DNA of 64,000 bases, from assembly GCA_026026165.1 (NCBI GenBank), contig JAPEUD010000016.1, positions 186,001 through 250,000 of the forward strand, written 5' to 3'. The notes under the pieces were generated by a model. It had not been told where the DNA came from and did no database searches. It was given only the letters and a program-made list of their open reading frames with translations. The position numbers and the translations under genes are program-made. The stretch comes from Sarea resinae (lineage: Eukaryota). Below, piece after piece: positions 1 through 64,000 of this stretch (position 1 is the first letter of the stretch; each line of letters begins with the position of its first letter).

Positions 1-25
1 CACTCTACTAACACGGTGCGAGCAG

Positions 26-467
26 CTTCCTTCGCTGGCGCGTCGCCTTGATGGAACACGCCATCTCGCACCTGAACCTGTCCGCCGCTACCACCCCGAT
101 CCCAGACTACTCGGCGACCTCGCCGACGCACGACCCGCACCAGATGATCCAAGTGCACGACTACCTGTCGGTCAAGTTCCTGCGCATGGACGCCCACACG
201 CGCGCCGCCTCGCGCAAGACCATCGACACGTTCGCCGCCTACTACCCCGAGATGCTGAGCCGCAAGTTCTTCGTCAACGTGCCCGTGGTCATGGGATGGG
301 TGTTTGGCGCCATGAAGCTCGTGCTTGCCAAGGAGACGGTCCGCAAATTTACCGTGCTGAGCTACGGCGAGGAGTTGGTCGGCGAGCTGGGGAAAGATGT
401 CCCGCGTGTGTATGGTGGGGACGGAGAGGCGCTGAATCGGGTGGGTGACACCGTGAGATTGGCGTAG
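26..467 (+). CDS. SFH5: Phosphatidylinositol transfer protein (CRAL-TRIO/Sec14 family), last exon; gene starts upstream of the window
   Basis: CTAAC branch point and CAG acceptor at 23-25, then FLRWRVALME...QVHDY...YYPEMLSRKFFVNVP..MGW, typical of Sfh5; stop at 465-467. Confidence 0.85.
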
Positions 468-1021
468 GGCAGCTAACGGCAAAGCTGGGGAGGGAGGGCG
501 AGATGGAGAGGAAAGCGAGGCCGCTGAGGTGTATGGCTTGACGTCTGGATTCTCTCGTTGTATGATTTCCTCCATTACTCGAAATCCTTGTATGATTTCC
601 CCTCCATTACTCGAGATAGTGCTACCGAAGATTAAGAAAATTTCAACTCCATGAGAAGAACTGCAGTCCGCCGTGGGGTGCCCCAGAGAAAGGATACAGT
701 ATGTGGTCAAACATGGCAGTCAATAGCTGAGTGTCTTGCCTCTCTGAAGCAATGATTTGAACAAGTCTAGATCCCTAACGCTGCCCCTTTTCATTGTATC
801 AAATGAGCAATAGACATGAAGAAAAAGCAACGAAAGAAAAGACCAATTCCCAAAATGTTTCTATTGATAGCATGTTACTCCGTCCCCGTTCATCAGATCA
901 TTCGCTGTGACATCCGCAACAAAAGCTCTCTAGGCAGTATCGCCTTATGAAGCCTAAATCGGTCGTAGACCGGACACGACCTCGCCCTTGACAGGAATCG
1001 TTCATACCCCCGTAAGGACCT

Positions 1022-1891
1022 TTATGGCCCTTTGGGTGCCTGGCAGACGCCCCCACCACAGTTTGGATCATCATCATCCGGCGGTGTCGGGTCACCGTAC
1101 TGCGTGCCGCAGATGACGGTCCAAAGGTTCTCGGTCGCGAACCAGGAGTAGCTGTCGGCATTATTGGTGGCCTCGTCCTTGTCCATGGCGCGGACTCCGG
1201 TGGGGCCATAGGCAACATCATCGGTTTCCTTGCTCAACGGCGGCGCGACCAGCGACAGCCAGTGCGTATACTCGTGCAGCAAGATCGAGCCCAGCGTCTC
1301 CATCTTCCAGGACACGCGAGGGTCGAAAGAGCCGCATTCGATCGCCGCGACGCTGCCGTAGCCCTTGCCTATGCCGCCGTGGCCGAAAGCGGCCGGGTCG
1401 CACAGCACGATGGTCGGGTTGGCGGTACTCCAGTCGCGCAGCTCGGCCATCGTTGTTGCGTCGCTACAGGTCAACTCGCCATTGGCGTCTGGGAAGTCCG
1501 GCTTGATTGTTATCTGGGCAAGCGTATCATTGCCTTGGTCGCTATTTGCATTACCGCCAAGTATGGCGTTGAAGACGCCTATTTCCTATCAGCGGGTTTT
1601 CCCAGGACTTATGCGAGGAAGGGACTCACTATTGACCAGATCATGGTCACCAGCGTTGAAATACTTGGCAAAGATTGGGTCTACTGAGCTGCTAGGAATA
1701 GTCACGGCATAGCTGGCAAGCTCCAGTGCATCCCTGAATGCGTCTGTGATCTGAGTCGTCTGTTGAGGGGAGAAGCCCGCGGCGATCGTAGGAGGTGCAC
1801 GCTTCTGAATCGAACGAGAAGGCGGGAGAGTAGGAGCAGCGAGCGTGTATGTGACGAACAGGCCTGCAAGTATCACGCCGGTTGGAAGCAT
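1022..1891 (-). CDS. Secreted M35 (deuterolysin/lysine-specific metalloendopeptidase-like) zinc metalloprotease, 2 exons
   Basis: Signal peptide MLPTGVILAGLFVTYTLAAP and a KR site; GT-AG intron about 1629-1579; HEYTH zinc motif, D..AYG and NNADSY aspzincin motifs. Confidence 0.8.
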
Positions 1892-3218
1892 CTTGGTAAA
1901 GCCGACGTTTTGCTGTAAATAGGGCGACCGAGTCAATGTTTGAGTTGAAGAGCTTGAAGAATCTGATGGTGTTGTTGGGTCAATATCTTCTGATGTGTGG
2001 CAGATGCGCGTCTTCTTATACCTTTCGAGTATCATTCTCTTGCTCTCGATGCCAGCCATCATCAATCAGAAATACTTGCTGATTATCCAACATCGGCCGA
2101 AGACGAGGAGGTGAGGCTATTGCTGGCCCGGCCAACATCGGGCAAATACGAGGATGCGGTGGAGGCATTGTTGGTCCAACCGATATCAAATAACGACGAG
2201 CGAGGAGAAGCTGCCTTGGCTCAGCCAGCATGAGCACGAGGCTGGTGAGACATCCCGGTCCAACAGATATCAGATGATGAAAATCTAGGGGAGAAGCTGC
2301 TATGCCTCAGGACGTGAAGAAGAATGCAGGTGAACATATTACTCGTCGATCCAACATCAGTCAGGCAGAGACGAGGATCCATTGCTGTGCCAGCCAACAT
2401 CAGATACTGAGACAAGTCAGAAAAGCTGCTGCGCCTCGGATGCATTGAACCTTTTGATGCAGAAGAGGCTATTACGGGACCGCAAAGATCGAACAATGAC
2501 ACGGTTCTTCGGAATCCCATCTCATCACTCGAAATTAGTGCTCATCCCTGTAGAAGCGGAGTCTTGAATCGACCTTTGTAGAAGACATCAAGGAAGCCGA
2601 AAGAAAAGTGCTGGAACATTCATCCAACAGCAAACATGTTCGAGTCCGGTCAGGCCGAGTGACGATAGAAGGTTGACCATAGAGGTAAAACAGCTGTACT
2701 TCCAGATTGTTTACCCATGCGGAAAGCTACGTAATCGACAAAGATAGAGACGGCGAGAATATACAATTCCGTGCGTGTTCGATCCTCAGACGATCTCGTC
2801 GTGGTACGATTCGTTGTTGAGATGCGCGACGACTGAGAAGACTTACATCCAGGTAGCTAAAATAGGGCAGGCTGACAGCATGCAAGATGCCCGTCACATT
2901 AGGTCGATGTTGCTTATCACTTATCGCCTTGCGTGGTGCGACCCCGCGTTGGACCCCGCCACTCTGCCTCAGCCCTGCGCTACTCCGCCCCGGTCCCGAT
3001 GATCATTTTTAGCACCCGACGATCCAATTTCTAGTTGTTGTTGTTGATGAGGCGCGACCAGCATTTGATATTTAAGGGGTTACCTCACACCGCCAAGCTC
3101 TTTGTAGACCATCAGAGATAGACACTCATACCTCACCCTTGAATACGTTCTCTCGTTCATGTTCCTCGCCATCTTCAATCCTCTCGTCGCGCTCACGGCA
3201 CCGCTGTATACGACTCGA

Positions 3219-3785
3219 ATGGCCGACTCGGCGTCCTCCCCGCCATCCATCTCCGTCGACCTCGCCATCGACCCTCCAAGCTTCATCCCCGGTGGCTCCG
3301 ACCCTTTGCCGTCTCTCTCCATCACAGCAACCTCCCATGCGACACAGCCGATCACAATCTTCACCTGGCCCACCGTCTTCAACTTGGACCTGAGTCAGAA
3401 ACGTGCCAACTTTACCTGCCTCGACCTGACATCCGACGCTCCGCTCCGGCTCGAGCTCACCAAGGGTCCCAAGCGGACCGCTTTCAATCGCGAGAAGGGT
3501 GGTTCCGACGACGTCTTCTTTCAGACCTTGGAGCCAGAGACCCCGACCACGTTCAAGGCGCCGTTCAAGCTCGCGTGCCGGACGACGGAAGGCAGAGATG
3601 CCATTGTGCCGGGACATCGGTATCGCTTTGGTGTACGTGAAGGAGAGCAGGTGCCGTGGTGGCGCTATGGCAGCAAGGAAGACGTGATGGCACCAGCTGG
3701 GGAGTGGGCTGGCTTGGGCGACCCTAGCGGTGGGCCTCTGGCTTTGGGAGACGTCGCTCCCGTCGAATTCGAGGTCAAGCAATGA
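3219..3785 (+). CDS. Hypothetical protein, single exon (alternative start at 3159)
   Basis: Open GC-rich frame with protein-like composition (PITIFTWPT...YRFGV...WWRYG.KEDV); no family recognised. Confidence 0.6.
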   Translation: MADSASSPPSISVDLAIDPPSFIPGGSDPLPSLSITATSHATQPITIFTWPTVFNLDLSQKRANFTCLDLTSDAPLRLELTKGPKRTAFNREKGGSDDVFFQTLEPETPTTFKAPFKLACRTTEGRDAIVPGHRYRFGVREGEQVPWWRYGSKEDVMAPAGEWAGLGDPSGGPLALGDVAPVEFEVKQ

Positions 3786-5614
3786 GTTTGTTTGTCGTCT
3801 ACAGGATTAATGGCGGAGCATGATACAACTTATAGCTTATCAGTCCTTGTGATATCCGCGCACAGACTTTCCACATTCAAAGCACGATTGAGCGTAGAGT
3901 CCATCGATTCTAGCTAGACGAGCAACAAGCCATCAAACTATCCCTCCCATCATCTCCGGTCTCTCGCTCTCCAAGCCCGTAATCTACCATCGACGCCCAT
4001 ACCTACCTCCCGTTCTATTGCTCAAAATCCGCACACTCTGCCCATTTGCGTCAGTCCCGTCCATGCACCAACCGCCCCGCAAACCGGCCACGTCTTTTGC
4101 TTAGTCGACAAGACTCGACAGTAATAGGCTAGATCATGATTCTCCGGCCTTTCGTTCTATAGCGCGGATTAGGGGGCAGCCAGGGAGGCTGGGGCGGCGA
4201 TCGCAAAAAGAATCGCTGCGGACGGTGGTATCGCGAGGCAGTGAATACCGATTGCCGTGACGAGCAGTCGACTGCCCAAAGAGCTAGCACGGGTGGTCTC
4301 CTCCCCGATACAATGTGTCAGGAATGAAGCTAACGCTTGACGGCTAGGAGTTAGCTACAAATGCTATTAACCCTCGGCACTACATGCATAGAAATGCGGA
4401 GAAAAAGCGTCCTCTCTATTGCAGGTATGTAATGAGATCGTGACATTCTTCTATTCACTGTTTAGGACGGCACAACTGCCTGGATTGAGAAGAATCACAC
4501 TGACGACCCCAGTCAATCACTCCGCCGAACTTGCTGTCGAGTCGGTCAATCCACAGGAATGTTTCAGATCGATTATGGCGGACTAAGACATGCTTCCTGT
4601 CAATGTGATTCTGCGAGCCGACCCACTGCTTCAATTTCACTGCTGCAATTCACTGCTTCAAATCCCTGCTGCAGATTCCCTGCTGCAAACTCCCTGCTGC
4701 AAACTCCCTGCTTCATTGTCATCCCGCGCACCCATGTGGTTTTCCTATTTGGTCACCGACCAGGTAGTTATTCACAGCTCGTGCGACCAGCCAAAGCTCA
4801 CTATTTCAGCAACTTGGTCTGCCTTCCAGATTTTCTTTTCTTTTTCCTCTACATACACATACAAAGGATTTTCATCAATTCCATCAACTCCATCGCTTCT
4901 TATCAGTATCAATCGACTTCCACCCTGCGCACCATGGCCCAGCAAGTTGATCCTACTCTGACAGTGTATGAATATAGAGGTGGCATGGGTGTCGTACAGT
5001 GCTCAGGGAATGAGCTAGCAGGCTGAGATTGCAAACCCTTCCTATTTATTGCTGCAGGACTCTTCCTCTTTCTCGGTCCTTTTTGATTTCAGACACATTT
5101 TCAGAACATCAGGAAATCTGACCAGCGACACATTTCGCCATACCTTTGAACAAGGATTGTCATAACCGTACGACATATACATAAGGCATTCTGCTCCGTT
5201 CGCATAAGGATCAGGCCAGCAGCACGGCATCCACATATCGCTCCAGTTAGAGCTAGAAAATCGACGAGAGAATTCAACCTCGGAAAGCACAGCATGAGCT
5301 CTAGAGATCGTTTGGCATTTCGATCGAGATGCTACCAGGATGTTTGTTCCGGACGAGCTCAAGGCAGGCCAAGGAATCTGATGACAACTTCGCGCAAAGC
5401 TACAAGGTATCTCTACGCTGTCGCAAAAGAACAAAAAAACAGAGAAAAAGTCTCAAAACCAAAAAAAGAATAGAAAACGAACAGAAAAAGAACTAAAATA
5501 GATTTAAAAAAAAGGTTAAAAAAGATTAAAAAAGAAAAATAAATGAATACGACTGCAGAAACTGTGGTGTCAAAGTGTGAGGTACAGTGAATAGGCAAGC
5601 CGTGCCTAACCAGT

Positions 5615-8250
5615 ATGTTAGGTGCGGTCAATACGGACGAGCTAGCCTTGATCCAGGACATGCTTGTTGCAAACGCGGTCCTGGACATGCACGACAAAAC
5701 TACGGCTACGGTACATGGGACTATCGCCGACAAGCGTCTGCGATATGTCGATCTGAGTCTGGGAGCCTGGATGCTAAAGGTCGCAGGGCTGCGTGGACAG
5801 ACTGATGCACCTACAGATTTTATAGATTTCAGGGATCTTTTCAATCAGTATGCTTCAGGCGATCTGGATTCTGATGGCATAATCAAGTTTCGTGCCGAGA
5901 CGAAGAAACTCCGACAGCGTGTTCTGAATATGGCGCATGTGATCTTTACTACCTGTTCGAACGCGGCCGATGCGTTCCTACCTGCAGAGGTAGAGTTTGA
6001 CGTCGTGGCAGTTGACGACGCCGCCAAGTCTAACATGGCGCACGTGATTTTCACCACCTGCTTGAACGCGGCCGATGCATTCCTACGTGCCGAGGTAGAA
6101 TTCGACGTCGTGGCCGTCGATGAAGCAGCCAAAGCGGCAGAGCATGATCTATGGAATGTTCTCGCCGAGTATCGTCCCCGAGTGGTGCTCATGGTAGGAG
6201 ATCAACGCCAATTGCATCCAATGGCGATAGCACCCCCGTCGTGCAAGTCGTTCACTGGAAATCTACAGATGTTTCCTTTTGCTCGGCTTCCTTTTTGTGG
6301 CCTAATGCAGATGATGTTCGAAATTCAGCATCGAATATTCCCCGCGCTTGGCGACTTGGTCTCGCGCCTCTCATACGAAGCCGCTAAAGCGGCCGAGCTT
6401 GATCTGTGGAGCTTTCTCGCCGAATGTCTTTCTCGCCGAATGTCGTCCCCGGGTGGTGCTGATGGTAGGGGATCAAGTCTCCGTTGTCTCGCCGTAGACT
6501 ACATCTATACTTTTCCCTGCTCTTTTCTTTCTCTTTTCTTCCTCGGCACTCTCGGCCATCAAAGCCCCACCTTAATCTCATTACAAACACTCTTCACCCA
6601 AAAAAAATTACAACGGCATCTATCCATGGAGAAGCACCTCTGCAGAGGTGCCTAAATTCTCACGTCCCTCTAGGAATCCCTAGGATAAGACTGGCCTGAT
6701 GCTGTGTTTAGAAAGGAAGTGTGTGCTGTGCACGTACAGCAAAGAGGAGCGGACCAAGTCCTACTGCACATGGCAGGATAGAAGAGGTCTCTATCACAGA
6801 AGCATATGGTCCTCTAGTGATCTGGAAAAGGACATGAAGGCCTCTAGGTGCCTGGCCTGGCCATCATACTACGTCCGATGGCCATGGCACCCCTGTCGAG
6901 CAATTCCTTCATTAGAAACCTTCAAATGTCCCCATTCACTCGGCTCCACATGCTCCATGGCGGGACCATGAAGAAATAAGGCTGGTGAACATGGCAGATA
7001 TGTGGTCCGCATATAGAGAATGAACATATATAGTTGTGCAGTGGTGCTTACCAAGCTGTGGGGAGGCTCAAATGCTCACAACGCACCTTCCCAAGCTATA
7101 AGGTACCTTCTTCGCCAGCGCTCGTCTGATTCTTAAACAGGTTTATCCACACCCAATGGCTTGGAGATTCAAAGGACAACCCACAGCGTCTCTCAGCGCC
7201 TTTTTCAAGCATGCCCAGTACGCTCAGCCAGCACTCCTTGAATATATCAATAATATTCTAGTTGATTGTCCTAATTCAACAGCGAACGGGCTTCGGCAAA
7301 GATGGCGGCTCCATTGCGTAATGTGAGGAAGACGCCTCCACACGGAGATGCAGAGAATCCGCCTCCAGAGCGTCGGAATCGAGTTCCACTTCGCAGCATG
7401 CCTCTATCAGGCCCTGGTATGGACTATTCACATGAGAAGAGTCTTATTGATTTTAACAAAAATTCAGGCCCGAACGGGGCTTATGCAAATTTTGTTTGAA
7501 GTCCAACATCGAATGTTCCCCGCCCTTGGCGACTTGGTCTCGCGCATCTCCTACGATGATTGTCTTCAGCATGCCTTTGAAAATGAAGATCCCCATCCGC
7601 TGACCGTGGCTCTGGCCAATTACAATCAGAACACATACGGCGTTGATTTAGCTCTGGTCTCCCTCGACATCCTGCCAGGGCAGGCTACCTGGGCGACAAA
7701 GTCGACTCAGAACGTACAGAATGCATCATACGTCCTACACTAATCATCTGCCAAATAGCCGCCAAGGTTATCATGCCTGCAGACATCCTCATTCTTACCG
7801 CCTAGAATGATCAGTTCCTCCTCTACCGAGCTGCGATTGCCAATCTTCAGCTACAAGGGTCTGGGATTGACTGGACGGATTACATGGTACGCAAAATAGA
7901 GGATTCCAAGGCCTGGAACGTCCCCTCTGCTTCCTGGATCTGGTAGTGACCAGTCACATATGCTTCCTGAACGAAGCGTCCAGATTGAACGTCGGACATT
8001 CTCGCGCAATATACGGATGCTATATCATCGGCAATATCAAAGGAAGGGAGCAAACGCCCATTGACCTGATTTGTTAAGAAGTTCCTTGGCCGCTTGAAAC
8101 AACACCGATTCGTGGCTCAGATCCTAGAGGTACTAGAGCTCGGCAATATCAAAGCGATGCAATGGAGTAGACGTCCACTAGTTCGATCTGTCAAGAAGTT
8201 CCTTGGCCACATGAGACAACACCGATTCGTGGCTCAGATCCTAGAGGTAC
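5615..8250 (+). pseudogene. Fragmented SF1 (DNA2/NAM7/UPF1-like, AAA_11/AAA_12) helicase relic with internal duplications
   Basis: VIFTTC...FDVVAVDEAAK (motif II), VGDQRQLHP (motif III), QHR(I/M)FPAL, RLNVGHSRA (motif VI). Broken by stops, frameshifts and duplicated blocks. Confidence 0.8.
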
Positions 8251-8462
8251 CAGAACTCTCAGTCGTCACAGGCTCGGTCGAAGAGCCAGATTATAGACGC
8301 GGACACAGAGACTGGAACAGTATGCCTGCTACCTTTCCCTACCACTGATTTCTCATTTCAAAGAGGACGCGCTAGGATGATAATACCACCGATCAAGGAG
8401 ATCCTGTAGCCGAGTCCGATGTGACCGAGAGCGGGGGCGATGAGGCTTAAAAGTCTAGGATA

Positions 8463-9530
8463 ATGATCGTTGGAGATATAGAGAGGGCTTACCACAATAA
8501 GTCCTTACACGAGCAACCTCTGCCTTGTTCTAGCCTGGCGACCATTGGAGGCGATCTGTCTTACAACGGGCCAGGGATCTACCTACATGTGATTTCGCCT
8601 GTCGACGCCAGTGGACGATACTATCTGTACGTCGGAAAGTCCACTACACTTCGAGATAGAATCAAGAACCACGAGAACCCCCGTTACCATCGTAACAATC
8701 CGGGACTGCATTACGCAACCTTGGATGAACACGCCACTAGAAAGTCGGTATTTGTTGTTTTGACTAAGACAGCCTTGGCAAATCAACCTCTTATGCAGGA
8801 CGAGCTATCAAAGGCGCATCTCATGTGTCTTTTGGACACATGGATGGCCCTAGTATTCAAGTCGCTACAACCGAAAGACGTAAACGCAATTTTCCCAGCA
8901 GATGTAGGCCTGGGGCACCTGGGAACTGGTCTGAACATTGGTCTCCCACTTACATCAGTCTCCCGCATGCCAAAGCGTTCAGCAATGTCAGCATTCGAAC
9001 AGCTGAGATTCTCGGCGGACCCCGCCGTACTTTCCTACTATAGGGCTCAACACAGGAAAGCCCAAGCCGTGGCGAAGGCGAATCAAAACACCCAGAAAAG
9101 GGACAAACTGTTGAGCGGTGGCGAATTTACCGTCAAAGGAGAATAGGGGACCCCAAAGCTGCAAGTTCCTTTGAAGCGCGGAATAAACATTATTCTGCCT
9201 GCGGCAGTTGTTGGAAGATACGGCCTCAATGTCAACGACAAGCTTCATGTACAGGCCGAACTGAAGGACGAGACTCATCCGCAAATGGCAGCGACAGACT
9301 GCGCCGAAGATGATGCGGCGCGACGACTTGGCATAAAGGCTACCGGGAGCACCGCGAATGGACATCCTTACGAGATCTGGCTAAAGATACGTGGGTCGAA
9401 AGCCGCTTGGCGGGTCATTTCCCTTGTCGACTTAGCGGCGTCCCCATTGAAGTTACCGAAAAGACCCCGCGAAGATTTTTGCAAGCAAATGGCACAAGGG
9501 GGCGGCCAAAGGACACGAGCAATGCCCTAG
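8463..9530 (+). pseudogene. GIY-YIG nuclease-like protein interrupted by one in-frame TAG (9144-9146)
   Basis: GPGIYLHVI...YYLYVGKSTTLRDRIKNH fits GIY-x-YVG-x-R-x-H. ORFs 8463-9146 and 9171-9530 are in the same frame. Confidence 0.65.
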
Positions 9531-10815
9531 CCGAAAATGTTATAGGTGAACACGCTTGAACGACAGGTTTCGGTCATGGGCGTGCAAGAAGATGATGAGA
9601 AAGGCTTCTACCACAGACGTTCATTGGACTGCCATGGCTCATGCCCTTCAGTGTCTTTCATTCAGCGGCGGCAATTAGAGCGTTGATTTTGCACTTCATT
9701 CGGGAGTTTCAGTTTGGGGGTGTCACTTGTTTCTGTGTGCGGGAATTGCTTGCTTTTCAAGAGTGGACGTTGTTGAGCCGGGTTGTGGAAAGACAATACG
9801 CCTCGAGTCAACGTGCCAGGATTGGTATTGGCTTTGTCGCCGGGTTTGCCATCGTTCGCAATTGATCGATTCATCAATGAGATCATGGTGTGTTTTCTGG
9901 TGTAAGAGTGAGATGAGCTGATGGAGATCTGAAGGATTATCAAAATGAATTGAAGATGGAGAGAAATGAATGCGCCATTCGGTGGAATATAGGCAGGCGG
10001 ATCTGTATGCTTCGCATTTGACATATCGATCGAGTTGTTTAGAGCTGTAGAGAACAATCAGTCTATACTAGAAAGAACGTTTCCATGAATGTCTGTTGAT
10101 AATCATATCGAGAACCCAGAATCCTGTCAGTCGCGCTGGTATCGAGTAGGGTCGATGCGGCTCGGCCTCGGTATTGGCGCACTAGTGCGCAAGAGGCGGT
10201 ACGAAGAGGCAGTACGAAGGTACGAGCTGGAGGTCATCTATCACCGACCAATACCCAAAGTCGCCCCGATACGGGTCCAGCCAGTATCGGTGATCACTTA
10301 TACGCCTAGCAATATGACTTGTACTGAGCTGAACGTCCCTTGGTGAAGCTCTCGCAGATCCGCCGCATTGAACCGTGGCCAATGGCGGCCGTGCACAAGT
10401 GAGCCTCGCGGGCTGGAAACCGACTGAGATATATTAGTTTTAGAGCTTCTACATAATCGTTTGCTGATCCTAGGCTTGTGATCATTGAAAGGGAAAAGGA
10501 AGATTGAGTAGAATACAACGAACGCTGTGCTGATTGATAGTGATAAAACCTTCGCACACTCCTTGCAAAAATACTTCTCACTGGACTAGCCTTATACAAT
10601 TATGTCTGTGTTATGTTTTTAAACAAAAGGTTTTTGCTAGTGCTTTTATAGATTTGTGTTATTATCTCTTATCTATCTAATAAATCTTACTGATACTAAA
10701 AGAGTGGTCGAGTTTTTAAATGTGTACTAGAATATCAATTATATTACCTAGCTACATTCTTCTGCTAAGTACTCGGTTGAGTTGAGAGGTTGAATAAAAA
10801 AAAGTCAAAAAATTT

Positions 10816-10914
10816 CGATGCCTGTGAGATTCGAACTCACGCGCCCGAAGGCACGGGCTATCAAAGAATTGATAATTTAGCAGGCCCGCGCGTTAACCAC
10901 TCCGCCAAAGCACC
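10816..10914 (-). tRNA. tRNA-Ser(GCT) with an 18-nt canonical intron at 37/38
   Basis: GGTGCTT TG GCGGAGTGGTTAACGC G CGGGC CTGCTA[intron]A GCCCG TGCCTTCGGGCGC GTGAGTTCGAATCTCAC AGGCATC G; long variable arm; downstream T-run terminator. Confidence 0.95.
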
Positions 10915-11074
10915 GGTTGAAAGATATTAGTTTAAAAGAAAATATATAGCCAAAACCGAGTCAAGTTTGCACTGGTAGGGAAATTTCGTAGACGAGTGTT
11001 TTAAAACTCATCGGCATCAATCAACACAGCATCATATGCTAACGCGCTGCTGTCATGGTACCAACGACTTATGA

Positions 11075-13320
11075 ATGTTTTCTGTGCTCTATTCGATAGC
11101 GCGCCCTACGCCCAGACTCCATTCTACATTTCGTCCTCTGATCCCATATCTCACATGGACATCTAATCGGCCGCGCAAAGTGCCTACCTCAGCAATGACA
11201 ACCTCCGCGCTCAATAACGTGGAGACCACCTTCGCATCAATCAGCGACGAGCCAAGAGCCGGGCAGGCGGTCAGTCATGTGGGGAAAAACTACACCACTA
11301 TCAAGGAGGGATTGGCGTATATTCTAATCCCCGAAAGCGCTTCTGCCGTGCCAGAGAAGGAGACGGAAAAGGCCGAGGGGGAGACACAGCAGCAACCGCA
11401 GACGGTCTTTTACAATCCCATTCAGCAATTCAATCGCGATCTTAGTGTTTTGGCGATAAAGGCGTTTGGGGAGGAGGCTGTGGCGCTGAAGCGGCAGAGA
11501 CGGGAGCATCGGGGTCCACGGAAGAAGAGCAAGAAGAGAAAGAGGGTTGACGCTGAGGGCGCAGAGGACGTGGTAGCTGAGGAGCAGGGCGCCGCACGGA
11601 AGAAGACAGACTCGGGCTATTCGGAGGTTGGGGAGAATACAAATGGGTCTCGAAATGAATCCGGGCTCGTGGCAGCGGGGCAGGAGAATACAGACGCTGG
11701 AGGGACGGAGACATTACAAGAGGGTTCTGCACAACCTGAACCCACAACAGCGGAGGCTGTCAATTCTTCAACAAACGGCCAAGGCGCCGCAAAGGCTTGG
11801 CAACCTCCATTCCGGATCCTGGATGCGCTTTCCGCTACGGGCTTGCGAGCCTTGCGATACTCCAAAGAAATACCGTTCACGACCTCCGTCACCGCAAATG
11901 ATCTGTCTGCCGCCGCGACTGCTTCGATTAAGCTCAATGTACAGCACAATCGCGTTGAAGAAAAAGTCGTTCCTCTTACTGGAAATGCCCTAGCACACAT
12001 GTACAGCTTCGTGGGCCAGCCCACAGAACATTCTTCGGATACTAAAAAGTACGACGTTATTGATCTAGATCCCTACGGCACTGCGGTACCCTTCCTCGAT
12101 GCCTCAATGCAGTGTCTGACAGATGGCGGACTGCTATGCGTGACATGCACCGATGCCGGCGTCTTCGCATCTACTGGCTACCTTGAAAAGACCTATGCTT
12201 TATATGGTGGACTGCCGATGAAGGGACCTCACTCACACGAAGCCGGGCTACGCTTAATCCTCCAATCCATTGCGACGACGGGAGCGAAATACGGTTTCGC
12301 CATTGAGCCGTTGCTTTCCCTGTCGATTGACTTTTATGCTCGCGTCTTCGTCCGCGTCAGACGATCTCCGGCGGACGTCAAATTCTTGGCTGGCAAGACG
12401 ATGATAGCATATAATTGTGATTCTGGCTGTGGCGCATGGGCGACTCAATTGCTGGCACGAAATCGGGCCAACACTGCCAAAAATGGATCCACATATTACA
12501 AGCATACCGTGGAACAAGCACCGAGCGCAGGGCAACACTGTGAGCACTGCGGTCACAAACGACATGTAAGCTCTGAGATCGAAACATTGGCATGGATTAT
12601 GACTGATATGTATAGCTCGCGGGACCTATGTATGCCGGCCCATTGCATTCTCCCGCCTTCATACAGCGCATCCTCGATTCTCTTGCTACAGCCGATACCA
12701 CGACGTATGCCACGACCGACCGTATCGAAGGAATGCTCCAGACGGCTTTGGAGGAAGATCTTTCGCTCTCAAGCTCGGACACCAGCGCAGACCAAGGAAA
12801 TGGTGCCGCGGAACCGGACGCAGCCAAGATAGACCATCACCCATTCTTCTTCATCCCCTCGGCCATCTCGAAAGTGATCCATTGTCAGACGCCGTCGGAG
12901 GAGGCTATCAGAGGCGCATTAAAGCACCTGGGCTACCGGGTTTCCAGAAGCCATACGAAACCCGGCAGTATCAAGACCGACGCACCCTGGGACGTCATCT
13001 GGGAGATAATGCGAGAGTGGACCCGTCAAAAATCTCCCATCAAAGAAGGTTCTATCAAAAAGGGCACGGCTGGATGGGAGATCATGTACAGCCACAATGA
13101 TTCCAAGTCTGTAGATAAACGTGCGTCGGATATAGCTGCAGAAGGCCCAACGCGGGAACAGCCAAGCGAGAATCTGGAGCAAGGTGCGCCGGCAGAAGCA
13201 GCAAGGTTAAACGTGGTCTTTGATGAGAAGCTGGGCAAGATCAAGGCCGGGAAAAGGCTGGTCCGCTACCAGCTTAATCCGAGACCGAATTGGGGTCCGA
13301 TGAATCGTGCCAAGAGGTGA
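11075..13320 (+). CDS. TRM1: tRNA (guanine26-N2,N2)-dimethyltransferase, 2 exons (intron 12566-12615)
   Basis: VFYNPIQQFNRDLS, ILDALSATGLRALRY, DVIDLDPYG, CxxC..CEHC, KTDAPW, RYQ.NPRPNWGP. A GT-AG intron joins ORFs 11075 and 12628. Confidence 0.95.
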
Positions 13321-16171
13321 TCTACGAAGCTCATGATAGGCTAGATGCAATGCGAGTGCAGTCCCGGTGCATCGCACAGATGTTTAAAGCTGTGCGAGAC
13401 CGTGTCAGACGGCGGTCGTGCAGACAAGTCTCGTTGCTTACAATTACCTTTGATGGGGTTGGCTCTTCGTCGATGACATTGAGCCGTGGATCTGCAACAG
13501 TTCTCGTGAAATGCCAGCATTAGAGCACAAAGGTAGCGACCAGCTGGTAGCCACGAAATCTACGAACCAGAAAAGAAACCACGCACACACAATGGAGAAA
13601 TTATGCAAGTCCCACCTGGACCCGAATGTCACCCGTCACGAAAGGAAAGGAACGCGTCACTCGCGGGCAGTGAAGATCCAAGATGTCAATGGCATAATTC
13701 CATTGGGTCAAAGTTGGAGATGCACGAGAACAAGGTGACCGCTACCGTACCGTTCCGGAGGAGTCGAGTGACTCGGGTTTTTCGACATGATATCAAGTAA
13801 GAAGTATTATACGAACACCGTTAACACAACCGAATTGGCAGTGGTTGGGCTTCATACAATTCGACACGAGAATTCAACAATCATTCGTGAAGGCGATGAC
13901 GGAGAGCACAGCAGATCTGTTGGCCTGTGCTCCCTCAATACTCGTAGGCCTCAACCGATGGCAGAGTTCTAGATCTTTTCCGCTCCAGTACTGTGCGTAC
14001 TGAATGCAAAGCATCTTACAGTCCGTCTTCCCAAGCCGGCACGAGTGGCTGCCGAAAGTACTGTCAAGTAACCGCACAAGAGATGCGTCTGCTGTACATC
14101 TAGCTACCCCTCCGGCAGCCTCGCCAGATGAAGAGATACCCCGGGCATCCATGGATCCATCCCGCTTACGTTACCTAATGTAAAGCATTCCAAGTTCATT
14201 TTGAGCCCCAACACGCAAACATGGACCCATGGGTTCATGGTCTTGGCCGACGCCCGCGGCATCTTGGCATCTTAGCGGAAGGCCGCTTGCAGTCTCTCCC
14301 ACAGACCTTTCCGATCGTCAACTTTCCTGTGGACGGCTCGAGTATCCCCACACCACGATCGATGGCGCTACCGCATTCCCATCATTTCCCATCCGCAGCT
14401 GTTCCGAGCTCGCAAGGGTCGCTGGCCGCTAAGTGTCTCTAGTGCTGGTCGAAAGTTACTCGACGGAAGAACCAAGGGCGACCGTCTGTGCACGCTGCAT
14501 AATTGTCCATGGCGAGAAGTCGATGCGAGATGGCAGATGTGGAAATGAGAGATGAGAGATGAAAGATGTCGGGGTCATCCTCACGTCATCGCCTCGTCCC
14601 CAGCCACTGCCGTGCCCATGTCTGCATCCGCCCCTTCCACATCCGCTGCCACCACTTCTGTTCCATTCGATCTTCAGGCACTTCGATTCAGGCACTCAGG
14701 GCGGGCAGGTACAATTTTATCCGTCAGCTCAGCCCTCGAGCCATCGCATGCCCAAATCTGCATTCGGATTGCGCTTGCGGCAATTGTTTCCCCTCCATCT
14801 CTTCCGCACAGCGCCCCAAAGGCAATGAAGACCTTGAGTCTTCTTTGGGTCGTCCGACCGGTGGGCGTTGTACTACCATCGCTACACGATAATCTACTTC
14901 GTACTTCACAGCCGTGAGACTGAATAGGATACTCTTCGACTCGTTCCCGTGGCTTCGAACATTCAGTAATCCAATCAAGCACTTCCACTGGCTATGCATG
15001 AAGCCATGCAGTTGATAGACGAGCCGCGATGAGTATTTATTTAGCAGCGCCATGCGATGGCAGACGATGATGGTGTCGACCCCCAGTCCGACCTTGCTTT
15101 TGAGGTTACCAGACCAGGGGTGAGACCAAGATACTCATAGTACATTGCCGGTACTCATTTGGTCCATACCGCACGCATCCATGGCTTCGCTAGCACAACG
15201 CGAAATGCGGAATGCGGCCATGTTATTGTGGTTCAGGTTTTTAGATGACTGTCCACTCTAGATGCGCAAGATTCTACGGCACCGATATTTGATTCTCTTT
15301 AACAAAGTGCTTTTTACCCATCGCATCTTGACCATTGGTCATCCATCTCATCGACGGTATCGTCCATGGCCGTACATGTAGATCCACGGGCATCAATGAT
15401 AGGCCATCCTACTACGTAGTACTAAGCGTGTACTCCCTCGGGCAAGCATTTCAAATGTTTAGGTAAGACTTTGCTTCTAGACTGAAAGTACGCGCTGCAT
15501 GCCGCGTCATGGTCTCTGTCAGGGCCATCGTCAGAATAAGCCATTCATAATTCTCGGTCTTGATCGCGGAGCGACAGAAGATCGACCAACAGGGTTCGCG
15601 TCGAGTAGTTCCCCTTAGCTGCTGGGCATTGACCCGAGCTCGGACACTGATGAGGTCAACGAGAACGAGATCTCTCACATCATTTCCTACTACCACCACT
15701 CGGTACTCTGGCTGCCAACAATCTCGTCAATATTCAATCATTCTAGTCCATCAATGGTCTGAGCATCTACTTCGTAGTACTACGAGTACAGCTCGCTCCG
15801 GACCAGAACTCTAGAGTAAAGGCTGAAGAGAGTTCGAGGCTCAAAGTGGCTAGTAGACCGCACATCCATCTCGGCAGCTTCCTTCCGATTGCGCTCGGCA
15901 TATGGGTCATGTACGATGGCTGCATGCTGCTGGAGTCATGGACACCTGGCCTACTACCTAGCAGGTCATCGACCGGAAATGGATGATGCTGTACCTGCCT
16001 CACCACCCGTCTGTCAACCATGTCATCATGTCACTGTTCACAGACTGATCGCCACTACCGGATGAGACGGGCCTGCAGCTCTCTTGTCGCACAGTGTCCC
16101 CCATATAAACTCCAACTCCCACCCAGGTCGTTTCTGTTCTGCATCAATCTTCATCGACGACCAAATCCAGG

Positions 16172-17698
16172 ATGTTCTCCAGATTCACCCTCGCCGCCGC
16201 CTTGTTGGCTGGCGTCGTCAATGGCCTACCGAACCCTCAGACTTCAGAGGCGACACCCACGCTCGATGCGACCGCGGTCATCCCGTCCGAGTACACGACT
16301 GAGGTCCCGCCTCCATCTCTCGTGGCCAGCAACCCTGGAGCTACCTCTCACGGTCCTTATACTGGCACTCCGACCACCACCGGAGCTCAGTCGTTAGATG
16401 TTCAGGCTTCTTCTATCCCGGCGCTCCCGCCCAGTCCCGCAGAGACGAACGGGTACAACAGCAGCGGAGTGCTACAAGATCCCGAGCCGGCTCCATACAC
16501 TCCCGCTGGAGGTCTTGGGACCAATGGCTCTGAGCCCGTGTATGCCATGGGTAGTGACTTTGACTACCAGTCTTTGGTATGTTTTTTCGTCTGTTCTCTT
16601 TCTTTGCTGACAACTTCTCTCTAGGCTCTCGGGTTGTACCAGGAATGGATCGAGCTTGACCTGTTCCACAACGGTCTCGCCAAGTTCTCCGTCGCCGATT
16701 TTGAAGCCGCTGGACTTACTGCCGAAGATCGATCCTTGATCGAATTCATGGCTGACCAGGAATCGGGTCACGCAACTCTCATCTCGAACATGCTCGGTGC
16801 TTCAGCCCCGAAGCAGTGTCAATACAATTACCCATACACGACCGTCCGCGAGTATATTGACTTCAACCAGAAGTTGACTCGTTTCGGCGAGAGCGGTGTC
16901 TATGGTTTCCTGAATCACCTCGATTCTCGTGCTGTTGGACAGCTGCTGCTGCAATCCATCACGACCGAGGCTCGCCAGCAGATGATCTTCCGTCAATTCA
17001 ATGGCCAATTCCCCATGCCTGTTTGGTTTGAAGTCGGCATCCCACAGAGCTGGGCATGGACACTGCTTGCGCCGTATATTGCTAGCTGCCCCCAGAACCA
17101 AACACGTCTGGCATGGCAAAACTTCCCGACTTTGCATGTGCTCAACCAGCCCAACCCGGCTCGCATCGATGCCAACGACACCGGTCTCTACGAGACTGTC
17201 GGAAACACCACGATCGCGCCGCTCAACGAGACCGGCCTCTCACCCGCTGCTCAGTGTGTCAACTCGACCATCATCGGCGAAGGCTGTGGTCCAGCCATTA
17301 CCCACAACCGCAGCGTGCCGCTGTCGTATCCAGGAAGGGTTGTCCAACTTGCCTGGGATGCTCCCGGCCAAGCTGTCGGCCCGAACAACAGCTATGTGAC
17401 TAGCACGTCTGCCGGCACTCCTGCATATGTCGCGTGGGTGACTCAGCTCAATGTCACCTACTCGGCTCTCAAATTGACGAGTAACTCGTCTGGTACCACT
17501 ATCCAGCCGAATGTTTCCACATATGCCGGTGACCCAGCTGTATGTTCTTCTGAACCTCTATCTGACAAGGCTAACAATATTCAGATCAATGGCACGATGT
17601 TCATCGCGCTCACCGATTCACCTCTTCCATTGACGCCTTTCAATCTTTCCATGATCAACCCGCACGTTGTCGCTCTGTCCATCTACCAGGCCGGTTAA
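16172..17698 (+). CDS. Secreted ferritin-like domain protein, Rds1 family, 3 exons (introns 16577-16624 and 17540-17584)
   Basis: Signal peptide; SDFDYQSL/ALGLYQEWIELDLFH, DQESGHA, E.RQQ di-iron-like motifs; PQSWAWTLLAPYI. Confidence 0.8.
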
Positions 17699-18446
17699 AC
17701 GACGCTGCGACCATGAGATATGCCTATGCTAGAACTAATTAAGTATTTAATATAATGGATTGGGTTTGGGTTGTATTATAGATTAATTTTACTGTACATG
17801 CAAAATATTATGGAGTGTCGCGTGTCTTGCATGTTATGGATCGTGCTGGTAGGTATGAGATCCGTAAAACAAACACCACTTCCGTGCCCTCTCGTAATCG
17901 TTTGTCACATCCCACATTCCGTAGCAAAACACATGGAGCAGGGTGGACACGAGCTCGCTGCAGCGGTCATTCCAATGGGTTAGGACAGTGGAGGGAAGAG
18001 TGGGGCGGGGATGGCAATAATCTGATAACTGCGTTGGGAAGGATCAGATGATCTGATTTGATTAGGTCAACGACCGCCTCGTGTACCAGGACTTTAGATT
18101 CCAATCAGTCCTGGTGCTCCTCCAAGTATCGGTACTTGTCTGCCCGGTTTCGTCTCGATCATGACGATCCATGGCCCCACGCGATAGAGGGCAGGCAACA
18201 AGTTCGGATGGGATGAACGAATGACAGCGGATAATGACCATGCCAGGCTGGAGGATCGTTGACATTACATCGTCTACCCGCCATAGCCAGCGGAACAGCC
18301 GCAGACGGTCCTCGACTCCGCCAATCATCACCACCCTCCGCTCTTAGCTGCACCTCCGTCTTCGTGCGCCCCCGGAGTCTGCCGTGCCGCAGCTGCTTCC
18401 CATTCTGTGACTCGATCCTTGCCGCCAGATCGGAAATGCCCTGAGG

Positions 18447-21400
18447 ATGCCTACGTCTCGAAGCGGTGGAGAAGCAAGACATCCATCGCCTTCTCTCGAA
18501 CCTGAACACCGCCAGAGCATCTCCCTCGGCGCTCTCTCTCGAAGACGCCGCGTCTCCGAGGAACACATCGACCCAGACTCTTTCCAGTACCTTGTTCGCC
18601 AACACGTTGACGATGATCGAGACGACAGCAACATCGACTCTCCGTCAGATCTATTCTCCAACGCCTTTCAGCGACTGAATTCGTTCATGTCTCGGACACC
18701 GTTATTGCTTCGTTCGTCCCCGGCTCAGGGCACCGGATCTTATGGCGTGCTCCCTGTACATGCCATGAGCAGCAGTGCTGGCAGCTCGGAGCTGGACGAC
18801 GACGAAGACATCCGGCGAGAAACACGCAAAGGCAAGAGACCACGATTGCAGAGCGATCCTGTCACTGGCGTGGAAGGTCTCTTGTCCGATGCGCGGCGAA
18901 CAAACTCTGACATTGAACATGTCTCGCACGAGAGCAGCTCGTCACGTTTGGGAGCAAGAGCTCGACGGGCCCGTCGACTGAGTGAGATTCGGGACGAGGC
19001 TCTAGAAGGACAACAGGAGTCGGGATTGGAGTCGAGATTTACGACGGGCATCGGCGTACCCGCTTCCGAGGGAATGGGCAAAGTCTTTAGCCATGAACCA
19101 AGTCTGGATGAGTCTCTCGACAGTGAAGAGGCCATTGATGTCGATTCTCCTGCCGAATGGGGTGACGAGGACCCTCTTGATAATTCTCCGTTCGTCAATC
19201 CATCTCTTCTTGAGCTCCTCTGACATTTGCAGATACCCCCAAGTCCGTGCATCCGTCTCCGCGGTCGACAATACATCTCTCTCTATAAATAGTAAGCATG
19301 CCCTCCACAAAATTATCTTTCTAACAGGCTTAGCACCTCGAATGTGGACGTTGTCCCTTTTCTTTGCCGTCATTGGATCCTCGACGAACCTGTTTTTCTC
19401 GTTACGATACCCCAGCGTTAGCATTACACCCGTCATTGCGCTTTTACTCGTTCATCCTCTGGGATTATTATGGGACCAGCTGCTCAAAAGACGGGACGAC
19501 CCTCATGAGACATATCTCCACGGTCACTTGCAAGATCGGAGCACACAGACCGAAAACGGCAGCTCGGAAGCTACACCCCTCGCATCCAATGTGTCTGACC
19601 ATCCTAGTTGGAAACGAAGACTGCGGCTTTGGCTGGCACAAGGAAAATGGAACGAGAAAGAGCATAGCTGTGTCTACATCAGCAGCAATGTCTCCTTTGG
19701 GTTTGCATTCGCAACAGATGTAAGTTGGACTCTTCAGAATTGAAACATGCTAAATGTTTAGGTTATTGTCGAACAAACAAAGTTCTACCATCAGGACCTC
19801 GGCGTCATTTACCAACTCCTTCTCATACTCTCAACTCAAATTCTTGGATATACCTTTGCCGGTCTCACCCGCCGTTATCTCGTCCGACCTGGTGGTATGA
19901 TCTGGCCGGGAACACTCATGTCGACCGCCATGTTTACCACATTACACAAGGAGGAAAACAAAACTGCAAATGGCTGGCGCATATCAAGATGGAAATTCTT
20001 TGTCATTGTATGGGCAAGCTCCGTCGCCTTTTACTTTCTACCCGGGCTGCTCTTTCCCGCTTTGAGCTATTTCAACGTCATCACCTGGTTTGCTCCGAAG
20101 AACGTTGTCGTCTCGAACCTGGTAAGTTTTTCCATTCTTTCGTGATCCAACTAACAAGATAGTTTGGCGTCGCTTCGGGGTTGGGTCTCTTTCCTCTGAC
20201 CTTTGATTGGGCTCAAATCGCGTATATCGGATCCCCCCTTTTGACCCCTTTTTGGGCGGCGCTCAATGTCGTTGGGGGTTTAGTCGTTGTCATGTGGATC
20301 GTTGCTCCGGTATTATGTAAGTCATTTGCCCTCTCCCCTGACTAGTGTGGTTGTGCCGCTCTCCGCCAAACAAGTATAGTAAGGGCTCTGCTGATTTCGC
20401 AGATTATGCAAACGTCTTGTACTCGTCCTACATGCCCATCTTGTCTTCGGCCGTCTTCGACAACACCGGCAAACCCTACGACGTCAGCAGGATCTTGACG
20501 TCGGATTTTGTCTTTGATACCGAGGCGTATGAGAACTACAGTCGTGTTTTCCTCCCGATAACATACGTCTTGAGCTACGCACTCCAGTTTGCTGCCCTGA
20601 CGGCATTGTTAACCCACACGGGTTTCTGGCATGGCAAGGACATCTGGAAACACTGGAGGAGATCCCTAAAACACCCCGCCATCGAAGACAAAGCCGCATA
20701 CCAGCCCGTCAGCAATGGCGACTCTCGCAAGGGACACTTTAGCAGGAGTCAAAGCGGCGATGCCAATCAAGCACGCGGCATGTCCGAGCCCGGCCTGGAC
20801 AATCTGATGAGCGGAGAAGATGTCCATAGTCGACTGATGCGGCGATACGAGGATGCGCCCATCAGCTGGTACTTGATTACCTTTGTCATCATGACCGCCG
20901 TCGGCATTTTCCTCGTCGAATAGTGAGTCTTTTGCTTCCGTGGAGATGTCTAGCTGACTCTTCAGTTTCCCCGTCCATCTCCCCTGGTATGGCCTGCTCA
21001 TGGCGTTGGGCATCAGCGCCGTCCTCTTCATTCCCATTGGAATCGTCATGGCCATTACCAATCAGCAAAGCAGCACCTATCTCATCTGCCAGCTCATCTG
21101 CGGTGTCGTCTTTCCCGGTCGTCCCGTCGCTAACATGGTCTTCGTCACCTATGGCTACGTAAGTCGATCAATCACGGCTATCCCATCACTAACACGATCC
21201 AGATTACATCCACCCAAGGTCTGAAGTTCGCCGCCGACCTGAAGCTAGGCCACTATATGAAAATCCCGCCCCGCACCCTCTTCGCCGTCCAAGTCGTCGC
21301 CACCATTGTCTCCAGCATCACCCAGATCGGCGTCCTCAACTGGATGTTTGCCAATATTCCCAACATCTGCACCCCCCAAGCCATCAACGGATTCACCTGC

Positions 21401-21955
21401 CCCATCGCCCGCGTCCACTTCAACGGCAGTATCCTGTGGGGTGTCGTCGGGCCCCACCGATTCTTCGGTCCCGGCGCCATCTACCGGCCACTCGTCTGGG
21501 CCTTTCTCGTCGGCGCCATCGCCCCCATCGGAGTCTGGTGGATGGGCCGAGGCAACCGAAAGAGTGTCTGGACCAAGGTCAACCTGCCCGTCCTCTTTGG
21601 CAGTCTCAGTTGGATCCCGCCAGCCGTACGTATCCCTACTCTTTTTTATCGTATCTAACCCATCCAGACCGGCCTCAACTTTTCCGTCTGGGCCCTCGTC
21701 TGCTTCGTCTTCAACTACATCATCCGCCGCCGCGCCTCCGCCTGGTGGGGCAAATACACCATGACCCTCTCGGCCGCGCTCGACTCGGGCCTCGCCTTTG
21801 GCCTCGTCGTCATCTTTTTCGGCTTCGTCTACCCCGGCTGGATGGACGGCTTTCACTGGTGGGGCACTGAGGTCTTCAAGCAGGGCTGCGATTGGATGGC
21901 GTGTTCGTACCGCAGCGTCAAGCCCGGCGACAAATTTGGTCCCGACAAGTGGTGA
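18447..21955 (+). CDS. OPT-family oligopeptide transporter, multi-exon
   Basis: SPYPQVRASV, W..KEH, MIWPGTL, GSPLLTPFWA, DVHSRLMRRY, DLKLGHYMKIPPR, LSAALDSG motifs across GT-AG-separated exons. Confidence 0.9.
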
Positions 21956-22776
21956 TGCGTGCGCGCTTTTGATGCGCGCTTTTGATGATGGCGTTTTTGA
22001 TTTCAGAGTATAGAGGCGATGATGATGGATATGACTTTTTTCTCGTATATATTATCCGACAGACAGACAGACCGACAGACAGACTGTACCTACCTCTTAG
22101 AGCATTCCATGGAGCATGAATTAGACATCAGATATCAAACAACCTGCGCAACGTTTCTCCCGTCACCGTCCGTGTACGTGTTGTGTTGTGTTGTGTTGTG
22201 TTTATCTTCTCTCTGGTTGTGAAATCTTTTAGAGTCAATCTAAGCACATCATCGAGAACATTCCGAGTCCAATACGGTATTCTGATTGATGCGTCATTCG
22301 GACGTCTGCTTGCCTCCTCTCCCCTCCCCTCCCCTCCCCTCCCCTCCCTCTCCCCCAGGCACAGGCCCGCCAGTTGCAAGCCCAAAGAATTCTCTCTCCT
22401 CTCTGACCCTCTTTCCCCCTCACCCCTTTGCATCCCTACCGGTCAATCCTCCTACTTGTTCGGCCACTGATGCGGACGTGCTTTAGAAATAGAAGAAGGG
22501 CTACACCACAGAGGTTCTGTCTCTACGTCACAACTGAGGAAAACATGTCAAACAATAAGCTAAAAGGGCAAGGGAGGCCTCCCCACGTCGTAGGACTTGC
22601 TTGTAATTCGTCTACATATTGTATGTATTCTGACAAGATATAGGTCATGAGACGGCAAACAGCCATGGTTTCCTATATTGATACGTGAGAGTATCAATGT
22701 AGCCATCTAACCCTCCATCGTTGCGTCGATAGGCTCTGGCGCGCGCTCTCCTTCTGGGCCGGCAACCGGAGCACCC

Positions 22777-23533
22777 TCATCGTCTGGCTGGGGCCCGCCG
22801 GCGGCGTCCACATTCTCCGGCTCCTTTGCCGGCTCCTTTCACAGCCCAATACGCACCGAGAGATGCTGCCGTCATTTCGGTGATGGTGACAGGGGCGCGG
22901 CGTGGGCAGTGACGGGCAATGTGCCCGTATTCCCCACACTCGTAGCACTTCTTGTTCTTCATATATATATAGATGCTAGAACCAGACACATAAGAAAAGT
23001 ATTCATTGGATCCATCGAAGGAGAAGGGTACTCACAGCCCAATAGGCGGGCAGGAATGCGGCCGCCATTTCTGTTACCGTGATCGGGGCGCGGCGCGGGC
23101 AGTGACGGGCAATATGCCCGTACATACCGCACCCGTAACACTTCTGATTCTTCATATATATATGGATACTAGAACCAGACACATTAGAAAAGTATTCGAT
23201 CAGATGACGTGAGAAGAAGGGTGCTTACCGCATAGAAAGTCGGCAGGTCGTCAACCGCTATCTCGGTCACAGTGACGGTTGGGCGGCCCGGGCAATTCCC
23301 CGCCATATGACCGTATACCCCACACGAGTAGCATTTTTTGTTTTTCTATTTATAGACAATTCAGGTTAGCAGATCACACGTTCAAGTCGCCGAACAGAGA
23401 CAGATGACAAGGATATTGTCCAGATAATCTACTCTGCTCTAGGAGGTGCGAGACCTGAGAACGTTGAAGTAATAGAGTAATAGAAGAGAAATGGTGGGCT
23501 CAGAAAGGGAAATCATACTATATCACGCGGCAT
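22777..23533 (-). CDS. Small protein (possibly degenerate) with three CCHC zinc knuckles on tandemly duplicated exons
   Basis: Micro-exon MPRDI followed by GTATGA; then CYSCGVYGHMAGNC, CYGCGMYGHIARHC and CYECGEYGHIARHC, separated by near-identical intron-like segments; basic tail. Confidence 0.55.
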
Positions 23534-23540
23534 TGTGGCA

Positions 23541-23601
23541 GCGGCGGCGGCGGCGTTGTTGTCGTTGTTGTTGTTGTTGTTGTTGGTGTGATGGTGGTGG
23601 T
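23541..23601 (-). repeat. (CAA)n/(CGC)n microsatellite directly 5' of the zinc-knuckle ATG
   Basis: Visible ttg/gcg runs on the + strand. Confidence 0.85.
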
Positions 23602-24093
23602 GCTGAGGGGTTTGGGAAACTGGGAATTCCACAGAAGAGATGGAAACGAGCGGCACCATTGTTGCGGCTTGGAGAAGTTAGAGAAGAGAAGCAAAGGGGA
23701 AAGGAAAGCGACACGACGTGCAGGTGCCCGGGTAATGATGGCCACGTCTGTCTACGTCATTGGCTCAGTCTTTTGTACACCTACCTTATGGAAGTTACCT
23801 ACCTTATTGTGCTGCCTCGAATGGAGATATATAGAGGTCCACGGGTGTCTCAGGCTGTAATCGCGTGACGACATATAAATCTCTTTTAGATACTTCTACC
23901 TACCTCCAGGCTGGTATTGATCAGGCTTTGGCCCGACTTGAATATCTGGTAGTAGATTCGTAAAGTTCTCGTGTATTTCCCCTCTATTCTAGGGGCCAAG
24001 AATCTGTCGGCGCTGTAATGTAGTCTCTTTAGTCTCTCTATTCTTTGGGCAGCTCGATAACCTGAAGACATTCGTGATTGATTATTAGCACAT

Positions 24094-26100
24094 TCAGTTT
24101 GGAGCAGAGTCGAGCTTTAACAATGGTCGCGCCAGATAACTGTTTCTCGGATCCGCTACGTTGCCAACGTAGGGGCTTGATAATAAAATAATGTGGTAGT
24201 GGCCAAGACAGACGGTAAGCATCACCAATGGTGATGTCAGACTCCCTGGCGGCCTGACGAGATGCTCGAATTTGCCTACCTTGGTCATGAATTGGAGATG
24301 GTAGACCTCTTCTCGAGCAAAAAAGCTCCCGTCAATTTATTCCCGGTTTCTTGATACTGTCGTTGGTCTCTAGCTAACAATCCACAGAGCGGATCAGCCA
24401 TCCTCTGAGAAAAGCTGTGTATTAGTCTCGCATTGCGTTTGTCTCTGGTGTATCTTATTCGGACCTCTGTAGCAGACAAAGGTGAATGATGTGGCTGGTA
24501 TATAGTGCTAGAAAATGTGTGAATTTCTCAGTAGTGGTGAATAGGTAGGTATCTAGTACCTAGTCATGCATTTTTTGTCAATGCCACTATGTCTCAAAGT
24601 GAGGTAGTCTGATCCCTAGGACCAATATTTATGTTAAAGACAAGTTCAGACTGCTCTTACGAGCCCCCGTGTTAATTAAGCCTCGGCTGCCTCTTGTGTC
24701 TGATAGCCGTTCTTGTCGAGCCATCTTTTAATAGCAGGGGGAAGTGCAGTATACCCCACTGGTTTGTACGAGTATTGCCGCTTTTCCTAGGAAGTTTCTA
24801 TTTTGACTAGATCAAGGGCCTCTTTCCCCCTATCTGTCTCTCTCCAAGTCAAGCCGCTCTTTCTAGATGCCTTTTAGGCAAATGCATGAAGCAATCCAGC
24901 TTTAATATCTTAGAACCCACGATCAATAGCGCTAAGTTGTAGGCCATGTCACCATGGCAAGCAACATCGACCCTGCGTCCATAGAACAGCGCTTCTGGGT
25001 GCCAACTAAAGATAAATACTTTGGCCACGTTCCCCTCAGTATCTACTTCCAGTCTCATGTCGATCATCTCCCTATTGAGGCGGACATGCATAGGGGGCCA
25101 AATTCTTACGCTTGCTGATCCTGTCCTTGTTTGCTGCTCCTAGGACCAGCCAAACTTTGGCACGACTCGATTGAATAATCTATTTGGTGAAAACCTCATG
25201 GATTTTCCTTGATTAGAGAGATCAGCCATATATTAGCATCACCTTATCTCTGTTGTCTTCCTGCGAGACTTTGTCTGCCCTTTAGCAGTAATAATCGACT
25301 ATCAGCACATTTTCAACCGTGTCTACTTTCCCTTGGACGCGCAACAGACATAGATTCCCTAGGTCGGCGAACTCCCTATTCTGCTGCTGTGTGGCTCCTG
25401 TAAAGGTGGGCTAATGCAGAAGAATTGCCAGTGGGTCATCCAAACCCATAGAAGGCTTCACGAGATTTCCTCTTTCCTCCTTAGATTAGGCGATCTCTTT
25501 TTCGACAAACTTCCCGAATTCTTCGTCCAACGGAAGCTTTTGCCGGCTCGGCTGCTGTCTATTGATGAAAGTATGAAGACTTTCCTGCAGACCTCGCTGG
25601 CAATGCTCTATCAATTTCTGAAGATAATTGTTCTGAGTCCAATCACTATGGTCTTGTTCTACAGGACAAGAAGACGGAAGCGTGTTGAGAAGGGACGCCT
25701 CGTTCAGAGGCATGATCAATCTGTGATCGCGGGGAGCCATAGCGCCTAGGCGGAGTGACAGGAAGCTTGCGTATTGATAGCTGGAAGAGAGAATAACCAT
25801 CACTGCCTCTAGTAAGTATACTAGACGTGCTGGTACGAGTTTTTCGAATACTCCTAACGCCACAAATTTGTTTGAGACGGCCTCAATTGACCATACCCCG
25901 AAGCATCTAGTCTGTACTTCTGCTTTTTTGAAAGGATTATGGCTCTGTATTCGGCCTTTAAGCCTGGCCGTCTGGAATCTCCTAGGGCCTCGTGAGACTG
26001 CTGCGGCGCCTCACGATATATCCCGTATATGTCTTCAAACAATGTAAGAACATTAGCATACGCCCCTTGGCGATTGTCATATAAGTCTCCTCCGATCTCT
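24094..26100 (-). pseudogene. Degenerate paralogous copies of the 27.2-29.7 kb GIY-YIG/UDG-like gene
   Basis: VYLLEAVMVIL..SFLSLR..PLNEASLL, VFIFSWHPEALF..DMAYNLA and EHLVRPPGSLTSPL..VADPRN align by eye with the 27545-28777 ORF; many stops. Confidence 0.7.
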
Positions 26101-27184
26101 TCGAGCTTTGCTCCTGTCAGTCGCCCGTTGCGCGCTGGGAGACTCGATACTTCGGGTCTGACTGCCCTTGGTATTGACAGGGCAGCGAGATGTGTGGAGC
26201 GCTGCTATATAGTAGGCAAATAGAGGTGACCGTATGAGCCGGACTCTAGCGGTCTTTTTGGCCCACGTAGAAACAGGTTTGCGTGTTCACTGGTCCTTAC
26301 ACGAGGCGTGCATCACTGTCGATAGACTCCAAGTACTCTTGAACAGGGGTTTCTCCGAGAGCCGCAAGAGCAGCCGTCAATGCGGCCATATCCAGAGTTC
26401 CCTCGTCGGCGGCGGTGGTGGCATCGGCGGGGGCGTCGGCGTTCTCTCCGTTCCGTGCTAACTTCATCAAAGACGGTCATTTGAACCCACAAAGCGGCGT
26501 TCCCGAGAGACATATTCCTGTCCAGCTGTATATTGTAAGCTGATACGAGTCCTGGCCGGCCTGATTACCGATCCTTCTGAGAGACAGGTAGAGTTGTCAT
26601 TACAAGAGGGCGACAGTCTACAGGAATGGTTAGCAAGTTGATCAATGCAGATAAGATATAAGTATGTTGAAGGTATATTCAGACCTGATCCCATTTTTGA
26701 GCCGTAGCCTTTTCAATCTTTTGTTGGAGTATTAGACGCAGTAGTAATAGCGTGAGGAGAGAAATAGAAGAGCCCAAGTGTAGTAATTGAAGATTCCGCT
26801 GTATAGTAGTGAAGCCTTAGGTAAGGACTACGATCATTCACTAGCTTTGGTCCATTCACTGATATAAGTATTGAGTATTGGATGGACTAAGCTCAAGCTA
26901 ATCCAAGTCAGAGCCGACACGGCACCTGAAAGGCAATATATCTATCCGTGCTGATCTCATATCGAGCACTTGGGTCATTCCTCTGCACTTTGCGGTGGGT
27001 ACAGTGTGTTCGCACCGTGTCACTCTCTCCAGAAGTTGCATCGGTAGCTCTGAAATGCTGTGCCGGATTGGATTTGGAGCGTCTTTCCACATGCAAGCCA
27101 GTAATCTGCATGACGTTGTTGCCAGACTCCTTTAGTGTGGCTCTGCCTTTCTGCCGCATCAGACTCTTGACTGCAGCCACTAGG

Positions 27185-29658
27185 CTCTTACTGAGCCCCT
27201 GCGTTATTAAAGCCTCCGCAGCCTCTTGTGTCTGATAGCCATTCTTAACGAGCCACCTTATGATAGCGGCTGGGCGTGCATTATACCCCAGTGGTTTGTA
27301 AAACTGCTTTGGCCCAGTTAGTCTCTATTTGAACTAGATCAAGGGCAGATTTGCCTCTGTCTATCTCTCTCCGAGTCGCGGCGTTACTTCCGAGTACCGT
27401 TTGAGCAAAGTGTATGAAGAGAGGCCCGCGGCTGGGGTAGCTAGATTATAAGCTACGTCACTGAGTGCCGCGGATCTAGCCCTGCCGTCGGGTTTGAATA
27501 ATGCTTCTGGATGATGGCTGAAGATGAACACTCGGATTGTCACTTCATCGTTTCTCTCTAAGGGCCCCATGTATAGTGATGCCATTGATGAGGATACGTA
27601 GCGGCTTCAAGCCGCGGCGAAGTTGGATCCTCTCTTGGTTGGCTTTGCCCAATACAAGCCAGTCTTTGGCCTGACTTGAACGGATGATCCATTCTGTAAA
27701 ACCCTCGTGCATTGCCCTCGATTCTGAGGACCAAGCATCCATGGGCACAGCACTGTCAGATATTTTGCTCTTCGGCACCTTGTTGGCACGACGACAGTAG
27801 TAGTCTGCCATCAATACATCCGTGGCGGAGTCGAGCTTTGTCAACACTCGCACCAGACAGCCGTTGGTCGGATCTGAAACCTCACCATTGTCGGGCCTTG
27901 AGGCCGAGAGAGTTGGCCAGTGGAGAAGTATCGCCAATGGCGACGTCAGCCTTCCCGACGGCCTGACGAGGTGCTCGACTTTTTGTCCCGATAGAGCGAC
28001 CTCTTGTCGAGCAAACTGCTCGAAAGCTTCCGTCAAAGTCTCATCGTTCTCTTGATGAGGTTGTCGCTCCCTGGAGAGCAACTGGCGGACCGTATCTTCC
28101 CTTTGAACAGGGCACCCTTCCACCAACTTCGCCGTATACTCATCTGCAGTCAGCTGGATGAGTTCCTCTGCAGCTGCCAAGTGCGAAGGATGTGGGCATA
28201 GTGGTGATGCATCGTTCGGCATCGCCACGCTTGATAGTGGCGCCAAAGTGCCAGGGCGAAGAGATCTGAAACTCATATGGTTCCAAGTCCCAAATAAAAT
28301 CGTGCAGATCGCCTCCACAAAGTACGTGAGGCCCTGAGGTACCTCGACGTCGAAGAGAGCAAGAATGACAAATTTGTGAGATTTGCCTTCTCCTCTCCAG
28401 AAGTTATAGTGCCTTGATGGCTTCGACTTCTGTTGCTGCTTGTGGCTGGCGATGCGGGCTTTCAGGCCTGCCACTTTTTTGCGGCCCGCAGGTATGGCTG
28501 CAGCTCCTCCAATGTAGAAGCCAAAGGAGTCGTCCATCGTGGTGATGACATTTGCATACACCCCTTGCCGATTGTCGGCATCGCTGCCGATTGCCAAGAG
28601 TCCCTCTTTCGTGGCCGGCTCATCGAGAGCTAAGAGGTTGAGGACCTCTGACCTGAGCGACTGATATAATTCGGCCGAGACGATATCGGCCTCGAAGTCT
28701 CTGCTTATCAGGTATTCCCGGACAAGCATTGCCATCTCGATGGCGCCATTTGAAAGGCCCTCGATGACGGCGGCCACAACGTCTGAAATGAGACGCTGGG
28801 TTCCTGATTCTGAAGCATCAGGTAGCCACGCTATCCATCATCTGCTTCGTTATGCTGTCAATGCCATGGCTGGACACGTAATCTTTGAACGTAGGAGGTA
28901 GTGCCCGTGTGGCAGCTCGTTCCTCCGTCTGTATCAAGTGGAGCAGGCGGGCCAGAACGAGACAAGGATCGGCGAGACCACGCGGTTCTGCGGGACCATC
29001 ATTCGGACCTGAAGTTTTGTTAAAATCAATAAGACTCTTCTCATGTGAATAGTCCATACCAGGGCCTGATAGAGGCATGCTGCAAAGTGGAACCCTTTTC
29101 CGACGCTTTAGAAGCGGCTTCTCTGCATCTCCTAGTGGAGCTGCCTTGCTCGAATCGTCTGGTTCTACATCGCCGTGGTCCGATTCGTTCCCTTCCTCCT
29201 CTGAGATATTATCTTCCTCTTCTAAGGAAATTTCGATGGTTTCGAGTCCATCGATGTGCTTAGAGGCTGGGTGGGCATCTATTTCATTAGCTGAGCCTTC
29301 GAGCATATGACCTCGAGTTTTGCTTACTGTCGGCTGCATCGACTGCACAGCCTTTGCCTTTGTCTACACCCTTGCCAAAGCAATTAGCAATGTTCTCCTC
29401 TTCTGAGTCATCTGAGTCAATCAAGATTGACTGCTGCTTAGATGACCCTAGCGTCGAGGCTTGTTTCTTCGAGGACGGCTCGGCTTCAGCGGACTCAGCT
29501 GCCCTCTTCTTCCCACCACTAGGGGCCTGCTGAAATGCCGATGCGGTCTCTGGCTGCCTTTTTGCAAAGCCGAGCTTTGACTGACCAGAAGCATTACCTG
29601 CCTTCTGGATTTTCGCGGCCGTTGTCCTCTTGTCGATTTTCGTCTTCTCCTAGTCCAT
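27185..29658 (-). pseudogene. Disrupted gene with a GIY-YIG-like domain followed by a putative UDG-like domain
   Basis: QGVYANV...FYIGGA...GLKARIASH; then AILLHWPT...WLVLGK...(frameshift) IFSHHPEALF. The N-terminal region 28818-29658 has stops and frameshifts. Confidence 0.55.
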
Positions 29659-31494
29659 CTTGATATGGACTAGGAGATGCAAACAATGAGTAAGTGATTC
29701 AAACAATTGTAAAGTAAGCCAACGAATGGTTTTGAAGAATTGTTTTGAGAATTGAGATACTGCTAGGGACTGAAAAAGCGAGGAGGGCGAATAGGGCAGA
29801 TATACTACGCTGTCCCCAGGTATCTGGCTCCTGCCACACGCTTGACCCACACCTTCCAAAGCAGTCCTAAACGGACCATACTTTACCCATTACATCTATC
29901 AAAGCACTTCCATTACCTTCCGTAGCAAACTCCATTTGCAGCTGCTTCATGTCCACGGGTGCAATCTCACATGCTCGATGTGACTTCCCCATGGTCTCTT
30001 TTCAGAAGCGGTGAGCTTTTCCCGCTGTTGCCGATCGAGGCAAGCAGTGACTTGAATATATGCAGGGAACGTGCAAGAAAAGACAGCTTCGAAGACGAAA
30101 CACAAACAGACAGAAAACGTGAAAAATCACTTGTAGAAGGGATGCTCTTCTCTTATGACACGGGATAGCATCTTTGGCTAGTGCAGGATTGCTGGACAGC
30201 AAACAGTCTAAGCACGTTTTGAAGAAATTACCTACCACTCGAGGGACTCTACTGCCAGTGTCACTCCCCACTTGTCTGCATCTCCAAGCATGGGCCAAAG
30301 CTCTTTCCCAAATGAGTAGATACGCCTACAGGCTTAACAGTACGAGGATCGCGAAACCAAAGTTCCAGCGCACATGACATGCTTCTGGAAGCAGGCCATA
30401 TCCATGGATCCATGTCCATCTCCGTCACTACAGAGCCGACGTCCCTATTCAACTGAGCAGGAGGCACTCGAAGTCAGTAAGCGGGTGTAGCATGGCTAGT
30501 GCGAGGACTTTGAGCCAAGCAAGCGGCGAAGCATTGGATATAAAGAATAAAGAGCACAGTGCCGCAGAGGAACGCAGGGCATCGATGCGCAATTGACGCT
30601 AATAGACAGAGGCGCGCAGGTGCGAGCAGGAGATTAGAGACTACCTATGAATGAAGGTGCGTGGCAACATAGTCAGAGCCGTACAGACGACCAAGGCATT
30701 CACTTGCAAGATGTAGCACATAGATCTTCGCCGAGTACATATTCACACACTTCCCCTCCGGAAGCTACACGACCATCCTCACTAGCCCTCCCTAAGGTGC
30801 AAACAATGGTAAGTGGTACCACTATTGAAATGATTATGCAAATTTTACAAGCAAAAAAAAAGCTGCAACTAAAACACCATTAATAGCTTGCGTAGAACCC
30901 ATCTTTGTTTCTGATTTTATGAATCATATGTCTGTGGAGTGTTCGAGCATCGCGCCGAGTTCATGCTTTAGTAGCCTCCTAGACTCTCTCGTAGCGGGCA
31001 CATTGAGGATCCACAGAGACTTAGCACGAGTGAGAAGAGCGACAAGTCTTAGAGATAGGTGGTACTTGATTTAGGATTTACGTCTTGAAATCCATGGCCT
31101 TTAGAGTCTTGCAGATTGGCGTGCAGAACCTGAATTCGATGAGAGGAAGGGTTGAGAGAAAGGAGCGGCGTTGTTTCCGAGGTAAGACTGTTGATTGAGT
31201 AGTCGATCTGACTAATTGCCATAAAATGCTTAAGGTAGGAACGGAAATGCAGACATGAAGTACTTCGTACTTTGTACTTATAGTACGATGGATAGTGAGA
31301 GGATACTTCCAATAGGCTCTTAAGATTACCTAGGCACTAACTCTATTCAATTTAAGCGACTAGCCGCGGACGAAAATCTTGGAACGCACCAGATAGACTC
31401 ATACTACTCACTCATAATTACGCGTTCACAGGCCGCATCCGGCTCTCTTTCAAAGCTCTATAGTGTATCTAAAATGTAGATCTTTCAATCAAAA

Positions 31495-31612
31495 GCCTCT
31501 ATAGCTCAGTGGTAGCAGCGCGTCACTAGTACTTTCCTCATTTGGAATGAACACTTTCCTTGATAGTGATTAGGCAATGACGAGGTCCTCGGTTCGACTC
31601 CGAGTGGAGGCA
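31495..31612 (+). tRNA. tRNA-Thr(AGT) with a 45-nt intron (31532-31576)
   Basis: GCCTCTA TAGCTCAGTGGTAGCAGC G CGTCA CTAGTA[intron]A TGACG AGGTC CTCGGTTCGACTCCGAG TGGAGGC A, followed by TTTTT. Confidence 0.93.
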
Positions 31613-33036
31613 ATTTTTGGGTTCCTTCCTTTTGTACTTTGCCTTTCAGTATTCGCAGCAATCTTTTTTCTTTTTAATACCGGGGAAGACTGCTCTTGTC
31701 TCTTGATTTATCATACATTGCAATACCTTTTTTATCTCACGATAAAGCCAAGGCAAGAGGACACCGAGTTCAATCGATATTTCCGTTATCAACGCTATCA
31801 AGGAAAGTACGGGATATCTGTCGACTTTCGACTTTGACGGTTAATGTACGCAACCTCTATCCCTTGCCTCCTGTTCCTGACTCAAAACCGCTTGAGCTTA
31901 CTTGAATCAAACATTGCTTTCCAGGCTTTCTCTACGTCTGGCCCGAGACCTACCCGGACGCTTCGATATGTTACGGGGCCCGGAGAAACGACAGAGCTGT
32001 CTTCCATCTAAGGATTCATGAGCTGTTGATTTACCCTTTCACTTTCCAGACTTCATATACTGTGCATTGGAGGAGACTAGATGTCTAGATATTGTATCTG
32101 AGTGCGTCAAGCTTCTTTCTGCCAGCTCCCATCGTTATGCTACGTGTAAGTGCAGAACGTCGTATCGATTGCAAGAACAGACGCCGCCAGCCGCCGCTTC
32201 CAACCTTGCACGCGCCCACCCGGAAAAGTCGCCGCCACCTCCGGCCTCGAATTCGCAAGAGCTTTGCGTTCGATTCTCGATATGACCATTTCTTAGATGG
32301 TGCCTGCTCTACTTCGAGGAACTGCTGGGGGAGGACGTTACGCCCACACTGAAGAGCCTTGCCTTCCATCGAATTTCCATATTCATTCGTTCATCCTGCT
32401 TAATTACACTGGAACCTTGGAAGGCAAAAGACGTCATCATAATTCTTCGGGAGTAACGACCACCTCAATGAGGCTTTGATTGCATGACTCTTGAGTACAA
32501 ACTCTGTGTGGCTTTACGTTTATGCCTTCCACTCTCCATGTCAATTTCGGTTCTATCTTACTCGAAAGACTCTCGTTTGCAATACTCCTTCTTTGCCATA
32601 GTTATCACGTTGCTTTACGTCGATGCCGTCTTCCGCGACTCGGCTCGTGTCTCTTTCCTCCTACCCTCTCGGTCCCCCAAGGCCATCATCTACACTTTCC
32701 GATCTATCCATTTCCATCTCCATCCCCATCCCCACCTTCAAGCTTGCCCGCATACGCTCCCCCAGTTCCCTCGTCTCATCTATCCATACCTTCCAATCTC
32801 TTCGGCCCTATCCCCCACTTCGAACCCCTCCGCACTCCCAAATCCTCCCCTCATCACCCTCACCCACCATCCTCCCATCCATACCTTCCGAATTTCTCCA
32901 TCTCCTACTTCCACAAGATAATATCATGTCGTAATGCAATCTCGAGTGAACCGTAGACAGTCGTAGGTATAAATATCCCCGTCCCGCCGCTCGGTTTTCC
33001 ATCTCTTCTCTAGATTTCCTAGATCGTCCGAACCAG

Positions 33037-33232
<196 letters not shown>

Positions 33233-33235
33233 AAA

Positions 33236-33880
33236 ATGCCCCGCAATCTCGTATGATTTCCCTCTCTTGGCTCATCCTTTCTCTCCTCTTACTGTATCCC
33301 TTCGATGTTCTCGGGTCTCGTACCTCTGCTCTGAATCACTTGGACCCAAACTGCTAACAACACTGTCCAGCACATGTACTCTTTGATTACGGTACTCTTG
33401 GAGTAATCTGCTGACAGTGTGTCTATATTAACATAATGTGCTACGAATGCCGTGCCTACGGGCACATAGCGGCAAATTGCCCAGCACGGCCTGTAGCTGT
33501 ACACTATGTACAGCTGAATGCTTTACCGGCCTTCCTGGCCGTAAGTACCTCGCCCCTCAAATTAATCAGTGGGTATTGTCTAACGTGTCTGGTTCTAGGA
33601 CAGGGAGAGGGACGCCCGCGCAACCCGATCTGCCCGCCCCTCTGCCTCCCGGTCTGCCCGCCCCCCTGCCCGCCCCTCTGCCCGCCCGTCCGCCTCCGCC
33701 GCCGCCCCCTCGGGGGTTAAAAAGGGCAAGGCGAAGAAGAAGAAGGCTGCGGCCGCCGCCCCCGGAGACAAAGTGGCCGCCGCCGCCGCCGCCGCTGGAG
33801 ACAAGGGAGCTGGCCCCAAAAAGGCGAAGGAGGAGTCGGCGGTGGGGGGTGGGTCGATCGGGCCGAATCGTACTGAGTGA
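33236..33880 (+). CDS. Small CCHC zinc-knuckle protein with an Ala/Arg/Lys-rich tail; paralogue of the 22777-23533 gene
   Basis: TATAAATA at about 32968; micro-exon MPRNL followed by GTATGA; CYECRAYGHIAANC; intron 33541-33598 (GTAAGT..CTAAC..TAG); last exon DRERDARATRSARP...KKGKAKKKKAAAA ending at TGA 33878-33880. Confidence 0.6.
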
Positions 33881-34706
33881 GAGGCTCGAATGACGGAACA
33901 CTTTTTGGCAGTTATTTTTGGGGATCGATAGTCTGAAATACCATTGCTTTATTGCTCATTCGCTATCATGTGCTACAAGTGACCTGAATGATCTATATGC
34001 TACCAATGAATCTACTAAGGACTTTGATGATTCTATCTTGTGCTTCTTTCTCAGCGCCTTGAGTCTTCGACCATGTCTCCAGATTCAGGAGCAGGGGCAT
34101 CATCACCTCAGCCTCTCTCGTGGTTGCGTTGTATAGATAAAATCGAGACTGAAGCATATCTGTCGAACAAGCGGGAGATGCCTTGTCTTGCGAGGGGCCA
34201 GAGAAGGCTTGCTTCAGCATCGGTTCGGCGTTCATCTCTTTCATGGTGGCCTTGCCCTCGAATGTCTCATGACTCTAGACACCGCGAAGGGCAAAGCGAG
34301 ATCAGACAGCAACCTATAGGAGAACGAAGCAGTGGTATATCTCTAAGGTGGGCTTTCTCTCTCAATCCAGTTCCTTTTGATCTTAAGTAGAAAAGGGGTT
34401 GCCGGTAGGTATATACTTCGGAGTAGACTAACGAGAGGGCAAGCAGAATAGGTAGACAAGAAAATTGCGGCATATATATAGAGCAGCACCTGATATCAAG
34501 CTATATAATTGGCACCGCAATCCCTTAGGATGTTCTCATATCATATTGTCGTAAGGATCTGTAGAACAGGGGCTATACCGCATCGGCATTTCTGAATCTC
34601 CTTTCCGTCAAGGAGCCTCATCCATTGCATCACCTTAAGCTATGCATGAGCAAAAAAAACATGCGTGAGTGCAGCGAGCACAAGAATAATGGCAGGCAAA
34701 AGCAAG

Positions 34707-34824
34707 TGCCTCCACTCGGAGTCGAACCGAGGACCTCGTCATTGCCTAATCACTATCAAGGAAAGTGTTCATTCCAAATGAGGAAAGTACTAGTGACGCG
34801 CTGCTACCACTGAGCTATAGAGGC
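34707..34824 (-). tRNA. tRNA-Thr(AGT) with a 45-nt intron, identical to the copy at 31495-31612
   Basis: Exact reverse complement, including the intron. Confidence 0.93.
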
Positions 34825-35175
34825 TTTTGATTGGAAGCCCGACGAATTTTGCGTGATTTATTCCAAAGAAACTTGGTGGTGGAAAGTTTCTCCTGAGCTG
34901 ATAACCCCTGAGCTGTCAGTGTGGGGCGGGCTTGGTAGGGAACTCAAAAAAGGGTACTTTCGCTTAGACAGCCAATCCTCTATGCTGATTGTCGAATTAA
35001 GCTTGACCATCGTTACTTTAGCTTAGTGAGCATTTAGCGAGGGTACCTAGCTACGGAGTACTTCGCCCACGAGAGGGCTCTCGAAAGTATCATCTAAGCA
35101 TTATCACAAACATTGCATGTCAGTTCACCGCCAGTCGTGGCAATCCAAAGTTCTCTATGAAATTCCTATGAGAGG

Positions 35176-37198
35176 CTACAGGAATGCTACAGAGTGGTAC
35201 ACCTCAAACCAGTCTTCATGATAGCTGCGGAGATCAATCTGCTCGGGCAGCTTTAGATACGGCGTCAGATCCGCGTCTTCCTCGAGCTCTTTACGCGTCC
35301 AGCCGTTGCCGAAATACGCGAATCGATTGCCAGACGGCGTCTTATACGTGTACTCATAATCCTCCCAGCGAGGATCGCGTCGCACATAATTGACATGAGA
35401 GGCGCTGCCGGGCCACAGGCCGTGGATCCTGGCGCCGGGTCGCCGGCCGTTGGCCCAGGAGCTGCAATCTTGGCTGAGGACTGTACGCGGGAAGAAGGCG
35501 TCGGAATAAGCGACAAAGTCATCCGCGGCTTCCTTTTGCGGGACGATGGTTTTGATGCCCTGGTGCTGGGCCTTGCGCAATAACTTGGCGATGTAGGTTG
35601 CTTGGTTCTCGGCGCTGTGAGGGATGGTGCCTGAAGCACCGGAAGCATTGGGCCCCTGGAGGAAGAGCAGATTGGGAAAGGATGGTGTCGCGACGCCGAG
35701 ATACGAATACGGGAAACCCCAGAGCCCGTCCGGACGCCAGGCTTGCTTGAGATCGATGCCGTTGGCAATAATAGAAAATGGCGGAGCGCGTTCGACATTG
35801 GCTCCTGTGGCGCAGATGATGGCGTCGACTTGGCGTTCAACTCCGTCGGTAGTCCTGATGCCAGTCTCTGTGAATCGTTCGATGGGGGTGCGGATGAAAC
35901 TGACATTCTCTTTTTGCAGGGCCTCGAGGTAGCCGGGACCGGGCGTTAATCTGCGGCAGTGGGGAGAGAAATCCGGCACGATCTCGTCTAGAATTTCAGG
36001 TCTTTCCTTTAGACGCTCGGCCATGAGCTGCAGGAACTCTGCTTTGAGCGTTTCGTTCTGCTTCGAGCCCTTGAATTGGGCTCCGAATCTCTTGAAGAAC
36101 TTGGTTTCTAATTCCTTCCGGAATTGGTGGTATGTCTCCGGATCCTCAAAGGCCTTGAGTTGCTCTTTGGTAAAGTACTTTGGTTCGGGGGTCCGTACTC
36201 CCTCTCCTCCGAACGACCCTGCAATCCATGTCCTACTACGGGCATAATGATCGAGATGTTGAGCCACTTTCTGCAGCTGCGGTACGATCTGAATGCCGCT
36301 TGCTCCGTTACCGATGACGGCTATTTTCTTGCCGGTTGGATCGTAGCTTGGGTCCCAGTTAGAGGAGTGGCGAAGATGGCCTTTGAAGTCGTTGATGCCT
36401 GGGTAGTCGGGGAATTTCCAGGCGTTAAAGTGTCCGATGGCGGTGACGACAAAATCATAGCGTTCCTTGCCCTCGTCGCCGGTTTCTAGATCTTTGACAT
36501 CTAGAACCCATTTCGCCTCGTCCTCGCTCCATTCTGCTTTCGTTATCTGGCGGCGAAATTTGATGTATTGATATACATTATGTTTTCGGGCAACGCTTTG
36601 CCAGTACTCGCGGATCTCTTCGCCGCGGGCGTATTCTTCTGTCCATTGCGTTTTTGGCGAGAATGTGGATTGATACACGTTGGCTGGTATATCGCATCTT
36701 ACACCTGATACCTTTTAGCATATCGAATGAAGACCCGGACAGGCTGTCCTTACCTGGATACACGTTTTCGAGCCAAGTGCCGCTCTGAGATACATCAGCA
36801 TTGACCATGCGTGGACATGAAGAACACGCACCACCTCGGTATTTTTCTCATATATCGTCAGATCAATGCCAGGAACCTTTACTGGAAGCAATGCGCCTGC
36901 CGTTATACCGGAAAGACCGGCTCCGATCACCGCCACCTATGGACTTGTGAGCCTGTGTGGTCATCATGAGGGAGCCATTTACCTTGATTGGAGGATATTC
37001 GCCAATGGGATGATCTTCAAGCTCGAATTTTCTCGCGGGGTCGACTTTCGAGGTCTGAGTCTCAGGCGCCGATTTGGTCGCAACCGCATCGGCTGCATCA
37101 AGGGCTACGCGCTTGAGCTCGACAATGGGAACCTTGACATCATTGACATTTTTAGAGTCGGCTGATGCGCCCTCGGTGGTATTCTCAACCAGAGTCAT
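35176..37198 (-). CDS. Flavin-binding monooxygenase (FMO/Baeyer-Villiger type), multi-exon
   Basis: AVIGAGLSG, GTWLENVYPG/VRCDIP, FKGHLRHSSNW (FxGxxxHxxxW), IGNGASG, RRLTPGPGYLEAL, ICATG. Confidence 0.92.
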
Positions 37199-37665
37199 GA
37201 TTGTTGAGGCCTCTTATACGATAACGGTCTCTACGATGATAATCTCTACTGGATGTTTGTTTCACTTATGTATCTCATTGTTCGACTTCACATGGGCCTG
37301 AGCTATTCATGGACGCCGATGACGAATCGACCCTGTCCTTGAGCTACAATCAACGCCAATCTCTTATCAGTGGCATGGTCGGCTTTACTTGCTATTATGG
37401 TCGAGCAAGGCGAGATTCGTGGTTGATATTGGCGGGGCTGTTTACGACGTGCGATTGCGTTATTACAGAGCTCTGTCACCACATTTCCTATCGCGAACTC
37501 GGCTGCTGATCGACCCCACCACAAAACATCCCTGCACATCCCCGGACCCTGAGACTCCACAACATCGGAGGGCCATCGGCGAGTATAAATGATATAGCCA
37601 AGAATCAAAAGTGTTGCGAATATCGAAAATATTTGCTGGAAAAAGTAATACAATCAAAATTAAAC

Positions 37666-39096
37666 ATGGCTTCCCAGAAAAGGCCCCTGATCATCAATGC
37701 GTTTGTCATGCAAAGCCCGAGCCATCTGAGCCCTGGATCCTGGAGCAATCCTGCTGATCAGGGCTCCAACTACACAGATATCCGTCACTGGACGTCGCTG
37801 GCGCAGAAATTGGAAAAGGCCAAGTTTCACGCCATATTCTTCGCCGACGTGCTCGGCGGCTATGACATCTACAAAGGTCCTGCAAACCTCGAGCCCACCA
37901 TTCCAGCGGCCGCGCAATTCCCGATCAATGACCCTCTCTACAGCGTTGCCGCCATGGCGGCCGTGACCGAGAGCATAGGTTTCGGTGTCACGGCCTCGAC
38001 AACCTACGAACCACCCTATTCCCTCGCTCGGCGCTTCTCGACCGTCGACCATCTCAGCAACGGCCGTGTGGCTTGGAACATAGTCACCAGCTACCTCGAC
38101 TCGGCGGCGCGAAATTTCGGCCTCGACACCCAGATCGAACACGACGAGCGCTACCGCATCGCAGGGGAATTCATGCACGTCGTCTACAAGCTCTGGGAGG
38201 GCTCGTGGCGCGACGATGCGGTCATCAAATCCAATGGCGTCTACGCCGACCCGGCACTCGTGCGCCAGATCAATCATAAAGGCAAATACTTCAACGTGCC
38301 TGGCCCGCACATCTGCGAGCCCTCGCCCCAGCGCACGCCGTTCTTATTCCAAGCCGGCACCTCGAGCGCAGGCAAAGCGTTCGCGGCCCAACACGCCGAA
38401 GCCGTCTTCGTCAGCGGCCAGACGCCCGAACTCCTCCGCAAGTCCGTCGACAGCATCCGCCAGCAAGCAGCCGAGCTGGGACGCGATCCGCGCTCGATCA
38501 AGATCGTGGCCGGCATTCTCGTCGTCGTGGCCGAGACGTCGGCGCGCGCGCAAGCCAAATACGACGAATACCTCTCGTACGGCAACCGCGAGGGCGCCTT
38601 GGCCCTCTTCGGCGGCTGGACGGGCTACGACCTCAGCGCGTACGCCGACGACGAGGATTTCCGCTTCGTCGAGCAGCCGGCCATCCGCGCCATCGTGAAC
38701 CACTGGGCCGCCACCGTGCCGGGCAAAGAGGGCGCCAAGTGGACCAAGCGCACCATCGCCGAGCATTGTGTGCTGGGCGGCATCAACTCGACCGTCGTCG
38801 GCGACCCGGATACCGTGGCCGACGAGCTGGAGCGCTGGGCCGACGTCGCCGATCTCGACGGCTTTAATTTTAGCTATGCCAGTATTCCCGGCACGTTTGA
38901 TGATTTGATTACGTTTGTGCTGCCGGTCTTGCGCCGCCGCGGCAGGCTGGCGGACGAGTATGCTGTCCCGCATGGCACCCTAAGGGAGAGCTATCGGGGT
39001 GCGCAGGGCGAGAGACGCTTGGCGGATGATCATCCTGGGGCGCGGTACCGCTGGGCGAAAGGCGAGGGTGTCCCTGCTTATGCGAGCCAGGAGTAG
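37666..39096 (+). CDS. Luciferase-like FMN-dependent monooxygenase (NtaA/SnaA/SoxA/DszA family), intronless
   Basis: FHAIFFADVLGGYD, LARRFSTVDHLSNGRVAWNIVTSY, PSPQRTPFLFQAGTS, LDGFN. Confidence 0.92.
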   Translation: MASQKRPLIINAFVMQSPSHLSPGSWSNPADQGSNYTDIRHWTSLAQKLEKAKFHAIFFADVLGGYDIYKGPANLEPTIPAAAQFPINDPLYSVAAMAAVTESIGFGVTASTTYEPPYSLARRFSTVDHLSNGRVAWNIVTSYLDSAARNFGLDTQIEHDERYRIAGEFMHVVYKLWEGSWRDDAVIKSNGVYADPALVRQINHKGKYFNVPGPHICEPSPQRTPFLFQAGTSSAGKAFAAQHAEAVFVSGQTPELLRKSVDSIRQQAAELGRDPRSIKIVAGILVVVAETSARAQAKYDEYLSYGNREGALALFGGWTGYDLSAYADDEDFRFVEQPAIRAIVNHWAATVPGKEGAKWTKRTIAEHCVLGGINSTVVGDPDTVADELERWADVADLDGFNFSYASIPGTFDDLITFVLPVLRRRGRLADEYAVPHGTLRESYRGAQGERRLADDHPGARYRWAKGEGVPAYASQE

Positions 39097-40061
39097 GATT
39101 GTGTTTGTAGTATATGGCGTGTAATGTCAATTTCTAAAAAGTTTCAACGTCGTGCTTGATTGTATGTGTGTATATATGTGTGTGTCTGTATATACAAACC
39201 TCTAATTCCATTCCAACCATCTAATACCGTACCAGCAACTACTATCTACTCAAGTCTTATTTTACACACCAGACAGCCGCCTTTTCCACCATTATCCTGT
39301 GATCCATCCACCTCGGGCTACGTGCTCAGCCAGCCAGCCAGCCATCCAGCCAGCCAGACCGTCGTGCTTGATCTCCCCTTCTCATCTTCCTCCATTCTCA
39401 TCTCCCAATCTTCCCGTCTTCCTACATTGATAGAAGCACATCTATCTAACCTACGTTTAACTGGCTAGCTAGCCGTCTGAGATGTTTCTTTACCGGCGCT
39501 GTCTTCTCAAAATCAACGAGGAAGAAAAGGCTTGTTCGTTTGTCTGCTGTAGTGATTTGTTCGTGTGTGTGATGTGTAAGAAAAAGTAGAGATAAAAAAG
39601 TGGTTTACGGTTTTGGGGGGCCGGGGGAGGGAGTTTTAAATTGCTGTGGTGGGTGGGTTCAGTTGGGGGATCTAGGAATGGGGCGAGGAGGAGGGATGGA
39701 GAAGATGATAGGGAGGGGAAATTGGAAGAGGGGATAGATAGAGATTACTAGTGTGGATAGGGAGAGGAGATGAAGAGGGGATGGAGACATGATGAACAGG
39801 GCATGAAGAGGACATGAAGAGGTGATAAAGAGGTGGTGAAAAGGGACAAACAGATTCACTAGCTGCTCAATAGGGATAGGCTATCATCGGCCCTCTATAT
39901 ACTCGATAGTTATTGGACTTCAAACGCAGTACAAAGAGCCATGCCGTCGAAACGACGGCTGCACATGCAAGCATACAGCGCCTGCAACACCTCTAGACGA
40001 GATGGAAAAGTCTAGCTTCGACACCTCACGACACTTACGACACTCACGACTCTCACGACTC

Positions 40062-41357
40062 TCACAAATCCGTTACAGTCTCATCGAGCACGACAACAAG
40101 CTTCCTGCCGCCTCCCTCGCCGTCCCGGAGTCGCCGCAGCCCCTCCTCGACGCCGCCTAATCCGCCCGCCACAATCTCGTAGCGCAGTGGCCGTATCACG
40201 CCCGAGTGGAGCGCGTGCGATAGATACGCCATGAGTGCGAAGCCGTACTCAGAGTCCTCGTGAAAGGGCTTGATGGCTACTTCTCTGACCTCGACCCCGG
40301 GCTTTTCCCCTCGGCCGTCGCCACGGGCTGCCCCGTCGCGGAACGGTTCTACCACGGTAGCCGCAGGGCGTTTGACAAGACACACCAATCTCCCTTCGCT
40401 GCCCACGGCCTGGGCCGCATATGCCGCCGTCTCGGCCCCGACGCAGTCGATTGCAAGATCAAAGCCCAGATTCCGCGCTTCGGAGACAATGGCGTCGTGG
40501 TCTTGGTGGCGGCCAAAGAAGACGTCGACGCCGAGGGAGAGCAGATATGCTTTATTCTCCTCGCTGGCGACGGCAGCCACGTGCAGACCGGCGTGTTTGG
40601 CGAGCTGGATGGCTTGCTGGCCCGTGGTGCTGCTGGCGCCCCAGATGAGGAGGCCTCTGGGTTGGTCTCTCTTTGACGATCCTTCATTCTCGCTTTCTTC
40701 TGTCGCGGTTTCAAAAGCTGGTGATGGATGCTTTGGAATCTCTAGCCCCAGGCCGTCGAAAAGGGCGGCTGCTGCGGCGACGGTGCCGACGCCTAGGGTT
40801 GCTGCGGATGTGAAGCTCATCCAGTCGGGGATGCGACATATGTTGTGCGGGTAAGCTACTATGTACTTGGGGCTTCTTCGTTAGATTTATTAGATGCTTG
40901 GAGCGTAATATCTTACCTCCTGAAATGTCGCGGTTCGGATATCCCGATATCGTGTGCTGGTGACCAAAACTCTATCTCCTCTTTTCCAGACTTCCCCAGG
41001 GCCCGTAGTCTTGACCTCCTCGCCAACCTCTTCAATCACGCCGGCTCCTTCGCGCCCATTGATCCAGGGAGATCCAAAAATACCAAAGCCATACTCGACG
41101 CTCTTCCAGTCCATGGGATTGAGAGCTGCGACATGGTTTTTGATTAGGATCTCATTCGGCGACGGGATGGGGCGCGGCCAGCTGGTGGTCAAGTTGTAGG
41201 GCCCAGAGGGTGTGGAGAGGAGCAGTGCTTTTGTGCTTTTTGATTCGGTGGGCTTCAGACTGCGTGGAGAGGAGGAAGGTGAGGGAGAGGAGGACGAGGG
41301 AGCAGATGGAGAGGAATAAGAAAGCGTTGCTGTCGAGGCCGTAGAAGAGGTTGACAT
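40062..41357 (-). CDS. MDR-superfamily enoyl reductase / zinc-binding ADH-like oxidoreductase (intron about 40916-40866)
   Basis: ALNPMDWK, GREGAGVIEEVG, AATLGVG, LLIWGASSTTGQQAIQLAK, GRKLVV. Confidence 0.85.
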
Positions 41358-42463
41358 GGTCGATAGTTGTTGAAAAACAGTACCATTTCTCAATGAAAAA
41401 AGTATTGCTGGCAGACAAGAGTTGAAATGTTATCTTCCATCTCAAGCCAAGGCCATACGAGAGATCGAGAGTAACACCAAAGCCGGCTAACAGGTATTTC
41501 CAAACCAAACGAATCAGGGCAGGTACACGCACGATCAACGACGCCTATCATGGATGACAGGAAGAAACGCGAAAAGAACACAAAAAGGTCCAAGAAATCC
41601 GATATCGCTGTGGATGCACGACATTGATAGGCTGCGTGGATGATGCAGGTGGTAGGAAATCAGTGAGCACATCATCGCTTTCTCCACGCACCTCATCCCG
41701 CTTTCCCAAGCACATCACAGCCCCTCACCCCCATATCCCATATCCGCAATCCTACCCGCTCCTCCCCACCTCCATTCCGTAGCCAGGAGAAACGGCCCGA
41801 CTGAAGTGAGGAGATAAGGATGTTCTGGACTGTAAGAGCAAGGAAGTCGGGGTTCGAGTATCCAGACGGAAAGATTTGGCATGCTTGTACGGGATTGCGC
41901 CATTGCGAGGGTGCGATTGTCTGATATGAAGGGATGGATGTTGGGGGGGTGTTGATGAGAGATTAGATGAGATGAGATTGAGATAAGATGTAGATTAGAT
42001 CCTGCCATCCACATGTTTGACAACTGTCATCATCCCGCCAGCCCCTTTGTCTCTAGCCTTTCTACGAATTCAACCATAGGTCACCGTGTCTTCCAGACGG
42101 CTGTATCTCCTCATACCTATCCTCGTACTGTGCCTGTCCTGTGCCTGTCCTGTGCCTCAACTGTGCCTCACACTGTCTTCCCACACCATGTCTCATACCG
42201 TGTCATCTTCTACATGTCTCATACCGTGTCATACCGTGTCATACCGTGTCATCTTTTACATGTTATACCGTGTCATATCAAATGTATTCTGAATCTCCAG
42301 CCGCGCCCCTTTTCGTTGACGACTTTCATATCCCATCAAAGCTTTGACGTTCATTATCAAAAGATATAGCATATTGAAACCTTTCCTGTTTGATCAGTCA
42401 TCGTCTTGACAAGAACAGACAGACAGTCCGAGACAGCTTGCCTATAGTCTCATCACCAGTGAA

Positions 42464-43951
42464 ATGCCTGGGTTGCTCGACTGCCCCAACGAGCTTCTTG
42501 AGCCCATGTTGGAACCAACGTCGAAGCGTGATCTCCGTGCTCTGGCTTTGACCTGCCGCCTACTCTACGACCTGACGAAAAAGCCCTTGTATCAGAGTAT
42601 ATCTTTCTCTACACCTGTACAACGCCGACCGTGGAGGCTGAGAGACGACAACAGCTCTTACTACCACGCCCTACTAGAACATCCTGTACGATATGAACAC
42701 TTTTACCTCTTTCTCAGATCTCTAGAGGAAAACACTACCCTTGGCGTCCTCGTCCGCATCATTCGCATATGGTTCGAGTCCTCGCCTGACCCGAGTGAAG
42801 TGGGAGCTCTCCATCCTCTTACTGGGGAGGAAGTGTTTGCTCATTTTTCAAGCGCACAACATCTCTCAAGGCCTGACGTTACCCGACTGATGAGATCCGT
42901 TCCACTGCTGCGCGTTCTCGATTTGTATATTGGAAGCGGTAACCATAGAGGATATGTTCCTCCTTTTTCGAAAATCCTCCCTTGGAACGAACATGACGTT
43001 CCTCCGTTGCAAGAGCTCGATCTTCTAGGAAATACTACGGGTTTACCTCCGCAATTCTTTTGGATGCCGACAATCAGGAAAATTAAGGTACATTATCCCC
43101 GGTGTATATCTCGGATTCCAGATGGCAGAGAGCCCTTTACGTCTCCAGTAACATCCCCAGCATTGACAGGCGATGACTGGGACACACTCCACAGGATTCT
43201 GACGTGGCCTGCTGCTCTTGAAGAATTCACTTACTTGGGCGATGCGATTTCCGGTAGACTTTTCTCTCGTTGTCTTGAATGCCAGTCGGGTTCCTTGAAA
43301 CGCCTCGAGATTGGCCTGCACAAGGGCTATCACCGACCCCTCTACGACCTACGACCTTTTTCAAAGCTTGAACATCTTGCCATCTGGCCCGATCTATTAT
43401 TTCGTCTGCCGTTCTCCGATCGTAATCCAACTGCTGCACTTACAAACGAAATAGCTAGTGATCCATGTCTTGAATTTCCGCCGCACGTGGAGTGTCTTCA
43501 GATCACCAACGGGCCCAACAGGCTGTACTTTAAGGATTACGTAGAGGGAGACGAATTGGACCTCTCTTATAAATGTTCGATTGAAGCTCTCCTCTGGCTC
43601 CTGAGACTGAGCCACCAACAACTGAATCTTTAATGCCTCAAGGTCGTTCCCTTTGGAAAGGGAGTTGCTACAACCCCTTGGAAGCCGCCACCTGCCGTTG
43701 TCCAAGATTTCGAGATGGAAGGCCTCGCGCTTGAAGTTGGGATTCCGGTGGAATCAGAATATTTGCGCTCCTCCAATGAGCAAGTATTCAACAGGCTCCC
43801 CGCCTTCCAGCCGAGACCACCGCCACGACTTGACTTTACATTCATGGGTATTTACTTCCCACTAGGAGGACTTTTGACTTCTGCAGCAGAGAACATGGCC
43901 CGTCTTTTTATTCACATTTGCGTTTTCTTGGATCGAGTTTGGTACCATTAA
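42464..43951 (+). pseudogene. F-box/LRR-like protein with a premature in-frame TAA at 43631-43633
   Basis: LLDCPNELL...DLRALALTCRLLY F-box. The frame after the stop (PWKPPPAVV..GLALEVGIP) still matches the downstream paralogue. Confidence 0.7.
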
Positions 43952-44128
43952 TCTTCGTCCTTTACATACATTCACGGCGCACAATTCACGGGATCATGAG
44001 GCAGCATGGCCCTGTCAACCGAGGCCATTCAATTTTATTCTGCAGTGATCCATCGTCGTCGAATCTGGCCATACACACCGTCTCAATGTTCGTTGTTCCT
44101 TTGCTCACGTCAATATTACCAAATCACA

Positions 44129-45502
44129 ATGGTCGGGATATTCGACTGCCCGGACGAGATCCTCGAGGCCGTCATTGAACAAGTTGCTCTACCTACACCG
44201 ACCCGGGAGCACGATCTCTGCAGCTTGGCCTTGAGCTGTCGCCGGCTCTGTAGCGTCTCAACGAGCTTTCTATATCAAGATGTGTCCTTTTCAACACCCC
44301 CAGAAGCTTTCAGCATGCAAAACATTTACCATTCCTCACCGGACCATTTCCTCGCCTACGACCGAATACACCTCTTTCTGAGAACTCTCGACGAGAATCC
44401 TGGCTTGGCCGTACTCGTGCAGAATATCCACATCTGGTACTGTGAGAGGTCGGAGACCGAAAAAGGAAGACACCATACAGATGATGGTCCAAGCTGGGTG
44501 GCCGACATCAAGCACCTTTTGCAACTGGTTCCAAAGGTGCAAGTCCTCGACATCTATACTGACCCCGGGATCAACCCGTCAATCTTCACGGATGAGCTTT
44601 CTGTCGCCGAAGCCCTCTATTCCGAGACACCCTTCTCCTTGGCCCGCCCCTGGAACGCTCAGACCTTCCCTTGGCTTCGAGAGGTGAGATTTGCGGGAGT
44701 CGGGGCCGCCGTGGCAGATTTCCCCATTGATCTGTTTTGGAGCCCCAAGGTCAGAAGAGTAGATTGGCTCTGCTTCCCAAAGACCAAGAGGCGACTCCAG
44801 CTCCCTCCGGGCAAGAAGCCTTTTACGTCCCGGGTAACATGCCTCACAATGTGCCAACAATCTCGCGAAGAGGATGAATGGACAGAGGACCTCCGCGAGC
44901 TTTTGACCTGGCCTGCTGCCCTTGAAGAATTCACCCACTTTGGTTCGCAGTGGAAGGCAACGACCCTCTGTCGGCTTCTCGAACCCCACTCTAGCTCGTT
45001 AAAGTATCTGGACCTGGGCAACTACTGCATGACCATTCTCGACCTGAGCCAGTTTGAAAACCTCGTACACTACACGACCTGGGCCTCTTGTCTCCTGGCA
45101 TCTGTCACCGGTTACGACTTCTTTGGTATTCTCATTTGGAATTGGCCCCCATGTCTGCAGTGCCTCCAGATCAACAACTGTAAAGACATGCTCAAGTTTG
45201 AGCACTTTCCCTACAACGATGAGGGGCCGGCTCGTTTTGACACGCCTCTCGACCGTTCGAGCAGAGCGATTTTGGACGTGATCCGGCGCTCAAGGATCGG
45301 AGCGCCCCATCTCCGGCGAATTCTTGTCACTTGTTTTACCTGGGACGATCCTGATGTGACGAGAGAGCTCCTTGTTCCCTGGAGCCCGCCCCCGATCGTG
45401 GTCAAAGCCTTGGAGGATAGTGGAATCGTTCTGGATTTGGATATACCGCCAAAGGCTGTAACAAACGCAGACGCGTTGGTGGAAGAGACCGAAGAAGACT
45501 GA
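44129..45502 (+). CDS. F-box/LRR-like protein, tandem paralogue of the 42464 gene
   Basis: IFDCPDEIL...DLCSLALSCRRL; shares PFTS.VT, LTWPAALEEFT and LQI.N with the upstream copy. Confidence 0.8.
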   Translation: MVGIFDCPDEILEAVIEQVALPTPTREHDLCSLALSCRRLCSVSTSFLYQDVSFSTPPEAFSMQNIYHSSPDHFLAYDRIHLFLRTLDENPGLAVLVQNIHIWYCERSETEKGRHHTDDGPSWVADIKHLLQLVPKVQVLDIYTDPGINPSIFTDELSVAEALYSETPFSLARPWNAQTFPWLREVRFAGVGAAVADFPIDLFWSPKVRRVDWLCFPKTKRRLQLPPGKKPFTSRVTCLTMCQQSREEDEWTEDLRELLTWPAALEEFTHFGSQWKATTLCRLLEPHSSSLKYLDLGNYCMTILDLSQFENLVHYTTWASCLLASVTGYDFFGILIWNWPPCLQCLQINNCKDMLKFEHFPYNDEGPARFDTPLDRSSRAILDVIRRSRIGAPHLRRILVTCFTWDDPDVTRELLVPWSPPPIVVKALEDSGIVLDLDIPPKAVTNADALVEETEED

Positions 45503-45857
45503 AGAAGACACGACGACCAAGTGAGACGGACCCAAGCTGTCCGAGAGCAGATGCAGAAGACGGTTCCGAAGGAGACTCAGAGACAAACCCCTCCCATCGT
45601 CTTCTCCCGAAACACCTCATCTCATTCCGAAGCCTCGATATCACCAAATCCTCTTCCGCACCATCATCTCGATCCGGTAGATCAAGAGTTCAACTGGCGA
45701 ACACTAAAAGCTTGTTATCACCTTTCCTTTTTCATTCATTTTCCCTGGTCTTTCTCTTCCTCTCCTCTCCACACACATCTCCTTCCACGAGCTAGCCCAA
45801 TGCTTGCTGTTTCCACGGCGCACGAGCCAACCCGCTCAGACTAGCCTAAGCAGCATC

Positions 45858-45937
45858 CTTTTCTTTTCTTTTCTTTTCTTTTCTTTTCTTTTCTTTTCTT
45901 TTCTTTTCTTTTCTTTTCTTTTCTTTTCTTTTCTTTT
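45858..45937 (+). repeat. (TTTTC)n microsatellite
   Basis: Directly visible. Confidence 0.95.
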
Positions 45938-46453
45938 CACTTTCTTTCCCTTTTCTTCCCTCTCTATATCCCTCTATTCTACATGTCAAACCAGCACTGC
46001 AAGTGCCAAGACAAGCAAAGACTACGAGTACAGTACAGTAGAGCATACACTAGCTCATAAATAGAAAAACAGAAAACAGGCTTCTTCACGCTTCCTCACT
46101 CAAGGCCGATAAATAACTACACTTAGGATTAAGCACCAGCACAAGCACTAGCACCTAACTGCCTGAGTGCCTAACCCAATAATCTAATTAAGCGACCCTC
46201 CCCAAGAAAACAACCGACTCCCTAATTCCTCTCCTTGCCCTTCCCCCCCCCGCCTCCACCCTGGCTAAACTCCCTAAGTATACCCGTAACCCTTACCGTT
46301 TCCGCCCTAACCCACCTCAAACCAGCCCCCTCACGGTGCCTAAAACCCCGCCCGGCGCAGAGAAAAAAAAAAGCCACACACAACACTCTACCCTACCTCG
46401 CCTGTTAGAAACCCCCTCTTGATCTCCCAACCAGCGCACCTGTCTCCGTTCCA

Positions 46454-46686
46454 GGCAAGTTGGCTGAGTGGTTGTGAGTCTCTCTTCCCTCTCTTCCCTC
46501 CCTATCCTCCCCACCCCACTCCACCCCAACTCGTCCTATTCGCTCCCCCTTTTCGCCCACCACCACACCGCCACCAATCCACACATCAACTAACAACGAA
46601 CTCAGAAAGCGTACGCCTGCTAGCCTACTACTAGGACAGTTAAGCGTATGCCTTCGGGCGCGTGAGTTCGAATCTCACACTTGTCG
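46454..46686 (+). tRNA. tRNA-Ser(GCT) split by a 132-nt spliceosomal-type intron in the D-loop (46474-46605) and a 20-nt canonical intron (46623-46642)
   Basis: Exons 46454-46473, 46606-46622 and 46643-46686 join to GGCAAGT TG GCTGAGTGGTTAAAGC G TACGC CTGCTAA GCGTA TGCCTTCGGGCGC GTGAGTTCGAATCTCAC ACTTGTC G (81 nt, all stems pair); T-run about 11 bp downstream. Confidence 0.88.
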
Positions 46687-47498
46687 AACGACGACTGTTT
46701 TTGGGGGTGATTTTTGGTGCCCGAGTATTTTTTTAGTGTTTTCGAGCTCTAGGACTAAGGGAGAGAGAGGGGGGGAGAGAGAGAGAGAGAGCACAAGAGG
46801 CTGCTAAGGGAGATGCCTTGTAGCTGTTGAGGTGGGAGAGCGGGCTGAATAGCGGGCGAAAGAGCGGGGCAGAGAGATAGTATAAAACCCCTAGGTGTAG
46901 AGGTAAGGGTAGAGCTAGGGATAAAGCGCGATGTAAAAGAGGAGAAGCGAGTTCTTGTGGAGTCTTCCTTTCTCTTCCTTATATCTTTCTTTCCTTCTCT
47001 CTTCTTTGCCAGAGCAGAGGAGGGAAGAGGGGAGGTATTAGTGATAGCAGGCAGGTAGGTCAGGGTCTCTAGGGCCTTTTATATCTCGACGGACTTTTTA
47101 GTTTCGCTTTCAGTCTATCTCGTGAGAGATTTCCGTGTCTAGGGTTGTCCAAGTCCGGATGGATTTCTTGCGCATGGATAGAAAGAACGGAGAGAAGAGA
47201 AGAGACGAATTACTCGCCACGCTGTACTATCTTGCCCAAGTCTTCAGAGATGGATCCAAATGGTAATTCGTTTATTGTCAAGTGGAATAGAAAGTAACGT
47301 CTAAATAACCAGCCAACCAACGAGCCAAAGACTGCCATCCCAGACAGAGAAAGAAGAAACGCCATAAGAAGAAGAGAGAAAAGGAAAACAACGATAACGG
47401 CGAGGTAATGTCGGACTGTTCCATTCTAGATTAATGTGACTCCATGCTGCCCCTCCATTCCTTTCCCTTGCCCTGAGCCGAAAAATCCAAACGCCCAG

Positions 47499-50248
47499 CT
47501 AAGCGACCACGACACCACCGCCCTGCCTCTCTTTCTCTCTTTCGCTCTCCCTCTCCTTTTCCTGCTCGGCAACACGCGCCCCCTTCTTTCCATCCGCATC
47601 CTCATCGTCGTTCTCATCGACAGCAGCAGCATCCTTGACACTAGTCGGGAGGTCAAGCGATGTGCTGGTGAAAGAAGTGTGGGCGCGAGTGCTGGACGGG
47701 GTGGCCTGCTGGATGCCTCTGTTGTGAAGGCGATGGGAGAGATAGCGATAGATGGCAAAGTACTGCTTGCGGCCGTCGATGAGCGGATAGAAGCCTGCGA
47801 TGAGCAGCGTGGCCCAGAGCCAGATTATGGCGACGATGAGCCAGGCCGTGTAGAACTGGGATGAGCTTTTAGTTTTGTTTTCCGTGGTTCACGAGTTCTC
47901 TAGAGAGCGTGGAAGAGGGAGGATTGTGACTTGAAAAACATTCGAAAAGACGGGCAAGAAGCAAAGCTCAGCAAGACTCACCTTTTTGGAAAACACAAAC
48001 TTTGCTGCATACATCGGCAGAGGCCACAGCACCCAATGGCCCAGAAACGTGGCCACGGCCCAGATAGCCGCAATCTTCGCCCAGTATTTCATTTTCCGCC
48101 GGCCCTCGGGGTCCCTCAATGGATGCAATTCCCTTTCAATCTCAGCGACCGATTCCGTCGCCGTCTCTTCGACCTCAAAGGCAAGCCGCTGCTTCTGAAA
48201 CTCTGCCCAGTCATACCGCTGCGGTTTCAGCAGCGTAATCACCACCGTATAAGGCAGCGGCGAAAAGGCGGCCGCCACGGTGCCGTACATGCAGGGCAGC
48301 ACCTCGCCCGTCGAAGAGACGGTCACCGCACCATAAAACGCATACGCTGTGCTGAGCCAGACTGCAAGACCCGTGGCCATTCCCAGCACGGGCGAGATGA
48401 TGGCTGCTGCTTTGGATTGCCGACGCCAAAGGATGGTGAGCGTGGTGGGAAAGATGCCAGGACAGGTAATCACTCCTGGTCTCATGTGTTAATTGAAAAT
48501 AGATTAACAAATTGAGAAAAGTACCTAGCATATACAAGGTCCAGCCCAGATCGATACCGACATAATGCAACATGGTACTGAATGCGGCGGCGAAAAGGCC
48601 AAAGAACACGACCCCATAGTGGCTCCAGCGAATAATGTCGGCATCCGAGGCCCGTTTGTTAAAATAGGTCCTGTAAATGTCAAAGCTGATGATGGAGCTC
48701 ACGGCAATCACCTGCGCAGAGATGGTCGACGTCACCGCCATAAAGGTGATGAGCAAGACGCCTGCTGCGCCGCCTTTCCCTGCAATAGCTATGGCGGCGT
48801 AGGGTAGGACTAGGCCGTTGCTGACTTCGGTCGAGGACATGCGCTGAGAAAAATGGTCAGAAGGAACGATGTAAAAAAAAAAAAGACGGGCTTACTCGTG
48901 GGTATGTGGGGAAGATCGGGTTGTTCTCAAGCCCGAGCACGACGGAGCTCATCACGGTGCCTAGGGCCCAAGGGATCGCAAAGTATGCGACTCCGCCTAC
49001 GATATAGCCGGGGACTACGGCCGAGGGAGACGCCGAGAAGGCCTTGATGAAGAAGCTCGTATCCATAATCACGAGACCAAAGTTGGCGCAGATATGGATG
49101 ATGCCGAAGAGCATACCCTGGCCACGTTAACATTAACTCATAAAGTGGAAAGAGGGGCTTGCCTCTTTCGATGTCATTGTCAGGTAAGATCCATTGTGGT
49201 TACCGGCGACGGGATGTCGGGTGGAAGCCGCGGCGACCAAATCGTAGAGGTGCCCGATCGATCCAATCTCGTTGGTGGTAAACGCTTTGATGGTGAAGAA
49301 ACACGCTATGATGAGAATGACAAAGGTGTGGAAATAGTCGGTGATGAAGCTATCTCTGTCAGTGCTTGTTTGAAAAAGGGGTCGGAGTCCCATACGTCGC
49401 CTTGATGCCCCCCACAAACGTATACACAATCACTCCGATTGGAAGTAAGAACGTAGCTGCAATAATATGCATGCCGGTGCTGGGCATTGTCAGAGTGCTT
49501 TGATCTTGAAGAGGCGTTTGACTCACAGTGCGGAGATGGCAGCAGAGGCACCAAGAAGCATATTGGCCACGGCAAACAGGTTATTCAGGAGGCACAGAAA
49601 CATGTAAACAAAGTGGGCGGTGGTGCCTATGGACAAAAGGTCAGGGTCTGCTCCTCTCATCCTGTCTCGGACTGATACGGACCATAACGTATTTTGACCA
49701 TCTCCAACGACGTGTGTGCTTCGGGAATCTTCAACTTGCACGCGATGCCCAAGACGGCGAAGAAGACAATCATCGGGCTGCAGCCAGCGGCAAACCAGAA
49801 CGGGCCCGACACGCCGTAGTTGTATCCGACCAAGGACGAGCCGAGCATTGCGGTGCTCCACAGCCATGACTATCAAAAATAAGAAAGGAATTCCATCGAG
49901 GAAGCAAGCCACTGACCGAGATGACGGCGGAGGTGGTCAGGCCAGTGCGGACATTTCGGTTGGCCGTCATGAACCTGATCGATGTCAATGCTATTCGGAC
50001 AGCTAACTAAAGCCTTACATTTCCGTCTTCTCATTGTCCTCGCCAACGGTGCTTTTGAGCAGCTTCGTGACGAATACCATGCCTGGTTCCATGTTAGTGA
50101 CGCATTGTGATCCAAGACCGAGCAGCAGACCAAAGGCGATGACAAGCCCAACGACGACAACGACGACATAGCCAACGGCTTGCGAGAGAGGGGGCTTGAC
50201 GGAATTGATGTAAACATGATTGTCGGCTCGAGCGTGCAGCAAAGACAT
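47499..50248 (-). CDS. DUR3: Urea/polyamine active transporter (sodium:solute symporter family), multi-exon
   Basis: PPLSQAVGYVVVV, FMTANRNVRTGLTTSAVIS, YGVSGPFWFAAG, GGIKATFITDYFHT, GNHNGSYLTMTS, GLVLPYAA, LWPLPMY. Confidence 0.88.
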
Positions 50249-51436
50249 CTTGTTATCGATTGATCGAGAAGAGGCTCTATAGATCACGCAGACCTGTTGA
50301 CATGCTGGACTCTGCAAACATTCATATACACATGGCCAGCATCCATCGTCGATCGTCTGCGCGCACAGCCATGGCCCAGCTTGAAGGGATGAGACAGCCA
50401 CACCATCATCCTAGGGCGTCGATAGAACGGGTCTGGAGAGCCACAGATGGCGTGCTGCCACACCTTCTAGCTTGGACGCACTCTGATGTGCTCTGAACAC
50501 TCTGATGTGCTTCCAGAGCACATCGGCATCTTCTTTCTCTGCCGTCCTCGGTTGCCTTGTCGTCTTGTTGTCTTGTTGTGTTCTTGCCTGGTGATCGACA
50601 CGGGAGCCGAAGCCGGAGCGCCATGTTGCTGAGGAGCTGATGGCGATGTTTGGTCTGCGATGATGTGCTCGTCTGCGGCGGGGATGGATGCATGTCAACA
50701 TCCATGATGGCCGCGATAAGCACCCGCCGCGTCTCTTCTCTTTTGTTTGAACCCACGCACCCACTCACTCACTACCCCAAAGTCGCCGAGTTCTGATCCG
50801 GCCTCATGTCATTGTTTCGTGCCTTTTTCGCCATGACCGTGGCCTCTCCGGGTGATACCTGAAGCCAAGTTAGAGGCAAGATCTCCCTTGTTACCGGCGC
50901 TCACTGTTTCTTTTCGACATCGTATGATGACCCTACCGACGGTATGATACAAAGATACCAAGGAGGTTGCACAGTCGTTGGTCGTCCTCGAACCGACAAC
51001 CTGAGATCCCACCGTCCGCCATGACTCCATTCCCCTTGATGCCCCTCCATCGCACCGATTGCCTGCAATGACGAATTTGGGATCACATCACCTCGTGATA
51101 GGGCTGCATCCCTAGCTTCGCCTCGTCGGTCGCTACCTAGTATTCAGCCAAAACAATGATGATGATTTCCTCCTTCTGCCCCGCACGCATCAGGCTCGAA
51201 ATGGATGGTGCAATCGATGCCTCTTTTGGCGTCAGATGGAAAACGACGTCGACCCACCACGGATAAACCACTTGCTTGTTTGGCTGCTTGCTACTCTCGA
51301 GGCCCCTCAATTGCCCTGCTCTGTACCTTACATATCTAGATCTCTCGTCATCGCTAGGTTTTACTTTTTTGTTCAATGAACTCTCTACCTATTCGTGCTT
51401 TGTGATCAAAGTGTGGCATCTCGATAATCTACAGTC

Positions 51437-53283
51437 ATGGCTTCGACCGAGACTCACCCGTCCACGGCAGATGGCCAAGGCAAGCAGAAGAAAAAGTTGA
51501 TCATCAATGCCTTTGTTGAGATGTGTATGTACGCGGGTTGAGAGAGAAGAAAAGAACTGGCTGACACGATTACTTATGCAGGCAGTGGCCATCAATCTCC
51601 AGGTCTCTGGCGCCATCCCAAGGACCAGTCACCGAGATACAAAGACATAGATCACTGGGTGAAGCTTGCTCAACTATTTGAAAAGGGCAAACTGCATGGC
51701 GTCTTCATTGCAGATGTGCTGGGTAGATTTCTCTTCAGGGCAGAATGTGCTAGTCCGTTCTAATGTCAACAGGTGGCTACGATGTCTACAACGGTCCTCG
51801 CAACCTGGATGCAGCTATTCGATCGGGCGCGCAATGGCCGGTGAACGAACCCCTGGCGGTCATTCCTGCAATGGCTGCGGCGACCAAGAGTATCGGGTTT
51901 GGCGCGACGGTGACGACAACATACGAGCAGCCGTATCATCTTGCAAGGAGGCTATCGACCATCGACCACCTGACCAAGGGACGGTAAGTGAGGTCAGTTG
52001 TCGACTTCCAAAGCGAATCGCTGACTGGTCTCCGTTTCAGAGTAGGCTGGAACGTAGGTAATCAGACCCATCTACGAGACTGAGACTAAACGTGAGCAGA
52101 TAGTCACAGGATACCTCGACTCAGCTGCGCGAAACTTGGGGCATACTGAGCAGCCGCTGGTAAGCAATGTCTCGCCCTCTAGCTAGCGACCGCTGACAAG
52201 AGTAGCACGCCGAAAGGTACGCCATCGCAGAAGAATACATAGAGGTCATGTACAAGCTGTGGGAGTCCTCATGGAGAGACGATGCTGTGGTCTTGGACCG
52301 TGAGCGCGGAGTATACTCCGAGCCCAGTCGAATCCGAGAGATTAACCATGTCGGGAAATATTTCACCGTGCCCGGCCCGCACATCTGCGAGCCTAGTCCA
52401 CAACGAACCCCCCTGCTCCTGCAAGCGGGGACATCGAAAGCTGGCAAGTCCTTTGCTGCGAAACATGCCGAAGGCATCTTCATGGCCGGCCATTCCCCAT
52501 CCGTCATAGCAAAGAACATTGCAGAAGTCAGGGCGTCGGCAAAGGCGCTAGGAAGGGATCCTTCGCATATCAAATTTCTGACCCTGATTACCCCAGTACT
52601 CGGACGTACGCATGAGGAAGCTCAGCAAAAGTTTGAGGATTACAAGCAGTATGGCTCCATCGAGGGAGCCTTGGCTCTGTTCGGTGGCTGGACCGGCATT
52701 GATCTTGCAAAGTATGGAGACGACGAGGAGCTTCGTAATGTAGAAAGCAATGCGATCAAGTGAGTAGCGCGCCCTAGATGCACAACAGTACTAATAGCCT
52801 TGACCAGATCTGCCGTCGAAGCATGGTCAAAATCTTCTCCGGGGGTCGCCAAGTGGACCAAGCACACGGTAGCCGAGCATATTACCGTGGGCGGTCTCGG
52901 CGCAACAGTCGTCGGCACGGCCGCCGAAGTGGCCGACGAGTTTGAGCGCTGGGTTGAAGAAGCTGATGTCGATGGATTCAATATCGTGAGCACATCCATT
53001 TTCGCCGCTTCCATGAATGGCCCCTGCCCTTTGGCATTCTGATGGCACTCTTCGAATCTGACGATACCTCCAGGCATATGCGATCACACCAGGATCGTTT
53101 GAAGATGTAGTCGAATTGTTGCTCCCAGAGTTGCGGCGGCGCGGCCTGTTCTGGGACGATTATGCCGTGCCCGGTGGAACGTATCGCGAGAACGTGTATG
53201 AAAAGAAAGGTCAGACCGGTCTGTTGCTCGACCACCCGGCAGCTTCATACCGCTGGCGTGCCGGTGAAGAGCATGAGCTGTGA
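51437..53283 (+). CDS. Second luciferase-like monooxygenase (NtaA/DszA family), about 8 introns
   Basis: SGHQSPGLWRHP, FIADVL, LARRLSTIDHLTKGR, PSPQRTPLLLQAGTS, ALFGGWTG, VDGFN across GT-AG introns. Confidence 0.9.
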
Positions 53284-53739
53284 AGGCGGTGCCATTCAAT
53301 GTCGATGATAGACTCGGTGCCACCAATAGAGCTAGTTCAAGAACAGATGAAGCAGCTAGGAGTACTCTGGAAGGGATCAGACGTCGTAACCAGGTGCCAC
53401 GAAAGGCCGTACTGCGTAGATGGCGAAGAAAGGGAGTTGTGTGCATCAAACAGCGCTTTTGGTGATCTATACTATGTAGACTACGTATGACTAAGCTAGA
53501 TCGCATCCGGTTAGCAGGATCAGTGATCCTGTACTTCATAGTCTACTGATCGCGAGTTCGAAGCTCCAGAGTATTCGTACATCTTCACTTCACACTCACC
53601 ACCATCATACATCTCAACTTCACGACTCTTCTCATCTCTCGAGACTCTTGCTGGCGACATAATAGATACCTCACAGCAACTCGTCCTCCACCCGAGTTTT
53701 ACCCATTGAGAGCCTCATCGCTTTGAAGCGAGAGTCAGC

Positions 53740-54893
53740 ATGGTTTCACGGTCTCTCTCGCGCGGTCGTTCGCGCACGCGCTCTCCAACTCCAGCCTCGG
53801 CCGCATCTCGCACACCGCTTTCCAGATCTCGGTCACCTCGAAGATCGATATCACCTCGTTCGCTGTCTCGATCGAGGACCCCCAGCCGTGGACTATCCCC
53901 CCGCTCTGGACGGGGCGGACCTCGCAACGGCTTTCGCGGTCGAAGGAGCTTGACGAGAAGTCCGTCGAAGAGCATCTCGCGGAGCAGGAGTCGTGGTAGA
54001 GCTGGGCGAAGCTACAGAAACCGCAGCTATTCACGTAGCCCGAGCCGCGGAAGTGCCGCGCCCAAGAGTACCAAGGTAAGGATGACAGCAACTTCAATCT
54101 TGTTCACATTGCTGTCTAGTCGGAGGAACCCCCTTCCAACTTCTCTGCGACGGACTCCGCACCCATAATCTCATGCATGGCTGACACGGTCTAGATTGTG
54201 GTCGAGAAACTCACCAAAAATGTCAAGGAGGGCCATCTACGAGAGATTTTTGGCGCGTACGGCTCAATCCGAGATTTAGATCTACCCATCAATCGACAAT
54301 GTAGGTATCGTCATATCAAGCTCATTCGCATCGCATGCTGATTGATTCTAGTCATGACAAATCGAGGGACCGCCTATATCCTGTATAATGAGGCCGCCGA
54401 CGCCGAATCTGCGATTGCCCATATGCACGAAGCTCAGCTAGATGGCACCATCATCAATGTTTCGATCGTCCTCTCGAAACGCAAATTCTCCCGATCGCCA
54501 CCCCCCGCTCGCCGTGGTCCAGGTTTCGAACGTGAGCCGCCGGTGGGACCGCCAGGGGGGTTCCGAGGCCCTCCACGAACAGGTGGAGGAAGGTATCGCT
54601 CTCCACCGTTCAGACGGGCTTCACCGCCGAGGAGATATGGAAGGCCGGATCCCCGATACAATACTTATCGGCCACGATCATATTCGCGATCGCGATCCCC
54701 TCGCAGCCGATCCCGATCCATCTCATCCAGATCTCGAAGTCGCTCGCCACCACCCAGGAGACGAGGAGGCAGACGGGAAACTCCTCCGCCGCGTCGAGGA
54801 AGAAGACGAAGCCCCAGTTATAGTAGCTACAGCAGCTACAGTGATCGAAGTCGAAGTCGAAGCAGAGGCAGAGGTGGCAGAGGAAAATGGTGA
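53740..54893 (+). CDS. RS-rich RRM protein, RNPS1-like (EJC/ASAP-associated), 3 exons
   Basis: RS repeats flanking an RRM (IVVEKLTKNV...NRGTAYILY...AHMHEAQLDG); introns about 54076-54194 and 54301-54351. Confidence 0.8.
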
Positions 54894-55527
54894 GATGTCG
54901 TCGTGGCGTTATGACACTCTGGGCTCCTATTGACTTGAGACTGCGGTTGGCATTTTTCTTTTCATTTTCTACTTTACGGAAACATTTGGCGTTTACGGCT
55001 AAAAGTATGTAGACTAGGTACGGAATGAAACGCTATAATTTTTATTGGTGAGGGTTTCCATCAGAAATGTCATCTTTATTGATGAAAGTCCTCACGATCT
55101 CCTAGATTGACCAACAGTTGGTGCTTTGGTGATTCAGAGAGACTGAATCATTGCAACGAGTATTCTTGCGATGGATTCCTCTCGTTACACCTATGGAGTG
55201 AAAATCGAATGTTGTTTCACCGGAGCAGACCATGGCGAGCACATACGGCCGTGCCTTCCTTATTCGGAATCTTCAAACATCAGGCGACAAGAACACGTAT
55301 TTCTTCAGCACTTGTCATTCGCGTTTGTGATCTGCGTCCTGCTTCTCAACATCAATCTTCAGTTGACTAATTCCTACTAATTTCTTCAAGGCGAACATCT
55401 TACATCTCACCTACTATAGACCTAAGACCCTCAGCTACTCCACCTTGCTTACATTCGCTACCACCATTCAAATTAGCCATCATTACCCCAATACCATCAT
55501 CAATCTTGCGAGCAACAGAAACCAACC

Positions 55528-56961
55528 ATGTCTTCGGTCCTCTATATACCGCCACCCAATGACGACCCACCCTTCCTCCGACCCGTGACGGTAAGGAGAC
55601 CAGACGGCGACATCGGGCCACTCTGCAAAGCCTGTCCGCTCGGCTCTCCCCCTCCCTACACTACCCCGTCGCGCTCAGCCCCCGGCTCTAGAACAAGCAG
55701 CCCAGCTGAGTCCCCCACGGACGAGAAACGCGATCTGTTCGAGTCTCCCTCCTCCTCGACCACCACCCTCTCACCACCATCTCCTTCCCTGCTCTCCTCG
55801 CCACCAACGTACAATGCCTCGGACGCCTTGGCACCCCTGACCCGCCTCAACGACTTCACCTCCCCAAACAGCTACGGGCCACCACTGCACCTCCTGGAAT
55901 ACCCGCACAACCCGGCTCGGATCCGCGCCCTGCCCTCGACGCCCATCACCCTCCCTCGCGGTCTCCAGATCCCGTCGCTCGCCAAACGTATCACGCACGA
56001 CTTTCCCTACCCGCTGCCGCTGACGCCGTACAAGGTCTCACCAGCGCACTGGGCCTGGTTCGCGCGCGACCTGATGCGGCTCGGCCACCGCAGCACCCGT
56101 CAGCAGCAGATCAACACGGTCGTAGCGACATTCGTGTTCCTAGGCGTGGGCGCAGGCCTGACGCCCGTGCTCTGGCCCGTCATCGCGCTCGGCACGTCGG
56201 CGACGCTGGTGGTGGCGTGCGTCGGGGCGGCGCTGACGATCGGCGGTGTGGCAGCCGTCGGCACGTCGATCAGCCTGGCGTCGCTGGGCCGACGCGTGGC
56301 GCTCTGGCGCGCCGAGCGACACGGCCGCATCGCCGCCGTGCTGGCCGAGTGGAACGACAGTTTCTTCCACCCCAAGGGTCTCCGCGTCCGGTTCGAACGG
56401 CCCGGCAAGGGCGTCGACGAGCTCGTGTCCATGGACGTCCTCACGCGCGGCTGGAAGCGCTATCACGATGCCCATGAAGCCGCGGACGACCTTGCTCGGG
56501 ATCTCGAGAGGGGTCACTTGGCCGCTTCCCTCGTGCCTCAAACTGCTGCTCCTACCACCACCGCCTCCTCCTCATCGTCCACCCCTCGCGTCCCCGCTCA
56601 CTCAAACGAAACCTCAAGCAGAGCCGACGCCCGCGCCCAGAAAAAGCTCGAAAAAGCACACCTCAAAGCGCGCCAAAAAACCCACAAGGCCGAAGTGCGG
56701 GCGGGCAGGAAGGCGCGCAAGGAAGAAGATACGGCGGCCCAGCGAGGCCGGATCATCGTCGAGCCGCTGGGCAAGGCGGAGCCCGTCAAGGGGAAATTGC
56801 CGGAACGGGTCGAGGAGGAGCGCAAGAGGCTGAAAGCGGCGCTCGAGAGGGGCGGGTATGTTTTTGGGTGCGCGCAGGGGCAGGGGGGTGGTGGAGTAGT
56901 GGGACCGGGAGGGGGAGGAGGGGGAGGAGGGGAAGGGCGGAAAGGGGGGAAGGGGGATTAG
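55528..56961 (+). CDS. Hypothetical protein with a hydrophobic segment and a basic C-terminus
   Basis: 477-aa GC-rich ORF with FPYP..L..Y.VS...W..F and EWNDSFFHPKGLRV; family not confidently recognised. Confidence 0.6.
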   Translation: MSSVLYIPPPNDDPPFLRPVTVRRPDGDIGPLCKACPLGSPPPYTTPSRSAPGSRTSSPAESPTDEKRDLFESPSSSTTTLSPPSPSLLSSPPTYNASDALAPLTRLNDFTSPNSYGPPLHLLEYPHNPARIRALPSTPITLPRGLQIPSLAKRITHDFPYPLPLTPYKVSPAHWAWFARDLMRLGHRSTRQQQINTVVATFVFLGVGAGLTPVLWPVIALGTSATLVVACVGAALTIGGVAAVGTSISLASLGRRVALWRAERHGRIAAVLAEWNDSFFHPKGLRVRFERPGKGVDELVSMDVLTRGWKRYHDAHEAADDLARDLERGHLAASLVPQTAAPTTTASSSSSTPRVPAHSNETSSRADARAQKKLEKAHLKARQKTHKAEVRAGRKARKEEDTAAQRGRIIVEPLGKAEPVKGKLPERVEEERKRLKAALERGGYVFGCAQGQGGGGVVGPGGGGGGGGEGRKGGKGD

Positions 56962-57099
56962 GAGGAGGACGACGAGCAGTAGGGGGAGGAGGGGCAGGAG
57001 GAGCAGGGGGGGAAGGAAGTCAGGCACAGCACGCACGAGCCCAGCAGGGGAAAAGTGTATGAACGCCGTCCACCATCCTTGAGACTGAGGCTCTCTCTC

Positions 57100-58340
57100 T
57101 CTCAAGCCCTCTCTTCTCTAGCTATCTAGCTGGCTCTCCAACTCCTCCCCTCATTAGGTCCGCCAGAAGCAAGAGAGGGGGGAGAGGGGGGTAGCTTAGA
57201 ACACACATACCTAAACAACAAGAGTATCACACTATATGTCCCTATGCATTTAGGATACCAGAGAATCAGAGATGAGTGACTAGAGGAACATGTTAGGCCT
57301 AGGCTAGGGCTGTGTAGTAGTAATTTGTTTTTCATCGAATCGGATCAGAGATTAGGTGGTTGTTTAGTGAGGTTGTTCTAAGGGATGCTGTTTATAGAAG
57401 GGGAGAGGTTAGGCAAGGTTAGGTTAGGTTAGGTTAGGGAAGGAGGAGCGGAGAGGAGAGGAGAGGAGGAGAGAATCAAGCATAATAGGAGAATAGGGAA
57501 TTAAGAAAAGAGGAAAGAGATAAAATAGAGAATAGAGAATAGAGAAGAATAGAGAAGTAAGAAGAGAGAAGAGAAAACAGAGTTAGGAGAGGCTAGAGAG
57601 TAGAGAGTAGAGAATAGAATAGAATAGAAAGAGATCTACTAATCTAATATAGCAGGTCTCTATAAGAGGTATTAGATATAGTATTTACTGTCTATCTATT
57701 TGTCTAAGCTATTAGAGGCTACTCAGGCTATTAGGGCTATTAAAGCTAGGTTAATTACACTATCTTAATAGTAGGTCTAGAGTGTGTTTAGAGTGTGTTA
57801 AGACTAGATAAATATGTAGTTTAAAGTAGTTTCCTCTACTCTATTCTATTCTCTCTATATTTTATCTATCTAGCTGTTCTCTCTATCTAGCTACTCTACT
57901 TTTATACTTATAACTTCAACTTCTACCTCTAGTTTCTAGTTCTAACTTCTGGTTCCTAGTTTCTAATCTAGTTTCTAGTTCCTACCCCTTTTAAAAATAA
58001 AATAAAAGAAGAGAAGAGAAGAGAAGAATAGTGATAACTCCTCTCTCTCTCTCTCTCTTCTACTAAACCTTTCTCTACTAAAGCTATAGCCTGTTTTAGA
58101 ACAAGTACTTCTAAGATGAATATAACACTTTAGCTAAAGCCAAGCTAAGCTAGGCTAAGCATATCTGATCTATCTATCTATCTATTCGGTTTGGGATGTA
58201 ATTACTGCTCTTATATTCCGTGTTCCCCTAAACCCCTAGACCTTTAATCCCCTGGTTTCCTGATCCCCTGAACCCCTGGATCCCTAAAGCTTCTACCGTC
58301 TCTCTCTCTCTCTCTCTCTGCCCCCTATCGCTCTCTGCCC
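57100..58340. repeat. AT-rich, TA/TAG-rich low-complexity tract (RIP-like relic) with short (TTAGG)n and (AG)n runs
   Basis: Sharp GC drop relative to flanking genes, CpG/CpA depletion seen by eye, almost no ORFs. Confidence 0.6.
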
Positions 58341-58421
58341 TCTCCCCTCTTTACAAGCACCACCATAATCATCGCAGCCACCACAACCACCCCTTAACCA
58401 ATCAAAAGCCAGAGCAAAACT

Positions 58422-60381
58422 CTACAGCGCCCACCCCCGCCGCCGACTCACCAGTCGGCCGCGCACCCACACGGCCGCCGTATTTCGGTCGTCGCCGGCA
58501 AAGACCCATTTCGCGACGCGCTCGGGCCAGGTCTCGAAGCCGAAGACGTCGACGTTGCCGTCGTGCTTAATCTCGGGGGGGATGGGATCGGTGGAGCTGT
58601 CTTCGGGTGTGATATCAGTGCTACTGCTGCTGCTGGTGATGACAGAATCGTCCTCCCCACCGACAACCCGGCCCAGCGAGACCATCTGCGCGTCCCATTC
58701 CTTGCCGACGTCGAAGCCGCCGACGCGGTCGCCGAGCCCGACGACGTGCGCCCCGCCGCGCGTGGCGAGGTACAGCGTCTCGGCCAGGCTGAGCTTGGGG
58801 TGGTTTTTCCGCCTCTCGTCGCGCTCTTGCTGGCGCTCTTCATCCTCGGCGTCGTCGTCGTCATCATCTTCGTCCTCTTGAAGCGTGGAGCTAGGAGCAT
58901 CTTCAGGCGTCGTGGTGGTGACACGGTCCGGCTCGTCCATAGCAACGCACCGACTGACCGCCATAGCGCCCCGGACGGCATCAAGCACGCTCGGGCTCCA
59001 GCCGCCACTGACGTCGGTGCCGAGGCCGACCTCGACGCCGGCATCGAGCCAGTCGCGCACGCGCGCCCGCCCCGACGTCAGCGCCGTGTTGCTGGCGGGA
59101 CAATGGGCGATTTTGGCGCCGCGGGTGGCGATGAGGCCGAGCTCGGCGGCGCTGAGATGCACGCCGTGCGCGAGGATGGTGCGTGGTGTCAGGATCTGGC
59201 ATGCGTCGTAGACGGCCGTGTAGGAGGCGTGTGTTGGAAACTGCGATAGTACGAGCGCGATTTCGGGTGCGTTTTCGCTGACGTGCGTCTGGATAGGGAG
59301 GTGGGTTTCTTGTGCGAGGGCGCCCAGGGCGGAGAGGAGCGGGCCGGTGCAGGAGGGCGCGAATCGAGGGGTGAGGATCGGGGTGAGGAGGTTGGTGGGT
59401 CGGGAGCTTCTTGAGGTGGTGGTGGGAGGGTCCAGGGCTTGGATGAAGGCGATGCTGTCTCGAGTCCCCTGCACGCTTTCCTCCACCGACGCGTCCAGGT
59501 ACCATTCCGGCGACAGGCGGTCCATGTTACAGCGGCCGACCAGGGCCCGCTGGCCGTAGCGGAGACAGAGCTTGGCGAGGTGGTTGGTCGAGCCCGTGTG
59601 TGCGGTCGCAAAGTAGGCGGCCGTCGTGGTGCCGTGCGCGAGCGTTCGCGCGATGCAGCGGCTGTAGACCGAGTGCGCTTTTGGCGGCGACGACAGCGAT
59701 GCTTCGAGCGGGAAGGTGTAGCGTTCGAGCCACGAGAGGAGCGTCGTGTTGCCGAAGAGACCGAGGTTTGCGTATTGCGATGCGTGGATGTGTGTGTCTG
59801 TGTATATATGAGCGAGTATATATGAGTGTGTATATGAGTGTGTATAATGAGTGAGTGGGTGTTTTGAAAGGAGAAAATATCCTAGCACACCGTACGAGGG
59901 ACGGCAAGGAAAAGGAAAAGGGCGGAATCTCACCAACAAAGCCTGGAAAGAAAAAGCCATTTTCCGGCGCAAATACTACCCTCACGCCCTTGACTTTCTT
60001 TCCCGCACCAGCGCCCTTTTCTTCTTCATGCTTATGCTCATGCCCATGCTTTTCTGGTTCTTCCCATCCATATTGCGCAATGACGTCTCCCAATCCCTGC
60101 TCCCACCCAGCACCAGCACCAACACCTGCATCACCGCCCACCTCCCGCTCCACAAATACGATAACGCCATTCTCATCAACGCCGATAGCGCCACGCTCGC
60201 AGATATCGAGCTCGGCGCGCGTCTTGCAATGTATGAACCGGCCCGCGTAGATGGTGCGGCGTTGAAGGCGCTTCGACGACGACGGGATTTGCTGAGCAGA
60301 AGAGGAGAGCGATTGCGACGTCGACGCCTCGAGTTCAACCAGCTCGAGCGGCCCGCAATGGGCGCAGTGGGAATGCGCCAT
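58422..60381 (-). CDS. GUD1: Guanine deaminase (amidohydrolase), 2 exons (intron 59933-59798)
   Basis: FFFPGFV/DTHIHASQY, WLERYTFPLE, GTTTAAYFAT, TPRFAPSC, QTHVSEN, HCPASN, GLGTDVSGG, GDDRN. Confidence 0.93.
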
Positions 60382-60901
60382 CTGCGCCGATATGTATGTG
60401 GCTTCTGATGTGAAGATGAAGATGAGAAACAGACTCTGAAAGGAACAAAGAAATCAAAGTGCCAATCCCGATTCCAATCGCAATTCTAACCCAGGTCCAA
60501 ATGCAACTCAATGGGGAACCATCATCGTTTTATCTCGTCGATCAGTCAGGGACCCGCGGACCCGCGGACCCGCGAAACTGGGGGCGGGGCGGAGCGGATC
60601 AATATAGACGCGGCGAGATTGCGGTGCGGATTCGCGCATGGTGGTGGTGGGGGCGCGTTCTAGAACGTTTCTACCGCGGGTAACCGTCAATCTTGGTGCG
60701 CGCGGACGCGGGCGACGGCGGGTTCCGTCATGTGTTGCATCAACCTTGAGTCGGTAGACAACGACCCGCTCTACTAGGAAGCTTGAATCTCCTTTAGAAG
60801 ATACGATGATAAATGTGATTGAATATTCTAATCTGATATCTCATACGCCAGGAAATGCAACATCACAACTCGCCATGAGCAACCTAAAGCACAACGACCT
60901 C

Positions 60902-63900
60902 TCAAACGCTCGCCCGTCGTGGAGCCATGGTCCTCCTCAGATTCTTCTTCTCCTCCGTCTCCTCCATGACCGGGAGCTCGCCCTTTTCTCGCAGGTCGGC
61001 GAGAAACTTCTTACCGTATTGATAGCCAACCTCGGAGATTTCTTCAAACTTGCCAAAGTCAAGCGTGCCGTATGGATCAATCGGTGGTCGCATGTAGAGA
61101 CAGCCGGGCGTCATTTTGGCGCGCTCGAGTGCCTCGACACTCGACACGTATGCGAGTCGAGCCTGGATCTCGGACAAGGTCGGAGGATTAGGATACGCCG
61201 AGAGCGGGTTCCAGCGATTAATAAAAGCCCAGACGCCAGACAAAGAGTCACCAAATTCCTGAGGCTGGTCGTCGTCGAGACTGCCGACGTCGACGGCGAA
61301 GATGGCCTCGGCGCCGAGTGATTTCATATGCGTGACTGTAAGGTTGTCCAAGTACCCACCGTCGACCAGCATGCTCCCTTCGTCGCAGAGTGGTGGAACC
61401 AGACCAGCCAGAGACATCGACGCACGGACATAGCGCCATATATAGCCGCTTGTATGGATTTCGGCGCGGCTTTTGCTAATGTTCGTCGTGTTACAGTAGA
61501 ATTCCAGCCAGAAGTCTTCAATCTGCGAATTGCCAAACGTCTTGAAGATGCCACGATTGAACTCGTGCCCAGTGGTATATGAAGCACTAACTGATAAGCA
61601 AAATCCCGACCGGGGACACAGCATTTACTCACGAAGGATATGTAAGATCCAAGGCAAATCGCCATATGCTTGCCATACGACCAGCAAACTTCTTTGCTCG
61701 ACCGTACATGGGGACGACATCAGCATCGCGAGCGTACAACGCCCCGATGAAAGATCCTATCGAAGTTCCTCCAATGATGTCAATGGGCACGCCAGCCTCT
61801 TCCAAAGCTCTGATGACCCCTATTTGGGCAATTCCTCTTGCCCCACCACCTCCCAGGACAAGTCCGACCGACTTACCGCAGAGTCGCCGGGCTAGCCGAT
61901 GGAAATCTCCTTTAAATGGCGCCTCGGTTGAATATACAGGCGTTTGCCTTATCCGTCGCGAGGTGTACTTTTGTATCTCGGCCTGCAGCACCTGAACCCG
62001 GTGTTTCAAGGCGGATCCAAAGCGCTTAGCCTGTGGATGAGCCTGTTCAGTGCCACTCCGGAAAGCCATCTGGATGTGATGATGGCCGCCATTGATCCAC
62101 ATGCGGTTCTGGAGCCATTGACGGGTGAGCCCGGGAGGACAGTACCGGTCAACGTGCAGCAAGACAAGCTCTTTTCTTGCAGTGGTCTTCATTCCCACGA
62201 GGAATCTTTCAAACTCCCCAATCGCCGAAGACCCTTCAGCAAGACCAACGAGAAGGATGTAATCCGCTTGGCTGATACAGGTTTGGGTCCAAGGAGAGTT
62301 GACATTAGTATCAGCAACATAAAGAACCATTCCATATTTCTCTTCCAAATCAGCCAGATACTGAGAAAGCTTCAGCTTTCCCATGCGACTAAAAGCGTGG
62401 CGCCCGAGATGGTTTAGAATGGCGGCTTGATTCAAAGACGTAACTCCATTGAGACCTCCAACTTGAGACAGAGCATTCAGGAGCCGGCTGCCAAACTCAA
62501 TGACAGGGACACCAGCCGTTACAGGTAGAATAGCCACGGTTCGAAGATTTGACGTCGAGGAGACTTGCGTGTTGGCAGCCGAGCTCTTCCGATCCTTGCT
62601 TTGCTCAAATGACGGATCCTCAATCAGTTGCCTCATGCGCTGTGCGATCAGCTTTGAGATCTTGATTGTGATACCCGGGTACTCTAGAGCTAAGCTGTTG
62701 AATAACGTTTTCGGAAACTTTGCCAATTCTGAATCTCGTATAGCATGCAAGGTTGCTGGACGCGTTGATTCGGTCATGACTTCCAGCTCTCCAACACTTT
62801 CACCTTGACCGTATTCCCCAATAAACTTCATCTCTCCGTCTTCCTTTTCCAAAAGAGCACGGAGGCGTCCATTCAAGACGATGTAGATGGCATCGCTCTC
62901 ATCACCCTGATGGTGTATCACTTGGCCGGCATTGACATGAATCCATTCAAGGGCAAAGTCAATGTGAAGAATGAGGCGAGGGAGAAGATTCGTCAGTCTC
63001 TTCGCCATGGTCAGTAATATGACTGGGTGCTTTTCGACAATCCTTTCGAGAGACTTCCGGGGCAGAAACCCGACGTAGACATCAGTCTTTGCTCTCACAT
63101 CGACAAACGAACGATATGATGAGACTGTTCCTATATAACCGGCAATACCTCCGGGTTTTATTATGAACAGACTTTTCCGATTCCACTTGGCGCTACTTCC
63201 AGTACCTGGGGTCGAACCTGAACGCTTAGTACCAGACTTTGAGGACTGCATCCGCCCGTTCGCCATCGAAGAGGACATGGACGGCATTGGAGCCCCGCCA
63301 GAACCAATGATATCATCATCCATGGGTGCGCTAACATCTAAAAATCCGTCGATAACGTAATAAAGGCCAGGATTGCGTTCGCCCTGTTCAACCAGCACTG
63401 CTCCCTTGGGGAAATGTACAATCTCAACATCGTCTCGGAGATCATTGGCGAGATCGGCGGTACCAGTATTCCATCCAGCGCTAACGGCGGAAGAAATCGA
63501 CTCTGAATCTGCATCCGTGGAACCATCATAGGGGTCGATAAATCCAAAAGCATTGCTGAAGACTGCCTTCTGTCTTCTCGAGTCGTAGGATATCAACCTA
63601 GGAGACTGCTCGACTGACTCGGCCCGAGGCAGAGCATTGTGATGTGTCGTCAGGCCGATCGCTTTCAAGATGCACTCTAGAATAGCTTCTCGGAAAATAC
63701 TGTCCTCATCCAAGGTCTCTGGTTGCTGAAACTGACCAGCGGACCCCAAAGACGGAATAGCAAAAGGACTCACGTTCCCACGCCCCATCGGGTTCACCGA
63801 TTCACGGCGTGGAGACTCTGCGGACTGGTATGCCTGAGTGAATGGATTGTTACCGAAAAAGCTCGGAGGGCCTCGCCGATCGAACCTAGACATCTGAATA

Positions 63901-64000
63901 TTGGTCTGGAGATCCCCAGGGCTTACGCGAGACCTTTCACGATCATATACCGAGTTCCTGGACGATGCTGGTTCACCAGGTGCAGGTGAAGGTAATATAC
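60902..64000 (-). CDS. NTE1: Lysophospholipase / neuropathy target esterase (cNMP-binding domains plus patatin), 5'-truncated by the window
   Basis: cNMP domains, [27 protein letters not shown]-terminal RRASV; intron about 61632-61577. Confidence 0.95.

Follow-up and report, generated by a model that had tools for sequence, protein, structure and literature searches.

A split tRNA-Ser(GCT) gene of Sarea resinae that probably carries a spliceosomal-type intron in its D-loop beside a canonical tRNA intron

Introduction

In textbooks, and in recent specialist writing too, the types of nuclear introns are treated as unrelated, and spliceosomal introns are assigned to Pol II transcripts (PMC12530127). 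The exceptions listed as hosts in PMC5855946 are the U6, U1, U2 and U5 snRNAs and rRNA. The locus described here raises the question of whether a tRNA gene can be such a host. It is a class II tRNA-Ser(GCT) gene from a metagenome-assembled genome (MAG) of Sarea resinae (Ascomycota, Sareomycetes), broken in its D-loop by an insert with the appearance of a spliceosomal intron and again, in the anticodon loop, by an intron of the ordinary tRNA kind. A full-text search of the literature returned no report of a spliceosomal intron in a tRNA gene; an older or paywalled one is possible. Below, the window means the whole stretch of 64,000 nucleotides that was analysed.

Results and Discussion

Layout of the gene and the restored tRNA

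The features of the locus are collected in Table 1. A 132-nt insert breaks the tRNA after nucleotide 20. When both introns were cut out in silico, an 81-nt cloverleaf was obtained with 20 of 20 stem pairs, all of them standard, and ARAGORN called the insert-free sequence as one class II tRNA of 81 nt. The program put the 20-nt intron at 34/35 and labelled the tRNA Asn-GTT; canonical placement of the same intron at 37/38 gives the anticodon of Ser-GCT. The borders of this intron have a sliding ambiguity of 1 nt. Serine tRNAs are marked by a long variable arm and G73, and both are found in the spliced product, which fits a serine identity. By its 37/38 site and its length, the 20-nt intron falls into the canonical eukaryotic class, for which a range of 6–133 nt is given in PMC4090602.

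Table 1. Coordinates of the split tRNA gene, its predicted signals and its paralogue in the window.
Feature	Position	Strand	Remarks
Class II tRNA-Ser(GCT) gene, split	46454–46686	+	
Exon 1	46454–46473	+	5′ acceptor strand, U8-G9, 5′ D-stem strand, D-loop bases 1–8
A-box-like element TGGCTGAGTGG	46461–46471	+	within exon 1
Spliceosomal-type (U2-type GT-AG) intron in D-loop	46474–46605	+	132 nt
5′ splice site GTGAGT	46474–46479	+	
Branch-site motif ACTAAC	46589–46594	+	motif end 11 nt before last intron base
3′ splice site CAG	46603–46605	+	
Exon 2	46606–46622	+	D-loop end, 3′ D-stem strand, position 26, 5′ anticodon-stem strand, anticodon loop to A37; anticodon GCT
Canonical tRNA intron at 37/38	46623–46642	+	20 nt
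Exon 3	46643–46686	+	position 38, 3′ anticodon-stem strand, long variable arm, T-arm, 3′ acceptor strand, discriminator G
T-arm	46662–46678	+	contains B-box-like element GAGTTCGAATC
Pol III terminator-like T-runs	46698–46734	+	T5 46698–46702, T5 46711–46715, T7 46728–46734
Ordinary tRNA-Ser(GCT) paralogue	10816–10914	-	sole intron 18 nt at 37/38

The window also holds an ordinary tRNA-Ser(GCT) gene. The spliced split gene shares with it the D-loop, the variable arm, the T-arm and the 81-nt length, and differs from it by eight two-sided compensatory changes in the acceptor, D and anticodon stems, with no disruptive change. Since the stems of the two genes are distinct, the product of the split gene is directly trackable. 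Both strands of the window were scanned with a generic split-tRNA pattern (T-arm and 3′ acceptor strand, plus, no more than 700 nt away, a 5′ strand complementary to the latter at 7/7 positions and followed by T), and only four matches were obtained, namely three ordinary tRNA genes and the split gene.

An earlier, sequence-only reading of the window had proposed this gene with a D-arm restored by excision at GT/AG, a second, canonical intron, and a D-loop and length equal to those of the paralogue; it had also suggested running a tRNA scanner on the spliced sequence. Its coordinates and motifs for the gene all held on re-check, and the ARAGORN call and the cloverleaf described above agree with the proposed tRNA.

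The D-loop insert

The insert starts at its first base with GTRNGT, carries CTRAY near its 3′ end and terminates in YAG, as U2-type GT-AG introns do. Its borders cannot slide because the last base of exon 1 and the last base of the insert differ (T and G), as do the first base of the insert and the first base of exon 2 (G and A). From hexamer counts, the chance of GTRAGT at the given position is about 3·10−4 and that of RCTAAC within 20 nt of the insert end about 4·10−3; YAG at the end has a chance of about 3·10−2, and all three signals together, assuming independence, about 10−7. A loose donor–branch–acceptor pattern showed no enrichment in the window (7 candidates, against 7.6 in mononucleotide shuffles), and therefore the argument rests on the coincidence of the signals with the break points of the tRNA. 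The exon flanks (GTT/AAA) are unlike a proto-splice site.

For comparison, nine mRNA introns of the same MAG were mapped from its own proteins P0001 and P0122, the gene models being public annotation predictions. Seven of the nine are 44–56 nt long and the others 126 nt and 316 nt; with 132 nt, the insert lies within this local range, yet it has 2–3 times the usual length. The local introns use GTRNGY, YTRAY and YAG, a consensus that the signals of the insert match at least as well, in agreement with the previously noted likeness of its donor to those of neighbouring protein genes.

The body of the insert is C-rich (C67 T29 A27 G9) and unstructured, with an MFE of −1.09 kcal/mol (z = +0.49) that is no better than that of shuffled sequences, and no helix bridging the junctions appeared in the MFE and centroid folds of the window gene. 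Searches of the insert for an RNA family, ribozyme or small RNA gave no Rfam match, and no intron family at E up to 10; with no stable fold either, a group I or group II self-splicing intron was rejected. Within the window, blastn found no repeat copy of the insert (best E 0.2), and a transposon or repeat origin was rejected for want of a second copy and of a target-site duplication. The sequence-only reading had placed the GTGAGT donor, the ACTAAC branch motif and the CAG acceptor where they are listed in Table 1, had given T4 as the longest T-run inside the insert, and had seen neither a target-site duplication nor a bulge-helix-bulge. Each of these points stood: the T4 run is at 46550, no duplication surrounds the insert, and the strict bulge-helix-bulge geometry does not form in the window gene.

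Transcription signals and detection by standard tools

In its sequence, the split gene is of the Pol III type 2 form, with A and B boxes, a T5 run downstream and no internal run above T4. An intact A box and a T-run past the 3′ end had been read from the letters, and the B box proved to be intact too. The two boxes are about 190 bp apart. According to PMC5855946, the normal spacing in tRNA genes is 30–90 bp, and the A and B blocks of the U6 gene of S. cerevisiae lie about 200 bp apart.

Default ARAGORN misses the split gene in its genomic form. With the Rfam tRNA model (RF00005), only the 3′ part of the unspliced genomic sequence was detected, scoring 14.5 bits where the gathering score is 29. 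The expectation that standard scanners would overlook the gene is thus correct for default ARAGORN and for Rfam at its gathering score.

Genes of the same design in metagenomes

Metagenomes were scanned with the exon 1/donor junction motif as the query. The scan returned 26 loci, and four of them are split class II tRNA genes (L002, L014, L018 and L020) on unrelated contigs from other assemblies, each studied over about 0.6–1.2 kb. They comprise Ser-GCT twice, Ser-AGA and Leu-TAA, and have GT..AG inserts of 47–55 nt at the same D-loop site, a position imposed on these comparators by the search pattern. After removal of the GT..AG inserts, ARAGORN called all four as tRNAs, and the three Ser genes gave 81 nt with 20/20 pairs. 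No convincing ORF was found in the flanks of the four loci; a 150-aa ORF of L002 gave no usable Atlas match.

In addition, two of these genes contain a second insert, located in the anticodon stem in L014 (GTGAGC..CACTAAC..CAG) and in the T-loop in L002 (GTAAGA..GACTAAT..AAG). Both lay outside the search pattern, so their donors were not forced by it. The seven inserts, including that of the window, all start with GT and end with AG, and all have NCTRAY starting 15–20 nt from the 3′ end; the terminal triplet is CAG in five, TAG in one and AAG in one (the T-loop insert of L002). When aligned, they have only the splice signals in common, with a mean column identity of 33%. Strict bulge-helix-bulge geometry was found in one of the seven, the D-loop insert of L002, with a 4-bp central helix that includes two G-U pairs; under relaxed geometry, 4-bp matches arise among the inserts by chance. 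The same search pattern was applied to 185,579 prokaryote species genomes, archaea included, and none of its 15 matches was a split tRNA gene.

None of the seven inserts has a T-run longer than 4, while runs of T5 or longer occur in four of the nine annotated mRNA introns (0/7 against 4/9), which is suggestive only of selection against Pol III terminators in tRNA inserts, the sample being too small to show it. T-runs lie within about 20 nt downstream of all five split genes. In L002, the B box is interrupted by the T-loop insert, no B-box-like element with up to two mismatches was found from −150 to +450, and a TATATAA lies about 35 nt upstream. Since this gene has no intact B box, not all genes of this design can use the classical TFIIIC route.

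Alternative explanations

The split gene could be a dead or dispensable copy, in which a spliceosomal intron or a retro-inserted intron sequence hit a redundant tRNA-Ser(GCT) gene recently enough for it to look intact. Since the intact paralogue with the same anticodon is 36 kb away, the split copy could be dispensable, and the A–B spacing, about 190 bp against the 30–90 bp usual in PMC5855946, agrees with such a state. PMC4090602 also states that, where a eukaryote has many synonymous tRNA genes, an insertion in the D- or T-arm of one of them is usually taken to mark a pseudogene. This explanation is nevertheless unlikely in our view. The gene keeps all 20 stem pairs, both promoter boxes, G73 and its terminator, and the stem changes relative to the paralogue are compensatory on both sides in eight cases and disruptive in none. 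The four metagenome genes are equally intact after excision, with inserts that have fully diverged except in the splice signals, and therefore selection on exons and signals is indicated. Moreover, L002 and L014 gained two inserts each, and perfect cloverleaves are still restored.

Alternatively, the insert may be intronic in a Pol II transcript that overlaps the gene on the forward strand, such as a non-coding RNA or an extended 3′ UTR, with the tRNA pieces being exonic or the tRNA being released from the host. The forward strand is C-rich and G-poor from about position 45800 to the gene and inside the insert, and G-rich just after the gene, a composition compatible with a single forward transcription unit reaching the tRNA; the split B box and upstream TATATAA of L002 would also suit Pol II. 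However, about 950 nt separate the gene from the nearest forward ORF, which ends upstream of it at 45502, and the T-runs directly 3′ of all five genes, with none of T5 or more inside, agree with Pol III. In five genes and seven inserts, each splice site falls on a tRNA break point with single-base precision, which a host transcript unrelated to tRNA production leaves unexplained. The overlapping-transcript reading is judged markedly improbable.

It is more doubtful still that the insert is a non-canonical tRNA intron cut by the tRNA splicing endonuclease and ligase, with GT..AG ends by coincidence. [quoted passage not shown] One insert in seven is nonetheless about the level expected by chance, and the insert of the window is unstructured and has no such motif. 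GT, a well-spaced branch motif and AG are present in seven of seven inserts, although endonuclease substrates need none of them, and the prokaryote matches, archaea included, contained no split gene (0/15). Finally, the source is a metagenome-assembled genome, but an assembly or binning artefact is scarcely credible, since a chimeric join would not make perfect splice signals at both break points of the tRNA and the architecture is repeated in four independent contigs of other assemblies.

Proposed pathway and significance

We conclude that the locus is probably a nuclear tRNA-Ser(GCT) gene with a genuine U2-type intron in the D-loop plus a 20-nt intron of the endonuclease type. Judging from its signals, the insert would be removed by the spliceosome, and the gene would then need two splicing machineries. 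RNA polymerase III would transcribe the whole unit, guided by the intact A box (exon 1) and B box (T-arm); it would read through the insert, which has no run above T4, and terminate 12 nt beyond the gene, in the T5 runs. The spliceosome would recognise GUGAGU, ACUAAC and CAG, the insert would leave as a lariat, and U20 would be joined to A21, restoring the D-loop. Folding of the tRNA body would have to await removal of the insert. The ends would then be trimmed by RNase P and RNase Z, the tRNA splicing endonuclease and the Trl1 ligase would remove the 20-nt intron, and the tRNA would finally receive CCA and be charged with serine.

We also lean, with some reserve, towards a wider reading, in which nuclear tRNA genes as a class have been invaded by spliceosomal introns in several lineages of eukaryotes, probably fungi. 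At least three sites would be in use (D-loop 20/21, anticodon stem 29/30 and T-loop 57/58), with up to two such introns per gene beside an endonuclease-type intron. Were this so, the organisms concerned would rely on spliceosomal processing of Pol III transcripts for part of their tRNAs, genes such as L002, whose B box is split, would be transcribed without the classical intragenic promoter, and current tRNA annotation would systematically miss such genes.

If a tRNA depends on the spliceosome as well as on the tRNA endonuclease, the hosts of spliceosomal introns would come to include the most abundant class of Pol III RNA. Splicing would then proceed without coupling to Pol II, on a substrate whose 5′ exon is 20 nt long, uncapped and produced by Pol III, and intron gain by reverse splicing could be studied in a clean natural setting. 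Such a gene would also bear on how far an intragenic Pol III promoter tolerates disruption, and fungal tRNA gene counts could be underestimates.

Comparison with known systems

The canonical 37/38 intron class, processed by the TSEN and Trl1 pathway, accommodates the 20-nt intron in position and length. It covers this second intron only and not the D-loop insert. More similar in location are the tRNA introns of nucleomorphs, C. merolae and archaea as described in PMC4090602, which occupy D-loop 20/21, anticodon-stem 29/30 and T-loop sites, number up to three per gene and lie in genes that standard scanners miss. According to the same source, those of nucleomorphs are 3–24 nt long, the others are defined by a bulge-helix-bulge, and the tRNA endonuclease cuts them. 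In contrast, the inserts described here are 47–132 nt long and have GT..CTRAY..AG signals and no consistent bulge-helix-bulge.

The nearest precedents are the spliceosomal introns of fungal U6 genes and of ascomycete rDNA. The latter are found especially in lichen fungi (Bhattacharya et al. 2000, cited in PMC5855946 and PMC8527467), and yeast is reported to splice such introns of lichens out of rRNA made by Pol I (PMC8527467). Like the tRNA inserts, they are ectopic and sit in a structured, abundant non-Pol II RNA of Pezizomycotina. There the host is a Pol I rRNA, whereas here it is a Pol III tRNA of roughly 80 nt, which provides only 20 nt of 5′ exon and has its intragenic promoter stretched or split by the insert.

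The other precedent is the U6 genes of fungi. In S. pombe, U6 is transcribed by Pol III, its intron is removed by the spliceosome and the B block lies inside that intron, and fungal U6 genes are described with up to four spliceosomal introns in which only the signals are conserved (PMC5855946). In both cases the intron-bearing gene encodes a small structural RNA and has a Pol III promoter with A and B blocks, as in tRNA genes. The introns are canonical at both splice sites and at the branch site and unconserved elsewhere, several may occur per gene at varied positions, and promoter elements can be displaced by an intron or lie inside it. Reverse splicing is the proposed origin in both. The splicing of S. 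pombe U6 has been shown experimentally, while that of the tRNA insert is predicted from its sequence. [quoted passage not shown] Unlike U6, the tRNA also holds a second intron of the endonuclease type, and therefore two unrelated splicing systems would have to act on one small RNA.

Structure of the split tRNA-Ser(GCT) gene

The layout described in the sequence-only reading, with a 5' tRNA piece, GTGAGT, ACTAAC, CAG, the resumed tRNA, a 20-nt intron and T-runs, agrees with the sequence. Since the bases flanking each junction differ, the borders of the D-loop insert cannot slide. An A-box-like element is present in exon 1 and a B-box-like element in the T-arm, followed by T-run terminators beyond the gene, an anatomy that fits a Pol III gene. 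The boxes are about 190 bp apart, far above the usual 30–90 bp of tRNA genes and the same distance as in yeast U6, according to the values quoted in PMC5855946. The longest T-run in the insert is T4, as had been pointed out in favor of Pol III read-through.

Features of the split tRNA gene, the comparator genes and related loci (window positions unless a locus is named)
Feature	Position	Strand	Description
Exon 1	46454–46473	+	20 nt: 5' acceptor strand, U8-G9, 5' D-stem strand, D-loop bases 1–8
D-loop insert	46474–46605	+	132 nt; GTGAGT start, CAG end
Donor GTGAGT	46474–46479	+	insert start
Branch motif ACTAAC	46589–46594	+	within D-loop insert
Acceptor CAG	46603–46605	+	insert end
Exon 2	from 46606	+	last D-loop bases on to anticodon loop (GCT)
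37/38 intron	46623–46642	+	20 nt, anticodon loop
3' half	up to 46686	+	long variable arm, T-arm, 3' acceptor strand, discriminator G at 46686
Terminator-like T-runs	from 46698	+	T5, T5, T7 downstream of gene
TRM1 reading frame	11075–12832		585 aa; 100% identical to Sarea resinae MAG protein
L014			Ser-GCT; 24-nt anticodon-loop intron
L014 second insert	L014:497–547	- of locus	51 nt, GTGAGC..CACTAAC..CAG; anticodon stem 5' strand, 29/30
L020			Ser-AGA
L002			Ser-GCT; 8-nt anticodon-loop intron; ARAGORN label Asn-GTT from its intron placement
L002 second insert	L002:454–502	- of locus, 256-kb contig	49 nt, GTAAGA..GACTAAT..AAG; T-loop 57/58
L018			Leu-TAA; ARAGORN fold is a 96-nt form

ARAGORN with default settings called no tRNA in the whole window, and Rfam at the gathering threshold recovered the three ordinary tRNA genes and missed the split one, as had been foreseen for standard scanners. 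At a permissive Rfam threshold, the 3' part alone appeared, at 14.5 bits versus the 29 required, and ARAGORN in intron mode gave a wrong call on the unspliced gene, Ser-ACT with a 143-nt intron. After exactly 46474–46605 had been deleted by script, ARAGORN returned one 81-nt class II tRNA. The program puts the small intron at 34/35, hence the label Asn-GTT; canonical placement at 37/38 gives Ser-GCT. The excised gene has standard pairs at 20/20 stem positions and equals the ordinary tRNA-Ser(GCT) paralogue at 10816–10914 in total length as well as in its D-loop, variable arm and T-arm, and the D-arm is restored as claimed. Between the two copies there are eight two-sided compensatory changes, in the acceptor, D and anticodon stems, and no disruptive ones.

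Specificity of the splice signals

A generic scan for split tRNAs was anchored on a 3' acceptor strand and a T-stem of 5 bp closing a TTCRANY-like loop; it also required, no more than 700 nt away, a 5' strand with full complementarity and T as its next base. Over the 64 kb of the window, both strands included, it gave only four matches, namely the split gene and the three normal tRNA genes. With the insert borders fixed, the joint chance of a GTRAGT start, RCTAAC at most 20 nt from the end and a YAG end is about 1e-7, by our own arithmetic from window hexamer counts with independence assumed. A loose donor–branch–acceptor pattern gave 7 candidates in the window versus 7.6 in shuffles and was not enriched. 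The non-random signal is the coincidence of splice motifs with the tRNA break points, not the motifs by themselves.

Split tRNA genes in metagenomes

A junction motif of 19 nt, running from U8 through the last base of exon 1 and on into GTRAGT, matched 26 loci in the metagenome collection. No tRNA context was present at 22 of them, several being mutual copies and bacterial-looking; the remaining four (L002, L014, L018 and L020) are split class II tRNA genes with a complementary acceptor strand and T-arm, each 130–200 nt downstream. Default ARAGORN missed all four, and none reached the Rfam gathering score, the sole sub-threshold match being L014 at 21.9 bits. Once their GT..AG inserts were deleted, ARAGORN called a tRNA in every case, and the three Ser genes came to 81 nt with 20/20 pairs. 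For L018, a 13-nt intron at 37/38 would, in our reading, better the anticodon stem relative to the ARAGORN fold. The control search with the junction motif covered 185,579 bacterial and archaeal species, each represented by a single genome, and none of its 15 matches was a split tRNA.

The comparator D-loop inserts measure 51, 50, 47 and 55 nt, at a common site that was imposed by the search pattern. The second inserts of L014 and L002 fell outside that pattern. The L014 tRNA-Ser(GCT) has three introns: D-loop, anticodon-stem and the 24-nt canonical one. When all seven inserts are aligned, they have the donor, branch and acceptor signals alone in common, with a mean column identity of 33%. Each has an NCTRAY motif starting 15–20 nt from its 3' end and no T-run longer than four, and T-runs lie within about 20 nt past the gene in all five split genes. 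The comparators are set beside the Sarea gene for their like architecture, and orthology is not claimed.

The main rival explanation is that the split gene is a dispensable or dead tRNA copy. Against it, exons and splice signals are intact in five separate genes. The observation made by the sequence-only reading is confirmed and its spliceosomal interpretation supported at the sequence level; from the sequences compared, we consider it fairly probable that the insert is really excised by the spliceosome to yield a working tRNA.

Nature of the insert and proposed processing

The D-loop insert (C67, T29, A27, G9) is present once in the window (best blastn E 0.2), with no target-site duplication around it and no Rfam match. 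Its fold (-1.09 kcal/mol, z +0.49) is not a stable structure. No helix in the whole-precursor fold brings both junctions into a bulge-helix-bulge, and the strict geometry for this motif was not found either. The claimed absence of both duplication and bulge-helix-bulge stands. The lack of fold, family match and bulge-helix-bulge counts against a self-splicing intron and an archaeal-type endonuclease intron.

Five base pairs are possible between the insert ends (46474–46479 and 46600–46605), joining bases 2–6 of GUGAGU with ACUCA of the 3' end. Such pairing would draw the splice sites together; it may be chance, and it is not consistent in the other six inserts.

An insert of 132 nt placed two bases past G18-G19 should block contact between the D-loop and T-loop. 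According to PMC4090602, the tRNA endonuclease takes its measure from the mature domain and touches the D-arm. For these two reasons, the spliceosome would act first. Pol III would make the precursor, from which the spliceosome would release the 132-nt insert in lariat form. Once foldable, the tRNA body would be trimmed by RNase P and RNase Z, and the tRNA endonuclease and Trl1 ligase would take out the 20-nt intron. In L002, the T-loop insert interrupts the B box, and TATATAA lies about 35 nt upstream; no B-box-like element with up to 2 mismatches was found from -150 to +450 of the gene. This split B box without a nearby substitute counts against one simple transcription route, and genes of the L002 type may be transcribed by Pol III in a TATA-dependent manner or by another polymerase.

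Local mRNA introns and neighboring genes

Mapping two predicted Sarea resinae MAG proteins (P0001 and the urea transporter P0122) back onto the window gave nine annotated introns, seven of 44–56 nt, one of 126 nt and one of 316 nt. Their donors are GTAAGC, GTAAGG, GTCAGT, GTCCGT, GTGAGT and GTACTT, with branch motifs CTGAC, TTGAC, TTAAC and similar, and YAG acceptors. The tRNA insert fits the fungal consensus no worse than these introns and is longer than most of them. T-runs of at least five, the longest being T12, occur in four of the nine, versus the T4 maximum of the tRNA insert. The 316 nt skipped in the P0122 model (49118–49433, minus strand) carry open, conserved transporter-like coding sequence and are probably a mis-annotation.

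The urea transporter gene, which encodes a Sarea resinae MAG protein, adjoins the split tRNA gene, and the next-best NCBI match of TRM1 is from Xylona heveae (57% identity). Sarea resinae belongs to the ascomycete class Sareomycetes (Pezizomycotina). Two tRNA-Thr(AGT) genes (31482–31615 and 34704–34837), each with an anticodon-loop intron of about 45–49 nt, form an inverted pair of 134-nt copies, 99% complementary and 3,088 nt apart. Composition switches at the split tRNA gene (45800–47100), the plus strand being C/T-rich and G-poor upstream, with a TTC/TTT-type microsatellite near 45880–45990, and G-rich downstream; the probable cause is that both convergent flanking genes have 3' regions rich in pyrimidines. 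Adjacent plus-strand ORFs at 42410–43633 (407 aa) and 44000–45502 (500 aa) have no Pfam match. With common motifs, LTWPAALEEFT among them, they resemble tandem paralogues from one lineage-specific family.

Comparison with known systems

The non-coding hosts of spliceosomal introns listed in PMC5855946 are U6, U2, U5 and U1 snRNAs and rRNA. The same source describes spliceosomal excision of the S. pombe U6 intron, which contains the B block, and up to four introns per fungal U6 gene, with canonical signals and otherwise unconserved sequence. In lichen-fungus rDNA, spliceosomal introns are ectopically present, and yeast spliced one of this type out of Pol I transcripts (PMC8527467). Non-canonical eukaryotic tRNA introns are described in a tRNA-intron review from nucleomorphs and Cyanidioschyzon merolae only, as short or bulge-helix-bulge-dependent, and the word stem "spliceosom" is absent from its main text (PMC4090602). 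In a 2025 paper, nuclear introns fall into three types called "completely unrelated", with the spliceosomal ones assigned to Pol II transcripts (PMC12530127). In the full-text literature searched, which covered few subscription journals, no report of a tRNA gene with a spliceosomal intron was found, a result that does not prove that none exists. The split tRNA gene would work like fungal U6 genes, with a spliceosomal intron, but in a new host RNA, one that additionally carries an endonuclease-type intron.
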